A stretch of 57,098 bases of DNA from a virus. Taxonomy: Duplodnaviria; Caudoviricetes. Below, piece after piece: positions 1 through 57,098 of this stretch. Under the pieces are notes generated by a model. The model was given only the letters and a program-made list of their open reading frames with translations. It did not search any database and was not told the DNA's origin. The stretch lies in the IMG/VR virus record IMGVR_UViG_3300042934_000352, positions 1 through 57,098 of that record; one strand, 5' to 3'. Each line of letters starts with the position of its first letter. The first letter of the stretch is position 1. The translations under genes were made by a program, and so were the position numbers.

Positions 1-2
1 AT

Positions 3-119
3 GATGCGGATAAGTCGCATTTTGATGAAACGTTTAACCTTCGGAGGATTGTCACGCTGGAGATAGCACAGGAGCTATACGAAACTTGGAAAGATAAAAT
101 TGATAATATAATAGAATAG
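3..119 (+). CDS. 3' end of a hypothetical protein (truncated at window start)
   Basis: Open frame DADKSHFDETFNLRRIVTLEIAQELYETWKDKIDNIIE* ending TAG at 117-119, directly before the RBS of the next gene. Confidence 0.6.
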   Translation, partial: DADKSHFDETFNLRRIVTLEIAQELYETWKDKIDNIIE

Positions 120-131
120 GGGAATTACATA

Positions 132-365
132 ATGGCATTTCATAATAAAAAGAAAGACTTCTTAAAGCAAACTATCTTCTCAAACGTACACGAAGGAACA
201 ACTAATCCTGTTAAGAAGTGGTATGCGTATATTACATTTGATGGAAAAGTTGTTCCTGTGTTTTATGACGGTAAATTTCGAGTAGAAGCTCTATCGCATT
301 TTGAAGAAGTTGCTCGGATCAACGGTGGAAAATATAACGGTAATTTACACGCACTTAAAAACTAA
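132..365 (+). CDS. hypothetical phage protein
   Basis: 77-aa ORF with AGGGG RBS, in operon. Confidence 0.7.
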   Translation: MAFHNKKKDFLKQTIFSNVHEGTTNPVKKWYAYITFDGKVVPVFYDGKFRVEALSHFEEVARINGGKYNGNLHALKN

Positions 366-385
366 ATAGTGAAAAGGGGAGAGGT

Positions 386-667
386 ATGCAGTACTATTCA
401 AATCGAAAGTATACTGTCACTGTAGTATCTAGGGAGAATGGAATGGTCAAACTTCGCACCATTGATGGATTTACATACGAGTTAACTGAGGAACGTTTCA
501 AGGAATATTTGACGGTTGATGTAGTAGAAGAAAAGCCAGTTAGAAAGAAGTTTAAAGAAATGTCTCCATTTGAACAGCAAGAAATTGAGAAAATGTACGC
601 TCAGTCTTGGGTAACAAACGATGTTACATACATAAGTAGTGAGTTGGTAAAGAACAAATCATTATAA
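386..667 (+). CDS. hypothetical phage protein
   Basis: 93-aa ORF with GGGGAGAGG RBS. Confidence 0.7.
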   Translation: MQYYSNRKYTVTVVSRENGMVKLRTIDGFTYELTEERFKEYLTVDVVEEKPVRKKFKEMSPFEQQEIEKMYAQSWVTNDVTYISSELVKNKSL

Positions 668-706
668 ATTATACAATACAAAAATAAACAGTTAAAGGGT
701 GTTTAG

Positions 707-3529
707 ATGACTTTACATGAGTTTCAACATAATGATATGGAATTCTCAAAAGACGGTCAATTAGATGAGTTGATTGCATTAGATAGATATACTGTTACCG
801 CTTATGATGGTTATGCAGTAGGTGATACAGTAGTTGCTATTATTGATAAAGCAATGGGCAATAAAGTAGTAGGAGTAATTACAAAGGTAAATAACAATGA
901 AACTTATGAAATTAATGATAGATTAGGTAAAACACATACTGTAGCGAAGGAGTTATTACAAAAACCACTCGAAACTAAACCTTCTCAACTTTGGGAACGA
1001 TGGGCAAAAGGTGCTGCTAGTGTAGAAAAAACTCCAGAATTAAAACAAAAATGGGAAAATGAATTCCGTTGGTTGTTTGATGGATACCGTTATTCTCTAG
1101 GTGGACGTATTCAATTAATGTTAGGTCAAGAATTTGTAACTGGTAAACCTGCCGACTTAACAGCTTATAATTGCTTCGTTGTTAGATCACCTAGAAATAA
1201 ATCTATGGCAGTTGAGCAATTCTTAGATGTTGTAGATGTAGCCTATTACGAAGCATCAATTATGCGTAGAGGTGGCGGTGTTGGACTAAATATCTCAAAC
1301 ATCAACACTGTTGAAGGTAGTAAGTCTACTAAACAATCATTCAAGTTCTTACTTGAAGATACTCACGTTGATTCACAAGAATTACAAGACAGAATTAAGT
1401 TAGGCAAATTTGATTCGGTTGAAGTTTATACAGACCGTGAAGAATGGCTAAAGTCTAATGATAATGTATTCGAATTTAAAGTTGGGGATTCAGTCGATGA
1501 GTTATTCGCTGGAATTGTGACAATGGTTAATGAATCATACAATGGGAAAACAGTAGCAATTGACTTTACAGGACTAAGACACCGTAACTCAATTGTAAAA
1601 GGTGTTAATGGTAGAAGTTCAGGCTCAGTAAGTTGGATGGAATTGTTTGTACTAATTGCTAAATTACTTCAACAAGATACCATTGATAATGTTGAGTTTG
1701 CTGAGATTTTCAGTGATATTGTACATCTAATTATCCAAGGTGGAAGTAGAAGAGGAGCTTTAATGCTCATCTGTGCCGATGATAACCCAAATGTTTACAA
1801 GTTTATGGAACGTAAGAAAACAGCAGGTTATCTATCTGGAGCAAACATCTCGGTTGGTATTTCAGATACTTTCATGCAAAGTGTTAAACGTGCCAAACAA
1901 AGTCTAAAAGACATGATTATGCCTAACTCAGATGATCAGAAAGCGTTGAATTTATGGAATGTGTTAATTGAATCAGCATGGACTTCCGCAGAACCGGGAA
2001 TTGTTTGGATGGAAAGATATAATAAAGAGTCTAACAGTTGGTATTTCCATGAGATTGTTGCTACTAATCCATGTGGAGAGCAAGGCTTGCCAGAATTCGG
2101 TGTCTGTAACTTAGGACACTTTGTACTATCAAGATTCTTCGACAAAGAAAACAATGATGTTGCTTGGGATGATTTAGCACGAGCAGTAAGAGTTGCTGTG
2201 CGTCTACAAGACAATATCATTGACTATACTCAATACTTCCTTGATGAAAACAGAAATGTTCAATTATCTGAAAGACGTGTTGGAATTGGATCACTTGGAT
2301 TGGGAACATTGATGATTCAACTTGGTCATAGATACGGCTCTGATAAAGGTAATAAGTTTGTTGATACTCTTTATAAATTCATTGCTAAGATTGCATACGA
2401 AGCGTCAATGGATTATGCAGAAGAAAAAGGAGTGTTCCCTGAGTTTGATTATGACAAATTCATTCAAAGTGGATTTATGCAGAAGTTACTTGCTGAATTC
2501 CCACAGTTGAAAGAAAAGTTAAAAACTCAAGGGATTCGCAATGTCACGCTACTTACTCAAGCTCCGACAGGTAGCACAGGTACATATATTGACAATATTC
2601 CTGAATTCCGTAAACTTTATGGTGGGACTACAACAGGGATCGAACCTTATTTTTCATGGGAATATTGGAGAGCTGGACGATTAGGCATCACTAAGCAAAC
2701 TGTAGACTTAGCGAAAGAATATATGGATGCTAATGGTCTAACTGATATTAAACAATTACCTGATCACTTTGTTACAGCTATGGATTTACAACCTTCAGAC
2801 CATGTTAAAGTTCAAGCAGCAGTACAAAAATGGACTGATTCATCAATTAGTAAAACAGCCAACTGTCCAAAAGACTACACAATTGAACAAACTGATGAAT
2901 TGTATATGTTGTCGTATGACTTAGGTTTAAAAGGAATGACAATTTACCGTGATGGTAGTCGTGAGGCACAAGTATTAGCAACTAATGAGGAAGATGCTAA
3001 GTTAGAATCACATATTGAGGCTGATAAACTTAAGAAATTAAAGGAAACTAAAGTTGAAAAAGTTACACCTACATACGATTCTAAACACTTAATCCAGAAG
3101 CGTCCTAAACGTCTATACGGATTTACTGAAAAAGTTGGATTCTCATATGGCGATAAGTTTGGTCGTGCTTATGTAACTATCAATCTTAATGAATCAGAGC
3201 CTTGGGAAGTATTCATTTCCACTAAAGAAAAAGAGGTTAGTAGTTTAGCAAAAGCATTAGGATTAATGACAACTAAACTATTACGTTTAGGAGGAGCAAG
3301 TGACAATTTACAACAGGCCATTGATACTTTAACGTATGATCAAACTATGGGAACTTTACCAAGTGCGATTGCAAATATTCTTAAACAAATCCAAAAAGAA
3401 AAGTTGGAAGTTGAGATTAAGACAGGTAAAAAGGAATTTGAATTAGCTGAGTGTGCTAGTTGCGGAGAAAAGGCTTACGATAAAGGAAATTGCATCTGCC
3501 ACACTTGCGGTCAAAGTAAGTGTAATTAA
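707..3529 (+). CDS. nrdJ: class II (adenosylcobalamin-dependent) ribonucleotide reductase with C-terminal TSCPD-like/Zn-ribbon region
   Basis: Motifs TAYNCFV, GGGVG, QGGSRRGA, ATNPCGEQ, CNLG, APTGS, SISKT, YRDGSR; C-terminal CxxC...CxxC..C; no nrdF/nrdI partner nearby. Confidence 0.93.
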   Translation: MTLHEFQHNDMEFSKDGQLDELIALDRYTVTAYDGYAVGDTVVAIIDKAMGNKVVGVITKVNNNETYEINDRLGKTHTVAKELLQKPLETKPSQLWERWAKGAASVEKTPELKQKWENEFRWLFDGYRYSLGGRIQLMLGQEFVTGKPADLTAYNCFVVRSPRNKSMAVEQFLDVVDVAYYEASIMRRGGGVGLNISNINTVEGSKSTKQSFKFLLEDTHVDSQELQDRIKLGKFDSVEVYTDREEWLKSNDNVFEFKVGDSVDELFAGIVTMVNESYNGKTVAIDFTGLRHRNSIVKGVNGRSSGSVSWMELFVLIAKLLQQDTIDNVEFAEIFSDIVHLIIQGGSRRGALMLICADDNPNVYKFMERKKTAGYLSGANISVGISDTFMQSVKRAKQSLKDMIMPNSDDQKALNLWNVLIESAWTSAEPGIVWMERYNKESNSWYFHEIVATNPCGEQGLPEFGVCNLGHFVLSRFFDKENNDVAWDDLARAVRVAVRLQDNIIDYTQYFLDENRNVQLSERRVGIGSLGLGTLMIQLGHRYGSDKGNKFVDTLYKFIAKIAYEASMDYAEEKGVFPEFDYDKFIQSGFMQKLLAEFPQLKEKLKTQGIRNVTLLTQAPTGSTGTYIDNIPEFRKLYGGTTTGIEPYFSWEYWRAGRLGITKQTVDLAKEYMDANGLTDIKQLPDHFVTAMDLQPSDHVKVQAAVQKWTDSSISKTANCPKDYTIEQTDELYMLSYDLGLKGMTIYRDGSREAQVLATNEEDAKLESHIEADKLKKLKETKVEKVTPTYDSKHLIQKRPKRLYGFTEKVGFSYGDKFGRAYVTINLNESEPWEVFISTKEKEVSSLAKALGLMTTKLLRLGGASDNLQQAIDTLTYDQTMGTLPSAIANILKQIQKEKLEVEIKTGKKEFELAECASCGEKAYDKGNCICHTCGQSKCN

Positions 3530-3548
3530 TAAAAAGGAGGAATGAAAA

Positions 3549-3791
3549 TTGGCTAAAATATTAAAGTTTTCAAGAGTTGGATGCGTACCTTGTAAAATCA
3601 TGAGTAATTACCTTAATGATAAAGGTGTAGAAGTAGTGGAATTAGACGTAGAAGAGGATGCTCAATTAGCTGCTAAGTTTGGGATTGGTAGTGTACCTAC
3701 ATTGTTATTAGTAGATGAATCAGATGACATCATTGAACGTGTAGTAGGTTTTAACGATGTAGAAGTAGATGAATTAGTAAGCAAACTGTAA
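3549..3791 (+). CDS. thioredoxin/NrdH-like redoxin
   Basis: CVPC active site and SVPT cis-Pro motif; immediately after the RNR. Confidence 0.88.
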   Translation: MAKILKFSRVGCVPCKIMSNYLNDKGVEVVELDVEEDAQLAAKFGIGSVPTLLLVDESDDIIERVVGFNDVEVDELVSKL

Positions 3792-3799
3792 CAAATACA

Positions 3800-3828
3800 A
3801 GAGGGCTTATTCAATTAATCCCTCTTTA
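3800..3828 (+). terminator. probable intrinsic terminator
   Basis: AGAGGG...CCCTCT stem followed by T run. Confidence 0.5.
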
Positions 3829-3859
3829 TAAAATAACTAATAGTAAAAGGGGATAGAAA

Positions 3860-4294
3860 ATGACTTTGCAAATTAAAGTAAAATACTTTGAAAATACATT
3901 ACCCAAGATTTCTAAACTAACTCAAGGTGACTGGTTAGACTTACGAGCAGCTCAAACAATTGAATTGAAACAATCTCAGTTTGGACTTATCCCACTAGGG
4001 ATTGCAATGGAATTACCAGAAGGTTATGAAGCTCATATTGTACCACGTTCTAGCACATTTAAGAATTTCGGTATTATCGAGACTAACTCAATGGGCGTTG
4101 TTGATGAATCCTATAAAGGTGACAATGATCAATGGTTCTTTCCGGCATACGCATTGAGAGATACAGTTATAGAATTCGGAGAACGCATCTGTCAATTCCG
4201 TATAGTGGAGAAAATGCCAGAAGTTGAAATAGTTGAAGTTGAACATTTAGATAATCCAGATAGAAACGGACACGGATCAACCGGAACAAAATAA
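3860..4294 (+). CDS. dut: trimeric dUTPase
   Basis: [32 protein letters not shown] motifs (Bacillus YncF/YosS type). Confidence 0.93.
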
Positions 4295-4308
4295 AAGGGG
4301 GAATTAAC

Positions 4309-4530
4309 ATTAAATTTTATGCCGATATAACAGGTGAAAACTATATCTTACAACTAGACAAACGTGAAGCAACATTGCTACATGGTATCACAGAATTTAT
4401 ATATAGATGTCATAATAAAGACTTCCTAAAGGATAGAATCTCAACAGATGAAATTGTGTTAGCTGGAGATATATCTGATGACATTGAAGATTATTTAACT
4501 GAAGAAGACTTTTGGGACATAGTGGAATAA
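4309..4530 (+). CDS. hypothetical 73-aa acidic protein with probable non-canonical ATT start (absent from ORF track)
   Basis: AAGGGGGA RBS at ~4295-4302, then ATT and open frame (I)KFYADITGENYILQLDKREA...DFWDIVE*; fills the gap between dut and the sigma gene. Confidence 0.6.
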   Translation: MKFYADITGENYILQLDKREATLLHGITEFIYRCHNKDFLKDRISTDEIVLAGDISDDIEDYLTEEDFWDIVE

Positions 4531-4592
4531 AAATACATAACTTAGACTAGGAAGGGATACACTCTCTTCCTTTTACTACAAAGGAGACAGCC

Positions 4593-5204
4593 ATGAATGA
4601 ACAATTAACACCGCAAGAAATTTTCGACAAATACAAGCATCTCGGAGAAAAGACAGTACGTGTCATGTTCCCAGATACTATTAATTTTGCAACCTCTATA
4701 GGACTACAACCAGATGACCTCTATCAGTTTGGATTGATAGGTTGTTGGAAAGGTGCAAATACATACTATAAAACGAATCAAAAATGTACTATAAAAGGTC
4801 ATATTATTCGAAATATCAGATGGACTATTCAACGCATGATTGCACAAGAAGGGCTATATCATCTGAGATGGAAATCAAAAGCAGCAGATGAAACTAATAC
4901 TGTAGCGGTAATGAGTTTTGATTATATTCCTAATAATCAAGGTGATGAGAATGATACTTTCCATGATTTAATTGGACTTGACTACAATCTTGAAGGGGAA
5001 GTTGTTGGAAATGTCCTCATGCAAATAATTGAAAGAAAGTTTTCCAATAAACCTAGAACAATTGAGATGTTGAAAAAGAGAATTAGCGGTATGAATTGTA
5101 AAGAAATCGGTGATGATTACGGTATTTCAAAAGAAAGAGCTAGACAGATATTGAAGAAAGCTCTGAATGAATTGAAAGAGAATGAATTACAAGGAGTGAT
5201 TTAA
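4593..5204 (+). CDS. sigma-70-family sigma-factor-like protein
   Basis: Region-2-like DDLYQFGLIGCWKG and region-4 HTH KEIGDDYGISKERARQILKKAL. Confidence 0.8.
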   Translation: MNEQLTPQEIFDKYKHLGEKTVRVMFPDTINFATSIGLQPDDLYQFGLIGCWKGANTYYKTNQKCTIKGHIIRNIRWTIQRMIAQEGLYHLRWKSKAADETNTVAVMSFDYIPNNQGDENDTFHDLIGLDYNLEGEVVGNVLMQIIERKFSNKPRTIEMLKKRISGMNCKEIGDDYGISKERARQILKKALNELKENELQGVI

Positions 5205-6013
5205 TGAATCTATATGATATTGGATTTAAAAATGATATTACAGCTATCCTCAGTCAAGAATGGGAAGTTGACAACAGAGCTACATGGAAAGATGGTACTC
5301 CTATAGCAACAAAACGAATACTGCACTCTGTTAATTCCTATGATCTGTCTAAAGAGTTTCCGGCATCAACACTTAAACCTACTCCGATTAAATCATGCTT
5401 CCTAGAAGATGATTGGATTTATCGTCAACAATCTAGTAATGTAAAGGATTTAGGTTTGAATATATGGAATGACTGGGCTGATGAAACAGGTTCAATAGGT
5501 GAAGCGTATGGAAGCCAAGTAGCGAAACCTGTATTCGGATACCCTAACCAAATTGAATATGTGTTAAATGAGATTCAAAAGAATCCTACCTCAAGACGAT
5601 TAATCATTGAATTATGGAATGTAAACGAATTACATAAGATGAATCTCGTACCTTGTTGTCATCATTTAAACTTTTCGGTTAAAGATGGTATGTTACATTT
5701 ATTCTTAAAGCAAAGGTCAAATGATTTCCTTGTAGCAAATAATTTCAACGTTGCACAATACGCTTTGTTAGTACATATGATTGCGATTCATTGTAAATTA
5801 GAAGCTGGAATATTAACTCATGCTGTAGTTGATAAACACATTTACAATAAACACGAGGATCAGGCTTTAGAATTGTTAAGTAGACCAATTCACAAAGCAC
5901 CTAAACTATGGATAAATCCAGAAGTAACTAATTTCTATGATTTCAAAGTGGATGATTTCAAGTTGCAGGATTACGAAACAGGAAAAAGTATGCGTTTCGA
6001 GGTGGCAGTATAG
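5204..6013 (+). CDS. thyA: thymidylate synthase
   Basis: PTSRR, LVPCCH catalytic Cys, QRSND, FNVAQY, HIY motifs. Confidence 0.95.
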   Translation: MNLYDIGFKNDITAILSQEWEVDNRATWKDGTPIATKRILHSVNSYDLSKEFPASTLKPTPIKSCFLEDDWIYRQQSSNVKDLGLNIWNDWADETGSIGEAYGSQVAKPVFGYPNQIEYVLNEIQKNPTSRRLIIELWNVNELHKMNLVPCCHHLNFSVKDGMLHLFLKQRSNDFLVANNFNVAQYALLVHMIAIHCKLEAGILTHAVVDKHIYNKHEDQALELLSRPIHKAPKLWINPEVTNFYDFKVDDFKLQDYETGKSMRFEVAV

Positions 6014-6522
6014 TGATTAATATTATTGCAGCATGTGGGCTTAATAATGAGATTGGAATTGAGAATAAATTATTATGCAAACTAGACAATGACATGGAAC
6101 ATTTCATAAGACTTACAACTGGAAATTTTGTTTGTATGGGTCGTAAAACATATGAAAGTATAGGTAAACCTTTAAAAAATAGACAAAACATCATTCTAAC
6201 TAGGGATGTTAATTATAAAGCACCTGTTGGAACATTTGTCTACCATTCCGTAGACGATGTAATTAAAGCTTATAACAACCTTAACAATAATGAATCTGAA
6301 TTGTTCTTCATAGGTGGCTCAGAGATTTATTCACAGGTAATTCCTTATGCAACAAGAATTTACCTTACAATCATTGAACACAAATTTGAAAATGCGGATG
6401 CATTCTTTCCACCTTTCAGTATGATGGATTGGAAGATAGTTAGCGATAAAACAGTTTTCCATCCGAAAGATGATGTGAATGAATATGATCATTATTTTGT
6501 TACTTATGAACGCAGAAAATAA
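6013..6522 (+). CDS. dfrA: dihydrofolate reductase
   Basis: MGRKTYESIGKPLKNR, IGGSEIY, DAFFP motifs; follows thyA. Confidence 0.95.
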   Translation: MINIIAACGLNNEIGIENKLLCKLDNDMEHFIRLTTGNFVCMGRKTYESIGKPLKNRQNIILTRDVNYKAPVGTFVYHSVDDVIKAYNNLNNNESELFFIGGSEIYSQVIPYATRIYLTIIEHKFENADAFFPPFSMMDWKIVSDKTVFHPKDDVNEYDHYFVTYERRK

Positions 6523-6545
6523 TATTAAATATACTAATATTTTAC

Positions 6546-6574
6546 TTGATTAATATAAATTAACTTAGTATAAT
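6546..6574 (+). promoter_or_regulatory. sigmaA-type promoter
   Basis: TTGATT (6546-6551), 17 bp, TATAAT (6569-6574). Confidence 0.65.
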
Positions 6575-6575
6575 G

Positions 6576-6606
6576 AGAGTAACCTAATAAATAGGTTGCT
6601 CTTTTA
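6576..6606 (+). terminator. intrinsic terminator overlapping the promoter start site
   Basis: AGAGTAACCTA-ATAAA-TAGGTTGCTCT hairpin followed by T run. Confidence 0.6.
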
Positions 6607-6627
6607 TTAATTTTAGGAGGTGAAAAG

Positions 6628-7020
6628 TTGTTACCAGTAACGGAATTAAGACCAGATTCAAATGGAGTAGTTGTTATTAAGTCAGCCGAAACTAATTGGA
6701 ATAGGTTTACTGGAGTAATAGATTATCAGAAAGCAGTTACACATGTAAAAGAAGGTAGTTGTGGTGTGATCGACTCTAACACTGTTGTTAAGTTTCTTTC
6801 CGATAAGCAGATGAGAAGACATGTATTCAAACGTGATAAAGGTAAGTGTCACTATTGTCGAGGGAAAGCCAACACATTAGATCATAAACTTCCTCGCTCA
6901 AAAGGTGGTTGTTCAACACCAGTCAATCTAGTAGCTTGTTGTAACGAATGCAATCAAAAGAAAAAGAATATGAGTTACATAGAATACATGACATTAATAG
7001 GAAAAGAGGTGAAACAATGA
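6628..7020 (+). CDS. HNH endonuclease
   Basis: RDKGKCHYC...TLDHKLPRSKGG...NLVACCNECNQKK. Confidence 0.88.
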   Translation: MLPVTELRPDSNGVVVIKSAETNWNRFTGVIDYQKAVTHVKEGSCGVIDSNTVVKFLSDKQMRRHVFKRDKGKCHYCRGKANTLDHKLPRSKGGCSTPVNLVACCNECNQKKKNMSYIEYMTLIGKEVKQ

Positions 7021-7208
7021 GAAAAGTTAGTCGCAGCTTAGATGGACGTGTACAAGGCAGTCTGAATTATTGGCTAAACAGTCACGAAGAAGAAGTATGG
7101 CGAGATAAGAAAGTGAAACCTGATTCAATCTTATTTCCAAACAGTCGTGAAAGTATGGTTTATCCTGTACATACATATAAACTTAGTGAATTAAAAGAAA
7201 TTAACTAA
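7017..7208 (+). CDS. hypothetical protein
   Basis: ATGA overlap with the HNH stop, GAGGTG RBS; 63 aa from MRKVSRS. Confidence 0.65.
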   Translation: MRKVSRSLDGRVQGSLNYWLNSHEEEVWRDKKVKPDSILFPNSRESMVYPVHTYKLSELKEIN

Positions 7209-7327
7209 TAATACATAAAAGTAAGTGCTTAGAAACGTTGATTTAACAAGGTTTGTAAAATAATTTCACAAACTATATTACTATAAAACTGTGATTTTAT
7301 TGGGATTTTGAAGGGAGGTGAAAAATA

Positions 7328-7534
7328 ATGAAAGCGATTATTAATGGAATAGAAGTGTCTGGTACTCCTGAAGAAATACTACAATTTCAACAATTGTCAA
7401 ACGAAGCTAACAAAAACAGAAAATACATAGGAAATATTAATGCAATTACATATATAAAGCAACCGAATGATATTGCTAAAAAGATTATTCAAGAAATGGA
7501 GAAACTTGATAAATCAAAGACTTTTTGGGTGTAG
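7328..7534 (+). CDS. hypothetical protein
   Basis: 68-aa ORF with GGGAGGTG RBS. Confidence 0.7.
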   Translation: MKAIINGIEVSGTPEEILQFQQLSNEANKNRKYIGNINAITYIKQPNDIAKKIIQEMEKLDKSKTFWV

Positions 7535-7570
7535 TATTAAATGCGAAACATATAGGGTGACGACCAATCG

Positions 7571-8050
7571 TTGAGGAGGAAAATTAATATGAAATTCGGA
7601 CAATTCCAAGCTTTAGAAGTTACTATATTTGATCAACAAGGAAATTTAATTACTGAACTTTACACATTAAAGAACAGTTATCTCCAAATAAAAGATAAAC
7701 ACGGATATTTATTTATCAAAGATGCTCTGTTAGATAAGAAATTCTTAGAATTTATTGGGAAAGTGGAAGAGGATAATTCAACTGATTTTGATAAATTCAT
7801 TAAAAATAAAAAGTATTCTACAACAATTACATTCAACAATAGACCTAATAAAGTGTGTAAAATTATTGGTAAAGGGGTACTAAGAAACGCTACTGATTTC
7901 AAGGATAATGAGTTTCTATTTGAAATTCCTGACGCTATTTACGATGGTAACATTGACTTTATTAGTGATATGGAACAGGTTTCTGAGTTTGATTTTGCCT
8001 TTAGAATATTACCTAATGATAATGGTGACTTATTCAAAATGCACATTTAA
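7571..8050 (+). CDS. hypothetical protein (likely start ATG ~7589)
   Basis: ORF; GAGGAGG RBS precedes MKFGQF. Confidence 0.7.
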   Translation: MRRKINMKFGQFQALEVTIFDQQGNLITELYTLKNSYLQIKDKHGYLFIKDALLDKKFLEFIGKVEEDNSTDFDKFIKNKKYSTTITFNNRPNKVCKIIGKGVLRNATDFKDNEFLFEIPDAIYDGNIDFISDMEQVSEFDFAFRILPNDNGDLFKMHI

Positions 8051-8120
8051 AAACAATTAACTAATACATAACAAAGGTGGTCAGAGACTGGGCTACCTTT
8101 TACAACAAAGAGGTGATACA

Positions 8121-8666
8121 TTGACTAAAAAGAATCATGGAAAATTATTCGAAGAGGACATGAAATCATCAGCAAAGGATCAAGGGATATTCTTCTACAG
8201 AGTTAAAGACGTACCCCCAACATTACTTAAACCTAATGCTAGAGTGTCAAAGAATGATTTTGATAGTTTCATATATAGGAAACCTAATCTATTTCCAATA
8301 GAGTTTAAATCTACTCAAAATAGGTCAGTATCCTTTGACGAGAAAATCATCAAAGGACATCAAATTGAGGCCTTAAAAGAAGCTGTAGAATATGATGGAC
8401 TGATTGCTGGATTCATTTTCAACTTTAGAGAATATGACAACACTACATACTTTGTACATATCAATGACTTCCTTGCATATAAACACATAGCAGAAAATGA
8501 AATTACTGATCATACATACAAGAGTAAAGTTAATAAGAGTAGTATACCACTGGACATATGCAAGGAAATTGGAATTGAGGTACGGAATGTTAAGAAGAAG
8601 GTTAGGTACAGATATTACATAAATAAGCTACTGGATGAGTTGATTGAGAAGTTTAATAATAATTAA
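8121..8666 (+). CDS. recU: RecU-family Holliday junction resolvase
   Basis: GKLFEED, D..., IEFKST, IKGHQIEAL PD-(D/E)xK RecU signature. Confidence 0.82.
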   Translation: MTKKNHGKLFEEDMKSSAKDQGIFFYRVKDVPPTLLKPNARVSKNDFDSFIYRKPNLFPIEFKSTQNRSVSFDEKIIKGHQIEALKEAVEYDGLIAGFIFNFREYDNTTYFVHINDFLAYKHIAENEITDHTYKSKVNKSSIPLDICKEIGIEVRNVKKKVRYRYYINKLLDELIEKFNNN

Positions 8667-8680
8667 CTTGAAAAATCTAT

Positions 8681-9022
8681 TTGATAAGGAAAGGTGGAAA
8701 CAGAATGAATATATTGGTAGATGAACGAGCATATGTTAAAGACGACAAACCTACAAATTCAGATTTATTTGTAGTTGTGAGAAAAAACAAACATCAAACA
8801 CCTTACTTTATTATTTCTAATAATGATAAATTTGGATTAATAAATCTTCATAGCGGTAAAACGAATTATGTTGGGGATACAGTAGAAGAAGTAGTAAGTA
8901 GTTATTTGGGAATGAATCTTAATGATAAATTGAATCCAATTACAGAGTATTTCTTCGTAAAATCATATGATTCAAGTATTTCAGTTAAGAGAACATTTGG
9001 ATATGAGAAGGTTAACAGATAA
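8681..9022 (+). CDS. hypothetical protein (likely start ATG 8705)
   Basis: ORF; GGAAAGGTGG RBS before MNILVD. Confidence 0.65.
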   Translation: MIRKGGNRMNILVDERAYVKDDKPTNSDLFVVVRKNKHQTPYFIISNNDKFGLINLHSGKTNYVGDTVEEVVSSYLGMNLNDKLNPITEYFFVKSYDSSISVKRTFGYEKVNR

Positions 9023-9046
9023 AAATTCTCTTTTATTAGGATAGGA

Positions 9047-9808
9047 GTGGCTGATATAAAGACTTGCAAGAAATGTAATGAGCAAAAAGAATTGACTGAA
9101 TTTAGAAAAGTTAACAGTAATAAAGATGGATTGGATACTAGGTGTAAGGAATGTAGAAAACAAGAATATAAAGAAAATCCAGCACAAAAGGAATACTACT
9201 ACAGACACCACGAGACATTGTTACAACGCGAAGCAAAGAAACGAAAAAATAAAGATCATAAAGAATATCATGTTCAATATACCCGAAAAGACAGAATAGA
9301 AAACAAAGAGAAAGTGTCACTGAGGTCATCAAAGTATAGGGAAAATAATAAAGAATATTATAATGACTATCAGAAAAAACGAAGGGTATTACGCAATTCA
9401 TTGGATGATATGTACCCGGAATATATAGAATCACAAGTTTATGATTGTTTCGGTGACAAGTGTTACTTAACAAATACCGAAGATAACGTTATACTAGATC
9501 ATTTTATACCTATCGGTTGGGGCCATGGAGGAACATATCACGGCAATCTTTATCCCTTAAATGTAAATATTAACTCAACAAAAAGTGGTAATAATCCATT
9601 TGAGATAATTGAGTTTATAAACGAAAAATATCAAATTGACATACATAAATGGAACAAATTAATTGAAACATTAGCTACATTAAACGGAGTAACTGTCGAT
9701 GAATTTAAGGAGTTTGTTTACTGGTGTGAAGCTAATAAACGAACAGTGGATGATATTCAAGCGAATCCTGTTCCATCTATTGAATTATGGAAATCGACTA
9801 CATTATAA
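9047..9808 (+). CDS. HNH homing-type endonuclease with N-terminal Zn finger
   Basis: KTCKKC...DGLDTRCKEC; basic linker; C...LDHFIPIGWGHGG...GNLYPL...N..K. Confidence 0.8.
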   Translation: MADIKTCKKCNEQKELTEFRKVNSNKDGLDTRCKECRKQEYKENPAQKEYYYRHHETLLQREAKKRKNKDHKEYHVQYTRKDRIENKEKVSLRSSKYRENNKEYYNDYQKKRRVLRNSLDDMYPEYIESQVYDCFGDKCYLTNTEDNVILDHFIPIGWGHGGTYHGNLYPLNVNINSTKSGNNPFEIIEFINEKYQIDIHKWNKLIETLATLNGVTVDEFKEFVYWCEANKRTVDDIQANPVPSIELWKSTTL

Positions 9809-9890
9809 ATTATACAATACTAATACACATAGAAGGTTATACATACTGTAGTAATAGGACAAACATACATAAGCATTAAATAGTACAGAG

Positions 9891-10091
9891 GTGAAACATA
9901 TGGAGGCAACAACGACAATCATCAACGGAATTGAATATGAGATTACAGAGACAGATACACATCATATTCTCAAATCACTGACTAAATCAAAAAATGGACT
10001 GTTTCGCACACTTAGATTCACCAAGGACACTACTGTACACGAACAGTCCATCAATTTTATATCTGATTTCATTGCGAGAGAAATTTTGTAA
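9891..10091 (+). CDS. small protein, candidate recombination directionality factor
   Basis: 63-66 aa, directly upstream of the serine integrase; function inferred from position only. Confidence 0.45.
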   Translation: MKHMEATTTIINGIEYEITETDTHHILKSLTKSKNGLFRTLRFTKDTTVHEQSINFISDFIAREIL

Positions 10092-10107
10092 TTCTTCTCG
10101 CTTTTTT
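10074..10107 (+). terminator. intrinsic terminator between candidate RDF and integrase
   Basis: GCGAGAG...TTCTCGC stem followed by T6. Confidence 0.55.
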
Positions 10108-10108
10108 G

Positions 10109-10117
10109 TGTTATAAT
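10109..10117 (+). promoter_or_regulatory. extended -10 promoter for integrase
   Basis: TG-T-TATAAT ~40 bp upstream of the integrase ATG. Confidence 0.55.
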
Positions 10118-10156
10118 GTGGTTTATAATTAACTACCCAAAAGGAGTATTACACAC

Positions 10157-11740
10157 ATGAAAAGAGTATGGTGTCTTTACCGTGTTTCAACAAAAGGACA
10201 AGTCAATCCAGATGAAGATATTCCGATGCAAAAAAACGCATGTCATAAATTTATTGAATCTCATCCTGACTGGAAATTGGACAGAGAGTTGTATGAAAAA
10301 GGTGTGTCAGGTTGGAAGAATAAAACGGATGACCGTGATGAATTAGTTAAAATTAAAAAGGCTGCTGAACAGAAACAGTTTGATGTGTTGTTAGTATTTA
10401 TGTTTGATCGACTTGGAAGACGTGAAGATGAGAGTCCGTTGGTTGTTCAATATTTAGTAAGTCATGGTGTAGAAGTTTGGTCTGTGAATGAGGGAGAACG
10501 TAAAATCGAAGGCCATACCGATTTACTTATTAACTATATTACCTTTTGGCAGTCATCAGGCGAGAGTAAGAAAACGTCAATTCGTGTGAAGGAAATACTC
10601 GGACAAATGAATGAGAGGTCAGAGTACACAGGCTCAAATCCACCTTACGGCTATGAAGTTTATGATACTGGAGTTAAGCATTGGAAGTATGATAAGAACG
10701 TGAAGGATTTACGTATCAGTGAAACAGAATCAGAAGTTGTTAAATTAATGTATGATATGTATGTTCAAAAAGGTTTTGGAGTAGGTAGGATTACTAACTA
10801 TCTAAATTCCAACGGATATACCACACGTAAGCAAAATGCTTGGAGAATTAATACAGTGTTCAGCATATTAAAGAATCCGATTTATTATGGACGGAAGCGA
10901 TTCAACACCAAAGACAGCTCTAATCAAGGTAAGAATCTTCCTTCAAGTGAATGGAAGTTGGGCGAATATCGGGATGATTGGAAAATTATTGACGAGGATG
11001 TATTCAATCAAGTTCAAGAAACTATGTTCAATCGAGCAAGTAAGCAGTCTAAAACAGTCAGAAAAGGTAAGTTATTGCTTAATGGATTTGCTAGATGTGG
11101 TTATTGTAGGAATTTGCTAAATAGTGATACAGGTAGCAATTCTTACACGTTGAAAGATGGTACTAAAAAGAAGAGACAATTACACCGTTATAGATGTTTT
11201 ACGCAAAGACAATCAACTATTCCACATGATAGACATACTTTCACGTCACATAAATATGAGGACGAAGTTATTGAAATTATTAAGGATAAACTTAGATCAA
11301 TCAAACTGAATCAAAATTTATTAGAGAAATCAGCCTCATACAAAAAGGAAAATCACAATGTATTGTTGAAGGAAATTAACTCCATCAAGAAAACAATCCA
11401 ATCTAAAACGAACGAGTTGGAAGTATTAAATAATGAAATCGTCAAATCACTCATGGGACAAAGTAAATTTAAGCCGGAACAGTTGAGTGTTGCTATTGAA
11501 AATTTAGAAAGCCAACTCGAACAAATGAATGGTCAATTAACTGAAAAGGAAAAAAATTATCATTCACTTGACAAAGAAGTGGAAAAGGAAATTGACTTTA
11601 TTCAAAATGTGGACAAGTGGATAGAGGATTTAGACAGTGTGGATCATGACAAGAAGAAAGTTATGATTGGGAATTTAGTGAAGGAGATTTACTTTTACAA
11701 AGATAGTGTAGATGTGGAATTAAAGTTGAACCTACTCTGA
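10157..11740 (+). CDS. large serine recombinase (phage integrase)
   Basis: YRVST catalytic Ser, DRLGR, recombinase domain (PPYGY, ILKNPIYYG), Zn ribbon CGYC...YRC, C-terminal coiled coil. Confidence 0.95.
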   Translation: MKRVWCLYRVSTKGQVNPDEDIPMQKNACHKFIESHPDWKLDRELYEKGVSGWKNKTDDRDELVKIKKAAEQKQFDVLLVFMFDRLGRREDESPLVVQYLVSHGVEVWSVNEGERKIEGHTDLLINYITFWQSSGESKKTSIRVKEILGQMNERSEYTGSNPPYGYEVYDTGVKHWKYDKNVKDLRISETESEVVKLMYDMYVQKGFGVGRITNYLNSNGYTTRKQNAWRINTVFSILKNPIYYGRKRFNTKDSSNQGKNLPSSEWKLGEYRDDWKIIDEDVFNQVQETMFNRASKQSKTVRKGKLLLNGFARCGYCRNLLNSDTGSNSYTLKDGTKKKRQLHRYRCFTQRQSTIPHDRHTFTSHKYEDEVIEIIKDKLRSIKLNQNLLEKSASYKKENHNVLLKEINSIKKTIQSKTNELEVLNNEIVKSLMGQSKFKPEQLSVAIENLESQLEQMNGQLTEKEKNYHSLDKEVEKEIDFIQNVDKWIEDLDSVDHDKKKVMIGNLVKEIYFYKDSVDVELKLNLL

Positions 11741-11757
11741 GATATGGGTAGGTTTTT
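11729..11757 (+). terminator. intrinsic terminator at integrase end
   Basis: AACCTAC...GTAGGTT stem followed by T run. Confidence 0.5.
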
Positions 11758-11913
11758 ATGTGTGTTTCTATTCGTCTACCACTTCCCAAAAGAATAGTTA
11801 CACACATAATAATATGAGTGTAGAAACGTTGATAAGACTGATTATAGCATAATTTGGTGTCCCTCAATAGCGGTGGGTGAGTAGGGGATAGGTTGAAAAG
11901 TAGGAGAGAAGGG

Positions 11914-12050
11914 AGGTTGATTTAATCATAATAGGTACACATATATGTATCTAATTTATATTGATAGTGATTAAATCAACCTTTTCGCAAAAAATAGGTA
12001 CACCAGAATGTACCTAATATTGCCCTTCAACCCTACGTACATCAATGTTT
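11914..12050. repeat. inverted/direct repeat cluster, candidate replication origin or protein-binding array
   Basis: 15-bp perfect IR AGGTTGATTTAATCA (11914-11928 / 11968-11982); two copies of TAGGTACA-N6-TGTAYCTA (11932-11953, 11995-12016). Confidence 0.7.
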
Positions 12051-12112
12051 TGCCTCAATTTGCTCTTTTATAATCTATTCTTTTTTCACATTCACACGAA
12101 AAATGACAACAC

Positions 12113-12820
12113 TTAACTAGCTTCATTTATTAATTCCATTATCTCAGACGTAATTCTTTTATCATCTTTCGTTTCAAACTCAGCATCCAAAGGAATATTA
12201 ACTTTACCTTCTTCATTTAACTTTTTAATTTCAGCATGAACAGTTTTAGTAATTTTCAACAATGCCTTCTTTGCTTTATCGTCTATATATTTACCTCTAT
12301 AAAATAAATATGGAGATAAATAAAAAACCTTATTTCTTCTGTCAGTCGGGTGCTGTTCAGAGAGAATAAGGTTTTTCTTTTCCAATTCACGTATTTTCTT
12401 TTTTAAATATGATTCAGGTGATTTATTTTTATACTTTTTAATGGTCATCATATCTGCAATTAATTCTTTTTTAGTCAGATAGTTACCATCTTTTCTTAAA
12501 TAGTTATCTTCCATATTTGTATACTTTGAAGCAAGATATGTAAGAAATCCTAAATCATCAAAGTCAATAATATCTTCATCTATCAAATTAATCGCCTCAT
12601 TATCAAATATTTTTACAAATTTAGTTTTTCCAGCTTTCCACAAAGATTTCTTTGTGTGATTAACAAATATACTAAACGTCATTTCTTCAATTAATTCTTG
12701 TGATATTCCGTAAGCATCTGATAAGTCATTTACTTCACTACCAATTCGCTTTAGAAGAATTTCACGTACTAATAATGCTTCGTTTTGTTTATCGCCAATA
12801 CTTTCAAATTTTAAAGTCAT
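12113..12820 (-). CDS. RepL-like / winged-helix replication or DNA-binding protein
   Basis: C-terminal HTH followed by KVFYLSPYLFYRG, reminiscent of Firmicute RepL-type proteins; adjacent to the repeat cluster. Confidence 0.55.
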   Translation of the reverse strand: MTLKFESIGDKQNEALLVREILLKRIGSEVNDLSDAYGISQELIEEMTFSIFVNHTKKSLWKAGKTKFVKIFDNEAINLIDEDIIDFDDLGFLTYLASKYTNMEDNYLRKDGNYLTKKELIADMMTIKKYKNKSPESYLKKKIRELEKKNLILSEQHPTDRRNKVFYLSPYLFYRGKYIDDKAKKALLKITKTVHAEIKKLNEEGKVNIPLDAEFETKDDKRITSEIMELINEAS

Positions 12821-12869
12821 CTGTATGACCCCTTCCTGTTCACAATAGTTACATATATTTGTATAATTA

Positions 12870-13067
12870 TTATTTAAAGCTGTCTCTTACAGCAGAATAG
12901 TCATCCAAAGCCTTACTGAATTCTTCATTCCGTTCAAACACCCAAAAATATTTTCCTGTTGTATTGTGTTTATCTTTGTAAATGTAATAAAAGCCATTTA
13001 ACTTTAAGAAATGAAAAAGTTTAATTGAATAGCAGTAGTACACATTTTTCTGAACATATGTTGACAT
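12870..13067 (-). CDS. DUF5659-like small protein
   Basis: YCYSIKLFHFLKLNGF...FWVFERNEEF pattern; GAGGAG RBS before ATG 13067. Confidence 0.7.
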   Translation of the reverse strand: MSTYVQKNVYYCYSIKLFHFLKLNGFYYIYKDKHNTTGKYFWVFERNEEFSKALDDYSAVRDSFK

Positions 13068-13369
13068 ATTTAACACTCCTCGTATGAAATTGTTTATAAG
13101 TTTGTTTTCCAAAGAAAACAACAAAGGTCTTTCTTTTGACCTTGTTTTTGCATATTCTGTTATGGGATAGGAAAATATATTTAGTACAACTAGACACCTT
13201 CACACAGCAAAAAGGAGAGGGGAACAAATCCACTCTCCAATTTCCTATGTATTCGACAAATTTTTACACGTTAAAAGTTTGATTTTAATTACTGTTTAAA
13301 GTAATTTAAATTACTATATAGCGTAACTATTATCTATCTCAGACGGATAGATTCCACTGTATATGTACA

Positions 13370-13666
13370 CTACAATTTCTTCCCAACAGTAAAGTATCCA
13401 ATCGAACTTGCAAACTCTTTCCCATCAGGAAATTTTACTGTGGCTTGAAAACTATAACTTGCAATTTCATCAATATCCTCACGATTTAAAGTGAATTCAC
13501 ACAAACCTTTCAATCCATCCTTAATTTGTGCAATTTTATTAATTCGTTTCGCACGTAGTTTGATTAAAACTTCGACTACAGTTCCACGCAGATCAACTAT
13601 TCCTACATCATCGACAATTTGAAGTTCTATCACAGTACCATTGTCACCTATTCTAATATCACTCAT
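13370..13666 (-). CDS. BppU-N-like single-domain structural adaptor
   Basis: GDNGT..ELQI...VDL.G..V...G.CEFTL..ED pattern of the BppU N-terminal domain. Confidence 0.6.
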   Translation of the reverse strand: MSDIRIGDNGTVIELQIVDDVGIVDLRGTVVEVLIKLRAKRINKIAQIKDGLKGLCEFTLNREDIDEIASYSFQATVKFPDGKEFASSIGYFTVGKKL

Positions 13667-13679
13667 TTACTTCACCACC

Positions 13680-14951
13680 TTATATGTGAAGGTTGAATTT
13701 CTTATTCCGTACAATTTCTACATCAAAACTCTGCTTACGTTTAATCTCCAACACATACTTCAACACTTGCTGATACACGAAATAGTCATCTAGCAGTTGT
13801 TGCAAGGTGTCATAATCAACAGTGCCACTTTGATACATCGCTTGCTTCAGTTGATGTTCAACGGATGCTAACTTGTAGATAATTTGTTTTACATCATATT
13901 GTTGAGTAGACTGATTGTATATTTGATTCCTCACACTATAAGACACATTGTTGTTCTGATACATACTCTGTCTTGTGCTGAAAGGGGAGGAAGATACATT
14001 ATAGATAATCTGTTTATTATCAAAACTTTTTACACCAACTGAGTACAACATCAACTTCGTATCAAATGATAACGAGCCAACGAATCCACCATCTATTAAC
14101 TGTTGTAATGTGTCGAATGTTAGGGCGGAGGTAGAGTACATGGATTGCTTAGTTTGATAGTTTACATTTGAGTTGTTGTAGATGATTAGTTTCGAATCAA
14201 AGTTAGATAGGGTAGTGTCGTATAATTCGTTTTTTGTGTCGTAGCTAGTCTGACCCACACCATACACAATAATCTTACTGTCAAATGAGGATTCACTTGT
14301 GCGGTAGATTGATTGTTTTGTGTCAAGTTGACGGTTAGATATAGAGTATAATTGTTGCTTAGAATCGTAGTTACTAGTTGCAGTACGGTAAATGACATTT
14401 TTAGTCGAGTAGGATACTGAGCCTGTTGTACCTGTGTCTCCTCCGCCTGTGCCATCATCTAGCCAAGTTCCACCTGTCAGGGTTGCGTGTTTAGTGTTTC
14501 CGCTTTGATCTTGTACCGTCCCTGTAGCCATATCAATATACGAGACTACTGTTCCATTATTTAGGAATTTAACGTTATAAACGTTCCCTTTTAATTTTGC
14601 AAAACCGCTAGAATTGGAGAAAAGGTTTACATCATCCGTAAAAGCTGTATTCGCAATCAGTTGTAGGGTAGTTTTTTGATTAATTGGAATACCTAAATTG
14701 GCATCACTTGTTTTTCGTACCCCGTCTACATAGGTAAAACCATTTGTACCCAGAAAGGGGGATGAACTTGTAGTCCTAGAGACACCATCGGATTGCAGGT
14801 AAATATAAGCGTTAGCGTTGCCTGTTCTAGCATCAAACAAATATTGTGTACTTGTTGGCTGTGCAAGAAATTCAAAAATTACTTCGTTAAATGTAATGGA
14901 GGGCATTTTTAAAAGGTCGTCTACTCCATCTAAATAGAGGTATTTAACCAT
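13680..14951 (-). CDS. fibre-like virion protein: N-terminal LamG/lectin-like domain plus 14-aa repeats
   Basis: YLYLDGVDD...TVQDQSGN..HATLTGGTW domain; 15 tandem (F/Y)DTKQxIY-x6 repeats. Confidence 0.6.
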   Translation of the reverse strand: MVKYLYLDGVDDLLKMPSITFNEVIFEFLAQPTSTQYLFDARTGNANAYIYLQSDGVSRTTSSSPFLGTNGFTYVDGVRKTSDANLGIPINQKTTLQLIANTAFTDDVNLFSNSSGFAKLKGNVYNVKFLNNGTVVSYIDMATGTVQDQSGNTKHATLTGGTWLDDGTGGGDTGTTGSVSYSTKNVIYRTATSNYDSKQQLYSISNRQLDTKQSIYRTSESSFDSKIIVYGVGQTSYDTKNELYDTTLSNFDSKLIIYNNSNVNYQTKQSMYSTSALTFDTLQQLIDGGFVGSLSFDTKLMLYSVGVKSFDNKQIIYNVSSSPFSTRQSMYQNNNVSYSVRNQIYNQSTQQYDVKQIIYKLASVEHQLKQAMYQSGTVDYDTLQQLLDDYFVYQQVLKYVLEIKRKQSFDVEIVRNKKFNLHI

Positions 14952-14964
14952 GAGTTGCTACCTC

Positions 14965-15270
14965 CTAATCCACCATATATTCTTCTGCAATCACACAAGG
15001 CTTCTTTTCTTTATCGTCATGGGAGCAATCGTGACGGTCAAGTTTTCCCTTATGTTTATCTGCATGACGTTTCATGTCAGACCACAACTTTGATTCATCG
15101 GATTGATTTTCTACCCATACTTCGAAAATGAAGGTAGATTCTCCTGTTTCATCATCCACTACTTCTTGCGTATCAAGTTTCCAAAGTAGGTATTTGTTAA
15201 TGTCAGCTACTACGGCTTCCTTATCTGCTTGCGTTTTGGTTTTGAGATTACCACGAATGGATTTTTTCAT
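14965..15270 (-). CDS. hypothetical protein in fibre module
   Basis: 101-aa ORF with C-terminal HDCSHD...PC. Confidence 0.65.
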   Translation of the reverse strand: MKKSIRGNLKTKTQADKEAVVADINKYLLWKLDTQEVVDDETGESTFIFEVWVENQSDESKLWSDMKRHADKHKGKLDRHDCSHDDKEKKPCVIAEEYMVD

Positions 15271-15276
15271 AATTCA

Positions 15277-15660
15277 TCAGACCGCAAATTCAGTGAAGCT
15301 GACTTTTAGCTTGATATCTGTTTTATTCATAGAGTCTCCAACAGCAGGGGTAGTCACCTTAATCCAAAAAGGTTTTGCAACATTAGAATCAGAAATATTA
15401 GCCATAGATAAAGCTGCTCCACCTGATAAGAAAGTTGATCCATCACTGCTCATTTGTATCCAACTTGCTTCAGATGTAGAAACTAAATCCTCCGGCAAAA
15501 TTTGGATAGATTCATATCTCTTACTTGAAGAATCGTTATACAACCACAATTGGAGAGTCTGACTTCCGCCACTGATACTATGGCTCGTTGTAATTGGATT
15601 AGTTGAGTCTTGAGATACAATGTCAGTTAAACCTACGTTTTTACTAATCTTCAATGCCAT
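15277..15660 (-). CDS. hypothetical beta-rich structural protein
   Basis: 127 aa, AGGAGG RBS, first gene of the fibre module. Confidence 0.65.
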   Translation of the reverse strand: MALKISKNVGLTDIVSQDSTNPITTSHSISGGSQTLQLWLYNDSSSKRYESIQILPEDLVSTSEASWIQMSSDGSTFLSGGAALSMANISDSNVAKPFWIKVTTPAVGDSMNKTDIKLKVSFTEFAV

Positions 15661-15749
15661 TGTTAAATTCCTCCTAAATATTTATTTGCACAAGAAAAAA
15701 GAGAAGTCAGTTAAGACTCCTCTCAAAAAAACAGGGTAACTATTTTGTA

Positions 15750-16679
15750 TTAGTTAATTAATTTTAGATAATCATTCAATATACAATCAATATTATTTTC
15801 ATCCCAATAAGGAATCCTAAGTAGAGGTATATTATTATCTATACAATATTGATTTTTAATCTGATCACGTTTTTGGCCTTCCACAAATCCTTCTTCACCA
15901 CCAAACCAATCAATAGGTCTATAATGTTGCTCACCATCGAATTCAATAAGCAAAGTGACATTATCATCATGGAATAAGGCGAAGTCAAACCTTAGTAGAT
16001 TTATGTAAGAACAATCTGGAAAAGTGTACTCTTTTTTAAAAACTAATTGTTTTTCTGTTAAGTGATTAAATATCTTTCTTTCACCATTGCTCATACTATC
16101 TTTGCAATTAGGGCATCTTGAGTTAGAATACATGAAGTTAATTGGAGCGGATTCAAATACAGTATCGCAATTAGTATGTATAAATTTAAGAAAAGTATAA
16201 TTATTAATATAGGAATCTAAGACTTTATATTCAGCATTGGTAACTTCCTCTACTTTTCTCTTAAACTCATCATCTGTATATCTTTCACGATTTTGACACC
16301 GTGGACATCTTTGACCACGAGCTGTAAATTGAGCAGGGGTCATATTCCATATATAATCACAAACGATGTGTTTAAATTTAACTTGTATTAGTGCGTTTCT
16401 GTAGTCGCTTAATACTTCATATTCATCACCAACTATATCATAAACTTTCTTTTTGAATGATTCAGTATTACACTTGATTCTCCCTGAGCAATTCGGACAT
16501 TTACTTTGACCAGTTAGTAAATTTCTAGGATAAACATCCCATTCATAATCGCATTCATTATGTTTGGTTAATATTTTAGTAGTTGTGTTAACATACTCTC
16601 CAAGAAAAGTGTAGATATTTTCACCGTATATATCTTCAATTTCTTTAACAAACTGCACATGTGTTTTTCTTTTCGACAT
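15750..16679 (-). CDS. free-standing endonuclease (Zn-ribbon repeats + PD-(D/E)xK DUF559/DUF2726-like domain)
   Basis: Three H..C...CP.C repeats; LRFDF...IEFDGEQH...RD..KN.YC...I.LLRIPYW. Confidence 0.82.
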   Translation of the reverse strand: MSKRKTHVQFVKEIEDIYGENIYTFLGEYVNTTTKILTKHNECDYEWDVYPRNLLTGQSKCPNCSGRIKCNTESFKKKVYDIVGDEYEVLSDYRNALIQVKFKHIVCDYIWNMTPAQFTARGQRCPRCQNRERYTDDEFKRKVEEVTNAEYKVLDSYINNYTFLKFIHTNCDTVFESAPINFMYSNSRCPNCKDSMSNGERKIFNHLTEKQLVFKKEYTFPDCSYINLLRFDFALFHDDNVTLLIEFDGEQHYRPIDWFGGEEGFVEGQKRDQIKNQYCIDNNIPLLRIPYWDENNIDCILNDYLKLIN

Positions 16680-16776
16680 ATTCGAATTCCTCCATTTAGA
16701 TAACTAAGATTAGACAAACAAAAAAGAGACCACTAAGTGTGATCCCTTGTCATTGTTCTATTTTTATAAAATTGTT

Positions 16777-16956
16777 TTATTTTGTTAAATTATTTTTGAA
16801 GTGTCTTACTTGTTCTAATAACTCATGCGATTCATTAAAGAAGAAAATATTTCGTGTAACATCTTTATCAGATTTCCCCATACGTTTCAATACGAATCCA
16901 CACTGCATTAGATAACCTGCTAATCTCTGATTAAATATAATATATTCCTTCTTCAT
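16777..16956 (-). CDS. DUF5659-like small protein (59 aa, absent from ORF track)
   Basis: AAGGAGG RBS; MKKEYIIFNQRLAGYLMQCGFVLKRMGKSDKDVTRNIFFFNESHELLEQVRHFKNNLTK. Confidence 0.75.
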   Translation of the reverse strand: MKKEYIIFNQRLAGYLMQCGFVLKRMGKSDKDVTRNIFFFNESHELLEQVRHFKNNLTK

Positions 16957-17041
16957 ATAAATCCTCCTTGTTTAGAAATTCCTTTAAAATTTTACTTTTA
17001 ACGTGAAAATTACACTGTCGTCATCTCGTCCGATGGCGACA

Positions 17042-17845
17042 TTAAGCTACTAAAATAACATCAAAATAGACATCTGCTTCAACCGTTGATAGTTCCGCAA
17101 ATGTACCATCTGACTTTACCAATCGAATATATACAAATGTTTTATCAGCATATCCAGCAGCAGGTCGGTATTTATATGAGTTACCGTAGTATTCTCCACC
17201 ACACACACATATAGGTCGAGTTTCAAATGCGTTAGTAAATGTTATTTTTAATGTATTTGTATCTAATATAGTTATTGTGCCACCATCACTTGCAAACACA
17301 TCGCTCCGAATCATCCAACCTAGAGTTGCATCTTTCTTGACCACAAACTTTTGCAAGTTGATCGGCTTAATAGGAGGTTGTGTATTTTTTGTACTTACTT
17401 TCATGACTGGATTTCTAACCTCATATTCGCCACCATCTGCGGTATAGTAACCAATATTAATTCTTGATGTAGTGTTACCTTTGGGGATATTTCTCTGTAC
17501 TACATGTTTAAATGTGAGAATTTCATATTCTTCATTTGAACTAGTAATCTCAAATAAATTTTGTCCGAATTCTTCGATAGACAAACGGAAGGGTGATCCA
17601 CTGATTAAGCGACATTCTACCTGAATTTCAACGATATCACCTATATATAAATCCCTGTCAAAATAAACTTTAAAACCTCCACCTGTCGCACCAGTCGCTT
17701 TTTTAACTCTGGCCGTTTTTGTTGTTTCGTTAAATGTCCATTGACCATCAACAAGTGTTCCGCTTGACACAAACGTCCCACCATTACTAGCACTTGAGAA
17801 GTCGGTTTGTTCAATTAATGATTTTGCGTATTCATTATAGAGCAT
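17042..17845 (-). CDS. hypothetical beta-rich protein, probably tail/receptor-binding associated
   Basis: 267 aa, co-transcribed with GDPD; jelly-roll-like composition. Confidence 0.5.
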   Translation of the reverse strand: MLYNEYAKSLIEQTDFSSASNGGTFVSSGTLVDGQWTFNETTKTARVKKATGATGGGFKVYFDRDLYIGDIVEIQVECRLISGSPFRLSIEEFGQNLFEITSSNEEYEILTFKHVVQRNIPKGNTTSRINIGYYTADGGEYEVRNPVMKVSTKNTQPPIKPINLQKFVVKKDATLGWMIRSDVFASDGGTITILDTNTLKITFTNAFETRPICVCGGEYYGNSYKYRPAAGYADKTFVYIRLVKSDGTFAELSTVEADVYFDVILVA

Positions 17846-17860
17846 GATTCCACCACCTTT

Positions 17861-18691
17861 TTATATCAAAATGTCTGTCATGAAAAAATCAACACCGCTT
17901 GTTACACATTTACCATAATCACTGCCGTTATTAATTGTATAAGTCATTACTTTTCGCCCTAGTTCATGCACCTTTTGCATATCTTCAACGGTAACGGCAG
18001 AAATACTCATAACAAACATATAGTCTTTTAAAGGTGTTACATACGCTATATTTTCATCCGTAGGATTTGCAAGAACTCCTATTGTTACTTCTTTATTTAC
18101 TTCTCTAATCGTGAATAAATTTCCACCACTTGCCTGTAAAATGATTTTATCTATCATGTTGTATTTATTAATGATTGCAAACAGACTTTCTAATTGTTGA
18201 GAAGTAACGGTATGCTTCAACTCTACAATTGCAACCATTTCCCACTTTTTACAAATTTGTAAGTATTGTTCAAAAGTTGGGATTTTTAAGTTGTTATATA
18301 AGGCAATATTACTGCCTGCATCAATGGTCAATGCTTTTAATTGGCTGAGTGTCATAGATGATACACTTCCAGTACCATTCGTCATTCGATCTACTGTAGG
18401 GTCATGAAAAGTTACCCATTGACCGTCTGAAGTAAGGTGTATGTCTGTTTCGCACCCCCACATACCGTATCTTCCTGCTGCTTCAAAAGAAGGTAAAGTG
18501 TTTTCTGGTGCTAGTTTACTTAACCCTCTATGCCCCACCCTTTTTATTTCCTTATATGAGAATTTACTCATAATATTTTGCTGAACATTCTCCGCCAATG
18601 ACGACTCAATACCATCAATTTTATCTATCCTATTTTTCACTTCGTCTTCTAACATTACCTTGGAAATTTTATTTAATGACAAAATTTTCAC
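17861..18691 (-). CDS. glycerophosphodiester phosphodiesterase (probable teichoic-acid hydrolase)
   Basis: GHRG...APENT...CETDI.LTSDG..V.FHD..VDRMTNGTG; VELK; YTIN; GVD..MTD. Confidence 0.88.
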   Translation of the reverse strand: MKILSLNKISKVMLEDEVKNRIDKIDGIESSLAENVQQNIMSKFSYKEIKRVGHRGLSKLAPENTLPSFEAAGRYGMWGCETDIHLTSDGQWVTFHDPTVDRMTNGTGSVSSMTLSQLKALTIDAGSNIALYNNLKIPTFEQYLQICKKWEMVAIVELKHTVTSQQLESLFAIINKYNMIDKIILQASGGNLFTIREVNKEVTIGVLANPTDENIAYVTPLKDYMFVMSISAVTVEDMQKVHELGRKVMTYTINNGSDYGKCVTSGVDFFMTDILI

Positions 18692-18816
18692 TTCCTTAAA
18701 AGTGTGATTTATTGTTCGTTACATAGAACAAGTCTGTGAATTTCCAGCGAAATTCCACTCATTTATACCTATATAACGAACAAATATTCCAATAAAAAGT
18801 TTATTTTAACGTGTTG

Positions 18817-19665
18817 TTAAATTCCTTTACGTTTAGCAGCATAAAGTATCGCTACGGCTTCCCAACTTGACATTTCATTCTTCAGAAATTTATCCAGCCA
18901 CATTGTACTTAACGCATCCTTACCGTATCTCTGAATGTCTGTTAAATCTTGTAACTCTGCTTTAACGTATTCTTTAAGTGCAGGTGATAAATTCATTAAT
19001 TCTTCATCTCCTTGAATATCCTCTACTTTTTCTGGTTTAGGTTGTGACTTAACTACAATTTGTTCAACATAAGCAACACCGTAGTATTCACATATACCTT
19101 TACATATCTCAATTGCACATTCTTTCCGGTACTCATCATTGAGTAAATGTACATAATCTTGATTCGAATCCATAAAACCTAATTCAAGTAGTATAGAAGG
19201 CATATTCGTCTTTCTAATCACCCATAAATGCGATCCATCTTTAACTCCTCTATCCTTAAATGCAGTACCTTTTATCACATGTTTATGAACAATATCAGCT
19301 AACTTTTTAGATTCACCTGTAGGCATTCCGAACGTTTCAATTCCACCACCATCAAACCATTTACCAGCAGAAGCATTAGCATGAACAGAAACGAATAGGT
19401 TAACTTTCTTGTCATTGGCTAATTTAGTTCTTTGCTCAAGTGGAGTATCAACATCAGTAGGGGCTATAAGTAATGTCTTAAACCCGCACCGTTCCAACTC
19501 AACTTTCAAATAATTAACTACCGCACGATTAAATAAATTTTCATTCATGTAAGGCAACCCAATCTCACTTGTTTGTTCGTTAGGGAGAAGGGGAGTACGT
19601 TTACCTGAAGTTTCAAGTCCATGTCCATCATCTAAGGCAATTGTAATGTTATTAGGATTTATCAT
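18817..19665 (-). CDS. endolysin, N-acetylmuramoyl-L-alanine amidase (Amidase_3)
   Basis: LDDGHG, E, SVHAN, PSILLELGFM Zn-binding motifs. Confidence 0.92.
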   Translation of the reverse strand: MINPNNITIALDDGHGLETSGKRTPLLPNEQTSEIGLPYMNENLFNRAVVNYLKVELERCGFKTLLIAPTDVDTPLEQRTKLANDKKVNLFVSVHANASAGKWFDGGGIETFGMPTGESKKLADIVHKHVIKGTAFKDRGVKDGSHLWVIRKTNMPSILLELGFMDSNQDYVHLLNDEYRKECAIEICKGICEYYGVAYVEQIVVKSQPKPEKVEDIQGDEELMNLSPALKEYVKAELQDLTDIQRYGKDALSTMWLDKFLKNEMSSWEAVAILYAAKRKGI

Positions 19666-19695
19666 GTTGTTTCACCTACTTTCAGTTAATTTGCA

Positions 19696-19968
19696 TTACT
19701 TAGGTTCGTTATAGTTTAATGCTTTCTCACTGTCAGAAATTGATTTAGTAGTAGGGTCGATTACAACTCCAAGAAAAGACAAATAAACTAACACAGTATC
19801 AACCAATCCCAAAATAATCTTAATAGAGTGATCAACTTCTTCAAGGCTGATGTTTATCAATCCTAAACTAACCAATCCAGCTAATATAGCTTGAATCATT
19901 AATGCAGTTTGTGATAGAAGGGAAGTCACCCATAATTTGTTTCGGAATCTTACTTTCCAGTTAATCAT
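19696..19968 (-). CDS. holin (phiLC3-like)
   Basis: INWKVRFRNK start, two TM segments, DPTT..ISDS..ALNY..PK end. Confidence 0.88.
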   Translation of the reverse strand: MINWKVRFRNKLWVTSLLSQTALMIQAILAGLVSLGLINISLEEVDHSIKIILGLVDTVLVYLSFLGVVIDPTTKSISDSEKALNYNEPK

Positions 19969-19988
19969 TTTCTATTCCTCCTATTTAA

Positions 19989-20414
19989 TTATTTTAAATT
20001 CAATTGAATCAATAACCACGCAGTAATTAAAGTAGGAATGATCATGCATATTCCTACGAGAATCTTAACACCCAAACTAGGGACATGAACTTTACTTGAT
20101 TCATCATTAATCTCTAATTTTTCTACACGTTTATCAATAGTCTCAAACTTCATGTTTAAACCATCTAAATTCTTATCAATACGTGAAAGAGTTTTATCGA
20201 ACTTCTCCATCTGGTCAACTTGTTTTTTACTAGCATCAACTTGCATTTGAAGTATTGTTTTCAATTCTATTAAAGTATCATTCTTTACTTCTTGCTGTTG
20301 TAACTTTCTGTCATGTTCATCTAATCTCGTTTCAACCTTTGTGATTCTCTGGTATAAATCTTCAACCACAGCCAACACTCCAAATCTATTAAAAGGGTAT
20401 CTATATGAAGTCAT
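19989..20414 (-). CDS. XhlA/BhlA-like lysis accessory protein (start probably ~20370)
   Basis: Coiled coil plus single C-terminal TM; upstream of holin. Confidence 0.6.
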   Translation of the reverse strand: MTSYRYPFNRFGVLAVVEDLYQRITKVETRLDEHDRKLQQQEVKNDTLIELKTILQMQVDASKKQVDQMEKFDKTLSRIDKNLDGLNMKFETIDKRVEKLEINDESSKVHVPSLGVKILVGICMIIPTLITAWLLIQLNLK

Positions 20415-20533
20415 TTGTGGTACAATCTAAATGACTAGCGATAGTCAAAGACACTACTTTTCCTTTCTGTGTGGTTAGGGGAGTAGCGTCTTTTTTTGTT
20501 TATATTTAGTTAATTTTTATTGGCTTAATTTAA

Positions 20534-21544
20534 TTAATTCGTTATCTGTTTCCAATCAGCAGTAGAAGAAGTACCAACCGCTAAATAACCAATACTGCCA
20601 ACAACAGCAATTTGACCGACAAATTGAGGGGTTGAAGTTATATTGGTTGATACAGCAGTTCTATTGATGATTGAAGTTGTGCCTTCATTCCAAATCGCAT
20701 AAACATCAGTACCAGTCGGAATTACCTCGAAAAAAGTTATAGTGGTTTCACTACTTTCTGTGAAACTTATTCCTCTTGCTTGTGGAACTCCTCCAACCCA
20801 TACTTGTATATTACCTCCACCGATTGCATAACTTCCGTTTGACAAGGTAAAAGTTTTCTGTCCAGATGTTGCCACCCATGATTGGTCTCTAATTGTTGTT
20901 TTGGGTGCAACAACATCCCAATAGGTAGGGTTTGTTGGAATAACACCTAAAGCGTTCTGCTTACAGAAGTAATTTACACCTCCATAAGAAATTACGTTAC
21001 CTTCTAAATACTGAGTAGTAGGGGAGTAATCACCTTTATGACCGAATTGATCACGAATCGCACGAGCGTAGTCACCTGATTCTTGAGCATACTGTGCTTT
21101 TTCTTGTGCGGTAGATTTAACGGTATCAACCTCGATAAATAATTCCTGTAATGCACTGTAACCTTCTTCTGAAGGGATACCTTCCTCGTAATCTTTTAGA
21201 ATACGTACCATGAATGGACGAGTTGAAATCCTAGATTCACCTAGAAATAAAGAAATACTAACCTCTAAATTCCCTGCTAATTCCATTTCCGTACTGCCAA
21301 AATTGTACTTGATTTTTTGAGTTTCAGTATCATATGTGGCTAGACCTGTGATGATTTTCCCATCAGGTCTTTTCATGTTAATGACATAACGATCAGCCGA
21401 AGCGAAATCATACGCTTTTCCGTTATCCATTAGTGTAATGAAAAGGGTAGATGTGTCATTTTGAATGAATGTAGGGATTTGACTAGCAACCGCAATTTGC
21501 TTTTTGAGGTCTAGTGTAATATTAAAATTTTGTTGTAATGCCAT
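20534..21544 (-). CDS. BppU-family baseplate upper protein / fibre
   Basis: FIQNDTSTL...KRPDGK BppU domain; KGDYSPTTQY..GNVISYGG repeat; C-terminal PQFVGQIAV...DWKQI. Confidence 0.75.
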   Translation of the reverse strand: MALQQNFNITLDLKKQIAVASQIPTFIQNDTSTLFITLMDNGKAYDFASADRYVINMKRPDGKIITGLATYDTETQKIKYNFGSTEMELAGNLEVSISLFLGESRISTRPFMVRILKDYEEGIPSEEGYSALQELFIEVDTVKSTAQEKAQYAQESGDYARAIRDQFGHKGDYSPTTQYLEGNVISYGGVNYFCKQNALGVIPTNPTYWDVVAPKTTIRDQSWVATSGQKTFTLSNGSYAIGGGNIQVWVGGVPQARGISFTESSETTITFFEVIPTGTDVYAIWNEGTTSIINRTAVSTNITSTPQFVGQIAVVGSIGYLAVGTSSTADWKQITN

Positions 21545-21619
21545 CTTTTCACCTTCCTGTAAATGTGGTTGTGAAATATAAAAAGAGAGCCTTATAGACT
21601 CTCTGAAATTTGAGTTTTA

Positions 21620-21817
21620 TTAAGCTGTTGGTTCAGCAGGTGCAATAGTAACAGGGACTATAACTTTTACGGTAGAACGAGCCACGATAAGCCCTGAGAT
21701 ATTTACAACTGTGAGAGCATTATTATTAAGTAATTCTGTCATTTTCACTGAATCGTAATTTTCTAAGTTAACAGTGTAAGATGTTCCATCGTGTAACTTT
21801 ACTAAAATCGCTTGCAT
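21620..21817 (-). CDS. small tail-associated hypothetical protein
   Basis: 65 aa, AGGAGG RBS. Confidence 0.65.
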   Translation of the reverse strand: MQAILVKLHDGTSYTVNLENYDSVKMTELLNNNALTVVNISGLIVARSTVKVIVPVTIAPAEPTA

Positions 21818-21843
21818 GTATTTTTCCTCCTAGATAATTTATA

Positions 21844-22686
21844 TTAAACTATTGAATTTAAAGCAGTTTTAAGATTTACAAGCTTACTATAATAACCGCC
21901 ACTTTGGTCTACGGTAGCCATTGGGCTAATTGCACTAACCGCTTGATTATATAAACTCCATACATTCGCTCCACTTGTAGCAGATGTAAAAGTAAATTGA
22001 TTTCCTTCACCTAATTTATACTTACGAAACTCATTGATTCGTAATGTAAATTGATTCCATTCATCATGGCCTACTATGGCTAATGGAATTGTTTCAGCAT
22101 AAATGTCACTAGGGTTAGTTTGCTTTGAACTTACTAAAGTTGACCATGACCAATTAGATGGTCTACTTCCAGTACCACTACCTTTTAATGGTACGTCCCC
22201 AGAATAATAAGCTGTTCCGCTTGTACTAGTTGTAGCAGTATCACCGTTATATGAACCATTGTGACTAGGAGGGGAGGGACTGCCACTAACACTGTCTAGA
22301 TATAATGTTCCTGCATATGTTCCGTCATCATATGAAATAGAGGGACTTGCGTTATCTGTTGTGCTAACTGCACCCCAAATATAAATCGGATCGCCACCAG
22401 ATGTAGTAGTTACGTCTGCCATACCTGACCCATTAGTGGTAATTGTCGCACCGTCTTGACTGCTACCCCCCGGATAAGGTGGGGGAGTAGTTTCTACGAA
22501 ATTAGTACCTTCATATTGGAGTGCTCCATCTTTTGCCCAAGTGTCATACATTGCACTATATACCCATCTCTGAGAGGTGACGACACTTTTTCTTTCAGTT
22601 GTGGTTGTAATGGGAGTTGTGCCATTTTGAACCCATTCCCAATTTGTCGTAACAGTGCATGACCTAGAATCATATTTCATTGTCAT
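21844..22686 (-). CDS. tail-associated S/T/G-rich protein
   Basis: 280 aa directly downstream of the tail tip gene. Confidence 0.6.
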   Translation of the reverse strand: MTMKYDSRSCTVTTNWEWVQNGTTPITTTTERKSVVTSQRWVYSAMYDTWAKDGALQYEGTNFVETTPPPYPGGSSQDGATITTNGSGMADVTTTSGGDPIYIWGAVSTTDNASPSISYDDGTYAGTLYLDSVSGSPSPPSHNGSYNGDTATTSTSGTAYYSGDVPLKGSGTGSRPSNWSWSTLVSSKQTNPSDIYAETIPLAIVGHDEWNQFTLRINEFRKYKLGEGNQFTFTSATSGANVWSLYNQAVSAISPMATVDQSGGYYSKLVNLKTALNSIV

Positions 22687-22696
22687 AGTCTGTCAC

Positions 22697-25129
22697 CTAC
22701 CCGAACACAACATTGATATTTAATCCGAAAACTTGCGTACCTGTAAAATCAACCATTGAACCGGGTTCAAATGTCACTGTATTAGCCGATAACATCATAA
22801 TCCCATTCGAACTTTCGTAAATTCCTGAACCACCTGAAAATTTATACCACGCACTTGAAGTTATATCAGCAGTCATAGTACCAGCCGTAAGTTTATCCAC
22901 ACTAAGACTTTCAATCATCGCATTGGTGATTTTGGCTGTACCAGCTACTAATTGGTCAGTAGTGATACTATCAACGAATTGACCGTTAATTTTGGTTTTG
23001 TCACCTGTGAGGACGCTCTGACCATTTACCGTAATTTCTGTTGCGTCTAAACGACCTTTGAGGATTAATTCATCTTCGTTGCTGTCATAGTATAATTTGT
23101 CTTGGTACACACCGTTCACTTTCGCTTGAAACTTAAGACCGCTATCCACATCTAATAGGACACGTTTTTTACCATCATCTGTAGAAGTTATTGTAAAACC
23201 ATTGCCATCCATGACGTAATTCCCAGACTCATTCTGGATAACTAAATTATTACCAGCAATTATTTTTCCGTACAATCTTTCACTCACTACACCTTCTGAC
23301 GTTATTGCTGTCTTGAATGTGTTGGAATTATCATTGCTTAGCCCAATTACACCGTTGTTCATACGAATTAATTTGTTTGGGTCATCCGAACTCGTAATAG
23401 TAATTCCTCGACCATTTATTTCTACGGAGTTATTAAGTCCACCAAGTAGGGAACGTTTTGCACTATCCCAAGCATTGTTTATTAAATCACTAACATCATT
23501 TTTTACTGTGTTAATCTGATCCCACTTATACTTATTCATATTAACTCTATTTCCAGTTGAGATTGAACCGTACAATAGTTTGGCTAACTTATCCTCGTCA
23601 CGTTGAATATCCTTTGTATTAGCAAATGTGACATTAATATTAGATGATCCGTCATGATCAATTTCTAACTCAATCAACTGAGTTTCCACATCAATTCCAA
23701 ACCGTTCATAATCAATATAGAATTTATCGCCAATGACAACTTTTTTCCAATCCTGTTTACCTTCGAGCAACTTGAAAATATTGATGATGTTGGTTGTGAT
23801 AATTTCTTTCGGTTTCTTTAAATCTTCAAACACCTTTAGAGCATCATTATACAATTCTTCATCATTCGTATAATTTTGGTCTTCCCATTCTTCTTCAATA
23901 ATGTAATCGTCCAACTCTATAATTTGAGCTGCGGTTAGATTATTTTCAACGGAGAGGGTAGTTTTCAGATTCGCAATTTGCGTATCGACACCTTGAATTT
24001 GTGTGATAACTGTTGCGATTTCAGACTTCTTAGTAGCGATTAAACCATCTAATTCAGTCTTTCTAGCCAACTCAACACTTGCATCCGAACCAGTAGATTG
24101 TTTCAAGTCAATAGCGTTAAGCACTGTTTTTAACTCAGTCTCTAAGGCTACTAACTCGAAATCTTTCTGTATGAACTGACCTTCGTAAGTTTCCTTCTGA
24201 GATAGCAAACTATCAAAGCTTCCTTTGTTGCTCAGAATCACATTCTGATAGTCTAAGAGGGCATTACACAGGCTATCACTCATATATACGCTAGATGAAA
24301 GGACGTTTTTATTGGAATCACGTTGGAAGCCTTGCATGAAGTAGGATAAGTCCTCAATGTAATCCGTCCCTAATGGATTAATACGATTAATAGACAACCC
24401 ATCTTTACCGTACACTCTTAATCTAGTTACAATTTCATCCGACTTTTCTTCCTTGTTAATTGACTTCATATACTTACGTTCTGATACACGGAATCCTTTA
24501 TTGATACCGACATTTTCCTGTTTCACTAGGCTGAATGATTTATTAACCGTATCCCATTGAATAATTGCTCCGAATGTTTCAGCCACATTGAAAATTGCAT
24601 CGAGAAGGGTAGTACCTGAGAAATCGAATGAACGATATTTTGTAAGAAACTCTGAATCAATGTAACTTATTGACCAAGCCGAATCGGAAAGTAAGTCATT
24701 TAACACTTGTTGAGCATTGAGGGAATCTTTGACAAATTCACCGTTTAAGTAAACTCCTGCCCACGTTTTAATTTTCTTGTTCTTCAGTTGATAACCTAAA
24801 CTTTTTAATTGAACAGTAAGGAATGATTTACCGTCATCTGATGTGGCTTTTTGTAAGTTGGAAACAATGTACCATTCTATTTGATCACCAAATGTTGCTC
24901 GAATGTGATACATAGACTTTAACTTGTTGATGATAGGGTGCTTAATGGGATTCCCATCTTTATCAACCTTCATATAAGGAACAACAAAATCAATCTCATT
25001 TATTTGACCTAGTTTAATACGGGACTTACGGTTAAAAGCATCTGTTACACGCCCAACAATCGTTCGGTTAGGTTTAGCTATTTCTAATGTTAACTTTGGT
25101 AATAATTCGGGATGAACATATTCAATCAA
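22697..25129 (-). CDS. tail tip / Tal-like (prophage tail endopeptidase-family) protein
   Basis: EIVTRLRVYGKDGLSI..INP.G..YIED motif, coiled coil, FKTAIT..GV..ERL.G; follows Dit (SPbeta YomG-like position). Confidence 0.78.
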   Translation of the reverse strand: MIEYVHPELLPKLTLEIAKPNRTIVGRVTDAFNRKSRIKLGQINEIDFVVPYMKVDKDGNPIKHPIINKLKSMYHIRATFGDQIEWYIVSNLQKATSDDGKSFLTVQLKSLGYQLKNKKIKTWAGVYLNGEFVKDSLNAQQVLNDLLSDSAWSISYIDSEFLTKYRSFDFSGTTLLDAIFNVAETFGAIIQWDTVNKSFSLVKQENVGINKGFRVSERKYMKSINKEEKSDEIVTRLRVYGKDGLSINRINPLGTDYIEDLSYFMQGFQRDSNKNVLSSSVYMSDSLCNALLDYQNVILSNKGSFDSLLSQKETYEGQFIQKDFELVALETELKTVLNAIDLKQSTGSDASVELARKTELDGLIATKKSEIATVITQIQGVDTQIANLKTTLSVENNLTAAQIIELDDYIIEEEWEDQNYTNDEELYNDALKVFEDLKKPKEIITTNIINIFKLLEGKQDWKKVVIGDKFYIDYERFGIDVETQLIELEIDHDGSSNINVTFANTKDIQRDEDKLAKLLYGSISTGNRVNMNKYKWDQINTVKNDVSDLINNAWDSAKRSLLGGLNNSVEINGRGITITSSDDPNKLIRMNNGVIGLSNDNSNTFKTAITSEGVVSERLYGKIIAGNNLVIQNESGNYVMDGNGFTITSTDDGKKRVLLDVDSGLKFQAKVNGVYQDKLYYDSNEDELILKGRLDATEITVNGQSVLTGDKTKINGQFVDSITTDQLVAGTAKITNAMIESLSVDKLTAGTMTADITSSAWYKFSGGSGIYESSNGIMMLSANTVTFEPGSMVDFTGTQVFGLNINVVFG

Positions 25130-25142
25130 TCCTTTTCACCTC

Positions 25143-25916
25143 CTAGATGAACCGTTTAGATTGATAGGTAAAGGTAATCTTTGCGTTACCTGTGACTTTT
25201 AAGTTATTTGTTCCAGCTACAAGTGTAAGGAACTTATTATTGAAATTGTTGTAACGGTGAGTGTTAGGTAGGGAAGTGGCAATATCTTCGTTGTAACCGT
25301 CAATCGTAACGACTTCGCCATCTAACAAACCTGTGATTTTCGTTTCAACTTCTTCATAAGAGTGATTGATAATGGAAATGTCTCCTGTACCAGTTTTCTC
25401 TATTTTTATAGTAGGGAGACAGTCTGTGTGGCCGATATTGAATAATTCAATTTCTTGACCTAGAGTGTTGTTTGTAAATGTAAAATCTCTTTCATCAATC
25501 GGTGTGAATGAGAAAGGGGAGTTACATCTCATGTTTAGGGTAACGTAGCCTTGGGATAATCCAGCGTGAAATAATCTTGGATCACCTTCATAGACACAAT
25601 AGAATATACGACTAATATCTTCATCAAAAATAAGCGGTTGATATGTTTTTTGATTCAACCAACTGACTACTTCATGCAATTTAAACTCATCCCATTTATC
25701 CTCAAAAAAGATAGTGATAGGGAAGGAGAGGGGAGAGTATTTAAAGCCCATGAAATAAGGCTCATCTCTACCAAATGTTTCTTCTTCGATAATAGACCGA
25801 TTAGCCATGAAACTTTCTTCAAATAAACCCGAACTCATATGGACACGTAAGATGCCGAATTCACTTGTATGTCGATTTCCATACCAAAATCCAGTTGATT
25901 CGCTTATTGTAGACAT
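25143..25916 (-). CDS. distal tail protein (Dit)
   Basis: Directly after TMP; WL...YQPLIF...YC, CNSPF, FLTLVAGTNNL. Confidence 0.78.
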   Translation of the reverse strand: MSTISESTGFWYGNRHTSEFGILRVHMSSGLFEESFMANRSIIEEETFGRDEPYFMGFKYSPLSFPITIFFEDKWDEFKLHEVVSWLNQKTYQPLIFDEDISRIFYCVYEGDPRLFHAGLSQGYVTLNMRCNSPFSFTPIDERDFTFTNNTLGQEIELFNIGHTDCLPTIKIEKTGTGDISIINHSYEEVETKITGLLDGEVVTIDGYNEDIATSLPNTHRYNNFNNKFLTLVAGTNNLKVTGNAKITFTYQSKRFI

Positions 25917-25957
25917 TTATTCACCTCCAAAAGAAAAAGAGGAGCAATTAAGCCCCT

Positions 25958-28900
25958 CTACAGTACACCTTTATTCTTTAATTTATTTACTAATGCGTTA
26001 CCTAAGTTGTCGATTTCTGCTCTCGTACCATTAAAATTCTCAATGTGAACAAGATTCTCGAAACTCATTCCTCCACTTGTAGCAGTTTGCTTAGGAATTA
26101 ATCCACTAATCATACCGCTAATAGATGAGAAGATATTCGGAATATTCTTAGGTGGAATTTGTAGCTCACCCGGAAGTGACTTAATCAACATTCCATTTGA
26201 ATCATTAAACATCTTATTCGCTAATTCTGCCAATCGACTACCTTTACCGCCAACAATTCCACCTTCATGGAAAACTCGACCAGTAGCAATTAGTTTACGT
26301 TCAATAATACGTTTCAATACATCTTCTGCACGTTTTAAGTTTTCAAATTCAGCGTTGACACGGAATCCACCATTATCACTTGAAACATTTGCTTTTTCTG
26401 CTCCGTATTGTAACTGTAGAATATCAGCCAATTCTGAAGCTTTTAACCCATCTTTAAATGTACCTGTGATTAGGTTTCCTTTGTTTGAAGTTGTGTTACC
26501 ACCTGTTGAACCTGTATTTCCTGTGTTTCCAGTATTAGTAGAAGGAGTAGGTGTATTTCTGCCCACTTCTAATCCTAAACTTGCCTGAGCATCTTGGACT
26601 GCGTTAATTGAATTAACAACATTCTGCCAACTAGCATCAATTTCCTTTGTTATGTCTTCGTTATACTTTGCGAATTCATCAAGGAAATTGTTTAGTTCAA
26701 TTTGAATATTCGCTAAGTTATCGTGAATGATTTCTTCACGTAAAGCAGCAAATCTTTCTTCATTGTTTAGCAATTCCGAATAATGACGGTCAGTAAGTTT
26801 ACGTTTGTCATCTAATGATTCTTTCTCATTATCATAGGAATCTTGTAAACTTTCCTTTTGCAACTCAATAGAACGGTCATGATTTTTCTCATCAATCTGC
26901 TCCATTAATTCAGCAAGTTGTTTCTGTAACTCTAACCGTTTCACTTTGGCCTCTTGTGAATCATCTAATGAAAGTCGGCTAATTTGAGTTTGAAGGGATA
27001 ACTGCTCCTTCTGCATTTTCGATAATTCTTTATTGTGATCACGAGCAGCTTCTTCCTTATCAAGTAAGGCAACTTTCTTTTGATAAGCTTTTTCGAGAGC
27101 ATCAATTTCATCGTCAATCGCAGCAAGTTTCAAGTCACGTTCAGTCTCAATAGCTTTCTTAACCGTTTCAATTACCTTGTCAGCCATTTCAGCTTTAGCT
27201 TCAGCAAGTGTTTGTTCATTATCACGAATAGCGTCCGTTAATTCGCCATATGAAATAGACAATTCATCGACTTTTTTCTTGAGATTGGCTTTTTCTTCAG
27301 CAGATAAGTTTTCAGTGCGAAGAGCTTTCTTTAACTCTTCACGTTCAAGAATAGTGAATTCCATTTTCTTTTTGTGAATGTCGTTTTGGAGTTTAAGTTC
27401 CGCTTCCCAATCCTTCGAGCCAACCTCATACATAGATTGTCTACGTTGAGAGTCTATGATTTGTTTGTCAAATTTGGATTGAGTTGCTGCGAAATTCTTT
27501 TGGACTTGCTCAATTTTCTTCGCTACTTTTTCCTGTACTTCGGCTAATTCGGCAAGTTTGGATTGGGCAATGTCTGTATTGATTTGGTCAAGGGAAGATT
27601 GGAAATCACGATTATTACTTGTTAAAGAAGAGATGGTTTTTTCATTATCATCAAATTCTTTCTTTAACTCGTTGTATAATCCCTTTTTCTCATTGTTGAG
27701 TTTAGTCGGATCACCCATACCTGAAATGATATTACTGATTTTCTGATTGCGTTCAGCTAAACGTTTCTGTTCAGCGTCATTTACTGTCATTAGATTCTTC
27801 AGAATAGGTTTCTGTTTCTCTAGTTCTTTACGATACGCTTCAGAAGTGTCTTTTAGTTTAGAAAGTTTATGTTCAGATGCGTCCAATTGGTCATTATACT
27901 TCGTTTGTTCTTTTTCATACTTAGATGATGTGTACAGTGATACAGGTGCGTCTCTTCGGCTAGAGGTATTACGTGTTTCTCTTTCTTTTTTCTTATCTTC
28001 TTGCTTAGGTTTATCAGGAGTTAAATACCCTGTAAAGTCGATACCTTTTGCAAGATCATCAATAGCTTTTTTATAGCTACCAGTCTCAACATCTAAATCC
28101 ACTTTAATTTTATTGATTCTATCCATTGCGTTGATTTTATCTTGCAAAGCATCCGTTATTTTGTTATCTTCATTCAGAACTAACTTATCTTTAGCATTAG
28201 CATCCTTAATTTGTTGTGCAATTTCATTGAATTTATCGACTATTTTTTGTAGGAATTCAAGTTCACTTTTTAAAATGTCGATACGATTCTTAGAAGCTTG
28301 AGCAGTTGCTAATAACATTGCTTGTTCTTGTGTAATTTTACCTTGAGCTAGTAATTCGAATGCTTGTTTCAATACTTCCGATGCTTTTATTTCATTTTGC
28401 ATAGCTTCAATATTTATTTCTTTACCTTTAACTAAATGAGGATAAAGTTCTGATAAATAACCAACCGCACTTGCTAACTCATTGGACGAATTCGCACTCA
28501 ACTTTTCAGCTTTAGATAACAGTTGGTAAACACCAATCGCTTCTTTTGCTTGTGTGAGTTGAGATTCAGAAACTCCTAATAATCGTTCTATTGCACTTCT
28601 AAGTTCGTCTGCTCCATCAGCAGCCCCACTAGTTGCGTCACCTAAATCGGCTATTTCCTCAGTCGGAGCAAATGCTAAAGCTGCTTTTAATTCTTCTTTG
28701 GTTTTACCTGTTGACTTAGATAATTTATCAAAATCAATGGATGCCATTACTGCCGCATTACCAGAATGTGTTAGGGAAGTTGCTATTTCGTCTACAATTT
28801 TATCACTTGTGCCTTTAGGAAGTAATTTAATGAGGGAGTTTCTTAGTTCTTCAAATGAACTTTTAACGTTTTCTTTATACTCTTCAAAATGGTCAGCACT

Positions 28901-31900
28901 CCAGTTACCATCCAAGTTATCTTGAAATTTAACAACTGCATCACTGTAATCTTTTAGAATACCGTTAAACTCACCGCTATTTAAGGCTAGTAATGTATTA
29001 TCAAAAGCTTTGCTAACCTTACCAGAAGTCATTTCTGATTCAGCGACAAACAATGTGAAATCATTGATAATTCCATTTGTAATTTTATTGGAATTAGCTC
29101 CTAATGCTTGATTGGCTTTAATCATTTCCATTGCTGATAAACGATGTGACATTTTAGCAGTTTCTAATTCGCCACCAAGCATTTGATATTTCTCAACAAC
29201 TTTTTCTAGGTCTTTGAACATTCCTTTTTCAAAGGAACTTACCTTTTTACCATCAGCTTGTTTCGCAAGAATTTCCTCATATTTCTTTATTGCATCTTCA
29301 ATCTTTGTGATACCATAGTCATCAATGTTAGTTCCTGTTAGAATCATTTCCATTGCATTTTCGGTATCTTTTATTAAATCTTTGGAGCTATCGTAATTTT
29401 CTTTAGCCTCTGTTCTGTTTTTAATAGCATCTAATTTTTCCTGAACAGCAATCTGTTTTTCTAATAAGTCGATTTGACTTCTAATTTTTTCACTACTACC
29501 GAGTATTTTGTTGCCGTATTGATCTTCACCTACGACAAGTTCAGGCATCAGACGTGCCAATTCATTTCTTACTGAGTTAAACTCTTGTAAGTCTTCAAGT
29601 TTATAATCCTGTTTACTAACAACTTCACTTAATCTCTCATATTCTTCTGCTAGAACGCCAACTTCATTTTTACTAGCTTTATAGCTTTCAGTTAAATCCT
29701 TAGTTTTTCTTTCAAATTCTTCTAGTCGTTCTCTTGCTTTACCCATTGACTTAAGTAGAGCTTCAACACCAAAACTAATACCAACAATAACTGCACCAAT
29801 TCCAGTAGAAATTAGTGTAGCTCTCAATGCTTTAGATGTAATTCCTACAGCAGTTAATGCCCGACCAAACATATGTGTTTCAGCAGCCATTAATTTTACT
29901 TGTGTTCTAAATGTTGTACTCATCAACATTGTAGAAGTTGTGATTAATCCCATTATTAAAGGTAGTCCACCAAGGTTTTTCACTAACCAAGTAACACCTT
30001 CTGCAACTGTTTTTAAGCCTTTCATTGACTGAATAAATCCCTCTGTAATGAATGCCTCTCCCATACTCAAAGCTAATTCCTCGAAACTTTGTTTCATTAA
30101 ATTAATTCTAGCTTGAAGTGATTTCATGTATTGGTCATTCTCACGAGAAGCAGAGCCTAAACTATCCTTTGAATCGGTTAACATTTTCTCAAATAAATGC
30201 CAATTATCCAATAGGGCGGTCATTCTACTGATATGATATTTACCAGCTAAACCTTCCATTACCGCAGCTTTTTCAACAGTGCTAATGTGTTTTACTTTTT
30301 CAGCAATTTCACTGTATAAATCAACAGCGTTACGCATATCACCAGTATTTTGATCAATGAATTGTACATTCAACATCTTCATCGCATCTTGTGCTGGTTG
30401 ACCTAAAAGACGAGGGAGGACACTTTTCACAAAGTTACCAACCTCATTACCACTTTGTTTAGTGGCAGCCGTTACTGTTCCAATTATCGCATTTAGTTGA
30501 TCCATATCTAATCCAAATGCATTAGCAGTCGCTCCAGCTTTTGCCATACCTTGTGCCAATTTTTCTACAGTTGTCTTTATGTTCCATTAAGTTCGCTACA
30601 CTTAATGCGTTCTCTTATGAACTGCTACATGTCGCCATATAGAACAGACTATATCAAAAACTCAATGAGTTCCTTCCCGTTTCCCGTTTCCCTATCCGAA
30701 GATAGCCCTCAATCGCTTAGGGGGTACGTCTTTCGACTAGTCGTTACACCTTCCTCAATAGAGGCTTGGCTCGGTATTATCTCAAGAGACTTTCACCGAA
30801 TTAGAGAAGTTTAGATATGGTATCACTACCATAAATGCCTAATATTAAGCGTTTTTGTTAGAAATATTATTCCAAGAATCTATAACTTTCATGGAATTTT
30901 TCGTTTCTAAGTTAAATTGCACCATTGCAGAAGTTAAATATTCGGCTGCTTGGCCTGCTGAAACCTCACCTACGTTTGAGGTAATTAGACCTGCTTCCCC
31001 AAGATTAATTAAGTCTTGTTCCTTATAACCTTGTCGAGCGAATTCACCATATGCGTCTAATACTTCGGTCAATGTTTTACCAAATTTAGCAGCACTCGAA
31101 CTAGCATTGTCCATAATTTTAGCGAAATTTGTCTCTTCCGACATTACTTTTTTCAAATTCGTTAAACGAGTATCCACGTCAATTATTATTCCGACAGTAC
31201 TCTGAAGTGCCTGAATTGACCCATAAAATGCCGTTGTAGCTGCCATCCATTGTTTGTATTAATTATCAATCGTGCTTTTGATAACTCACCAATTAAGGTG
31301 ACTATATGTTTCCATATAGACTAGACCATATCTTGACATTTACATGTCCTTCCCGTTTCAGCTCGCCATTTGGCACTTGCAAGCCTACGATACTCCCAAT
31401 AAGGTTTCTCTGGTCGTTGAGCGTTCCTCTATTCAAGGCTTCGTTGCTGATTGCCCAATCCATTTAATTTTCAAACATTCACGCTTAGGCTTATTTCATC
31501 CTTACGTTGTAGTTTAAATGGCTCTAAGGGGTTTCCAGCAGTTAAAGAAGTTTTACTCCTGCATGAATTTTACAGGAAATTTAACCATCGCTGTTCTGAA
31601 TGCATCCATCATCGTCATTGATGAACGTGCAGTTTCTTTCGCTGAATTTTGGAAACTTTTTAATTGCTTCTCCATATGTTTAAGCGAATTACCAGCGTTA
31701 GTAGCAGTAGGGTCAATTTTTTCTAATGACTTTATTAATGCATTTACACCTGAACCATCAACTGTTTTTGAATGTGTTCTGAGTAGGTTTTTAGAATTCG
31801 AGATAAGCTTTTCTTGTAACGTCTTATTGTCGGCTTCTTTATTGAGATTGATGACAGCCTGACGTACTTTATCAATTTCTTTAGCATTCCTAGCACCATT

Positions 31901-32536
31901 GATAGCGTTATTTAACTTATTAAACATATCAGTAGTGAGTTTACCTTGATCATATAGCTTAACTAAAGATTCTCTAGTTTTATCTAAAGTTTTACCAGAG
32001 GTGTCAGCAACAGTGCTACCTGTTACTTTTCTCTCGTTGTTGTAATTAATAGTAGTACCAATACTACCATCTTTAAAAGTTTGAGAGCCACCAGTTAAAT
32101 TACCTTTACCATCAAACTTTTGTACTTCTTTTTGCTTTTGTCCTAATTTAGTAGTGGCGTCTATTAATTCACCAACAGCTTTGGTTTCCTTTTTAGTTGA
32201 TTCGGTACGCTTATCGGTTATGGTTTTTACTTTCTCAATGATTTCGCCACTTTTTAGATACTGTTTTGTTATTTCTTTTGTTACTCCATTGACATCCTTT
32301 AGGATTTCTTTCTCTTCCCGTATAACCTTATTTAAATCTTTAGCAACAACTCTATGATTTTCCATTGCCTTAGAGAAGTCAGTTAGAGTTTTTACGATTT
32401 TGTCATCTAATTCAACATTCAATTTAAGTTTGTTAATCTTTTTTTCGATACCCTTTAATGCAGTGTTGATCTCACCGATAGTAGCACCAACATTAAGCGT
32501 ACCAATTATTTTTAATCTTAAGTCGTTTCCTGCCAT
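25958..32536 (-). CDS. tape measure protein, ~1993-1994 aa, three exons: 32536-31572, 31247(or 31250)-30848, 30574-25958
   Basis: Three ORFs join in frame after removing two group I introns: ...AMVKFPV(W)MAATTAFYG... and ...NNISNKNA|TTVEKLAQGMAKAG...; TP901-type TMP motifs and long coiled coils. Confidence 0.88.
30575..30847 (-). ncRNA. group I intron (ORF-less, 273 nt) in tape measure gene
   Basis: 5' splice after U of AACGCU pairing with GGCAUU; P4/P6 AAUUCGGUGAA...AAUACCGAGC; P7 AACGACUA / GAUAUAGUC; ends in G; removal restores frame. Confidence 0.9.
31248..31571 (-). ncRNA. group I intron (ORF-less, 324 nt, or 321 nt if it ends at 31251) in tape measure gene
   Basis: P1 UUCCUGU / GCAGGAG with U.G at splice site; P4 AACUGCUGGAAA...AAUCAGCA; P7 AACGACCA / AAGAUAUGGUC; removal restores frame. 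Confidence 0.9.
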
Positions 32537-32577
32537 ATAGACGCTCCTTTCTTAAAATAAAAAAAGAAGCGTCTAAG

Positions 32578-33264
32578 TCAGACACTTCTTGCTTCTTGAT
32601 TCCTATGAATGATTACTGTAAATATGCGATACCAATTTTCAACATTATTAATGATGTCTTGATTTTTTTCTTTTGTTGTATCTAATGCTAACTCACTAAA
32701 GTAGAAAGGAATAACTATTCTAGGATTTAGGAGACTATTCACAACAATTTCTAATGATAATTCTTTAATATGTTCATTAGATTTTGTTTTTCCTCCCATA
32801 CCTCCTATTAATGCACCTAATCCACCTGCTATAATTCCACCTGCAACACCTCTGATGATTTGCGATGAGGTAGAAGTGGTTGTAATTGTTTGTTTATTTT
32901 TAATTACTTTCGCTTCAATGATAGATGAGAAGGGGATGGATTCGAATGTGTAGTCTTGCGTATATGGTGATTTAGTAAGGATTGCTAATCTCATCTTTTC
33001 ATCGTTTATTCCGATTACTTGTATTTGATCATATGAAATTCCTTGCTTACTTGGAGTAAAGTCATTATCTCTGAAAGCTTTATTGATTGCGTTAGTGGTG
33101 ATGATTTCTTGGTCTGAGCTAATTTTCCTAGCTAGAAAAATAAAACCAATCAACGATACAAATCCTAATCCAATTATGAAGAAATTACGCAATGCGATTC
33201 CTATGCCAAGGAACAAGAAGAATGAAACAATACAAGTCCAACCGATTATTTTAACATTGTGCAA
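32578..33264 (-). CDS. membrane protein, moron-like (possible superinfection exclusion)
   Basis: Two N-terminal TM helices, glycine zipper GVAGGIIAGGLGALIGG; TATAAT box upstream and terminator downstream. Confidence 0.55.
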   Translation of the reverse strand: MHNVKIIGWTCIVSFFLFLGIGIALRNFFIIGLGFVSLIGFIFLARKISSDQEIITTNAINKAFRDNDFTPSKQGISYDQIQVIGINDEKMRLAILTKSPYTQDYTFESIPFSSIIEAKVIKNKQTITTTSTSSQIIRGVAGGIIAGGLGALIGGMGGKTKSNEHIKELSLEIVVNSLLNPRIVIPFYFSELALDTTKEKNQDIINNVENWYRIFTVIIHRNQEARSV

Positions 33265-33337
33265 TGGAATTCACCTCAATAGGTTTTTTTTATTCCATTA
33301 TATACAATATTTAGGTAAAATAAAAGCCACCTAATAA

Positions 33338-34624
33338 TTAATTAGATGACTTCTGATAAATAGTATTTGCTCTCATAAAATAAGGTAAGATTATATTCTT
33401 ATTTAATTTTAGGTTATTGATTGACAATATATAATTATAACTATTGTAATCTTTAAGAATGCCATTGTTCTTAACATAGTCAATTATTAGCTTTTTGCAT
33501 AATTCTGGATTGTCATTTATATCTTTTTCCCATAGATACAAGATATTTACATTGTGATATTTTTTAAGATAAGTGTTTTTAGACTTATCTCTAATAACAT
33601 CTTTCTTTTGGATATCATGTAAAGAATCATAATCTTTATATTTAATTGGATTAGCGTGCCAATAGTCACCCATTACTTCAATACCCAAACAATTTTCTTT
33701 ATTATAGAAATCTAATACATAATACTTGAATGGAATTTCTTCTTCAAAATTCATACTTAATTCGTCAACAATTTCTTTAATTTTTATTTGAATTGACGTG
33801 TTAGTTTGAGGGAATTCACCATTTGCTATACGGTTGGCAGTGACAATTCTCATATGTTCGATTTGTTCTGGTGTTTTTGCTACACCAAATTGAGGGTGTT
33901 TTTCACCAACATAGTACATTGACCTAAATTTATAATAGCATTCTTGAGAACAAAATTTATCTTTGTTATTTTCTTTTCCCCATTTGTACGTTTTGTATTC
34001 TTTGTCGCACACTGTACATTTGGTTTTTATATCTTGATAATTATACATTTTGTCACCGAATAAATTTTCACTTCTAAAAGTTGCATAGCAATATCTTGAG
34101 CAAAAATGCCACTTATTAGTTTTAACTTTAGATTCATTCACTTCATATTCATTACCACAGTGGTCACACTTAACTAACTTCTTATCTTTTTTAGGATTGG
34201 GATTATGTTTAACAAGAGTGTCTTTAGCAACACAGCTTCTTGAACAATAGTGTTCACCATGTCCTTTAAATTCTGATGGTTTTTTATCAAATACTTTTCC
34301 ACAAACCTTACAATTTGTCTCAATACTTGTTTTTCTACTTTTCCCACGTAATTTTGCAGTTCCAGTGCGAGTTTCCCATATCCCTCTACATTTCGCATTA
34401 CAAAAATGATTGGTAGAATTTATAACACTTCCATACCTTTTATCGAGTATCTTATTGCAATTATCACATTTAACTTTTATTATTTCGTGTGAATTGGAAG
34501 ATAAATGTTCGATTGGTACGATTAATTCATCATGTAGTTTTGTATATACATATCCAAGTGATTCATAATGTTTTCTATTTGCTCCAACCCACTTCACTTT
34601 AATAGATTGATTAGGTAATATCAC
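33338..34624 (-). CDS. free-standing endonuclease: conserved N-domain, four CxxC..(F/Y)C(S/N)xxC repeats, Vsr/DUF559-like C-domain
   Basis: Repeats such as CKVCGK...HYCSRSC; C-terminal LDFY...IEVMGDYWHANP...RD..K...ILYLWE. Confidence 0.8.
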   Translation of the reverse strand: MILPNQSIKVKWVGANRKHYESLGYVYTKLHDELIVPIEHLSSNSHEIIKVKCDNCNKILDKRYGSVINSTNHFCNAKCRGIWETRTGTAKLRGKSRKTSIETNCKVCGKVFDKKPSEFKGHGEHYCSRSCVAKDTLVKHNPNPKKDKKLVKCDHCGNEYEVNESKVKTNKWHFCSRYCYATFRSENLFGDKMYNYQDIKTKCTVCDKEYKTYKWGKENNKDKFCSQECYYKFRSMYYVGEKHPQFGVAKTPEQIEHMRIVTANRIANGEFPQTNTSIQIKIKEIVDELSMNFEEEIPFKYYVLDFYNKENCLGIEVMGDYWHANPIKYKDYDSLHDIQKKDVIRDKSKNTYLKKYHNVNILYLWEKDINDNPELCKKLIIDYVKNNGILKDYNSYNYILSINNLKLNKNIILPYFMRANTIYQKSSN

Positions 34625-34664
34625 TCAAACCATCTCCTTTATTATATCTCCCATATATAAAGTA

Positions 34665-34732
34665 GGCAGACGTTAGTGGGGGAGATGGTATCCACATAAA
34701 CAACAGGTAGCTAATCCGTTGCAACGTCTGCC
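34665..34732 (-). ncRNA. structured 5' leader RNA (AUUAGCUAC-loop three-way junction), copy 1
   Basis: Outer stem GGCAGACGUU/AACGUCUGCC; hairpin CAACGG-AUUAGCUAC-CUGUUG; hairpin with loop complementary to the downstream SD. Confidence 0.65.
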
Positions 34733-34770
34733 AAAGTTGAAACCTAAATTAATAATATGTATATCACATT

Positions 34771-34989
34771 CTAATAATCTATAAACTCCGTCAATTCAAC
34801 ACTATCAGCCTCATAAGTTTCCACTTTAAACCGTTCACCATTTCCTGCGATAGCATACAATTCGAATACAGCAATTCTGAGAGGATGGAGCTTAAAGTTG
34901 GCTTCCAATAACGCTAAAGTTTCATCTGTGTTTTGGACAGGTAAACTGATATTGAGTGTTACTTTACCGAAAACGTGATTTTGATTCAT
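34771..34989 (-). CDS. hypothetical protein
   Basis: 72-aa ORF downstream of a TTTACA-17-TATTAT promoter; no SD in front of the ATG. Confidence 0.5.
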   Translation of the reverse strand: MNQNHVFGKVTLNISLPVQNTDETLALLEANFKLHPLRIAVFELYAIAGNGERFKVETYEADSVELTEFIDY

Positions 34990-35109
34990 ATTAAATTTTA
35001 GGAGGAATTTAATACAAGTAAGATACCTTGTTGTTAATTATAATACCTTAACCTTAATGTATTGTAAAGTATTAATCTATAAATTTTTCCATATTATATT
35101 TTAATTTTA

Positions 35110-35170
35110 TTGCACAAATATGCATGTTTAATTTATAATAAGTTTATAAAGGGTTAATTAACCTTCTATA
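35110..35170 (+). promoter_or_regulatory. sigmaA promoter with downstream inverted-repeat operator
   Basis: TTGCAC-18-TATAAT (35110-35139); imperfect IR TTATAAAGGGTTAATTAACCTTCTATAA. Confidence 0.55.
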
Positions 35171-35207
35171 ACGTTATAGAATATTAAGGTATTAAATAGG
35201 AGGATGT

Positions 35208-35459
35208 ATGGCTAAAAAAGTATTGAAAAACCGAACGCAAATCACATCAACGCTTAGAAATGAATTAAATAATGAGTTAAAGATATTATCAGAAGAAACT
35301 GATATTCCAATATCTAAGCTATTAGATCAAGCGGTAGAATTACTTATTGAAAACAAAAGAGGAGTCCAACGTGACACTCAACGTCATCTAGCTCCACAAG
35401 GACTAGAAAGAGACACAAATAAATATCACATTGACATTAACCTACCCGTTAACGACTAG
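35208..35459 (+). CDS. ribbon-helix-helix DNA-binding protein
   Basis: LKNRTQITSTL...L..LSEETDIPISKLLDQAVELL (RHH_3-like); only + strand gene inside the late region. Confidence 0.8.
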   Translation: MAKKVLKNRTQITSTLRNELNNELKILSEETDIPISKLLDQAVELLIENKRGVQRDTQRHLAPQGLERDTNKYHIDINLPVND

Positions 35460-35483
35460 CCTTTCTCAATGGAAGGCTTTTTT
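35459..35483 (+). terminator. intrinsic terminator
   Basis: GCCTTTC-TCAAT-GGAAGGC followed by T run. Confidence 0.65.
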
Positions 35484-35549
35484 CTTTTAATTTCAAGTTG
35501 ACAGTCAAATCAATTCAACTGCCAAATTCAAATAAAAGGGGCGTTTAAA

Positions 35550-36578
35550 CTAAATATCATCCAAACTCTTTTTCTCTACTTTCTTAACTCCTTCAGAAGT
35601 GAAGAATTTCGAGAAATCATCCTCAGCTTCATTGTCATCATAAATTTCAATCATGTCGATAGATTCCCATCCAAAAAACTCTTTAATAATTTTATCCGGA
35701 ATGTTATTTGCTCTAAGTTTAGTAGTTAAATAGTGACGTAGGGAGTGGAAATAAAAATCCACACCTAAAAGCTTTGAAAATGAATTACTCCAACTCGAAA
35801 GGGTAGTATCGGAAGCAGGAATCCACTCTTCATTTCTCCTAGTTACAAATAAATCATCAGTAGTTATACCTAATCGCTCTCTTTCTTCCATCCACAAGTC
35901 GAAATATTCTTGGAATCCTGACTTTAAAACGAATTTATGTTTCTCAGCACCATTACGACCTCGACCCTTAATTTTTATCTTTATCGGAGTTTTGTAATAT
36001 GCATTATTTTGAATATATTCTTCCTTAAAGAAACTTACTTTGAATCTCAACAATTCGTTCAATCTAGCCCCTGAGTTAGCTGCTAAAGCAAACACACATG
36101 CTTTTTGATATTGTTTAGTTTCAACTAAAGATTGAAGTAAATTATTTACTTGTTCTGCGGTTAAAATAGTTTTCTCACGAACAGGTTTCTTTTGGGGCGA
36201 TTCGATTTTATTCACTATATTGCGAAAATCAGGGTATAGATCATCCATGATATTTTCAATAAAATTACAAAGACTACTCAAACAAGACTTTATACGTCTT
36301 GTTCTATTTGAACTGTGACTCCATGAGTTTATCGAGTAACCTTGAAATGCAATTATGTCACGTTTATTCAAGTCACCAATGAAACGATTACCACAATTAT
36401 GTAAAAGAAATATAAATATAATTCGCATATCATTTTCGTATTGTTTTATTGTTCCGGGTGATTTGTCCGTTGACATTAAATAGGTCTTCCACTCTTGAAG
36501 TAGTTGCTTATTTTGCGGATTAACTTTTTCCCAATCCGATTCATTAAATATTCGATTGTAAACTGTACCTCTAGCCAA
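35550..36578 (-). CDS. tyrosine recombinase embedded in tail operon
   Basis: SAM-like N-terminus; SGARLNEL (R), KGRG (K), HSLRH (HxxR), FFGW (W), MIEIY (Y): full catalytic set. Confidence 0.9.
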   Translation of the reverse strand: MARGTVYNRIFNESDWEKVNPQNKQLLQEWKTYLMSTDKSPGTIKQYENDMRIIFIFLLHNCGNRFIGDLNKRDIIAFQGYSINSWSHSSNRTRRIKSCLSSLCNFIENIMDDLYPDFRNIVNKIESPQKKPVREKTILTAEQVNNLLQSLVETKQYQKACVFALAANSGARLNELLRFKVSFFKEEYIQNNAYYKTPIKIKIKGRGRNGAEKHKFVLKSGFQEYFDLWMEERERLGITTDDLFVTRRNEEWIPASDTTLSSWSNSFSKLLGVDFYFHSLRHYLTTKLRANNIPDKIIKEFFGWESIDMIEIYDDNEAEDDFSKFFTSEGVKKVEKKSLDDI

Positions 36579-36595
36579 TTCTTATTCCACCTCCA

Positions 36596-37120
36596 TTAAT
36601 TACCATAACTATACGTTTCACCAGTTACGTCTTTACCACCGTGATACACTTGAACTACTAATCCATGCTTGTTACTTCTGTTAAACTTCTCTACAGCATT
36701 CGTGACATAATTCGTACCTTTGAAACGAGTAAAGTTTTCTATATCTAATGTAGAATCCAATTTGTTCCGCCAACCAGTGTTGAGTAACCAAGGAGTATAT
36801 CCGTCAGGCTGACCTTCACCAAATACAGAAGGGTGGTTAGCTAATCCATCATCAAAGTAAATCTCAATACTCCAATTATTAATACTTATTTTCTTAGGCT
36901 CACTTACTCGGAATGATTGTAATGTACGTCCAGTACGTTCATATACCACAGGGTCATATGAATTGAAATAAGCGTTTAATTCATCTTTGAGTAGTTTTTC
37001 TAATTCCTGTGCTGATTCACGAAGAATCTTTTTTATGCTAGTTTCATCTAATGCAGTAGCTTGACCTTTACTACTGTTGATCCATTTTTCTAATTCACGA
37101 ATATTATTAAATGTCGGCAT
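36596..37120 (-). CDS. phage morphogenesis protein (tail-completion-like)
   Basis: Y.P.VYERTG motif; position in tail operon. Confidence 0.5.
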   Translation of the reverse strand: MPTFNNIRELEKWINSSKGQATALDETSIKKILRESAQELEKLLKDELNAYFNSYDPVVYERTGRTLQSFRVSEPKKISINNWSIEIYFDDGLANHPSVFGEGQPDGYTPWLLNTGWRNKLDSTLDIENFTRFKGTNYVTNAVEKFNRSNKHGLVVQVYHGGKDVTGETYSYGN

Positions 37121-37644
37121 TAAGCATCAACAACTTCCGCTTGAGCTAAACTCAAATTCTTAAACAATTCAGCATTCTTAATTTCCAACTTCCCAAACTC
37201 TTCTTGCATTTTCTCCGTCATTTTATCCATGTACATAGACGTTGCACCAAACTTAGCTAGGTGATCAAATACTTTTCGGATTTCAACAGGGAGGAAGATG
37301 TCATCTATAATTAAGTCGAATAAGCCTGCGTTAATGATGGATTCCATTTCATTGATTTGACCAACAAAAGTATCAGCTTTCAATTGGCTCTTTAGGTGAG
37401 TGAAGTGCTTGATGCACATGAACAGGATATAGTCATGGTATCGTTGTGCTGATAATTCAATTTCTTCGTCAACTTGACTTAGGATTGTTTGAATCTCAGT
37501 CAACATTGACTTAATGAGTAGGGGAGGGAAGGAAGGGTAAAATGTGATTGTGCTGCCATTGTCGAGCGTGTATTGTTCAAGTGTGTTGGTTTCTTTGGCG
37601 ATTTGTTTGATTGTGGATAGTTTAATGTCTGTTTTCTTGGACAT
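37120..37644 (-). CDS. probable tail assembly chaperone
   Basis: 174-aa helical protein between major tail protein and TMP. Confidence 0.45.
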   Translation of the reverse strand: MSKKTDIKLSTIKQIAKETNTLEQYTLDNGSTITFYPSFPPLLIKSMLTEIQTILSQVDEEIELSAQRYHDYILFMCIKHFTHLKSQLKADTFVGQINEMESIINAGLFDLIIDDIFLPVEIRKVFDHLAKFGATSMYMDKMTEKMQEEFGKLEIKNAELFKNLSLAQAEVVDA

Positions 37645-37699
37645 GTTGATTCCTCCTTGTGGATTCCTTTTTGGGCAAATAAAAAAAACATCCTATTGG

Positions 37700-38722
37700 T
37701 TAGGATGTCTGTGAATATAATCTATCAAAATAGTCCTTATCCATTCTTATTAGATTACCGAAATTATAAGTTAATATATTTTTACCTAATCTAACATAAC
37801 CTTCGTCTATATTAATCTCTGAATTTGTACCATTATCATTCACGTATTCTAAACATTTATAAATTGCATCTAGTAAAATATCTTTTTCTGGTAATTTATC
37901 TCTGGTAGATACTAATCTAACAATCTTGTAACCTCGTCTTTTTAAATAGAATTCTCTTGCTATTTCTTTTTTATCAAATTCTTCATCTGTTAAATTACCG
38001 AACTTCACTTGTAGTCTATGACCGCCACCATCATATTCAAAAGCTATGTTGTCATTTAATACAATATCTATGTAATAATTCCCTAATGGATAATTTAATT
38101 TTCCACCTAATAATTCATGTAAGTATTTTTGGGTTCTTGATGTAGGTGCAGTATTGTTTTTGAAAAGCGTTCGTTTACTTTTTCGTTTAACTTCTTCATT
38201 TTGCAAACTATACTCAACACCGTATCTTTCTATATTAGTGTTTATTTGCTTTTGTCTAATTTCAGGGCTTTGAGCAGAGTATTCTACACCATAACGTTCC
38301 ATCATTGTAGATTTCATTTGATTCTGTACTTCTTGTGATTGAGCAGGATTTTCTACTCCATATCGAATGATATTTGTTTTCTTTATTTGGTTTTTCACAT
38401 CTTCTAATTGGAGTGTAGATTTCACACCATATTTGATCATGTTAACTTCTTCAGACTTAATAAACTTACACTTTTCACAAGCACATTTATTAACATATTC
38501 ATGATTTTTTACTCTATTGGTATAGTCATTCATTTTCATAAAATATACGGTATCACAATAATCACAAATAACTTTAACGTCACGATGACTTTTAGAAGAA
38601 AGGTCTTTTTGCTTAATGAGAAAAGGTTCGCCAATTTTTGTGAATATATATCCCTTTTGAGTATAGATTGGTTTACTTCTTCTTTCCCAAGTCATTTCAA
38701 TCAATTCATCTTCCAAGAACAT
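37700..38722 (-). CDS. free-standing endonuclease: conserved N-domain, (K/R)YGV repeats, DUF559-like C-domain
   Basis: Start at ATG 38722 with AAGGGAA RBS; four (K/R)YGV repeats; YYIDI...FEYDGGGH. Confidence 0.78.
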   Translation of the reverse strand: MFLEDELIEMTWERRSKPIYTQKGYIFTKIGEPFLIKQKDLSSKSHRDVKVICDYCDTVYFMKMNDYTNRVKNHEYVNKCACEKCKFIKSEEVNMIKYGVKSTLQLEDVKNQIKKTNIIRYGVENPAQSQEVQNQMKSTMMERYGVEYSAQSPEIRQKQINTNIERYGVEYSLQNEEVKRKSKRTLFKNNTAPTSRTQKYLHELLGGKLNYPLGNYYIDIVLNDNIAFEYDGGGHRLQVKFGNLTDEEFDKKEIAREFYLKRRGYKIVRLVSTRDKLPEKDILLDAIYKCLEYVNDNGTNSEINIDEGYVRLGKNILTYNFGNLIRMDKDYFDRLYSQTS

Positions 38723-38758
38723 AATATCATTCCCTTCTATGATTTCCCTTAAATTAAT

Positions 38759-38825
38759 CAATGGTAAGAGGGATAAGGGAATCCCTCTTTATTAAGCATG
38801 GTAGCTAATCACGCTCTAACCATTG
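38759..38825 (-). ncRNA. structured 5' leader RNA (AUUAGCUAC-loop three-way junction), copy 2
   Basis: Outer stem CAAUGGUUAGAG/CUCUUACCAUUG; hairpin GCGUG-AUUAGCUAC-CAUGC; hairpin AGGGAU-UCCCUU-AUCCCU with anti-SD loop. Confidence 0.65.
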
Positions 38826-38870
38826 TTTAATATATTAAGTTAATTAATATTAGTCAACGATAATTAAAAA

Positions 38871-39086
38871 TTATTTCAACTTTTTAAACTTAATACTATG
38901 TGGTTTACTTAATTCACCTTCATGTTCAACTTCAATAAATTGTCCACCACGGATTGCTCCTTGCAACTTTGCATCAAAGTAAATACGTATTCGCCAACCA
39001 TCAATAATTGTGATGAATGACTCTTGCTCAACTTCGAATACTTCAACGAATGATTTGTTAATTTTAACTTCATTGAATTTACTCAT
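38871..39086 (-). CDS. hypothetical protein
   Basis: 71 aa, AGGAGG RBS. Confidence 0.65.
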   Translation of the reverse strand: MSKFNEVKINKSFVEVFEVEQESFITIIDGWRIRIYFDAKLQGAIRGGQFIEVEHEGELSKPHSIKFKKLK

Positions 39087-39146
39087 TTTCTACCTCCTAA
39101 AAAGGGGAGGTGAGCAATTAATCTCACCTTATTAAGTTAATTTATA

Positions 39147-39932
39147 TTAAATAATTTGTTCTTTATCGAATACGATTAATTCATACATATCGGTGCTGGT
39201 CGGAGCTTTCAAAATTTCCATGTTAAGGTCTAACACTGCGGGTTCACCTTCTGAAGTAAATTGTAAGGAGAAGTTGTCCTCGAACTTGGCGTTAGGAATG
39301 TTGATTTGACCATTAAAGCTTTTCTTTGTAAAAATATCTGTCACGAGTACATCAATTGATACACGAAACGACTTTCCGAAAGAGTCTGCTGTAACTTTGA
39401 TAGTCTTAGCATCAGAAGCAGTATCAGCTTTATAGTAAACTCGGATTTTAGTAGAATTTGCAACAGATGTGTGGAAAGTCAAAACCTTAGCGTTAATCGA
39501 GTATTCTAAGGCATTTGTCCCCGGAGTACCTAAAGTATATTCTTGACCGTTAGTACCATCAGCATTAACTTTAAAAACTGAAATTAAAGCACCTTTCGGA
39601 GTTTTTGCTAAAGTAATAGTGTTAGAAGTTACGCTTTGCACTTCATTTAAATCAACTGTTTTGACACCAGAAACAAGGTCGTTACCAGTTAACATCGCAA
39701 CGGCTTTATTGTCGAAAATTGCGTCCTGCATGACAAGTTTCGCTTCTCTGTTTGAGCTGAAACCCACTATCTTAGCATTTCCGCGACCACCTCGGCTATA
39801 TTGTGTTTCTCCAGTTGTGTCGATTGATGTCGATTTTAAAGTAGAGAGAGTAACGATCGCTTTATTTGTTACTAAGTCAAAGAAACTTACATCTCCTGAC
39901 TCTGAAATTGCCCACTGATTAGGTGTTGCCAT
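39147..39932 (-). CDS. major tail tube protein
   Basis: RGGRGN, IPNAK..NF.L...GEP motifs; followed by terminator. Confidence 0.75.
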   Translation of the reverse strand: MATPNQWAISESGDVSFFDLVTNKAIVTLSTLKSTSIDTTGETQYSRGGRGNAKIVGFSSNREAKLVMQDAIFDNKAVAMLTGNDLVSGVKTVDLNEVQSVTSNTITLAKTPKGALISVFKVNADGTNGQEYTLGTPGTNALEYSINAKVLTFHTSVANSTKIRVYYKADTASDAKTIKVTADSFGKSFRVSIDVLVTDIFTKKSFNGQINIPNAKFEDNFSLQFTSEGEPAVLDLNMEILKAPTSTDMYELIVFDKEQII

Positions 39933-39965
39933 TTATAAATCATTCCTTTCTTATTTGTGTTAAAT

Positions 39966-40688
39966 TTATATCTTAATAACGTTAGCCCAATTAATATCAG
40001 GCAACTTTATTTTCGATTGATCTACGTTTCCTGTGTAAATACCAGTTGTAATTTGGTAGTAATTATCTATCAATCCTAATCGAAAATACATATCGTATAA
40101 TTGATAGATTGTTAGACTTAATGTTTTTTCAATACCGTGTGTGCGACAAGAAACAGCAGATAGAATACTATGAAGATTGATTTTTTCTTCCTTCTTAACT
40201 GATTTCGCTGCTAATTCGCGTTTCTTACGCATCTTTTCCCAAAATGATTTTACTTCATCATCTGCATATACAATTTTTTCTTCCTTCTTCTCCTGAATAA
40301 AGTTGCCAATCTTAGCTACTTTCTTAATCATCATCCATTTCTCCTCGGTGAAAACTGTATCCTCACGCAATTCATCGAAATAGATAACTCCTTCGTCCGT
40401 AACTTTCATTTCCTTATTCAAGAAAAGTTTAAAGGCTTTTGTTACTGTGTCACGGAAATAATGGTCATAAAAAATAGAAGTCACAAAGACTTCTAAGTCA
40501 GTATACTCATCAATTCCATCACGATTATTCAAGTAATCTTTGTTGAAGAGTAGCATTGACAAATACTCATTATGTTTACTTTCACCCATCCGAATAATCT
40601 CACGAACAGTAGGTAACTGAAACTGACCAATTCCAACATCAATAGGCTCATTTGCTAGTAGTCTTAAATGAATATCTGAATCTATCAT
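39966..40688 (-). CDS. tail-region protein
   Basis: LTIYQLYD.Y.RL motif; position. Confidence 0.55.
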   Translation of the reverse strand: MIDSDIHLRLLANEPIDVGIGQFQLPTVREIIRMGESKHNEYLSMLLFNKDYLNNRDGIDEYTDLEVFVTSIFYDHYFRDTVTKAFKLFLNKEMKVTDEGVIYFDELREDTVFTEEKWMMIKKVAKIGNFIQEKKEEKIVYADDEVKSFWEKMRKKRELAAKSVKKEEKINLHSILSAVSCRTHGIEKTLSLTIYQLYDMYFRLGLIDNYYQITTGIYTGNVDQSKIKLPDINWANVIKI

Positions 40689-41182
40689 TTCTTAAACTCC
40701 ACAAAATCATATTCAAACCGATACGCCACATGTTGACTAGGTGTTCTTCCAATTGTCCTACGCTTCACGAAATCCATCTTCCAACTACCAGTCACATATT
40801 CCATAGCAAATAACTGTTTCAGCCTATCTTCAATCCTAGCCGAACGGAAATCACCATTCTCGAAATCAACATGACAAAACACATCAAATATGACACTTTG
40901 ATTTACATACATGTGATTACCTCTGTTGGCATATCCGTCACCAAGATAAACAAACAACTTGCACGATTCCAGATTAGTTAAATCACTTTCTTTAGGAACG
41001 AGCATAATCTTGTCATTTCGTATTTCCCACGTTTCGTCAATGTCAAGTAAATTTGGTAATGAAGGGTCTAACGGATCGGGTGTGTTTGATTTTTTGGGTT
41101 TATAGTGCAATAGCCTCAACAATTCCTCATCATTCCATAGAACTTTGAGAATATCTTGTATGTTTTTATACGCCCCCATCAT
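40685..41182 (-). CDS. probable tail terminator/neck protein
   Basis: Position after head-tail genes; FDVFCH. Confidence 0.5.
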   Translation of the reverse strand: MMGAYKNIQDILKVLWNDEELLRLLHYKPKKSNTPDPLDPSLPNLLDIDETWEIRNDKIMLVPKESDLTNLESCKLFVYLGDGYANRGNHMYVNQSVIFDVFCHVDFENGDFRSARIEDRLKQLFAMEYVTGSWKMDFVKRRTIGRTPSQHVAYRFEYDFVEFKK

Positions 41183-41810
41183 TAATCACCCTTTCACCTG
41201 TAACGGTTATAACACCTTTACCATTAATCACTCTTGAGTAGTCAATGAATGTAATCTTGTATCTTGATTTGTACATGTCAAATTCTTGGTTTTCTTGTAG
41301 ACTGTCAGATTCTTGATATTTCAATGTTACCGCTATGCTATCTTGTGGGTTAGTCATTTGGTCAACCATACCTTTGAAGAAGTATCTAGGCTCTACGATG
41401 CAAGGCTCTTGTTTGGTAGATTCAACTGTTTCAAATTCAGGTCTGCCATATTCGTCTGTTCCCACTAAGACGGAAGCTTTATTCATTTGGATAGGGAAGG
41501 TGGAGTTGCAAAGTTTCATTTCTGCTTTTCTATAAATCTTGTTATCTTCAGGTAATGTAATAATCAACCAATGCAGATCACCTTGTTTTAATACGTTACC
41601 TCGTTCAATGTCAGCAATTTGACCAATGACTTGTTTAGTTTCACTGTCAGCATCATGTTTTTGGTAGATTAAAACTCTGGAATTAATGGTTTCATTGATT
41701 GTTACATCAAAACCTTCAAAGCCACTTAATGAATGCTCAAGGAGTAGCAATCCATCATGAGATAGTTTTTCATTTGTGTTAGTGTTGTGATAGTTTCTAT
41801 AATCTCTCAT
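41166..41810 (-). CDS. head-closure/neck protein
   Basis: Start ATG 41810 (GGTGA RBS); WLI...Y.KA.M.LCN. Confidence 0.55.
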   Translation of the reverse strand: MRDYRNYHNTNTNEKLSHDGLLLLEHSLSGFEGFDVTINETINSRVLIYQKHDADSETKQVIGQIADIERGNVLKQGDLHWLIITLPEDNKIYRKAEMKLCNSTFPIQMNKASVLVGTDEYGRPEFETVESTKQEPCIVEPRYFFKGMVDQMTNPQDSIAVTLKYQESDSLQENQEFDMYKSRYKITFIDYSRVINGKGVITVTGERVINDGGV

Positions 41811-42042
41811 TGTTATCACCACATTCAATGTGTATATGACTTGTTAATTTAGAAATATCAGCACTAACAGTTAATAATACATCTCTGATTTCGGCTAATT
41901 CTGGTTCATCCAATAACTTTTTATGAAGATATTCTTCAAGAAGATAAAGTATAGAATTGTTACGCTTACTTAACCTTGAACAGTAACTATATAGACTTTC
42001 CATTTCATCAGACTTATCAACTTTTACCTTAATTTCGATCAT
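41797..42042 (-). CDS. hypothetical protein
   Basis: 81 aa, overlapping both neighbours. Confidence 0.6.
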   Translation of the reverse strand: MIEIKVKVDKSDEMESLYSYCSRLSKRNNSILYLLEEYLHKKLLDEPELAEIRDVLLTVSADISKLTSHIHIECGDNNERL

Positions 42043-42434
42043 AAGAAATCACTCTCCATATACATAATTAACGAATCAATTGTTCGTTGTTGTTCTTTTA
42101 CGGAGGTTTCTAATGATTTCAATTGCGTACCAAAGTTTTTCAAGCCTACATCTTTTGAAAATGGTTGCCATAATGATTCAAAGTATGTCTTTTGATTAAT
42201 TAAGAATATCAATCGGATATAGTGTACAAGGACTAACAAAAGGTCATTACTTAATTCTTTGTCAAGTGTTTCATTTATATCATCACAAACTACTTCTTCA
42301 CGTAGACGATTGTTGAAATGCATAACACCATTTCGAATAGTCTCATATATTTTTTCAGGCGTTTGTGGCAAGTCAATATCTGAAACCTTGCAGTTATTTA
42401 AGAATGTCTGCCATACTTGATCGTAAGAGGTCAT
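42039..42434 (-). CDS. head-tail adaptor
   Basis: MTSYDQVWQTFL start, FSKD motif; position after capsid genes. Confidence 0.55.
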   Translation of the reverse strand: MTSYDQVWQTFLNNCKVSDIDLPQTPEKIYETIRNGVMHFNNRLREEVVCDDINETLDKELSNDLLLVLVHYIRLIFLINQKTYFESLWQPFSKDVGLKNFGTQLKSLETSVKEQQRTIDSLIMYMESDFL

Positions 42435-42447
42435 TTTTATTCACCCC

Positions 42448-42915
42448 TTAATCTTCAAATAGAATATCTTGTTTTACTCCGTACCAATCAGAAATAAACT
42501 TTAACTTAGAATTAGCATCTAATTCAATTTCTTTTGCAACGTCAACAAAGAATTTCTTCTCTTGTTTGTTAGTGATTTTGTTTAGTTCTGTCTTCATTTT
42601 ATTAAAGTTACCTTCGAGAATTTTTATTGCTTCTTCTTTTGTGTGTGAGTTATTGCGGTATTCTTCAACATCATCAATAGATTCTACTACTTCTTTTGCT
42701 GTTGGAGTATCCTCGATAATTTTTAATTCGCCATCTCTAAAACACATACTATTCAACAATAAATATTCTACTACTTCAGAAGGTAAAGGCTTTATATCAA
42801 CTTTAAGACCTTTGCTTCCAGCCCAAATATAAGTTTTTAAACCACCTGTATTAGTTGGATAGTTAACAATATACTGTGATGTTCTTTGTCTTGCTACTTT
42901 AATTAATTCTTCCAT
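42448..42915 (-). CDS. hypothetical head-region protein
   Basis: 155 aa after capsid terminator. Confidence 0.6.
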   Translation of the reverse strand: MEELIKVARQRTSQYIVNYPTNTGGLKTYIWAGSKGLKVDIKPLPSEVVEYLLLNSMCFRDGELKIIEDTPTAKEVVESIDDVEEYRNNSHTKEEAIKILEGNFNKMKTELNKITNKQEKKFFVDVAKEIELDANSKLKFISDWYGVKQDILFED

Positions 42916-42979
42916 TTGTCATTTCCTCCTTAGTTATCCTATAGAAAAAGAGAGAGGACTAAGCCTCTCCCAATTCAAA

Positions 42980-43993
42980 TTATAGAGTGATAGAATCGTC
43001 TTTCACGTAACCAATAGCTTGACCGAAAATTAATTCGATGTCAGCGTCTTGTACTAACTTAAGTTTGATACGCTCGTCTTCGATATCTTGTTCAGTCATT
43101 TGACGTAATCCACCAAATTCAACAACTACGAACGGCTTTTGAGAAACTGAACCAGCAAACATGTAACCAGTGTTTACAGGAAGTTCAACAGCAGTGTTAG
43201 CATCATTGATGAATGGGTTTACTAAGTTAACAGCGTCAGTACGAGCAATCTTAGTGATATTTAAAGCTTCACGAAGTTCGTCTTTTACTTTGTCGCTTAA
43301 AAGTTCTTTGTAAGTAGCATCAGAAGTTTGTTTCATTGCGAAATGGTCAATTAATAAAGTGTCAGCAACGAATACTGGACGACCACCATAACGAGCAAGA
43401 ACTGAAGCTAATTTGTTGTATTGTACTAAAGTTGCATTAGTAGCAGATAAAACGTTAGCAGCAGGGATGTCTCCACCTGCAACAGCAGCAGTGATTAATT
43501 TGTTAATAGTGTCAAGGTATAAACGAACTTTTGCATTAGCAATATCGTTGATTAAAGTACGAAGACTAGCTTCAGCATCTTGAATCATTCCGAATGGCTC
43601 ATAGTAGAAACCAGTTGAGAATGTACGAGGCACAGCGATTTCTGACTTTTTACCTTCTACACGCACTAAATCAACGCCTGAACCGTTAGCAGACCAACGA
43701 ACTTTAGCTTTAGATTTTTGTGGAATTTCATACTTTACAATTTGATCACGAGCAGCAGTTTTAACATCAGCAAAAATGCTAATCATGTCAGTAACGATTG
43801 GCTTTGCAATTTCATCAGCTTTTTGAACTACTAAGTTATTGAATTGGTGTAGTAAAGAAGGGTCTGGATTAAAAGAACCATCACCGAATACACGCTTTGC
43901 GAATTCTTGAATATCACGACCATCATTTTCTTCCATTTTCCCATTATATACACGAGAGAATAATCCTTTTAATTTATTTGTATCTAGTGCCAT
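42980..43993 (-). CDS. major capsid protein
   Basis: 337 aa, strong RBS, highly expressed codon style, terminator downstream, position after scaffold/decoration genes (SPbeta YonB-like). Confidence 0.78.
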   Translation of the reverse strand: MALDTNKLKGLFSRVYNGKMEENDGRDIQEFAKRVFGDGSFNPDPSLLHQFNNLVVQKADEIAKPIVTDMISIFADVKTAARDQIVKYEIPQKSKAKVRWSANGSGVDLVRVEGKKSEIAVPRTFSTGFYYEPFGMIQDAEASLRTLINDIANAKVRLYLDTINKLITAAVAGGDIPAANVLSATNATLVQYNKLASVLARYGGRPVFVADTLLIDHFAMKQTSDATYKELLSDKVKDELREALNITKIARTDAVNLVNPFINDANTAVELPVNTGYMFAGSVSQKPFVVVEFGGLRQMTEQDIEDERIKLKLVQDADIELIFGQAIGYVKDDSITL

Positions 43994-44028
43994 TATTAAA
44001 AAACCTCCTAATTATAGTATAATTTATA

Positions 44029-44565
44029 TTAAGCTTTTGTTACTTCTAAACGTACGACAGCCTTGCCTAAAGTGTAATCTAAGTCAGCTTCGTTAGAAAC
44101 TACAACGAATTGAGCAGAAGAAGTTGCATAGTCAGCATGAGGTGTACCAGCAGCAGAAAGAATAAATTTCTTAGTAGTTACATCAAAGTGAGCAACTTGA
44201 CCAACTGCAACAGCAGATTGTCCAGCATTTAATGAGAATGCAGAAGTGTCAAAACGAGTATAACCCGGCTCTAAAACTACGATTCTAGCAGCTTCTCCAA
44301 CAGCGTTGTAGAAATCTACCATTTCTTCACCCATGTAACGTGCTTCTGGAGATGCGATTAAATATGCTTTGTTTCCTTTTGCTGCTAATTGCTTTGCAGT
44401 ACGTTCACCTTCAGCGTTAAACCCAAGTTCAACAAGTGTAAATTGGTCAACGTCTGATCCTACGATAACTGCACCGTGAGCAACAGTTTTAACCTTTAAA
44501 TTCGATAGATTTCCAACCTCGTGATTTCCACGCTCTGTTAGAGTTTTTAATTGACGAGTAGCCAT
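44029..44565 (-). CDS. capsid decoration/cement protein
   Basis: 178-aa Ala/Val-rich protein immediately before the MCP. Confidence 0.6.
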   Translation of the reverse strand: MATRQLKTLTERGNHEVGNLSNLKVKTVAHGAVIVGSDVDQFTLVELGFNAEGERTAKQLAAKGNKAYLIASPEARYMGEEMVDFYNAVGEAARIVVLEPGYTRFDTSAFSLNAGQSAVAVGQVAHFDVTTKKFILSAAGTPHADYATSSAQFVVVSNEADLDYTLGKAVVRLEVTKA

Positions 44566-44594
44566 TTATAAATTCCTCCTTGATATTATTGTTT

Positions 44595-45863
44595 TTATAG
44601 TGAATATCTGCTTTCAAAGTCAATGTCAACCGGAATTAATTTTTCACGTTTGTTGGCCACTTCTCTGATAACAGCGTCTTCAGTATTTGATTCTACAGAA
44701 ACTTCCACTAACTCTACTAACATAGAATTAAGTTGAAGTACCGCTTGTTTACCATCTTCATTTTCATAAACTGCTTTCTTAACTAATTCTTGAACTTCTG
44801 CAGAATCAAACTTTTCAGCAGCTTTTAAAGCAGTAAACTTCTTTGCATAAAACTCTTTCTTTTCGTTTAATGCTTTCTCGAAGTTTTCTTGATCAACTTG
44901 TTCTTTGAAAGGTTTTAATTCTTCAACCACAGAGTTCAATTGAACAAGTTTGTCAGTCGCCTCATTAAGTTTAGTTAATAATGAATCATTTTCAGTTGTT
45001 AAAGAAGTTACTTTTTCAGTTAATTCATTTATTTGATTTTGCAGTTGAGTTAATTGATCATTTTCTTCAACGACTTCTTCTTGAGATTGTTCTACAACCT
45101 CTTCAACTGATTCTTCAATTGTTTCCTCGACTGTTACATCTTCGACATTAGTTTCTTCTACTACTTCACTAACTTCTTGAATTACTTTCTCATCTTCCAC
45201 TGTTTCACCTTCTTTACTAGCGTCTTGGTCAATAGCTTGTGCTACCAATTTTGTAAGTTTTGATACGTCATAAGCAGGGTAAACCTTTGAGTGATTTCCT
45301 CTAGATTCTGAATTTAATAGACAATGACCTTCGTATACATATGAAAGAATTTCTTCTATTCCATCTTTAACTGCGTAACTGTCGTATAAAATCTCCATAC
45401 TTGAAACAACATCAACACCTGAATCAACCCATTCTTTCAATAAACCAATTACATTAGGAAATCTAGATGCCCATAAAATACCTTTACCAGCAACAACTTC
45501 TTTTTGATTTCCGTTTTCATCAGTAATAGTTGTGATGTAAGCATCCTCATTAAACACACCAATTGGAACAGTATTTAACCCAACCATTAAATCTCCAGTA
45601 TCTCTATCCTCATCAATATAAACTTCATGAGAACCTAAAGCATCGTCTTTCGCTCCAGCCTCAGAAACAGAGTAGTATTTTGCAACAATAGGCATATCCT
45701 TAAGGGTATGTAATGTTTTATGTGCAGTTTCTTTGGATATAAAAGCTTTATTATGACTTACTTCAAAATCATGAAGGATAAACTCACAATCTTTTCTTGT
45801 AGGATTGTTAGAATCGGTAATTGAATTCAACTTAATGTCGAATAAATGTCTCTTCTTATCCAA
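44595..45863 (-). CDS. prohead protease/scaffold
   Basis: TTG start with GGAGGTG RBS; H, G.LW..RF, SSMEI, GHCLL protease-like N-domain; acidic coiled-coil C-terminus. Confidence 0.72.
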   Translation of the reverse strand: MDKKRHLFDIKLNSITDSNNPTRKDCEFILHDFEVSHNKAFISKETAHKTLHTLKDMPIVAKYYSVSEAGAKDDALGSHEVYIDEDRDTGDLMVGLNTVPIGVFNEDAYITTITDENGNQKEVVAGKGILWASRFPNVIGLLKEWVDSGVDVVSSMEILYDSYAVKDGIEEILSYVYEGHCLLNSESRGNHSKVYPAYDVSKLTKLVAQAIDQDASKEGETVEDEKVIQEVSEVVEETNVEDVTVEETIEESVEEVVEQSQEEVVEENDQLTQLQNQINELTEKVTSLTTENDSLLTKLNEATDKLVQLNSVVEELKPFKEQVDQENFEKALNEKKEFYAKKFTALKAAEKFDSAEVQELVKKAVYENEDGKQAVLQLNSMLVELVEVSVESNTEDAVIREVANKREKLIPVDIDFESRYSL

Positions 45864-45893
45864 TTTCTCACCTCCTTCAGAGGACATTTTTCA

Positions 45894-47423
45894 TTAAGTT
45901 GGAGTACTGTTTCCGTCAGTTGTTTTGGATTTAATAGTGTTCTCATTATCAGAATTATCCTCAGATGGTCTACCTGCATCTTCACCATTCATAGTGAAAG
46001 AACTTTGATAAGGTTTAATCTTTTCTTGTAATTTGAGTTCTTCAGTTTCATAAAGAGTTTGCTCAAGATAAGACTCCCACGAAACACCTGCAATATTATC
46101 AACGACATGTTTAATTGACCAACCTTTATCATTAAGTTTAGAAAGAATATCAATCTTTTCCTTAAGAGTAAGAGGGGTTTCCTTGTCATATGTCATATAA
46201 TAATTATCTCTTTGGTTACTAGGTAATATTAAGTTAATTAACTTTTGGTATATTTCTTGCTCAATATCTTCAAGCATTACTGCAATCCGTTTGTAAATAG
46301 TATCTAAATTAAGTTTAGCAGTGGCGAAATTTCCACCTGTACCATTTAATATTGATCCTGAAATACCATAAGCAGATTGAATATCACCATTGATATGCTC
46401 GAACTTTTTACCATCTAAACCATCCGTCTTAACATCAGGAAATTCAATCTTTGCAAAATCAGGTATAGAAACAACGGTGATTCCATTTGAGTTATTCTTT
46501 TCTAAAGCTGATTTAACTCCACTATGAACTTTTTGTTTTACTGGTTTAGGTAGTTTCATATTAGAATAGTCATTGTTTTTATCACCAGTACCAATATGAC
46601 CAATAGTTAAAACTGCAACAGCGTTAATAATCTTATTTGCTATTGAACGTTCTACATCTTTAAGTTTCTTCTTATGAAGAACATCATATAATCCGGGAGT
46701 TACCCAAGAAGTACCTAAGCCTTGATTTCGTTTAAGAGTGCCTGTTCGTAAGACAAATGTTCTGTCTTGTGGTAATTCCTTATACTTATACTTTTTTCTA
46801 TCACTCTTGTAATTTTGAAAATCAGTTTCCTTAATATAAGGGGAGAGGTTGTCGAATTGAGATTTTCTATAATCATCACTCATTGTAGAAAAATACTCCA
46901 TATCGACTACACATACCCAATCACCATTTCTACGAAATGCAGGGAATACAAGTTTTACATCATCAAAGATATAAGGATACGGATTCGATTTAGCACCTAA
47001 CCAAATTCCAACAAGTGTACCAGCAGTTGCATTTTGTTTAAGTGTGTCTCTAGTCAAACGCTTGTGTTTAACCTTGTGCAAGGCTTTATTGATAATACCA
47101 ATATATTTATCATTACTTTTCGGCTTATCAAATGAATCAATTTTATAATTCAAAGTAGGGAGAGCTTCAATCAATTCAAACAATTGATGAATTTCTGCCG
47201 ATGAAATGTAATAATATTGTGCCAAGTCCTCGATTTCTTTTTGGAATTCGTCAGGATTGGCAAAGTATTCTTTTAATTTTTCAGAATCAACTTCATTGAT
47301 AATTCCTTGTGAGAAAATCTTTGAAATGAATCCATCTGCAAATGATGATATATATTCTTTATAATCATTTGTTGCACGTAAATATTCTTCTGATTCAGTA
47401 TCAACTGTTATTATTTCGTTCAT
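45894..47423 (-). CDS. portal protein
   Basis: 509 aa after terL; acidic GRP tail. Confidence 0.78.
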   Translation of the reverse strand: MNEIITVDTESEEYLRATNDYKEYISSFADGFISKIFSQGIINEVDSEKLKEYFANPDEFQKEIEDLAQYYYISSAEIHQLFELIEALPTLNYKIDSFDKPKSNDKYIGIINKALHKVKHKRLTRDTLKQNATAGTLVGIWLGAKSNPYPYIFDDVKLVFPAFRRNGDWVCVVDMEYFSTMSDDYRKSQFDNLSPYIKETDFQNYKSDRKKYKYKELPQDRTFVLRTGTLKRNQGLGTSWVTPGLYDVLHKKKLKDVERSIANKIINAVAVLTIGHIGTGDKNNDYSNMKLPKPVKQKVHSGVKSALEKNNSNGITVVSIPDFAKIEFPDVKTDGLDGKKFEHINGDIQSAYGISGSILNGTGGNFATAKLNLDTIYKRIAVMLEDIEQEIYQKLINLILPSNQRDNYYMTYDKETPLTLKEKIDILSKLNDKGWSIKHVVDNIAGVSWESYLEQTLYETEELKLQEKIKPYQSSFTMNGEDAGRPSEDNSDNENTIKSKTTDGNSTPT

Positions 47424-47434
47424 TGTTTCACCTC

Positions 47435-49219
47435 CTAGAAGTAAACTAAGTCATCTTCTATGTCATAATTATCTTCACTTTGTAGGTTTTCACCCTCAAG
47501 TATCTTAGCTAAGTAGTTAGCAAAACTCAAACTACTATATCTATCTTTTCGTTTACCTGATTTTTCTTTAATCTTAATGAAACCACCAACAATTTCGTGT
47601 TCAAGGTTAACTAATTCATTTACAAGTAATGTAGTTTGAAGGAAAGGTAATTCCATTTGAACTCTATCTTCAACTGAAGCATCTTGATAACTTTTTTTAT
47701 CAGACAAGAAATCTCTCGCTTCAATTTCGCTTATCATTAACTCGATATTTGAACTTTGTAAATTCACACGTAACGAAGTTGCCATTTCATGATTCAATCT
47801 GTTACCAGCTTTAATTGAAAAAACAACTGGCAGTGGATTTGGATTTTTTGCTCTTGATCTCATTTCATCATCATTAAAAGAACACCAAGCATCATATTCA
47901 ACATCACGTTGGTCATCATAGTTAATTTTAACTAGAGCGTCATAAATAGACATACCGTTACCGTGACAGTCAAGAGCAATATAACTAGCCTGAAAATCTT
48001 CGAATATTTGCTTTATACGAATTGCCTGATCATCAGTGTGATTACCTTCAATAGTTTCAATATAAGCAACTTTTCTAATGTACTTGTCACCATTAGGAAT
48101 TAATCTTAAGCAAGTTAATACAGTAGCATCGTTTGCGTTACCGCCCATTAGGGCTATATCGACACCTATGATCCTAACTTCACCATCTTTTAATTTTTCC
48201 TTCCTTTTGTTTTTCCTATTTGCATAATCTAAATTTGAAATAGGGTAGAAGGGGTTTTTAAGTTTTCGGTTTTTAGTGATGTCTTCTAATTTAAAAATGG
48301 CATTTGAATTCTGACCATACATTAAATTTTCATACTCCATTAAAAATGAAACCTCGTCAAAGTCAGAACTTTCTTTTTCCTTCTCAATACGTTTTTTACT
48401 TAGTAATCCATGATGAATAGAAGTTAGATAGTCCAAGGAGAAGAATGCAACATCTTTACCTTTTAACATCATATCTCTAGCAGATTGCATTGACTTCCAC
48501 ATCCAATGTGATGTGTAATAAGCCGAAGAAATGTACAACTCAATATTCTCTTCTGTTAAATGACTGTACTCTTCTTTTTTCAAATAAGGAGGCTGTCTAA
48601 AAACGTTAAGGAAAGGCTTTAGTACTGTATTAAGTATAGTTTCATCAATCATACGGAACTCTTCTAGTATTAAAATATTCCCACGATAACCCCTTGAATT
48701 TTCACTTGATGTTACAGCTTCAATAGTTGATCCATTGTGGAATATAACTGTAGCATCATTCGATGAACTTTTTATTTGCTTAATTTCTCTCGCTAAGTTA
48801 GGGTACTGCATTAATTCTTTTTCTATCTTTTCGGTGATTATCAGCTTGGCCTGTTTTTTAACACCTGAAGCAATTATTACTTTTGTGTTTGGGTATAGTA
48901 CACATCTAGCACATGCAAAGATTGAAATCATGAAACTTTTCGATAATCCACGAGCTGCAACAATCATTACAAAAGTATTAAGATTCATAAAGTACAAGAG
49001 TATCTTTTGAAAGAAGAACAGTTCAATTCCAAAATAGTGATCAATGAATCTATGGATGTTCAATCTATAGAATGTTGTCCATTTTTTCATTTGTAATCTC
49101 ATTCGTTCGTTTTTACTCAAGTTTTCTTTTACTTTACTAACATTAGTTGGTTTTTCTAATTGATTCTGACCCTTGGAGTTTTTATTTCTATTAACTTCGA
49201 AATTTTGTATTCCAGCCAT
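47435..49219 (-). CDS. terL: terminase large subunit
   Basis: AARGLSKS Walker A, RGYRG, LILEEF Walker B, IIGVDIA nuclease, KDRYSS. Confidence 0.92.
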   Translation of the reverse strand: MAGIQNFEVNRNKNSKGQNQLEKPTNVSKVKENLSKNERMRLQMKKWTTFYRLNIHRFIDHYFGIELFFFQKILLYFMNLNTFVMIVAARGLSKSFMISIFACARCVLYPNTKVIIASGVKKQAKLIITEKIEKELMQYPNLAREIKQIKSSSNDATVIFHNGSTIEAVTSSENSRGYRGNILILEEFRMIDETILNTVLKPFLNVFRQPPYLKKEEYSHLTEENIELYISSAYYTSHWMWKSMQSARDMMLKGKDVAFFSLDYLTSIHHGLLSKKRIEKEKESSDFDEVSFLMEYENLMYGQNSNAIFKLEDITKNRKLKNPFYPISNLDYANRKNKRKEKLKDGEVRIIGVDIALMGGNANDATVLTCLRLIPNGDKYIRKVAYIETIEGNHTDDQAIRIKQIFEDFQASYIALDCHGNGMSIYDALVKINYDDQRDVEYDAWCSFNDDEMRSRAKNPNPLPVVFSIKAGNRLNHEMATSLRVNLQSSNIELMISEIEARDFLSDKKSYQDASVEDRVQMELPFLQTTLLVNELVNLEHEIVGGFIKIKEKSGKRKDRYSSLSFANYLAKILEGENLQSEDNYDIEDDLVYF

Positions 49220-50077
49220 CTAATTATCATCCTTAACATCAAAGTCTTTTGAAATGTTAAAAATATTTTTAAATGGACGAACGAACCACTTATCAATATA
49301 CTTTTTAAATTTATCGTAATCTTCATATATTGGTTTGTTTTCAAAATACTCACAAGGTTCATCTTGCTCAACAATTTTTATCCACAATCCATAAGTGGAT
49401 AATCCTTTATCGTCATTCGCTCCAGAAGATTGAATAGGTTTAATATTACCGTCATTGTGAAGTTTCGAAGATAACTCCATTAAATCTTTGAAATTCTTAG
49501 TTTGACCATTAGCCAATTCTTTTTCTGCTTGTAAATGAACTTTTGCAATATTCTTATATAAGTTAATTTGTACTGGAGTGTCCGTAGCGTAACTGTTTTC
49601 ATACTCTCCATAAAAATTCTCTAAGTATTCATATTCATTATCCTCAAACACCCCCCATTTCTTTCTAAGGGAGCTGTAATCTTCATATTTTACAATATTA
49701 GAAGGGGAAGAGTTTTGGGTAATAACTTTACTATTTTTATGTCCTTCAAAATCACTGTCATTCCATGTCATATGCCTGAAATCTTTAGCGTTAACAAGTT
49801 TGAAATATTCACCTACAAATGCATTGTTTTGAATTGCTGATTCATATAAGTGTGTAATGAAAGGCTTATCAAATTTCCTTAGCATATCCATGAAAGATTC
49901 CGCATCATTTTCTTTTACAGAATCTTGGACACATTGTTTACATACATGCATTCTCCCTGTGTGACTATGAAAGTGAGAGAAGGAAGTGTAAAAATCTTTT
50001 GTTGAATCTTTATCTTTACCGCAGCAAGAACAAGTAATCTTTTCTGAAGTTGTTTTAATTACTTTCTTTTTACTCAT
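49220..50077 (-). CDS. terminase small subunit-like Zn-finger protein
   Basis: CSCC...CKQC; directly upstream of terL. Confidence 0.6.
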   Translation of the reverse strand: MSKKKVIKTTSEKITCSCCGKDKDSTKDFYTSFSHFHSHTGRMHVCKQCVQDSVKENDAESFMDMLRKFDKPFITHLYESAIQNNAFVGEYFKLVNAKDFRHMTWNDSDFEGHKNSKVITQNSSPSNIVKYEDYSSLRKKWGVFEDNEYEYLENFYGEYENSYATDTPVQINLYKNIAKVHLQAEKELANGQTKNFKDLMELSSKLHNDGNIKPIQSSGANDDKGLSTYGLWIKIVEQDEPCEYFENKPIYEDYDKFKKYIDKWFVRPFKNIFNISKDFDVKDDN

Positions 50078-50265
50078 GTGGTCGTCACCTCGTTATATTG
50101 CGACCATTTAGTTAAAGAATTATTTAGATTAACATTTCTTTCATACACCCAAAATGTTCTTTGAGTACTTTCATTCAAACCTTTGTGTAAAAACTTAATT
50201 CCATGTTCAGTAAGGAAGTTTTTTAAGTTTGGGCTGTAGCAGTAAAACAAATAATTTCTTTTCAT
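50074..50265 (-). CDS. DUF5659-like small protein
   Basis: FYCYSPNLKNFL..HGI...FWVYER, similar to 12870-13067. Confidence 0.7.
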   Translation of the reverse strand: MKRNYLFYCYSPNLKNFLTEHGIKFLHKGLNESTQRTFWVYERNVNLNNSLTKWSQYNEVTTT

Positions 50266-50402
50266 AATGATCATCCTATTCTATTTAAAAGAGTTAAATT
50301 ATAATTGAGAATCCCTTTAATTGACACTTATTATTGAAAAACAAAGTAAAAGGGGAGGGGAAACTTTGTGTATAAGTGTCAATCAAAAGAATTCTGCATA
50401 AT

Positions 50403-50442
50403 AAAACCCCTCTAAATAATTGGATAATTACCTAGAGGGGTT
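50403..50442 (-). terminator. intrinsic terminator
   Basis: AACCCCTCTA...TAGAGGGGTT stem with A run on +. Confidence 0.6.
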
Positions 50443-50460
50443 GGTAGATTTTATTTAGTT

Positions 50461-51045
50461 TTAAATTAATTCATCAAACAATTGATACTTTGTAGATTCT
50501 TCTAATCCAATGTACCAATCTGAAACTTTTTCTTGATGTTCATCTAAGATTTCTTGAGTGATCAGAGATTTAGCAATAATATAGTCATCATAAAGTTTCT
50601 GTAGTCTGTCATACTCTTTATCAAGTCGCTTAACCTCTTGACGAGTACCGTGAGCACCGCCACGTAATTCATGATAAAGAAGAGTAGCATATTTCCCTAA
50701 ATGTTTTTTCGCACCCGATAAGTAAATAGGTAGTGCCATACTCATTGCGTAGCCTTCGACATATGTATAAACAGGTGTTTTGGAATTCTCAATAGTAGAA
50801 ACTAATTGCCAACCATCATAAGCACTGCCACCATAAGATGTAATGTGTAAATGAATTGGTCTGCGTTTTTCAACTTCAATTCCTTCATCTTCTTTATTAA
50901 TCTTATGAATCAATGGAACAATGCCTGAAATTGTGAATGAACTAATGTCCTCATTCAGATAAATCACTCTATCTTTAAATAATTCCTTTTCAACTTTATC
51001 CAACAGTCCACTTGTGAATTTTTCATCTTCTAATAAGAAATCCAT
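50461..51045 (-). CDS. ClpP-like serine protease
   Basis: DRVIYL, ITSYGGS, GYAMSMA (Ser), LYHE (His), DWY (Asp). Confidence 0.85.
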   Translation of the reverse strand: MDFLLEDEKFTSGLLDKVEKELFKDRVIYLNEDISSFTISGIVPLIHKINKEDEGIEVEKRRPIHLHITSYGGSAYDGWQLVSTIENSKTPVYTYVEGYAMSMALPIYLSGAKKHLGKYATLLYHELRGGAHGTRQEVKRLDKEYDRLQKLYDDYIIAKSLITQEILDEHQEKVSDWYIGLEESTKYQLFDELI

Positions 51046-51134
51046 AATTCATCCTCCTTAGTATAAATAATCTTGCAGGAAGATAGCGGAGAGACTGACT
51101 CTCATATCAATTTAAAATTATTGTATAATTAATA

Positions 51135-52349
51135 TTAATTTAAAACAAAATTATAACTTATTGTTCTGCCTTTACCTTCTTCGAATATAGATAAGTTCGC
51201 TCCAGCTTTAGCACCAGTCATCAAACTGTCACTGTACTCATCTGATCCCATAATAGAATCCAATTGAATAGTTTCAATGTTATGAGTATCTGTTTCACCA
51301 ACCGTTAAAGAACTACCATGATGGAAATGTGACACATAAAGGAAATCGAAAAACTTACGTTTCATCATCGAAATGTCCTTTATTGCATTCTTTTTACCTT
51401 TTAATTGATGTCCATGACAAGCTGCAATATTAAAACTCAATAATTCGAAATCGACAATTCCTTCATCATAAAGTGGTACATCAATTCGTTCGTTATCTTT
51501 CAACATGTCATGTATGTATACTGCAATTATGCGTTCAACGTCTTCTTTCGGCATTTCACCACGACTTGAACCATGTAAACGTAATTCTGTATGATTTGCA
51601 GAAGGTATATGTACGTACCTAACTTTTACATACTTAGATAATTCTTTTAGCCATTCCACTTTATATCTCGAATATTTAATTACCTGATCTACGAATCCGT
51701 ATTGTAATGCTGTAAGCTGACTAACTCTTAGAGCCATTCCTTCAACACTATCTGCACCATTCAGAACAGTCAGTTCATCTAACTTTTCTTTCTTAATCAC
51801 TGCAATAGCATCAGAAAGAAGTTTATTCATGCGTTCAAGATATATTTTCTCATTGTATTCATTGTTTTCGCTCACAAATTCTTTACCGAAATGCTCGTCC
51901 CCGAAACCTAATATTGCACCACGTTTACCATCATTGGTTTGCAATGGTTGAAAAGTAGGGGAGGGTAGACTGCCTATTTCTTCAATCTTCTGTGACACAA
52001 ACTCAAACAATAAATCTTTTCTTGATTTCTCACGAGCGATTTTCTTATATTCACCACGGATTGCTTGGAGCTTATTTCGTTCTTCAAGTAATTCAATTTT
52101 CTTTAACTCTAATTCATTTAAAACATCATCAGATAGAATATTATTTGTTGATTGTTGTTCAACGTATGATTCATATTCATATATCCCATAAGCTGTTTTT
52201 CGTAAATGGTCTGGACTGCACTCAAGCTCCAACAAATCTCGAATTTCTACCCAATCTAAATCAATTTCTCTATTTAACTTTAATTTTATTAATCTTAATT
52301 TCCACTCGAAGTTAGTCTCATTAGGTTTACGGTCATGTAATTGAGTCAT
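51135..52349 (-). CDS. calcineurin-like metallophosphoesterase
   Basis: GDEHFG, GADSVEG, ANH, CHGH, SHFHH. Confidence 0.8.
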   Translation of the reverse strand: MTQLHDRKPNETNFEWKLRLIKLKLNREIDLDWVEIRDLLELECSPDHLRKTAYGIYEYESYVEQQSTNNILSDDVLNELELKKIELLEERNKLQAIRGEYKKIAREKSRKDLLFEFVSQKIEEIGSLPSPTFQPLQTNDGKRGAILGFGDEHFGKEFVSENNEYNEKIYLERMNKLLSDAIAVIKKEKLDELTVLNGADSVEGMALRVSQLTALQYGFVDQVIKYSRYKVEWLKELSKYVKVRYVHIPSANHTELRLHGSSRGEMPKEDVERIIAVYIHDMLKDNERIDVPLYDEGIVDFELLSFNIAACHGHQLKGKKNAIKDISMMKRKFFDFLYVSHFHHGSSLTVGETDTHNIETIQLDSIMGSDEYSDSLMTGAKAGANLSIFEEGKGRTISYNFVLN

Positions 52350-52359
52350 AGGCTATCTC

Positions 52360-52557
52360 CTATTCTTCAATATCTTCGAATGTGTCTTCTTGTTTAATTG
52401 CTATTGATATTTCTTGACCATCTTTAGCAATCAGAGCAAGTATATCTAATATATTCGTTTCTTCACCGTCTTTTGTTCCGATGATTGTTTGAGTTTCTGA
52501 ATTGTATAACCCTTTTTCATTAAACCCTTTAATTGTTTTTGTGAATTTCTTTGCCAT
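52360..52557 (-). CDS. small hypothetical protein (SPbeta YonK-like size/position)
   Basis: 65 aa, DGQEISIAIK. Confidence 0.55.
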   Translation of the reverse strand: MAKKFTKTIKGFNEKGLYNSETQTIIGTKDGEETNILDILALIAKDGQEISIAIKQEDTFEDIEE

Positions 52558-52589
52558 TTTATTTCCCCCTTGTGAATATCCTCTTGTAT

Positions 52590-53843
52590 CTAAATTAACT
52601 CTGCCAAACTCGCAATCTCTGACCTTTCAGTACGATCAAAAGTAACTACTCCGAATAATTTATTACCTTTAAGTTTCTTCAAAGTATTAATTGCACTATT
52701 AGATTTGAAAGACTCTTTATCCACTTGTTTTATGTCACCATTTAGGTATAAAGTTGAATTTTTCCCGATTCGTGAAAGTATCATTCTAGCATGGTCTCCA
52801 GACATGTTCTGGATTTCTGTACAATATACACCGCAATTTGTATAACTGCGTCCACGAATACTCTCGAAATGTTGAATTTCAATCTTGCCTTTTTCAATCA
52901 ACATTCTAAATCCGTCTTCTCCACCTAAAGCATCAATAAATGGAGCAGCAAGATTAATCATTTTTTCTAATAAATCCCCCGGTAAGTAACCAGTTTGACC
53001 AGCATCCTTAAGAGGAACTATATTTCTAATGAATACAATCTTATCAATTTCTTCCTTCTGTAAGGATTGCATTAAGTGAGCCACCATCACATAATCTTTA
53101 CCAGTACCTTGTGAACCTAGTAGAAGTTTCACACCTATATTCTTATTTTGTAACATATCGAACGCAATGGACTGTTTGATATTCAATGGTTTTGTTTTAC
53201 CCATAAACATATCTTCAGTAGCTTTGTATTTCAATTTAACTAACTTTTCACCATCGAAACGAAAAGTGTCAATAGATTCATAACCATTCATAATTCCTAA
53301 ACTATTATAAGTAGGTTTACTTTTATCCCAAATAGCTAAATATTCATTCTCAACCATTTCGAATTGATCAGTAACATTATGTTGATAAATATGAGCTAGT
53401 GCTAGTTGGCTTTCAACGGTATCATCAATGTACAAATCTTTTATTCCTGTATATTTAGTGTGGTCTTCGATTTTCTCGTTATTTAAATCAATTACTTCAA
53501 GTCCAAATCCTTCTGCTTTGTACCCTAACAACACATCATTAGTTATAATTCCATATTGATTACTAACACACGCAGCAAGAATGTTATTATCTTGATATGA
53601 ATCATCGTAATCAGCACCTAATTCAAAACCATTGTAATCTTTAACATCGAATATGAAATTATCTTTATTGTCTTTTATGTATCTAACTGCTTTCCTTGCA
53701 CGAAAAGCTAATTCATCATTATGTGAGGACTTGTGTTTATCTAGTTCCCTTAACGTGTGAGACAGGAGAACTATGTTGTAGCTTTGTAGACTTTCAAGCG
53801 AATCAAGTAAGACATTAGTATCAGCTACAAATTGTTTTGTCAT
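52590..53843 (-). CDS. phoH: PIN-PhoH (PhoH2-type) protein
   Basis: PIN: DTNVL, RELD, DNNIL, ITND; PhoH: GSQGTGK, GYLPG, IRGRS, EIQN, RIG, GD..Q, ERS. Confidence 0.88.
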   Translation of the reverse strand: MTKQFVADTNVLLDSLESLQSYNIVLLSHTLRELDKHKSSHNDELAFRARKAVRYIKDNKDNFIFDVKDYNGFELGADYDDSYQDNNILAACVSNQYGIITNDVLLGYKAEGFGLEVIDLNNEKIEDHTKYTGIKDLYIDDTVESQLALAHIYQHNVTDQFEMVENEYLAIWDKSKPTYNSLGIMNGYESIDTFRFDGEKLVKLKYKATEDMFMGKTKPLNIKQSIAFDMLQNKNIGVKLLLGSQGTGKDYVMVAHLMQSLQKEEIDKIVFIRNIVPLKDAGQTGYLPGDLLEKMINLAAPFIDALGGEDGFRMLIEKGKIEIQHFESIRGRSYTNCGVYCTEIQNMSGDHARMILSRIGKNSTLYLNGDIKQVDKESFKSNSAINTLKKLKGNKLFGVVTFDRTERSEIASLAELI

Positions 53844-53997
53844 ATTTTTGCCCCTTTAAGATTATTTTGGGATGACAGGGGAGAGGGGGGAACTGCCATC
53901 CATAGATTTGTTTCACATGAAACATTCGTATAATTAATAATAGGATTTTACCCCTACACCTAATATAAATAGATAAACCTTAAAAATTTAGATATTT

Positions 53998-55269
53998 TTA
54001 CAATTTACTACATTTTATACAAGTGTTATGAAATCCATCTTTAGCGTCCTTCTTTTTGTAGAAGTTTCTTTCATTTAGTATTTTATTTTCCTCGCATTTT
54101 TTACATTGTTTGTACTTACCTTTAACTCTGTATGTATAAACCCATTCCTCATAAATGTCATCATGCTTATTAGTTAATTTCTTAGGGATAACCTCACTGT
54201 ATATCCTAACTAAGTTGCTTTCTTTTAAATCCATCTCATACTTACTATTAATCTCTAAGCAAATATCCTCACCAGTCATCTTATCAATCTTGTAGATTAA
54301 TATATCTTTCTCATATGGCTCTAAATCACTCTTATCCACTAAATTTTCAAACTCATGAAGTAGAATCCACAAATCCGAATCAGGTTTATCCCATACTCCT
54401 TCTTTTAACTCAGCATAATTATCCATCAATGCAAATAGATGTTGGGGATTATTCAACTCAATCTTATTCTCGCTAATCTCTACATAATCACCTTGCTCAT
54501 TGACATATCCAGTATCACAATCCAAGTCATAGACAGGTGAGCCCTTATCTAATTTCTTGAAATAGATTGTTCCACGGATTCTGTCCTTAATCAATGGCAA
54601 ATCTTTTTGCAACTCTGAACGAATTCTCTTCAACATTTGTAAATAGTTATCTCCATGTTTTCTTGCTATTTTATCTTGCATTATAAACTGTCTTTCTTTA
54701 GATACTCCTTTTACAAATCCTAATGTTTCATTAATCATTTCTAAAAACAAAGCATACTCATTCAATTCTGGATATTCCATTCTGTCTTTTGCCGTAATTG
54801 TCTGTTTAGGTATAAGTCGAACATTCTTGTCTTTCCTTCTTGCTTGATTTTGGAAATCTACATCTACTATCTGGCTTTGTATTTTCACTAAATCTTCGGA
54901 TAGTCCAATCGCACCGCTTTGTTGCTTTGTTTTGTAATACGATAACGTATCGAGTTTATCCTGTATTTCTTTATCTTTAGAATATTGGTTGTTATATTTA
55001 GCAAAATCTATGTAATAGGAAAATCTCAACAACAATTTACTTATTGGATCAGATTCAGATAAGAAGCTGTTCTTTGTTTTAATTTGTTTCATTCTAAAAC
55101 CATCTGACGAAAAGTACTTACTCAATGTTCCATCTTCATTTAACTCATTTAAAATATCCCAAACCAACTTATTCCTATCCTCAGCAAACTCTAAATCATA
55201 GTCCAACTTCTTTATCCCACTAGTAATGTATTTGTTGATATCTATATCTACATTCCATTTCTCACTCAA
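53998..55269 (-). CDS. hypothetical protein with C-terminal Zn finger (possible transcription regulator)
   Basis: 423 aa; sigma-4-like helical segment then CKKC...DG....CIKC. Confidence 0.55.
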   Translation of the reverse strand: MSEKWNVDIDINKYITSGIKKLDYDLEFAEDRNKLVWDILNELNEDGTLSKYFSSDGFRMKQIKTKNSFLSESDPISKLLLRFSYYIDFAKYNNQYSKDKEIQDKLDTLSYYKTKQQSGAIGLSEDLVKIQSQIVDVDFQNQARRKDKNVRLIPKQTITAKDRMEYPELNEYALFLEMINETLGFVKGVSKERQFIMQDKIARKHGDNYLQMLKRIRSELQKDLPLIKDRIRGTIYFKKLDKGSPVYDLDCDTGYVNEQGDYVEISENKIELNNPQHLFALMDNYAELKEGVWDKPDSDLWILLHEFENLVDKSDLEPYEKDILIYKIDKMTGEDICLEINSKYEMDLKESNLVRIYSEVIPKKLTNKHDDIYEEWVYTYRVKGKYKQCKKCEENKILNERNFYKKKDAKDGFHNTCIKCSKL

Positions 55270-55294
55270 TATGTAATCCTCCTCTGTTCAGGGT

Positions 55295-55480
55295 TCACTC
55301 CCCTCTATATGATTTTTTCATTTCATTCACTAATTGCTTATATGTATAATTGTTTTTACTTAACTTATTTTCCCACTGATATTCTTCATAAAGTTGTTCT
55401 TCATCTTCACTTGCTAACCCATCATGAATTTTCTCTTCAAGATAGGAGATCACCTCACTTCTCCGAAATTGTACTTTCAT
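55295..55480 (-). CDS. small hypothetical protein
   Basis: 61 aa, GGAGGTG RBS. Confidence 0.6.
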   Translation of the reverse strand: MKVQFRRSEVISYLEEKIHDGLASEDEEQLYEEYQWENKLSKNNYTYKQLVNEMKKSYRGE

Positions 55481-55795
55481 GTCGTCACCTCCAATCTGCT
55501 AAAATATGAATCTATATAAACGACATAATTTCGAGATAAAGCACTTGCTATATTAATCTTAAGTGTAGTAAACTATGAGTTTACCTGTTATCTTTATTAT
55601 ACTAAGTTAATTCATATTAGGCAACCTATGAAATTGTAAAATTACAACTTTTATTGTTATTTTACATATTTTTGGTATCAGGACTTGCATATAGAGAATA
55701 TATCTAGAGCAAGTAAGATTTTCAAAGATATTCATTGCTCCACGTAGATATTTGAATATCCACGAGAATCTTCAAAAATCCTAAAGGAGTGGTTA

Positions 55796-56086
55796 ATGGT
55801 GAAAGGTTATTTCGAAGCGTTAGTTGAAAGTTTGTCTCAAGAGGATTTATTGTTTCTGAATGAGTTATATTCTAACGATGCTACAAGTAATTACAAGTCG
55901 ATTTCAAAGGATTCTATAATGGAAAAAACTAATCTAACTCAAGCTGCATTTAGAAAAACAGTTACTCGGATGGAAGTAATTAACTTTGTATTTGTGAGCA
56001 GAACACAAAAAAGTCCGATGTATTCTTTAACTGATTGGGGATTAGTGGCTATTAATAAGATTGCGGAAGGTGTGAATGTAGAATGA
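55796..56086 (+). CDS. winged-helix DNA-binding protein, TubR-like adaptor
   Basis: HTH (SKDSIMEKTNLTQAAFRKTVTRME) plus wing YSLTDWG; ATGA-coupled to the tubulin-like gene. Confidence 0.65.
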   Translation: MVKGYFEALVESLSQEDLLFLNELYSNDATSNYKSISKDSIMEKTNLTQAAFRKTVTRMEVINFVFVSRTQKSPMYSLTDWGLVAINKIAEGVNVE

Positions 56087-57098
56087 ATTTATCTGTTTTG
56101 GCAGTCGGGCAAGCAGGCGGAAATATAGCTAATTTGTTTTCTGAAAAAGGTTATAATGCTTTAGTTATCAATAGTTCACAAAGAGATTTAGAAACTTGTC
56201 ATAATATTGATCCGAAACATCGTTTACATTTAGTTAATAGTGAGGGGGCTGGAAAGGATAGAGAAGAGGCTATTCGACTTATATCTAACAATTGGGAATC
56301 CTGTTTATCCTTTGTAAGAGAACACTTTTCACAACCTTCAACAGAGTTAATATTCGTTATATTCTCATGTGGAGGAGGTACTGGTAGTGGTTCATCTCCA
56401 TTATTGCTTAATATTTTGACGAATGAATTAGAAAACAAAACAATAGTCGCATGTCCAATCCTTCCTAGCACAAATGATTCCATCCTTGCACACATCAACA
56501 CCTTAGAGTGCTTAGAACAACTATCAGAACTAGATATTTGCATTGTTCCGATTGATAATTCCAAGGCTGAATCTGATAGTAAAAATCAAATATACAAACA
56601 AGTCAATAATACCTTCGTTGATTTAGTGGATACAATTCTCAAGCAGACCGAATTAAACTCACAGTACGGTAATCTGGATAGGAAGGACTTGTTGAATCTA
56701 TTTAAGACACCCGGTTTTTCTTGTTTATCTCATGTAGACATTACTAATGCAAACAAATCTATATCATTAACATCTGATTCAATCACTCAAGCAATCACAG
56801 ATTCATGGAATAGTTCGATCATTACTACTCCTTCATATGAGAAAATCATTCGGTTTGGATTAATTTTCAATGGTCAAGAGAGTTTTATGCCACTAATCAA
56901 AACTAAGAAAATACTAAGTGATTTCGGGAATTTACCATTGGATATTTTCGAAGGAATGTATACTCAAAACAAAGGTGACATCTATACGATTCTAACAGGT
57001 TTAGCGTTCAATACAGACCGATTAAAGCAGATTGAATATAAGACTACCCATGAAACCGAAAGCCTTCAGAATGCACTCTCAAGTAGCCACAGCATATC
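56083..57098 (+). CDS. tubZ: TubZ/FtsZ-like tubulin GTPase (truncated at window end, absent from ORF track)
   Basis: MNLSVLAVGQAGGNIA...INSS..DL...EGAGKDR...GGGTGSG...IDN...NLDRKD; frame open to the window end. Confidence 0.88.
   Translation, partial: MNLSVLAVGQAGGNIANLFSEKGYNALVINSSQRDLETCHNIDPKHRLHLVNSEGAGKDREEAIRLISNNWESCLSFVREHFSQPSTELIFVIFSCGGGTGSGSSPLLLNILTNELENKTIVACPILPSTNDSILAHINTLECLEQLSELDICIVPIDNSKAESDSKNQIYKQVNNTFVDLVDTILKQTELNSQYGNLDRKDLLNLFKTPGFSCLSHVDITNANKSISLTSDSITQAITDSWNSSIITTPSYEKIIRFGLIFNGQESFMPLIKTKKILSDFGNLPLDIFEGMYTQNKGDIYTILTGLAFNTDRLKQIEYKTTHETESLQNALSSSHSI

Follow-up and report, generated by a model that had tools for sequence, protein, structure and literature searches.

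Two three-way-junction leaders of the int-alpA type ahead of phage homing-endonuclease genes: candidate cis-acting limiters of translation

Closest described systems

The int-alpA motif (RF02996) is typed 'Gene; sRNA' in Rfam. It reportedly comes from a survey of 224 motifs (PMC5737381), the main text of which does not mention it by name, and its name presumably reflects its position upstream of integrase or alpA genes. The int-alpA consensus comprises UAG in the junction J12, a short P2, GAAA(A) in J23, and a pyrimidine-rich P3 loop with complementary purines downstream. In the preQ1-II and SAM-II riboswitches, a pseudoknot sequesters the Shine-Dalgarno (SD) sequence. Free-standing homing endonucleases are found everywhere in large phages, and to our knowledge the control that keeps their expression harmless has been described in no more than a few T-even cases. 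In T-even phages, RNA structures sequester the ribosome-binding sites of the homing-endonuclease genes I-TevI, I-TevII, I-TevIII, segB and mobE; these structures are simple hairpins, and a late promoter located within the structure relieves the block (PMC2988022).

In the whole 57,098-nt stretch of phage DNA analysed here (the window), two elements, e1 and e2, appear to serve in cis as 5′ leader RNAs, each belonging to a free-standing homing-endonuclease gene cassette. Like int-alpA, both have a stem P1 that encloses P2 and P3, and purines downstream of P1 to which the P3 loop is complementary. Unlike int-alpA, they are AT-rich, have a long P2 capped by a palindromic loop of 9 nt, and precede homing-endonuclease genes in a Firmicute-type phage rather than int or alpA. 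Their junctions also deviate, in that e2 has UA+G but AAUA, and e1 has no J12 and a J23 of UUAU. With preQ1-II and SAM-II they share a predicted pseudoknot from a loop to the 3′ tail over the SD, but they have no evident ligand pocket, two alternative partners instead of one, and few conserved nucleotides (UAG, GAAA). The likeness to the T-even hairpins (PMC2988022) lies in the proposed role, in which an RNA acting in cis hides the site where ribosomes bind on the transcript of a selfish nuclease gene in a phage operon; the differences are the three-way junction, the predicted loop-SD pseudoknot with its competing decoy, and the portable cassette, whose own promoter precedes the entire structure.

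Two folded elements and the genes behind them

Both elements lie on the minus strand, and each was recognised by reading the sequence, by folding, and by our covariance model R1. In e1 (34665..34732), P1 (34732-34723 paired with 34674-34665) encloses P2 (34722-34716 with 34706-34700), whose loop AUUAGCUAC spans 34715-34707, J23 UUAU (34699-34696), and P3 (34695-34692 with 34679-34676), whose 12-nt loop (34691-34680) contains the anti-SD sequence CCAUCUCC (34688-34681). In e2 (38759..38825), P1 (38825-38819 with 38765-38759) is followed by J12 UA (38818-38817), P2 (38816-38810 with 38800-38794) with the same loop AUUAGCUAC (38809-38801), J23 AAUA (38793-38790), and P3 (38789-38781 with 38774-38766) with the loop UCCCUU (38780-38775). 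Folded alone, each forms an outer stem around two hairpins, at -24.6 kcal/mol for e1 (z -4.67) and -26.0 kcal/mol for e2 (z -5.87), and none of 200 shuffles of either equalled it. The claim of the first-pass annotation that there are two folded leader elements with an identical 9-nt loop is thus confirmed by sequence and by folding. The window contains three exact copies of the loop sequence ATTAGCTAC, namely 34707-34715 (-), 38801-38809 (-) and 9670-9678 (+), the last within an open reading frame; the 11-mer GATTAGCTACC, that is the loop with its closing pair, is found in the window only in e1 and e2.

Downstream of each junction, two sites on the minus strand are complementary to the P3 loop. 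In e1 these are the decoy site R1, GGGAGAU (34646..34652), and the SD site R2, GGAGAUGG (34630..34637), both complementary to CCAUCUCC. In e2, the segment UUCCCUU, made up of the loop and its flanks, matches both the decoy site R1, AAGGGAAA (38743..38750), and the SD-overlapping site R2, AAGGGAAU (38729..38736). The complementarity of the second hairpin to its own SD and to an upstream duplicate, described earlier, therefore holds for both elements. In both elements the P3 loop matches R1 about as well as R2, so that the dominant state is not readable from the sequence alone. A candidate promoter of e2 and its gene (TTGACT, 17 nt, TATATT; 38829..38857, -) matches the consensus at 10 of 12 positions and is the top-scoring promoter-like site of the region; it would place the transcript start near the 5′ end of P1. 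No consensus promoter was found immediately upstream of e1, which may be transcribed from a promoter-like site at 35068-35040 through a 72-codon open reading frame.

The gene behind e1, HE1 (33338..34624, -; GTG start at 34624-34622), encodes 428 amino acids with an N-terminal domain (N-domain), zinc-ribbon repeats and a putative C-terminal DUF559-like nuclease domain. HE2, behind e2 (37700..38722, -; ATG start at 38722-38720), encodes 340 amino acids with an N-domain, DUF7487 repeats and a C-terminal domain of the same kind, and matches phrog_12131 'homing endonuclease' (PHROG, 6.3e-53). The two N-termini, previously called homologous, are 32% identical over 59 amino acids (E 2e-9). The assignment of the C-terminal domains to the PD-(D/E)xK type is weakly supported, by sub-threshold DUF559 matches (E 0.0056 for HE2 and 0.11 for HE1), neither of them significant. 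As noted before, a third nuclease gene (15750-16679, -) lacks the RNA: neither of our covariance models matches there, and its upstream region contains, apart from an SD site, just a hairpin that resembles a terminator. Both cassettes sit within a tail-gene operon. A tyrosine recombinase gene (35550-36578) is located between e1 and e2.

A wider leader family related to int-alpA

Many viral contigs carry leaders of this architecture, and the 11-nt top of the hairpin is often identical too. The pattern CGGATTAGCTACCYG retrieved 76 viral loci, at least 12 of which are three-way-junction leaders ahead of nuclease or integrase genes, and the loop-independent pattern TGGTATAATN{6,10}GGGATAG gave 99 distinct viral matches, of which we judged 37 to be members, membership being assigned by our own parser and by inspection. 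These leaders usually begin directly after an TGGTATAAT promoter, which in most members puts the junction at the predicted 5′ end of the transcript. Related leaders precede HNH, GIY-YIG and treble-clef/PD-(D/E)xK-like nucleases as well as tyrosine recombinases; 47 downstream proteins include HNH (12), HNH_5 (7), GIY-YIG (7), DUF4379 (6), CapR (4), HNH_3 (4) and integrase (2). The carriers collected include prophage-bearing Paenibacillus, Clostridiaceae and Virgibacillus genomes.

All three stems covary across the family. When 39 members are aligned to the model, pairing is seen in 92.6% of cells, compared with 62.0% in shuffles and at most 50.4% when the partners are slid, and 21 of 22 pairs are changed on both sides; none of 500 shuffles reaches any of these measures.

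Elements e1 and e2 share with the GGGAUAG-core leaders the 11-nt P2 top, the order of helices, the presence of both a decoy and an SD site, and the position immediately ahead of a nuclease gene. However, e1 lacks the UAG of J12, and both lack the GAAA/GACAA junction of the core family. In a covariance-model search of the kind that the first-pass annotation had proposed, model R1 finds e1 at 24.9 bits and e2 at 21.8 bits, scores that are partly circular, as the model was seeded with AUUAGCUAC-bearing members. Model R2, built from 20 members without the AUUAGCUAC loop, detects 11 leaders from other contigs that do bear AUUAGCUAC (E≤0.003). It gave no junction-wide match to e1 or e2 and matches only the P3 hairpin of e2, aligned to the P1 of the model.

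Compared with RF02996 itself, e2 gives an end-to-end alignment of 23.8 bits (E 0.13 in 6.2 kb, 2.9e-4 per genome), which falls short of the gathering score, 35.8, and e1 has no Rfam match at E≤10. One relative passes at 40.3 bits; 13 other clear members searched against Rfam gave no match. Most of the collected relatives have the UAG and GAAA(A) junctions of the int-alpA type. Because e2 falls below the int-alpA threshold, e1 is unmatched and the loop-free family model misses both, we class the two as divergent variants. The earlier view of an unnamed, novel RNA is thereby weakened, given the one member above threshold and the sub-threshold match of e2. The Rfam description of int-alpA, as viewed, includes neither a second (SD) partner nor a decoy logic nor palindromic loops.

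Taken together, it is likely that e1 and e2 are divergent, AT-rich members of a widespread, catalogued phage leader family of the int-alpA type and that they act in cis to throttle translation, limiting the amount of enzyme made. In many phages, leaders of this kind accompany nuclease and recombinase cassettes and resemble a portable limiter of expression that does not depend on the gene behind it. If the role is indeed cis translational, int-alpA, typed as an sRNA, would be re-annotated.

Proposed roles of the P3 and P2 loops

A typical leader begins with a promoter of its own, followed by a three-way junction that lies at the transcript 5′ end or close to it, with a variable P2 and then P3. 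The loop of P3 is complementary to the decoy R1 (X-GG followed by A's) and to R2 (X-GGAGG), both located downstream, the latter representing the 5′ half of the SD region. In the mechanism that we propose, the P3 loop would form a pseudoknot with R1 or R2 in alternation: pairing with R2 would hide the ribosome-binding site and pairing with R1 would leave it free, and the leader would thereby keep translation of a potentially harmful nuclease low or conditional. Of this scheme, the action on translation, the on state and what flips it are inferred, whereas the fold, the covariation of the stems and of the P3 loop with R1 and R2, and the occurrence ahead of unrelated genes are observed.

The covariation of loop and SD that had been named as a check on the first reading is found in the 49 parsed relatives, where the P3 loop covaries with both R1 and R2. 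With a member's own P3 loop, pairing of at least 5 bp is available at one site in 49/49 members and at two sites in 39/49. With loops swapped between members the values are 66% and 32%, a high background for the 5-bp threshold that reflects the inherent complementarity of many loops to an SD; at 6 bp or more, own loops reach 40/49 (one site) and 14/49 (two sites), compared with 26% and 4% for swapped loops. Even atypical SDs track the loop, GCCU(U)A occurring with AAGGCGGUG and UCCGA with UCGGAGG. The earlier proposal of translational control through a pseudoknot and SD decoy accordingly survives as far as the pairing potential between loop, decoy and SD is concerned, but not with the N-domain as its reader.

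That part of the proposal, in which the N-domain reads the conserved loop in autoregulation or the RNA serves as a cofactor of the nuclease, drew on the window, where the leaders precede the only two N-domain proteins and the third nuclease has neither domain nor leader. On other contigs the association dissolves. None of 45 proteins downstream of leaders resembles the N-domain, the proteins behind related leaders being HNH, GIY-YIG, DUF4379/CapR and integrase; conversely, neither Perkons, AM1, Goe17, E3 and YungSlug nor L015, the closest relative contig, shows a model match upstream of its N-domain homologue (six loci). In addition, two integrase leaders whose proteins are 73% identical bear different loops (AUUAGCUAC and CGUCGCGAA), and leader copies inside one phage also differ in their loops; such variation among close relatives is unlike a fixed protein-recognition sequence. 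Judged from these comparisons, an RNA-protein module of this kind is largely refuted, and we give it hardly any credence. A DNA-level role, as a recombination site for the tyrosine recombinase, an operator, or a terminator or stabiliser of the upstream gene, is suggested by the placement of e1 and e2 as direct repeats on both sides of the recombinase gene, by a palindromic core and inverted repeats that resemble protein-binding DNA, and by other phages in which the same hairpin top forms a terminator-like hairpin with A and T runs. We regard it as very unlikely, since 30 of 30 other contigs carry exactly one leader copy, mostly with no adjoining recombinase, the P2 stem arms differ while the core is kept, which is the opposite of recombinase sites, and neither e1 nor e2 is called terminator-like; moreover, the covariation of P1 and P3 and the tracking of the SD by the P3 loop are explained only by RNA.

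The Rfam typing, together with a separate promoter and a junction at the transcript 5′ end, would fit a stand-alone small RNA that acts in trans on other targets and lies next to the nuclease gene incidentally. We consider this unlikely: the junction is not followed by a terminator, changes in the P3 loop go along with changes in the SD of the gene immediately downstream, and the spacing from promoter through junction, R1 and R2 to the AUG is maintained across gene families, often with a conserved SD-to-AUG spacer. Slightly less improbable is a leader that acts mainly on the fate of the RNA, by protecting its 5′ end or by processing or insulating the cassette from the late operon, as the 5′-terminal junction of most members and the insertion of both cassettes within the tail-gene operon might indicate; it leaves unexplained why the P3 loop matches both SD and decoy and why atypical SDs follow the loop.

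Beyond the translational control that we favour for P3, the P2 loop often shows a 6-nt palindrome, which in e1 and e2 reads AU-UAGCUA-C. Eleven palindromes occur (UAGCUA, UCGCGA, UUGCAA, GUGCAC, UAAUUA, UCAUGA, UGAUCA, UGUACA, AUGCAU, UGGCCA and CUGCAG), and the variants differ by symmetric double changes that keep self-complementarity, which is a new observation. In the loop-independently sampled members, the P2 region is palindromic in 18/36, compared with 3/36 for the P3 hairpin (shuffle control: mean 8.7, maximum 19 in 1000 shuffles). Short P2 loops that are not palindromic, such as GACG and UAGCU, occur in about half of the family. The dimerisation initiation site (DIS) of the retrovirus HIV-1 has a 9-nt loop in which a 6-nt palindrome is flanked by two and one nucleotides, and the same 2+6+1 layout is found in AU-UAGCUA-C, CG-UCGCGA-A, CU-UAAUUA-C and AG-UAAUUA-A. 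Unlike the DIS, these leaders have no packaging role. The palindromes tentatively suggest a self-complementary kissing loop through which leader RNAs dimerise, a reading that we hold possible without favouring it. Somewhat more speculatively, P2 might pair self with self, or e1 with e2, in a concentration-dependent manner that reflects gene copy number or infection stage and could set the P3 loop on the decoy or on the ribosome-binding site. If so, P2 would equip selfish nuclease cassettes with an intrinsic sensor of dosage or timing, and such loops would make a simple concentration-sensing riboregulator, a compact part for synthetic biology. One phage carries three leader copies with three different palindromes.

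Architecture and setting of the two leaders

The two leaders of the window, e1 (34732-34665, minus strand) and e2 (38825-38759, minus strand), lie directly ahead of the nuclease genes HE1 (33338..34624, minus strand) and HE2 (37700..38722, minus strand). Read in the window sequence, all leader features described by the first-pass annotation are present and in place. Folded alone, each leader forms an outer stem (P1) around two hairpins (P2 and P3), with z of -4.67 for e1 and -5.87 for e2, and 0 of 200 shuffles folded as well as the native sequence in either case. P2 displays the same 9-nt loop, AUUAGCUAC, in both, and the 11-mer formed by this loop and its closing G-C pair occurs within the contig only at e1 and e2. 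The P3 loop has two complementary sites, the SD of its own gene with the surrounding region and, 14-16 nt farther upstream, a near-copy. The N-termini of HE1 and HE2 (the N-domain) are homologous, with 32% identity over 59 aa (E 2e-9), and the third nuclease gene of the window has no leader of this kind. A third exact copy of ATTAGCTAC at 9670-9678 (plus strand), within an ORF at 9047-9808, lacks a flanking stem and is taken as a probable chance occurrence.

Upstream of e2 we noticed a promoter-like TTGACT-17-TATATT site, placed as the extended -10 element is in other leaders. No promoter of that kind was found directly upstream of e1, which may be transcribed by read-through from a promoter-like site at 35068-35040.

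The 57-kb viral contig has an estimated completeness of 43%. Its source is a large siphovirus distantly akin to the Lactococcus 949/AM1 group, with 31-34% identity in the tail-tube protein. Both leaders and their nuclease cassettes lie on the minus strand within the tail module, which begins with the tail-tube gene (39147-39932, minus strand). It is followed by a 71-codon ORF, HE2, two structural genes, a tyrosine recombinase gene (35550-36578, minus strand; Phage_integrase, 1.1e-14) with a divergent RHH_3 gene (35208-35459, plus strand), a 72-codon ORF, HE1, a membrane protein gene, and a tape-measure gene into which two group I introns (30625-30857 and 31302-31633, minus strand; Rfam RF00028, 70.4 and 66.2 bits) are inserted, with a 133-codon ORF (30845-31246) between them. 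The recombinase gene, which has no leader in front of it, and the RHH_3 gene are flanked by the two nuclease cassettes, an unusual placement within a structural operon.

Related leaders and their predicted pairing with the SD

A search of viral contigs for the 11-nt hairpin top, GATTAGCTACC, returned 76 loci. Of these, 12 or more are leaders that share the three-way-junction architecture and precede quite different genes, among them genes for GIY-YIG, HNH and CapR/treble-clef nucleases, for HTH proteins and for two tyrosine recombinases. Almost all of the leaders found in this way start 6-10 nt downstream of a TGGTATAAT extended -10 element. An initial pattern, GATTAGCTACCN{8,22}GGATWCC, had matched 8 loci with a single true leader (L021). 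The loop-independent pattern TGGTATAATN{6,10}GGGATAG, which leaves both hairpins unspecified, gave at least 99 distinct matches in viral contigs. The junction could be parsed in 54 of the 99 matches listed and not in the other 45; 37 of the parsed matches were judged members and 17 were rejected by eye. Because at least two unparsed loci (L144 and L154) resemble members, 37 is a lower bound. Among the 120 matches listed for genome contigs, mostly chance, we judged 3 to be true members.

The consensus runs from a P1 ending in GGGA through a UAG junction strand (J12) into a variable P2, then through GAAA or GACAA (J23) into P3, whose loop is complementary to two downstream sites: the decoy site R1 (X-GG followed by A's) and the SD-overlapping site R2 (X-GGAGG). 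The spacer to the start codon is often a conserved GUGUUUUUGUUAUG. Domains in the downstream proteins (n=47) comprise HNH (12), HNH_5 (7), GIY-YIG (7), DUF4379 (6), CapR (4), HNH_3 (4) and Phage_integrase (2). Used as a single-protein query, the integrase of L043 retrieved one relative besides itself and nothing else. Near-identical copies of the SD-to-start spacer GGUGUUUUUGUUAUG stand before unrelated nuclease genes (L135, L187, L199, L208, L212 and L247, among others), so that the portable unit seems to extend from promoter through start codon. Two leaders of one viral record (L371 and L388) share an identical upstream 30 nt, including the promoter, and differ in P2, P3 and downstream genes, a pattern that suggests modular exchange of leader parts. 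At the end of another leader-bearing contig (L038) lie two CRISPR-DR2 repeats (7-36 and 75-104; 44.1 bits each).

Because MAFFT did not align the leaders consistently with their structure, we seeded a covariance model (model R1) with 3 sequences and re-aligned with Infernal. In the resulting 39 members, 92.6% of cells pair, versus 62.0% after shuffling and at most 50.4% with slid partners, a figure somewhat favoured by the fit of the alignment to the model structure. Both sides change in 21 of 22 pairs.

The P3 loop pairs specifically with its own sites. In all 49 leaders the native loop had one or more sites of 5 bp or longer, versus 66% when loops were swapped between members, and it had two or more such sites in 39/49 versus 32%. 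At a threshold of 6 bp or more, the corresponding values were 40/49 versus 26% for at least one site and 14/49 versus 4% for at least two. Atypical SDs such as AAGGCGGUG are found in precisely those leaders whose loop is GCCUUA.

These comparisons support the translational switch that had been proposed for e1 and e2, and the best-supported putative function of the leader is cis control of translation initiation. In this arrangement, a P3 loop seated on site R2 would cover the 5' half of the SD, and one seated on the decoy site R1 would leave the SD free; in e1 and e2 the two sites are about equally complementary to the loop. Control in cis would account for the portability of the leader among unrelated selfish genes and for the way in which the SD adapts to the loop. 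Hairpins that sequester the RBS are on record for homing endonucleases of T-even phages (PMC2988022).

The N-domain and the int-alpA family

The first-pass annotation had also read the leader and the N-domain as a co-inherited RNA-protein module; in the comparisons made here it is not a private one. Homologues of the N-domain in Perkons, AM1, Goe17, E3 and YungSlug have no such RNA upstream. Nor does the N-domain nuclease of the closest relative contig (L015), whose tail tube is 62% identical to that of the window and whose nuclease gene occupies the same position after the tail-tube gene. Conversely, 0 of 45 proteins behind leaders on other contigs resemble the N-domain. On these sequence comparisons we reject the link to the N-domain. 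HE1 and HE2 have few close relatives in viral contigs, none with the loop; the one exact 9-mer in a relative lies within a tape-measure gene and was taken as chance. DNA comparison of the region and both leaders with named phages gave nothing useful. In the L015 region at 880-2580, the leader of the nuclease gene consists of two long hairpins, with UUGCAA at the tip of the first and a second-hairpin loop (UAUCCGAG) that can pair with UUCGG immediately before the SD; it displays no outer stem and no model match.

The claim that the RNA belongs to no named family holds in part. Neither e1 nor e2 reaches threshold for a family in Rfam 15, but e2 gives a full-length alignment to int-alpA (RF02996) of 23.8 bits, against a gathering score of 35.8. 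One collected leader whose P2 has a GACG loop (L144) scores 40.3 bits, above the gathering score, and 13 other clear members have no Rfam match. The collected leaders have UAG, GAAAA, a pyrimidine-rich P3 loop and a downstream AAGGG in common with the int-alpA consensus, and for this reason we regard the collection as a wide extension of int-alpA, for the most part uncatalogued, in which e1 and e2 are outlying. Their outlying position is real: a second covariance model (model R2), trained on 20 members lacking the AUUAGCUAC loop, recovers 11 AUUAGCUAC-bearing leaders on other contigs and misses both e1 and e2. Their membership thus rests on the identical 11-nt P2 top at the same position and on helix order, decoy/SD logic and gene context, all as in the family. 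We class e1 and e2 as divergent variants of a known family for which the literature searched contains no functional study. The description of int-alpA is probably to be found in the supplements of a 224-motif survey. A tRNA or tRNA-like reading was discarded, as ARAGORN found no tRNA and the loop fits neither an anticodon nor a T loop. A possible resemblance of the loop to part of 16S rRNA was set aside because the loop varies.

Palindromic P2 loops and stand-alone hairpins

The conserved P2 loop stressed at the outset proved not to be invariant across the family. In two integrase leaders that share P1, P3 and sites R1 and R2, and whose proteins are 73% identical, the loops are AU-UAGCUA-C and CG-UCGCGA-A. 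A 6-nt palindrome sits in the P2 loop or in a very short P2 (UAGCUA, UCGCGA, UUGCAA, GUGCAC, UAAUUA, UCAUGA, UGAUCA, UGUACA, AUGCAU, UGGCCA or CUGCAG), often in a 2+6+1 layout, and the variants differ by symmetric double changes. Among 36 loop-independent members, 18 have a palindrome in the J12-P2-J23 stretch and 3 in the P3 hairpin; 1000 mononucleotide shuffles averaged 8.7 and reached at most 19. One phage record contains three leaders with three different palindromes, and another contains two, of which one is palindromic and the other has a UAGCU pentaloop.

Inside a single hairpin loop, a 6-nt palindrome is unable to form its central pairs, so selection for self-complementarity suggests that separate molecules pair. 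The predicted energies of loop-loop duplexes lie between -1.8 and -10.9 kcal/mol, with -6.5 for AUUAGCUAC, and we infer that the leader RNAs may dimerise via their P2 loops. Because loops in about half of the family are of a non-palindromic type, GACG or UAGCU, dimerisation, if real, would be an optional add-on. A kissing network among copies in one phage is not general, as each of the 30 contigs checked has exactly one GATTAGCTACC copy.

About 20 of the 76 hairpin-top matches are stand-alone hairpins and not leaders. Rather, they are terminator-like, with A and T runs on either side of a 10-15 bp stem that is capped by the top GATTAGCTACC. They occur at L026, L044, L047, L050, L055, L057, L063, L064, L066, L072, L073, L077, L087, L090, L094 and L096-L100, at about position 1501 in L102, L111, L112, L118-L121, L123 and L129-L131, and at about 922 in L110. 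The motif and the neighbouring genes are on opposite strands in 12 of 12 cases examined. Where Pfam names the neighbours, the hairpin directly follows a DUF1492/sigma-70-region-4 gene and lies upstream of a small terminase gene, a placement with Pfam support in 3/6 regulator-side and 3/3 terminase-side ORFs tested.
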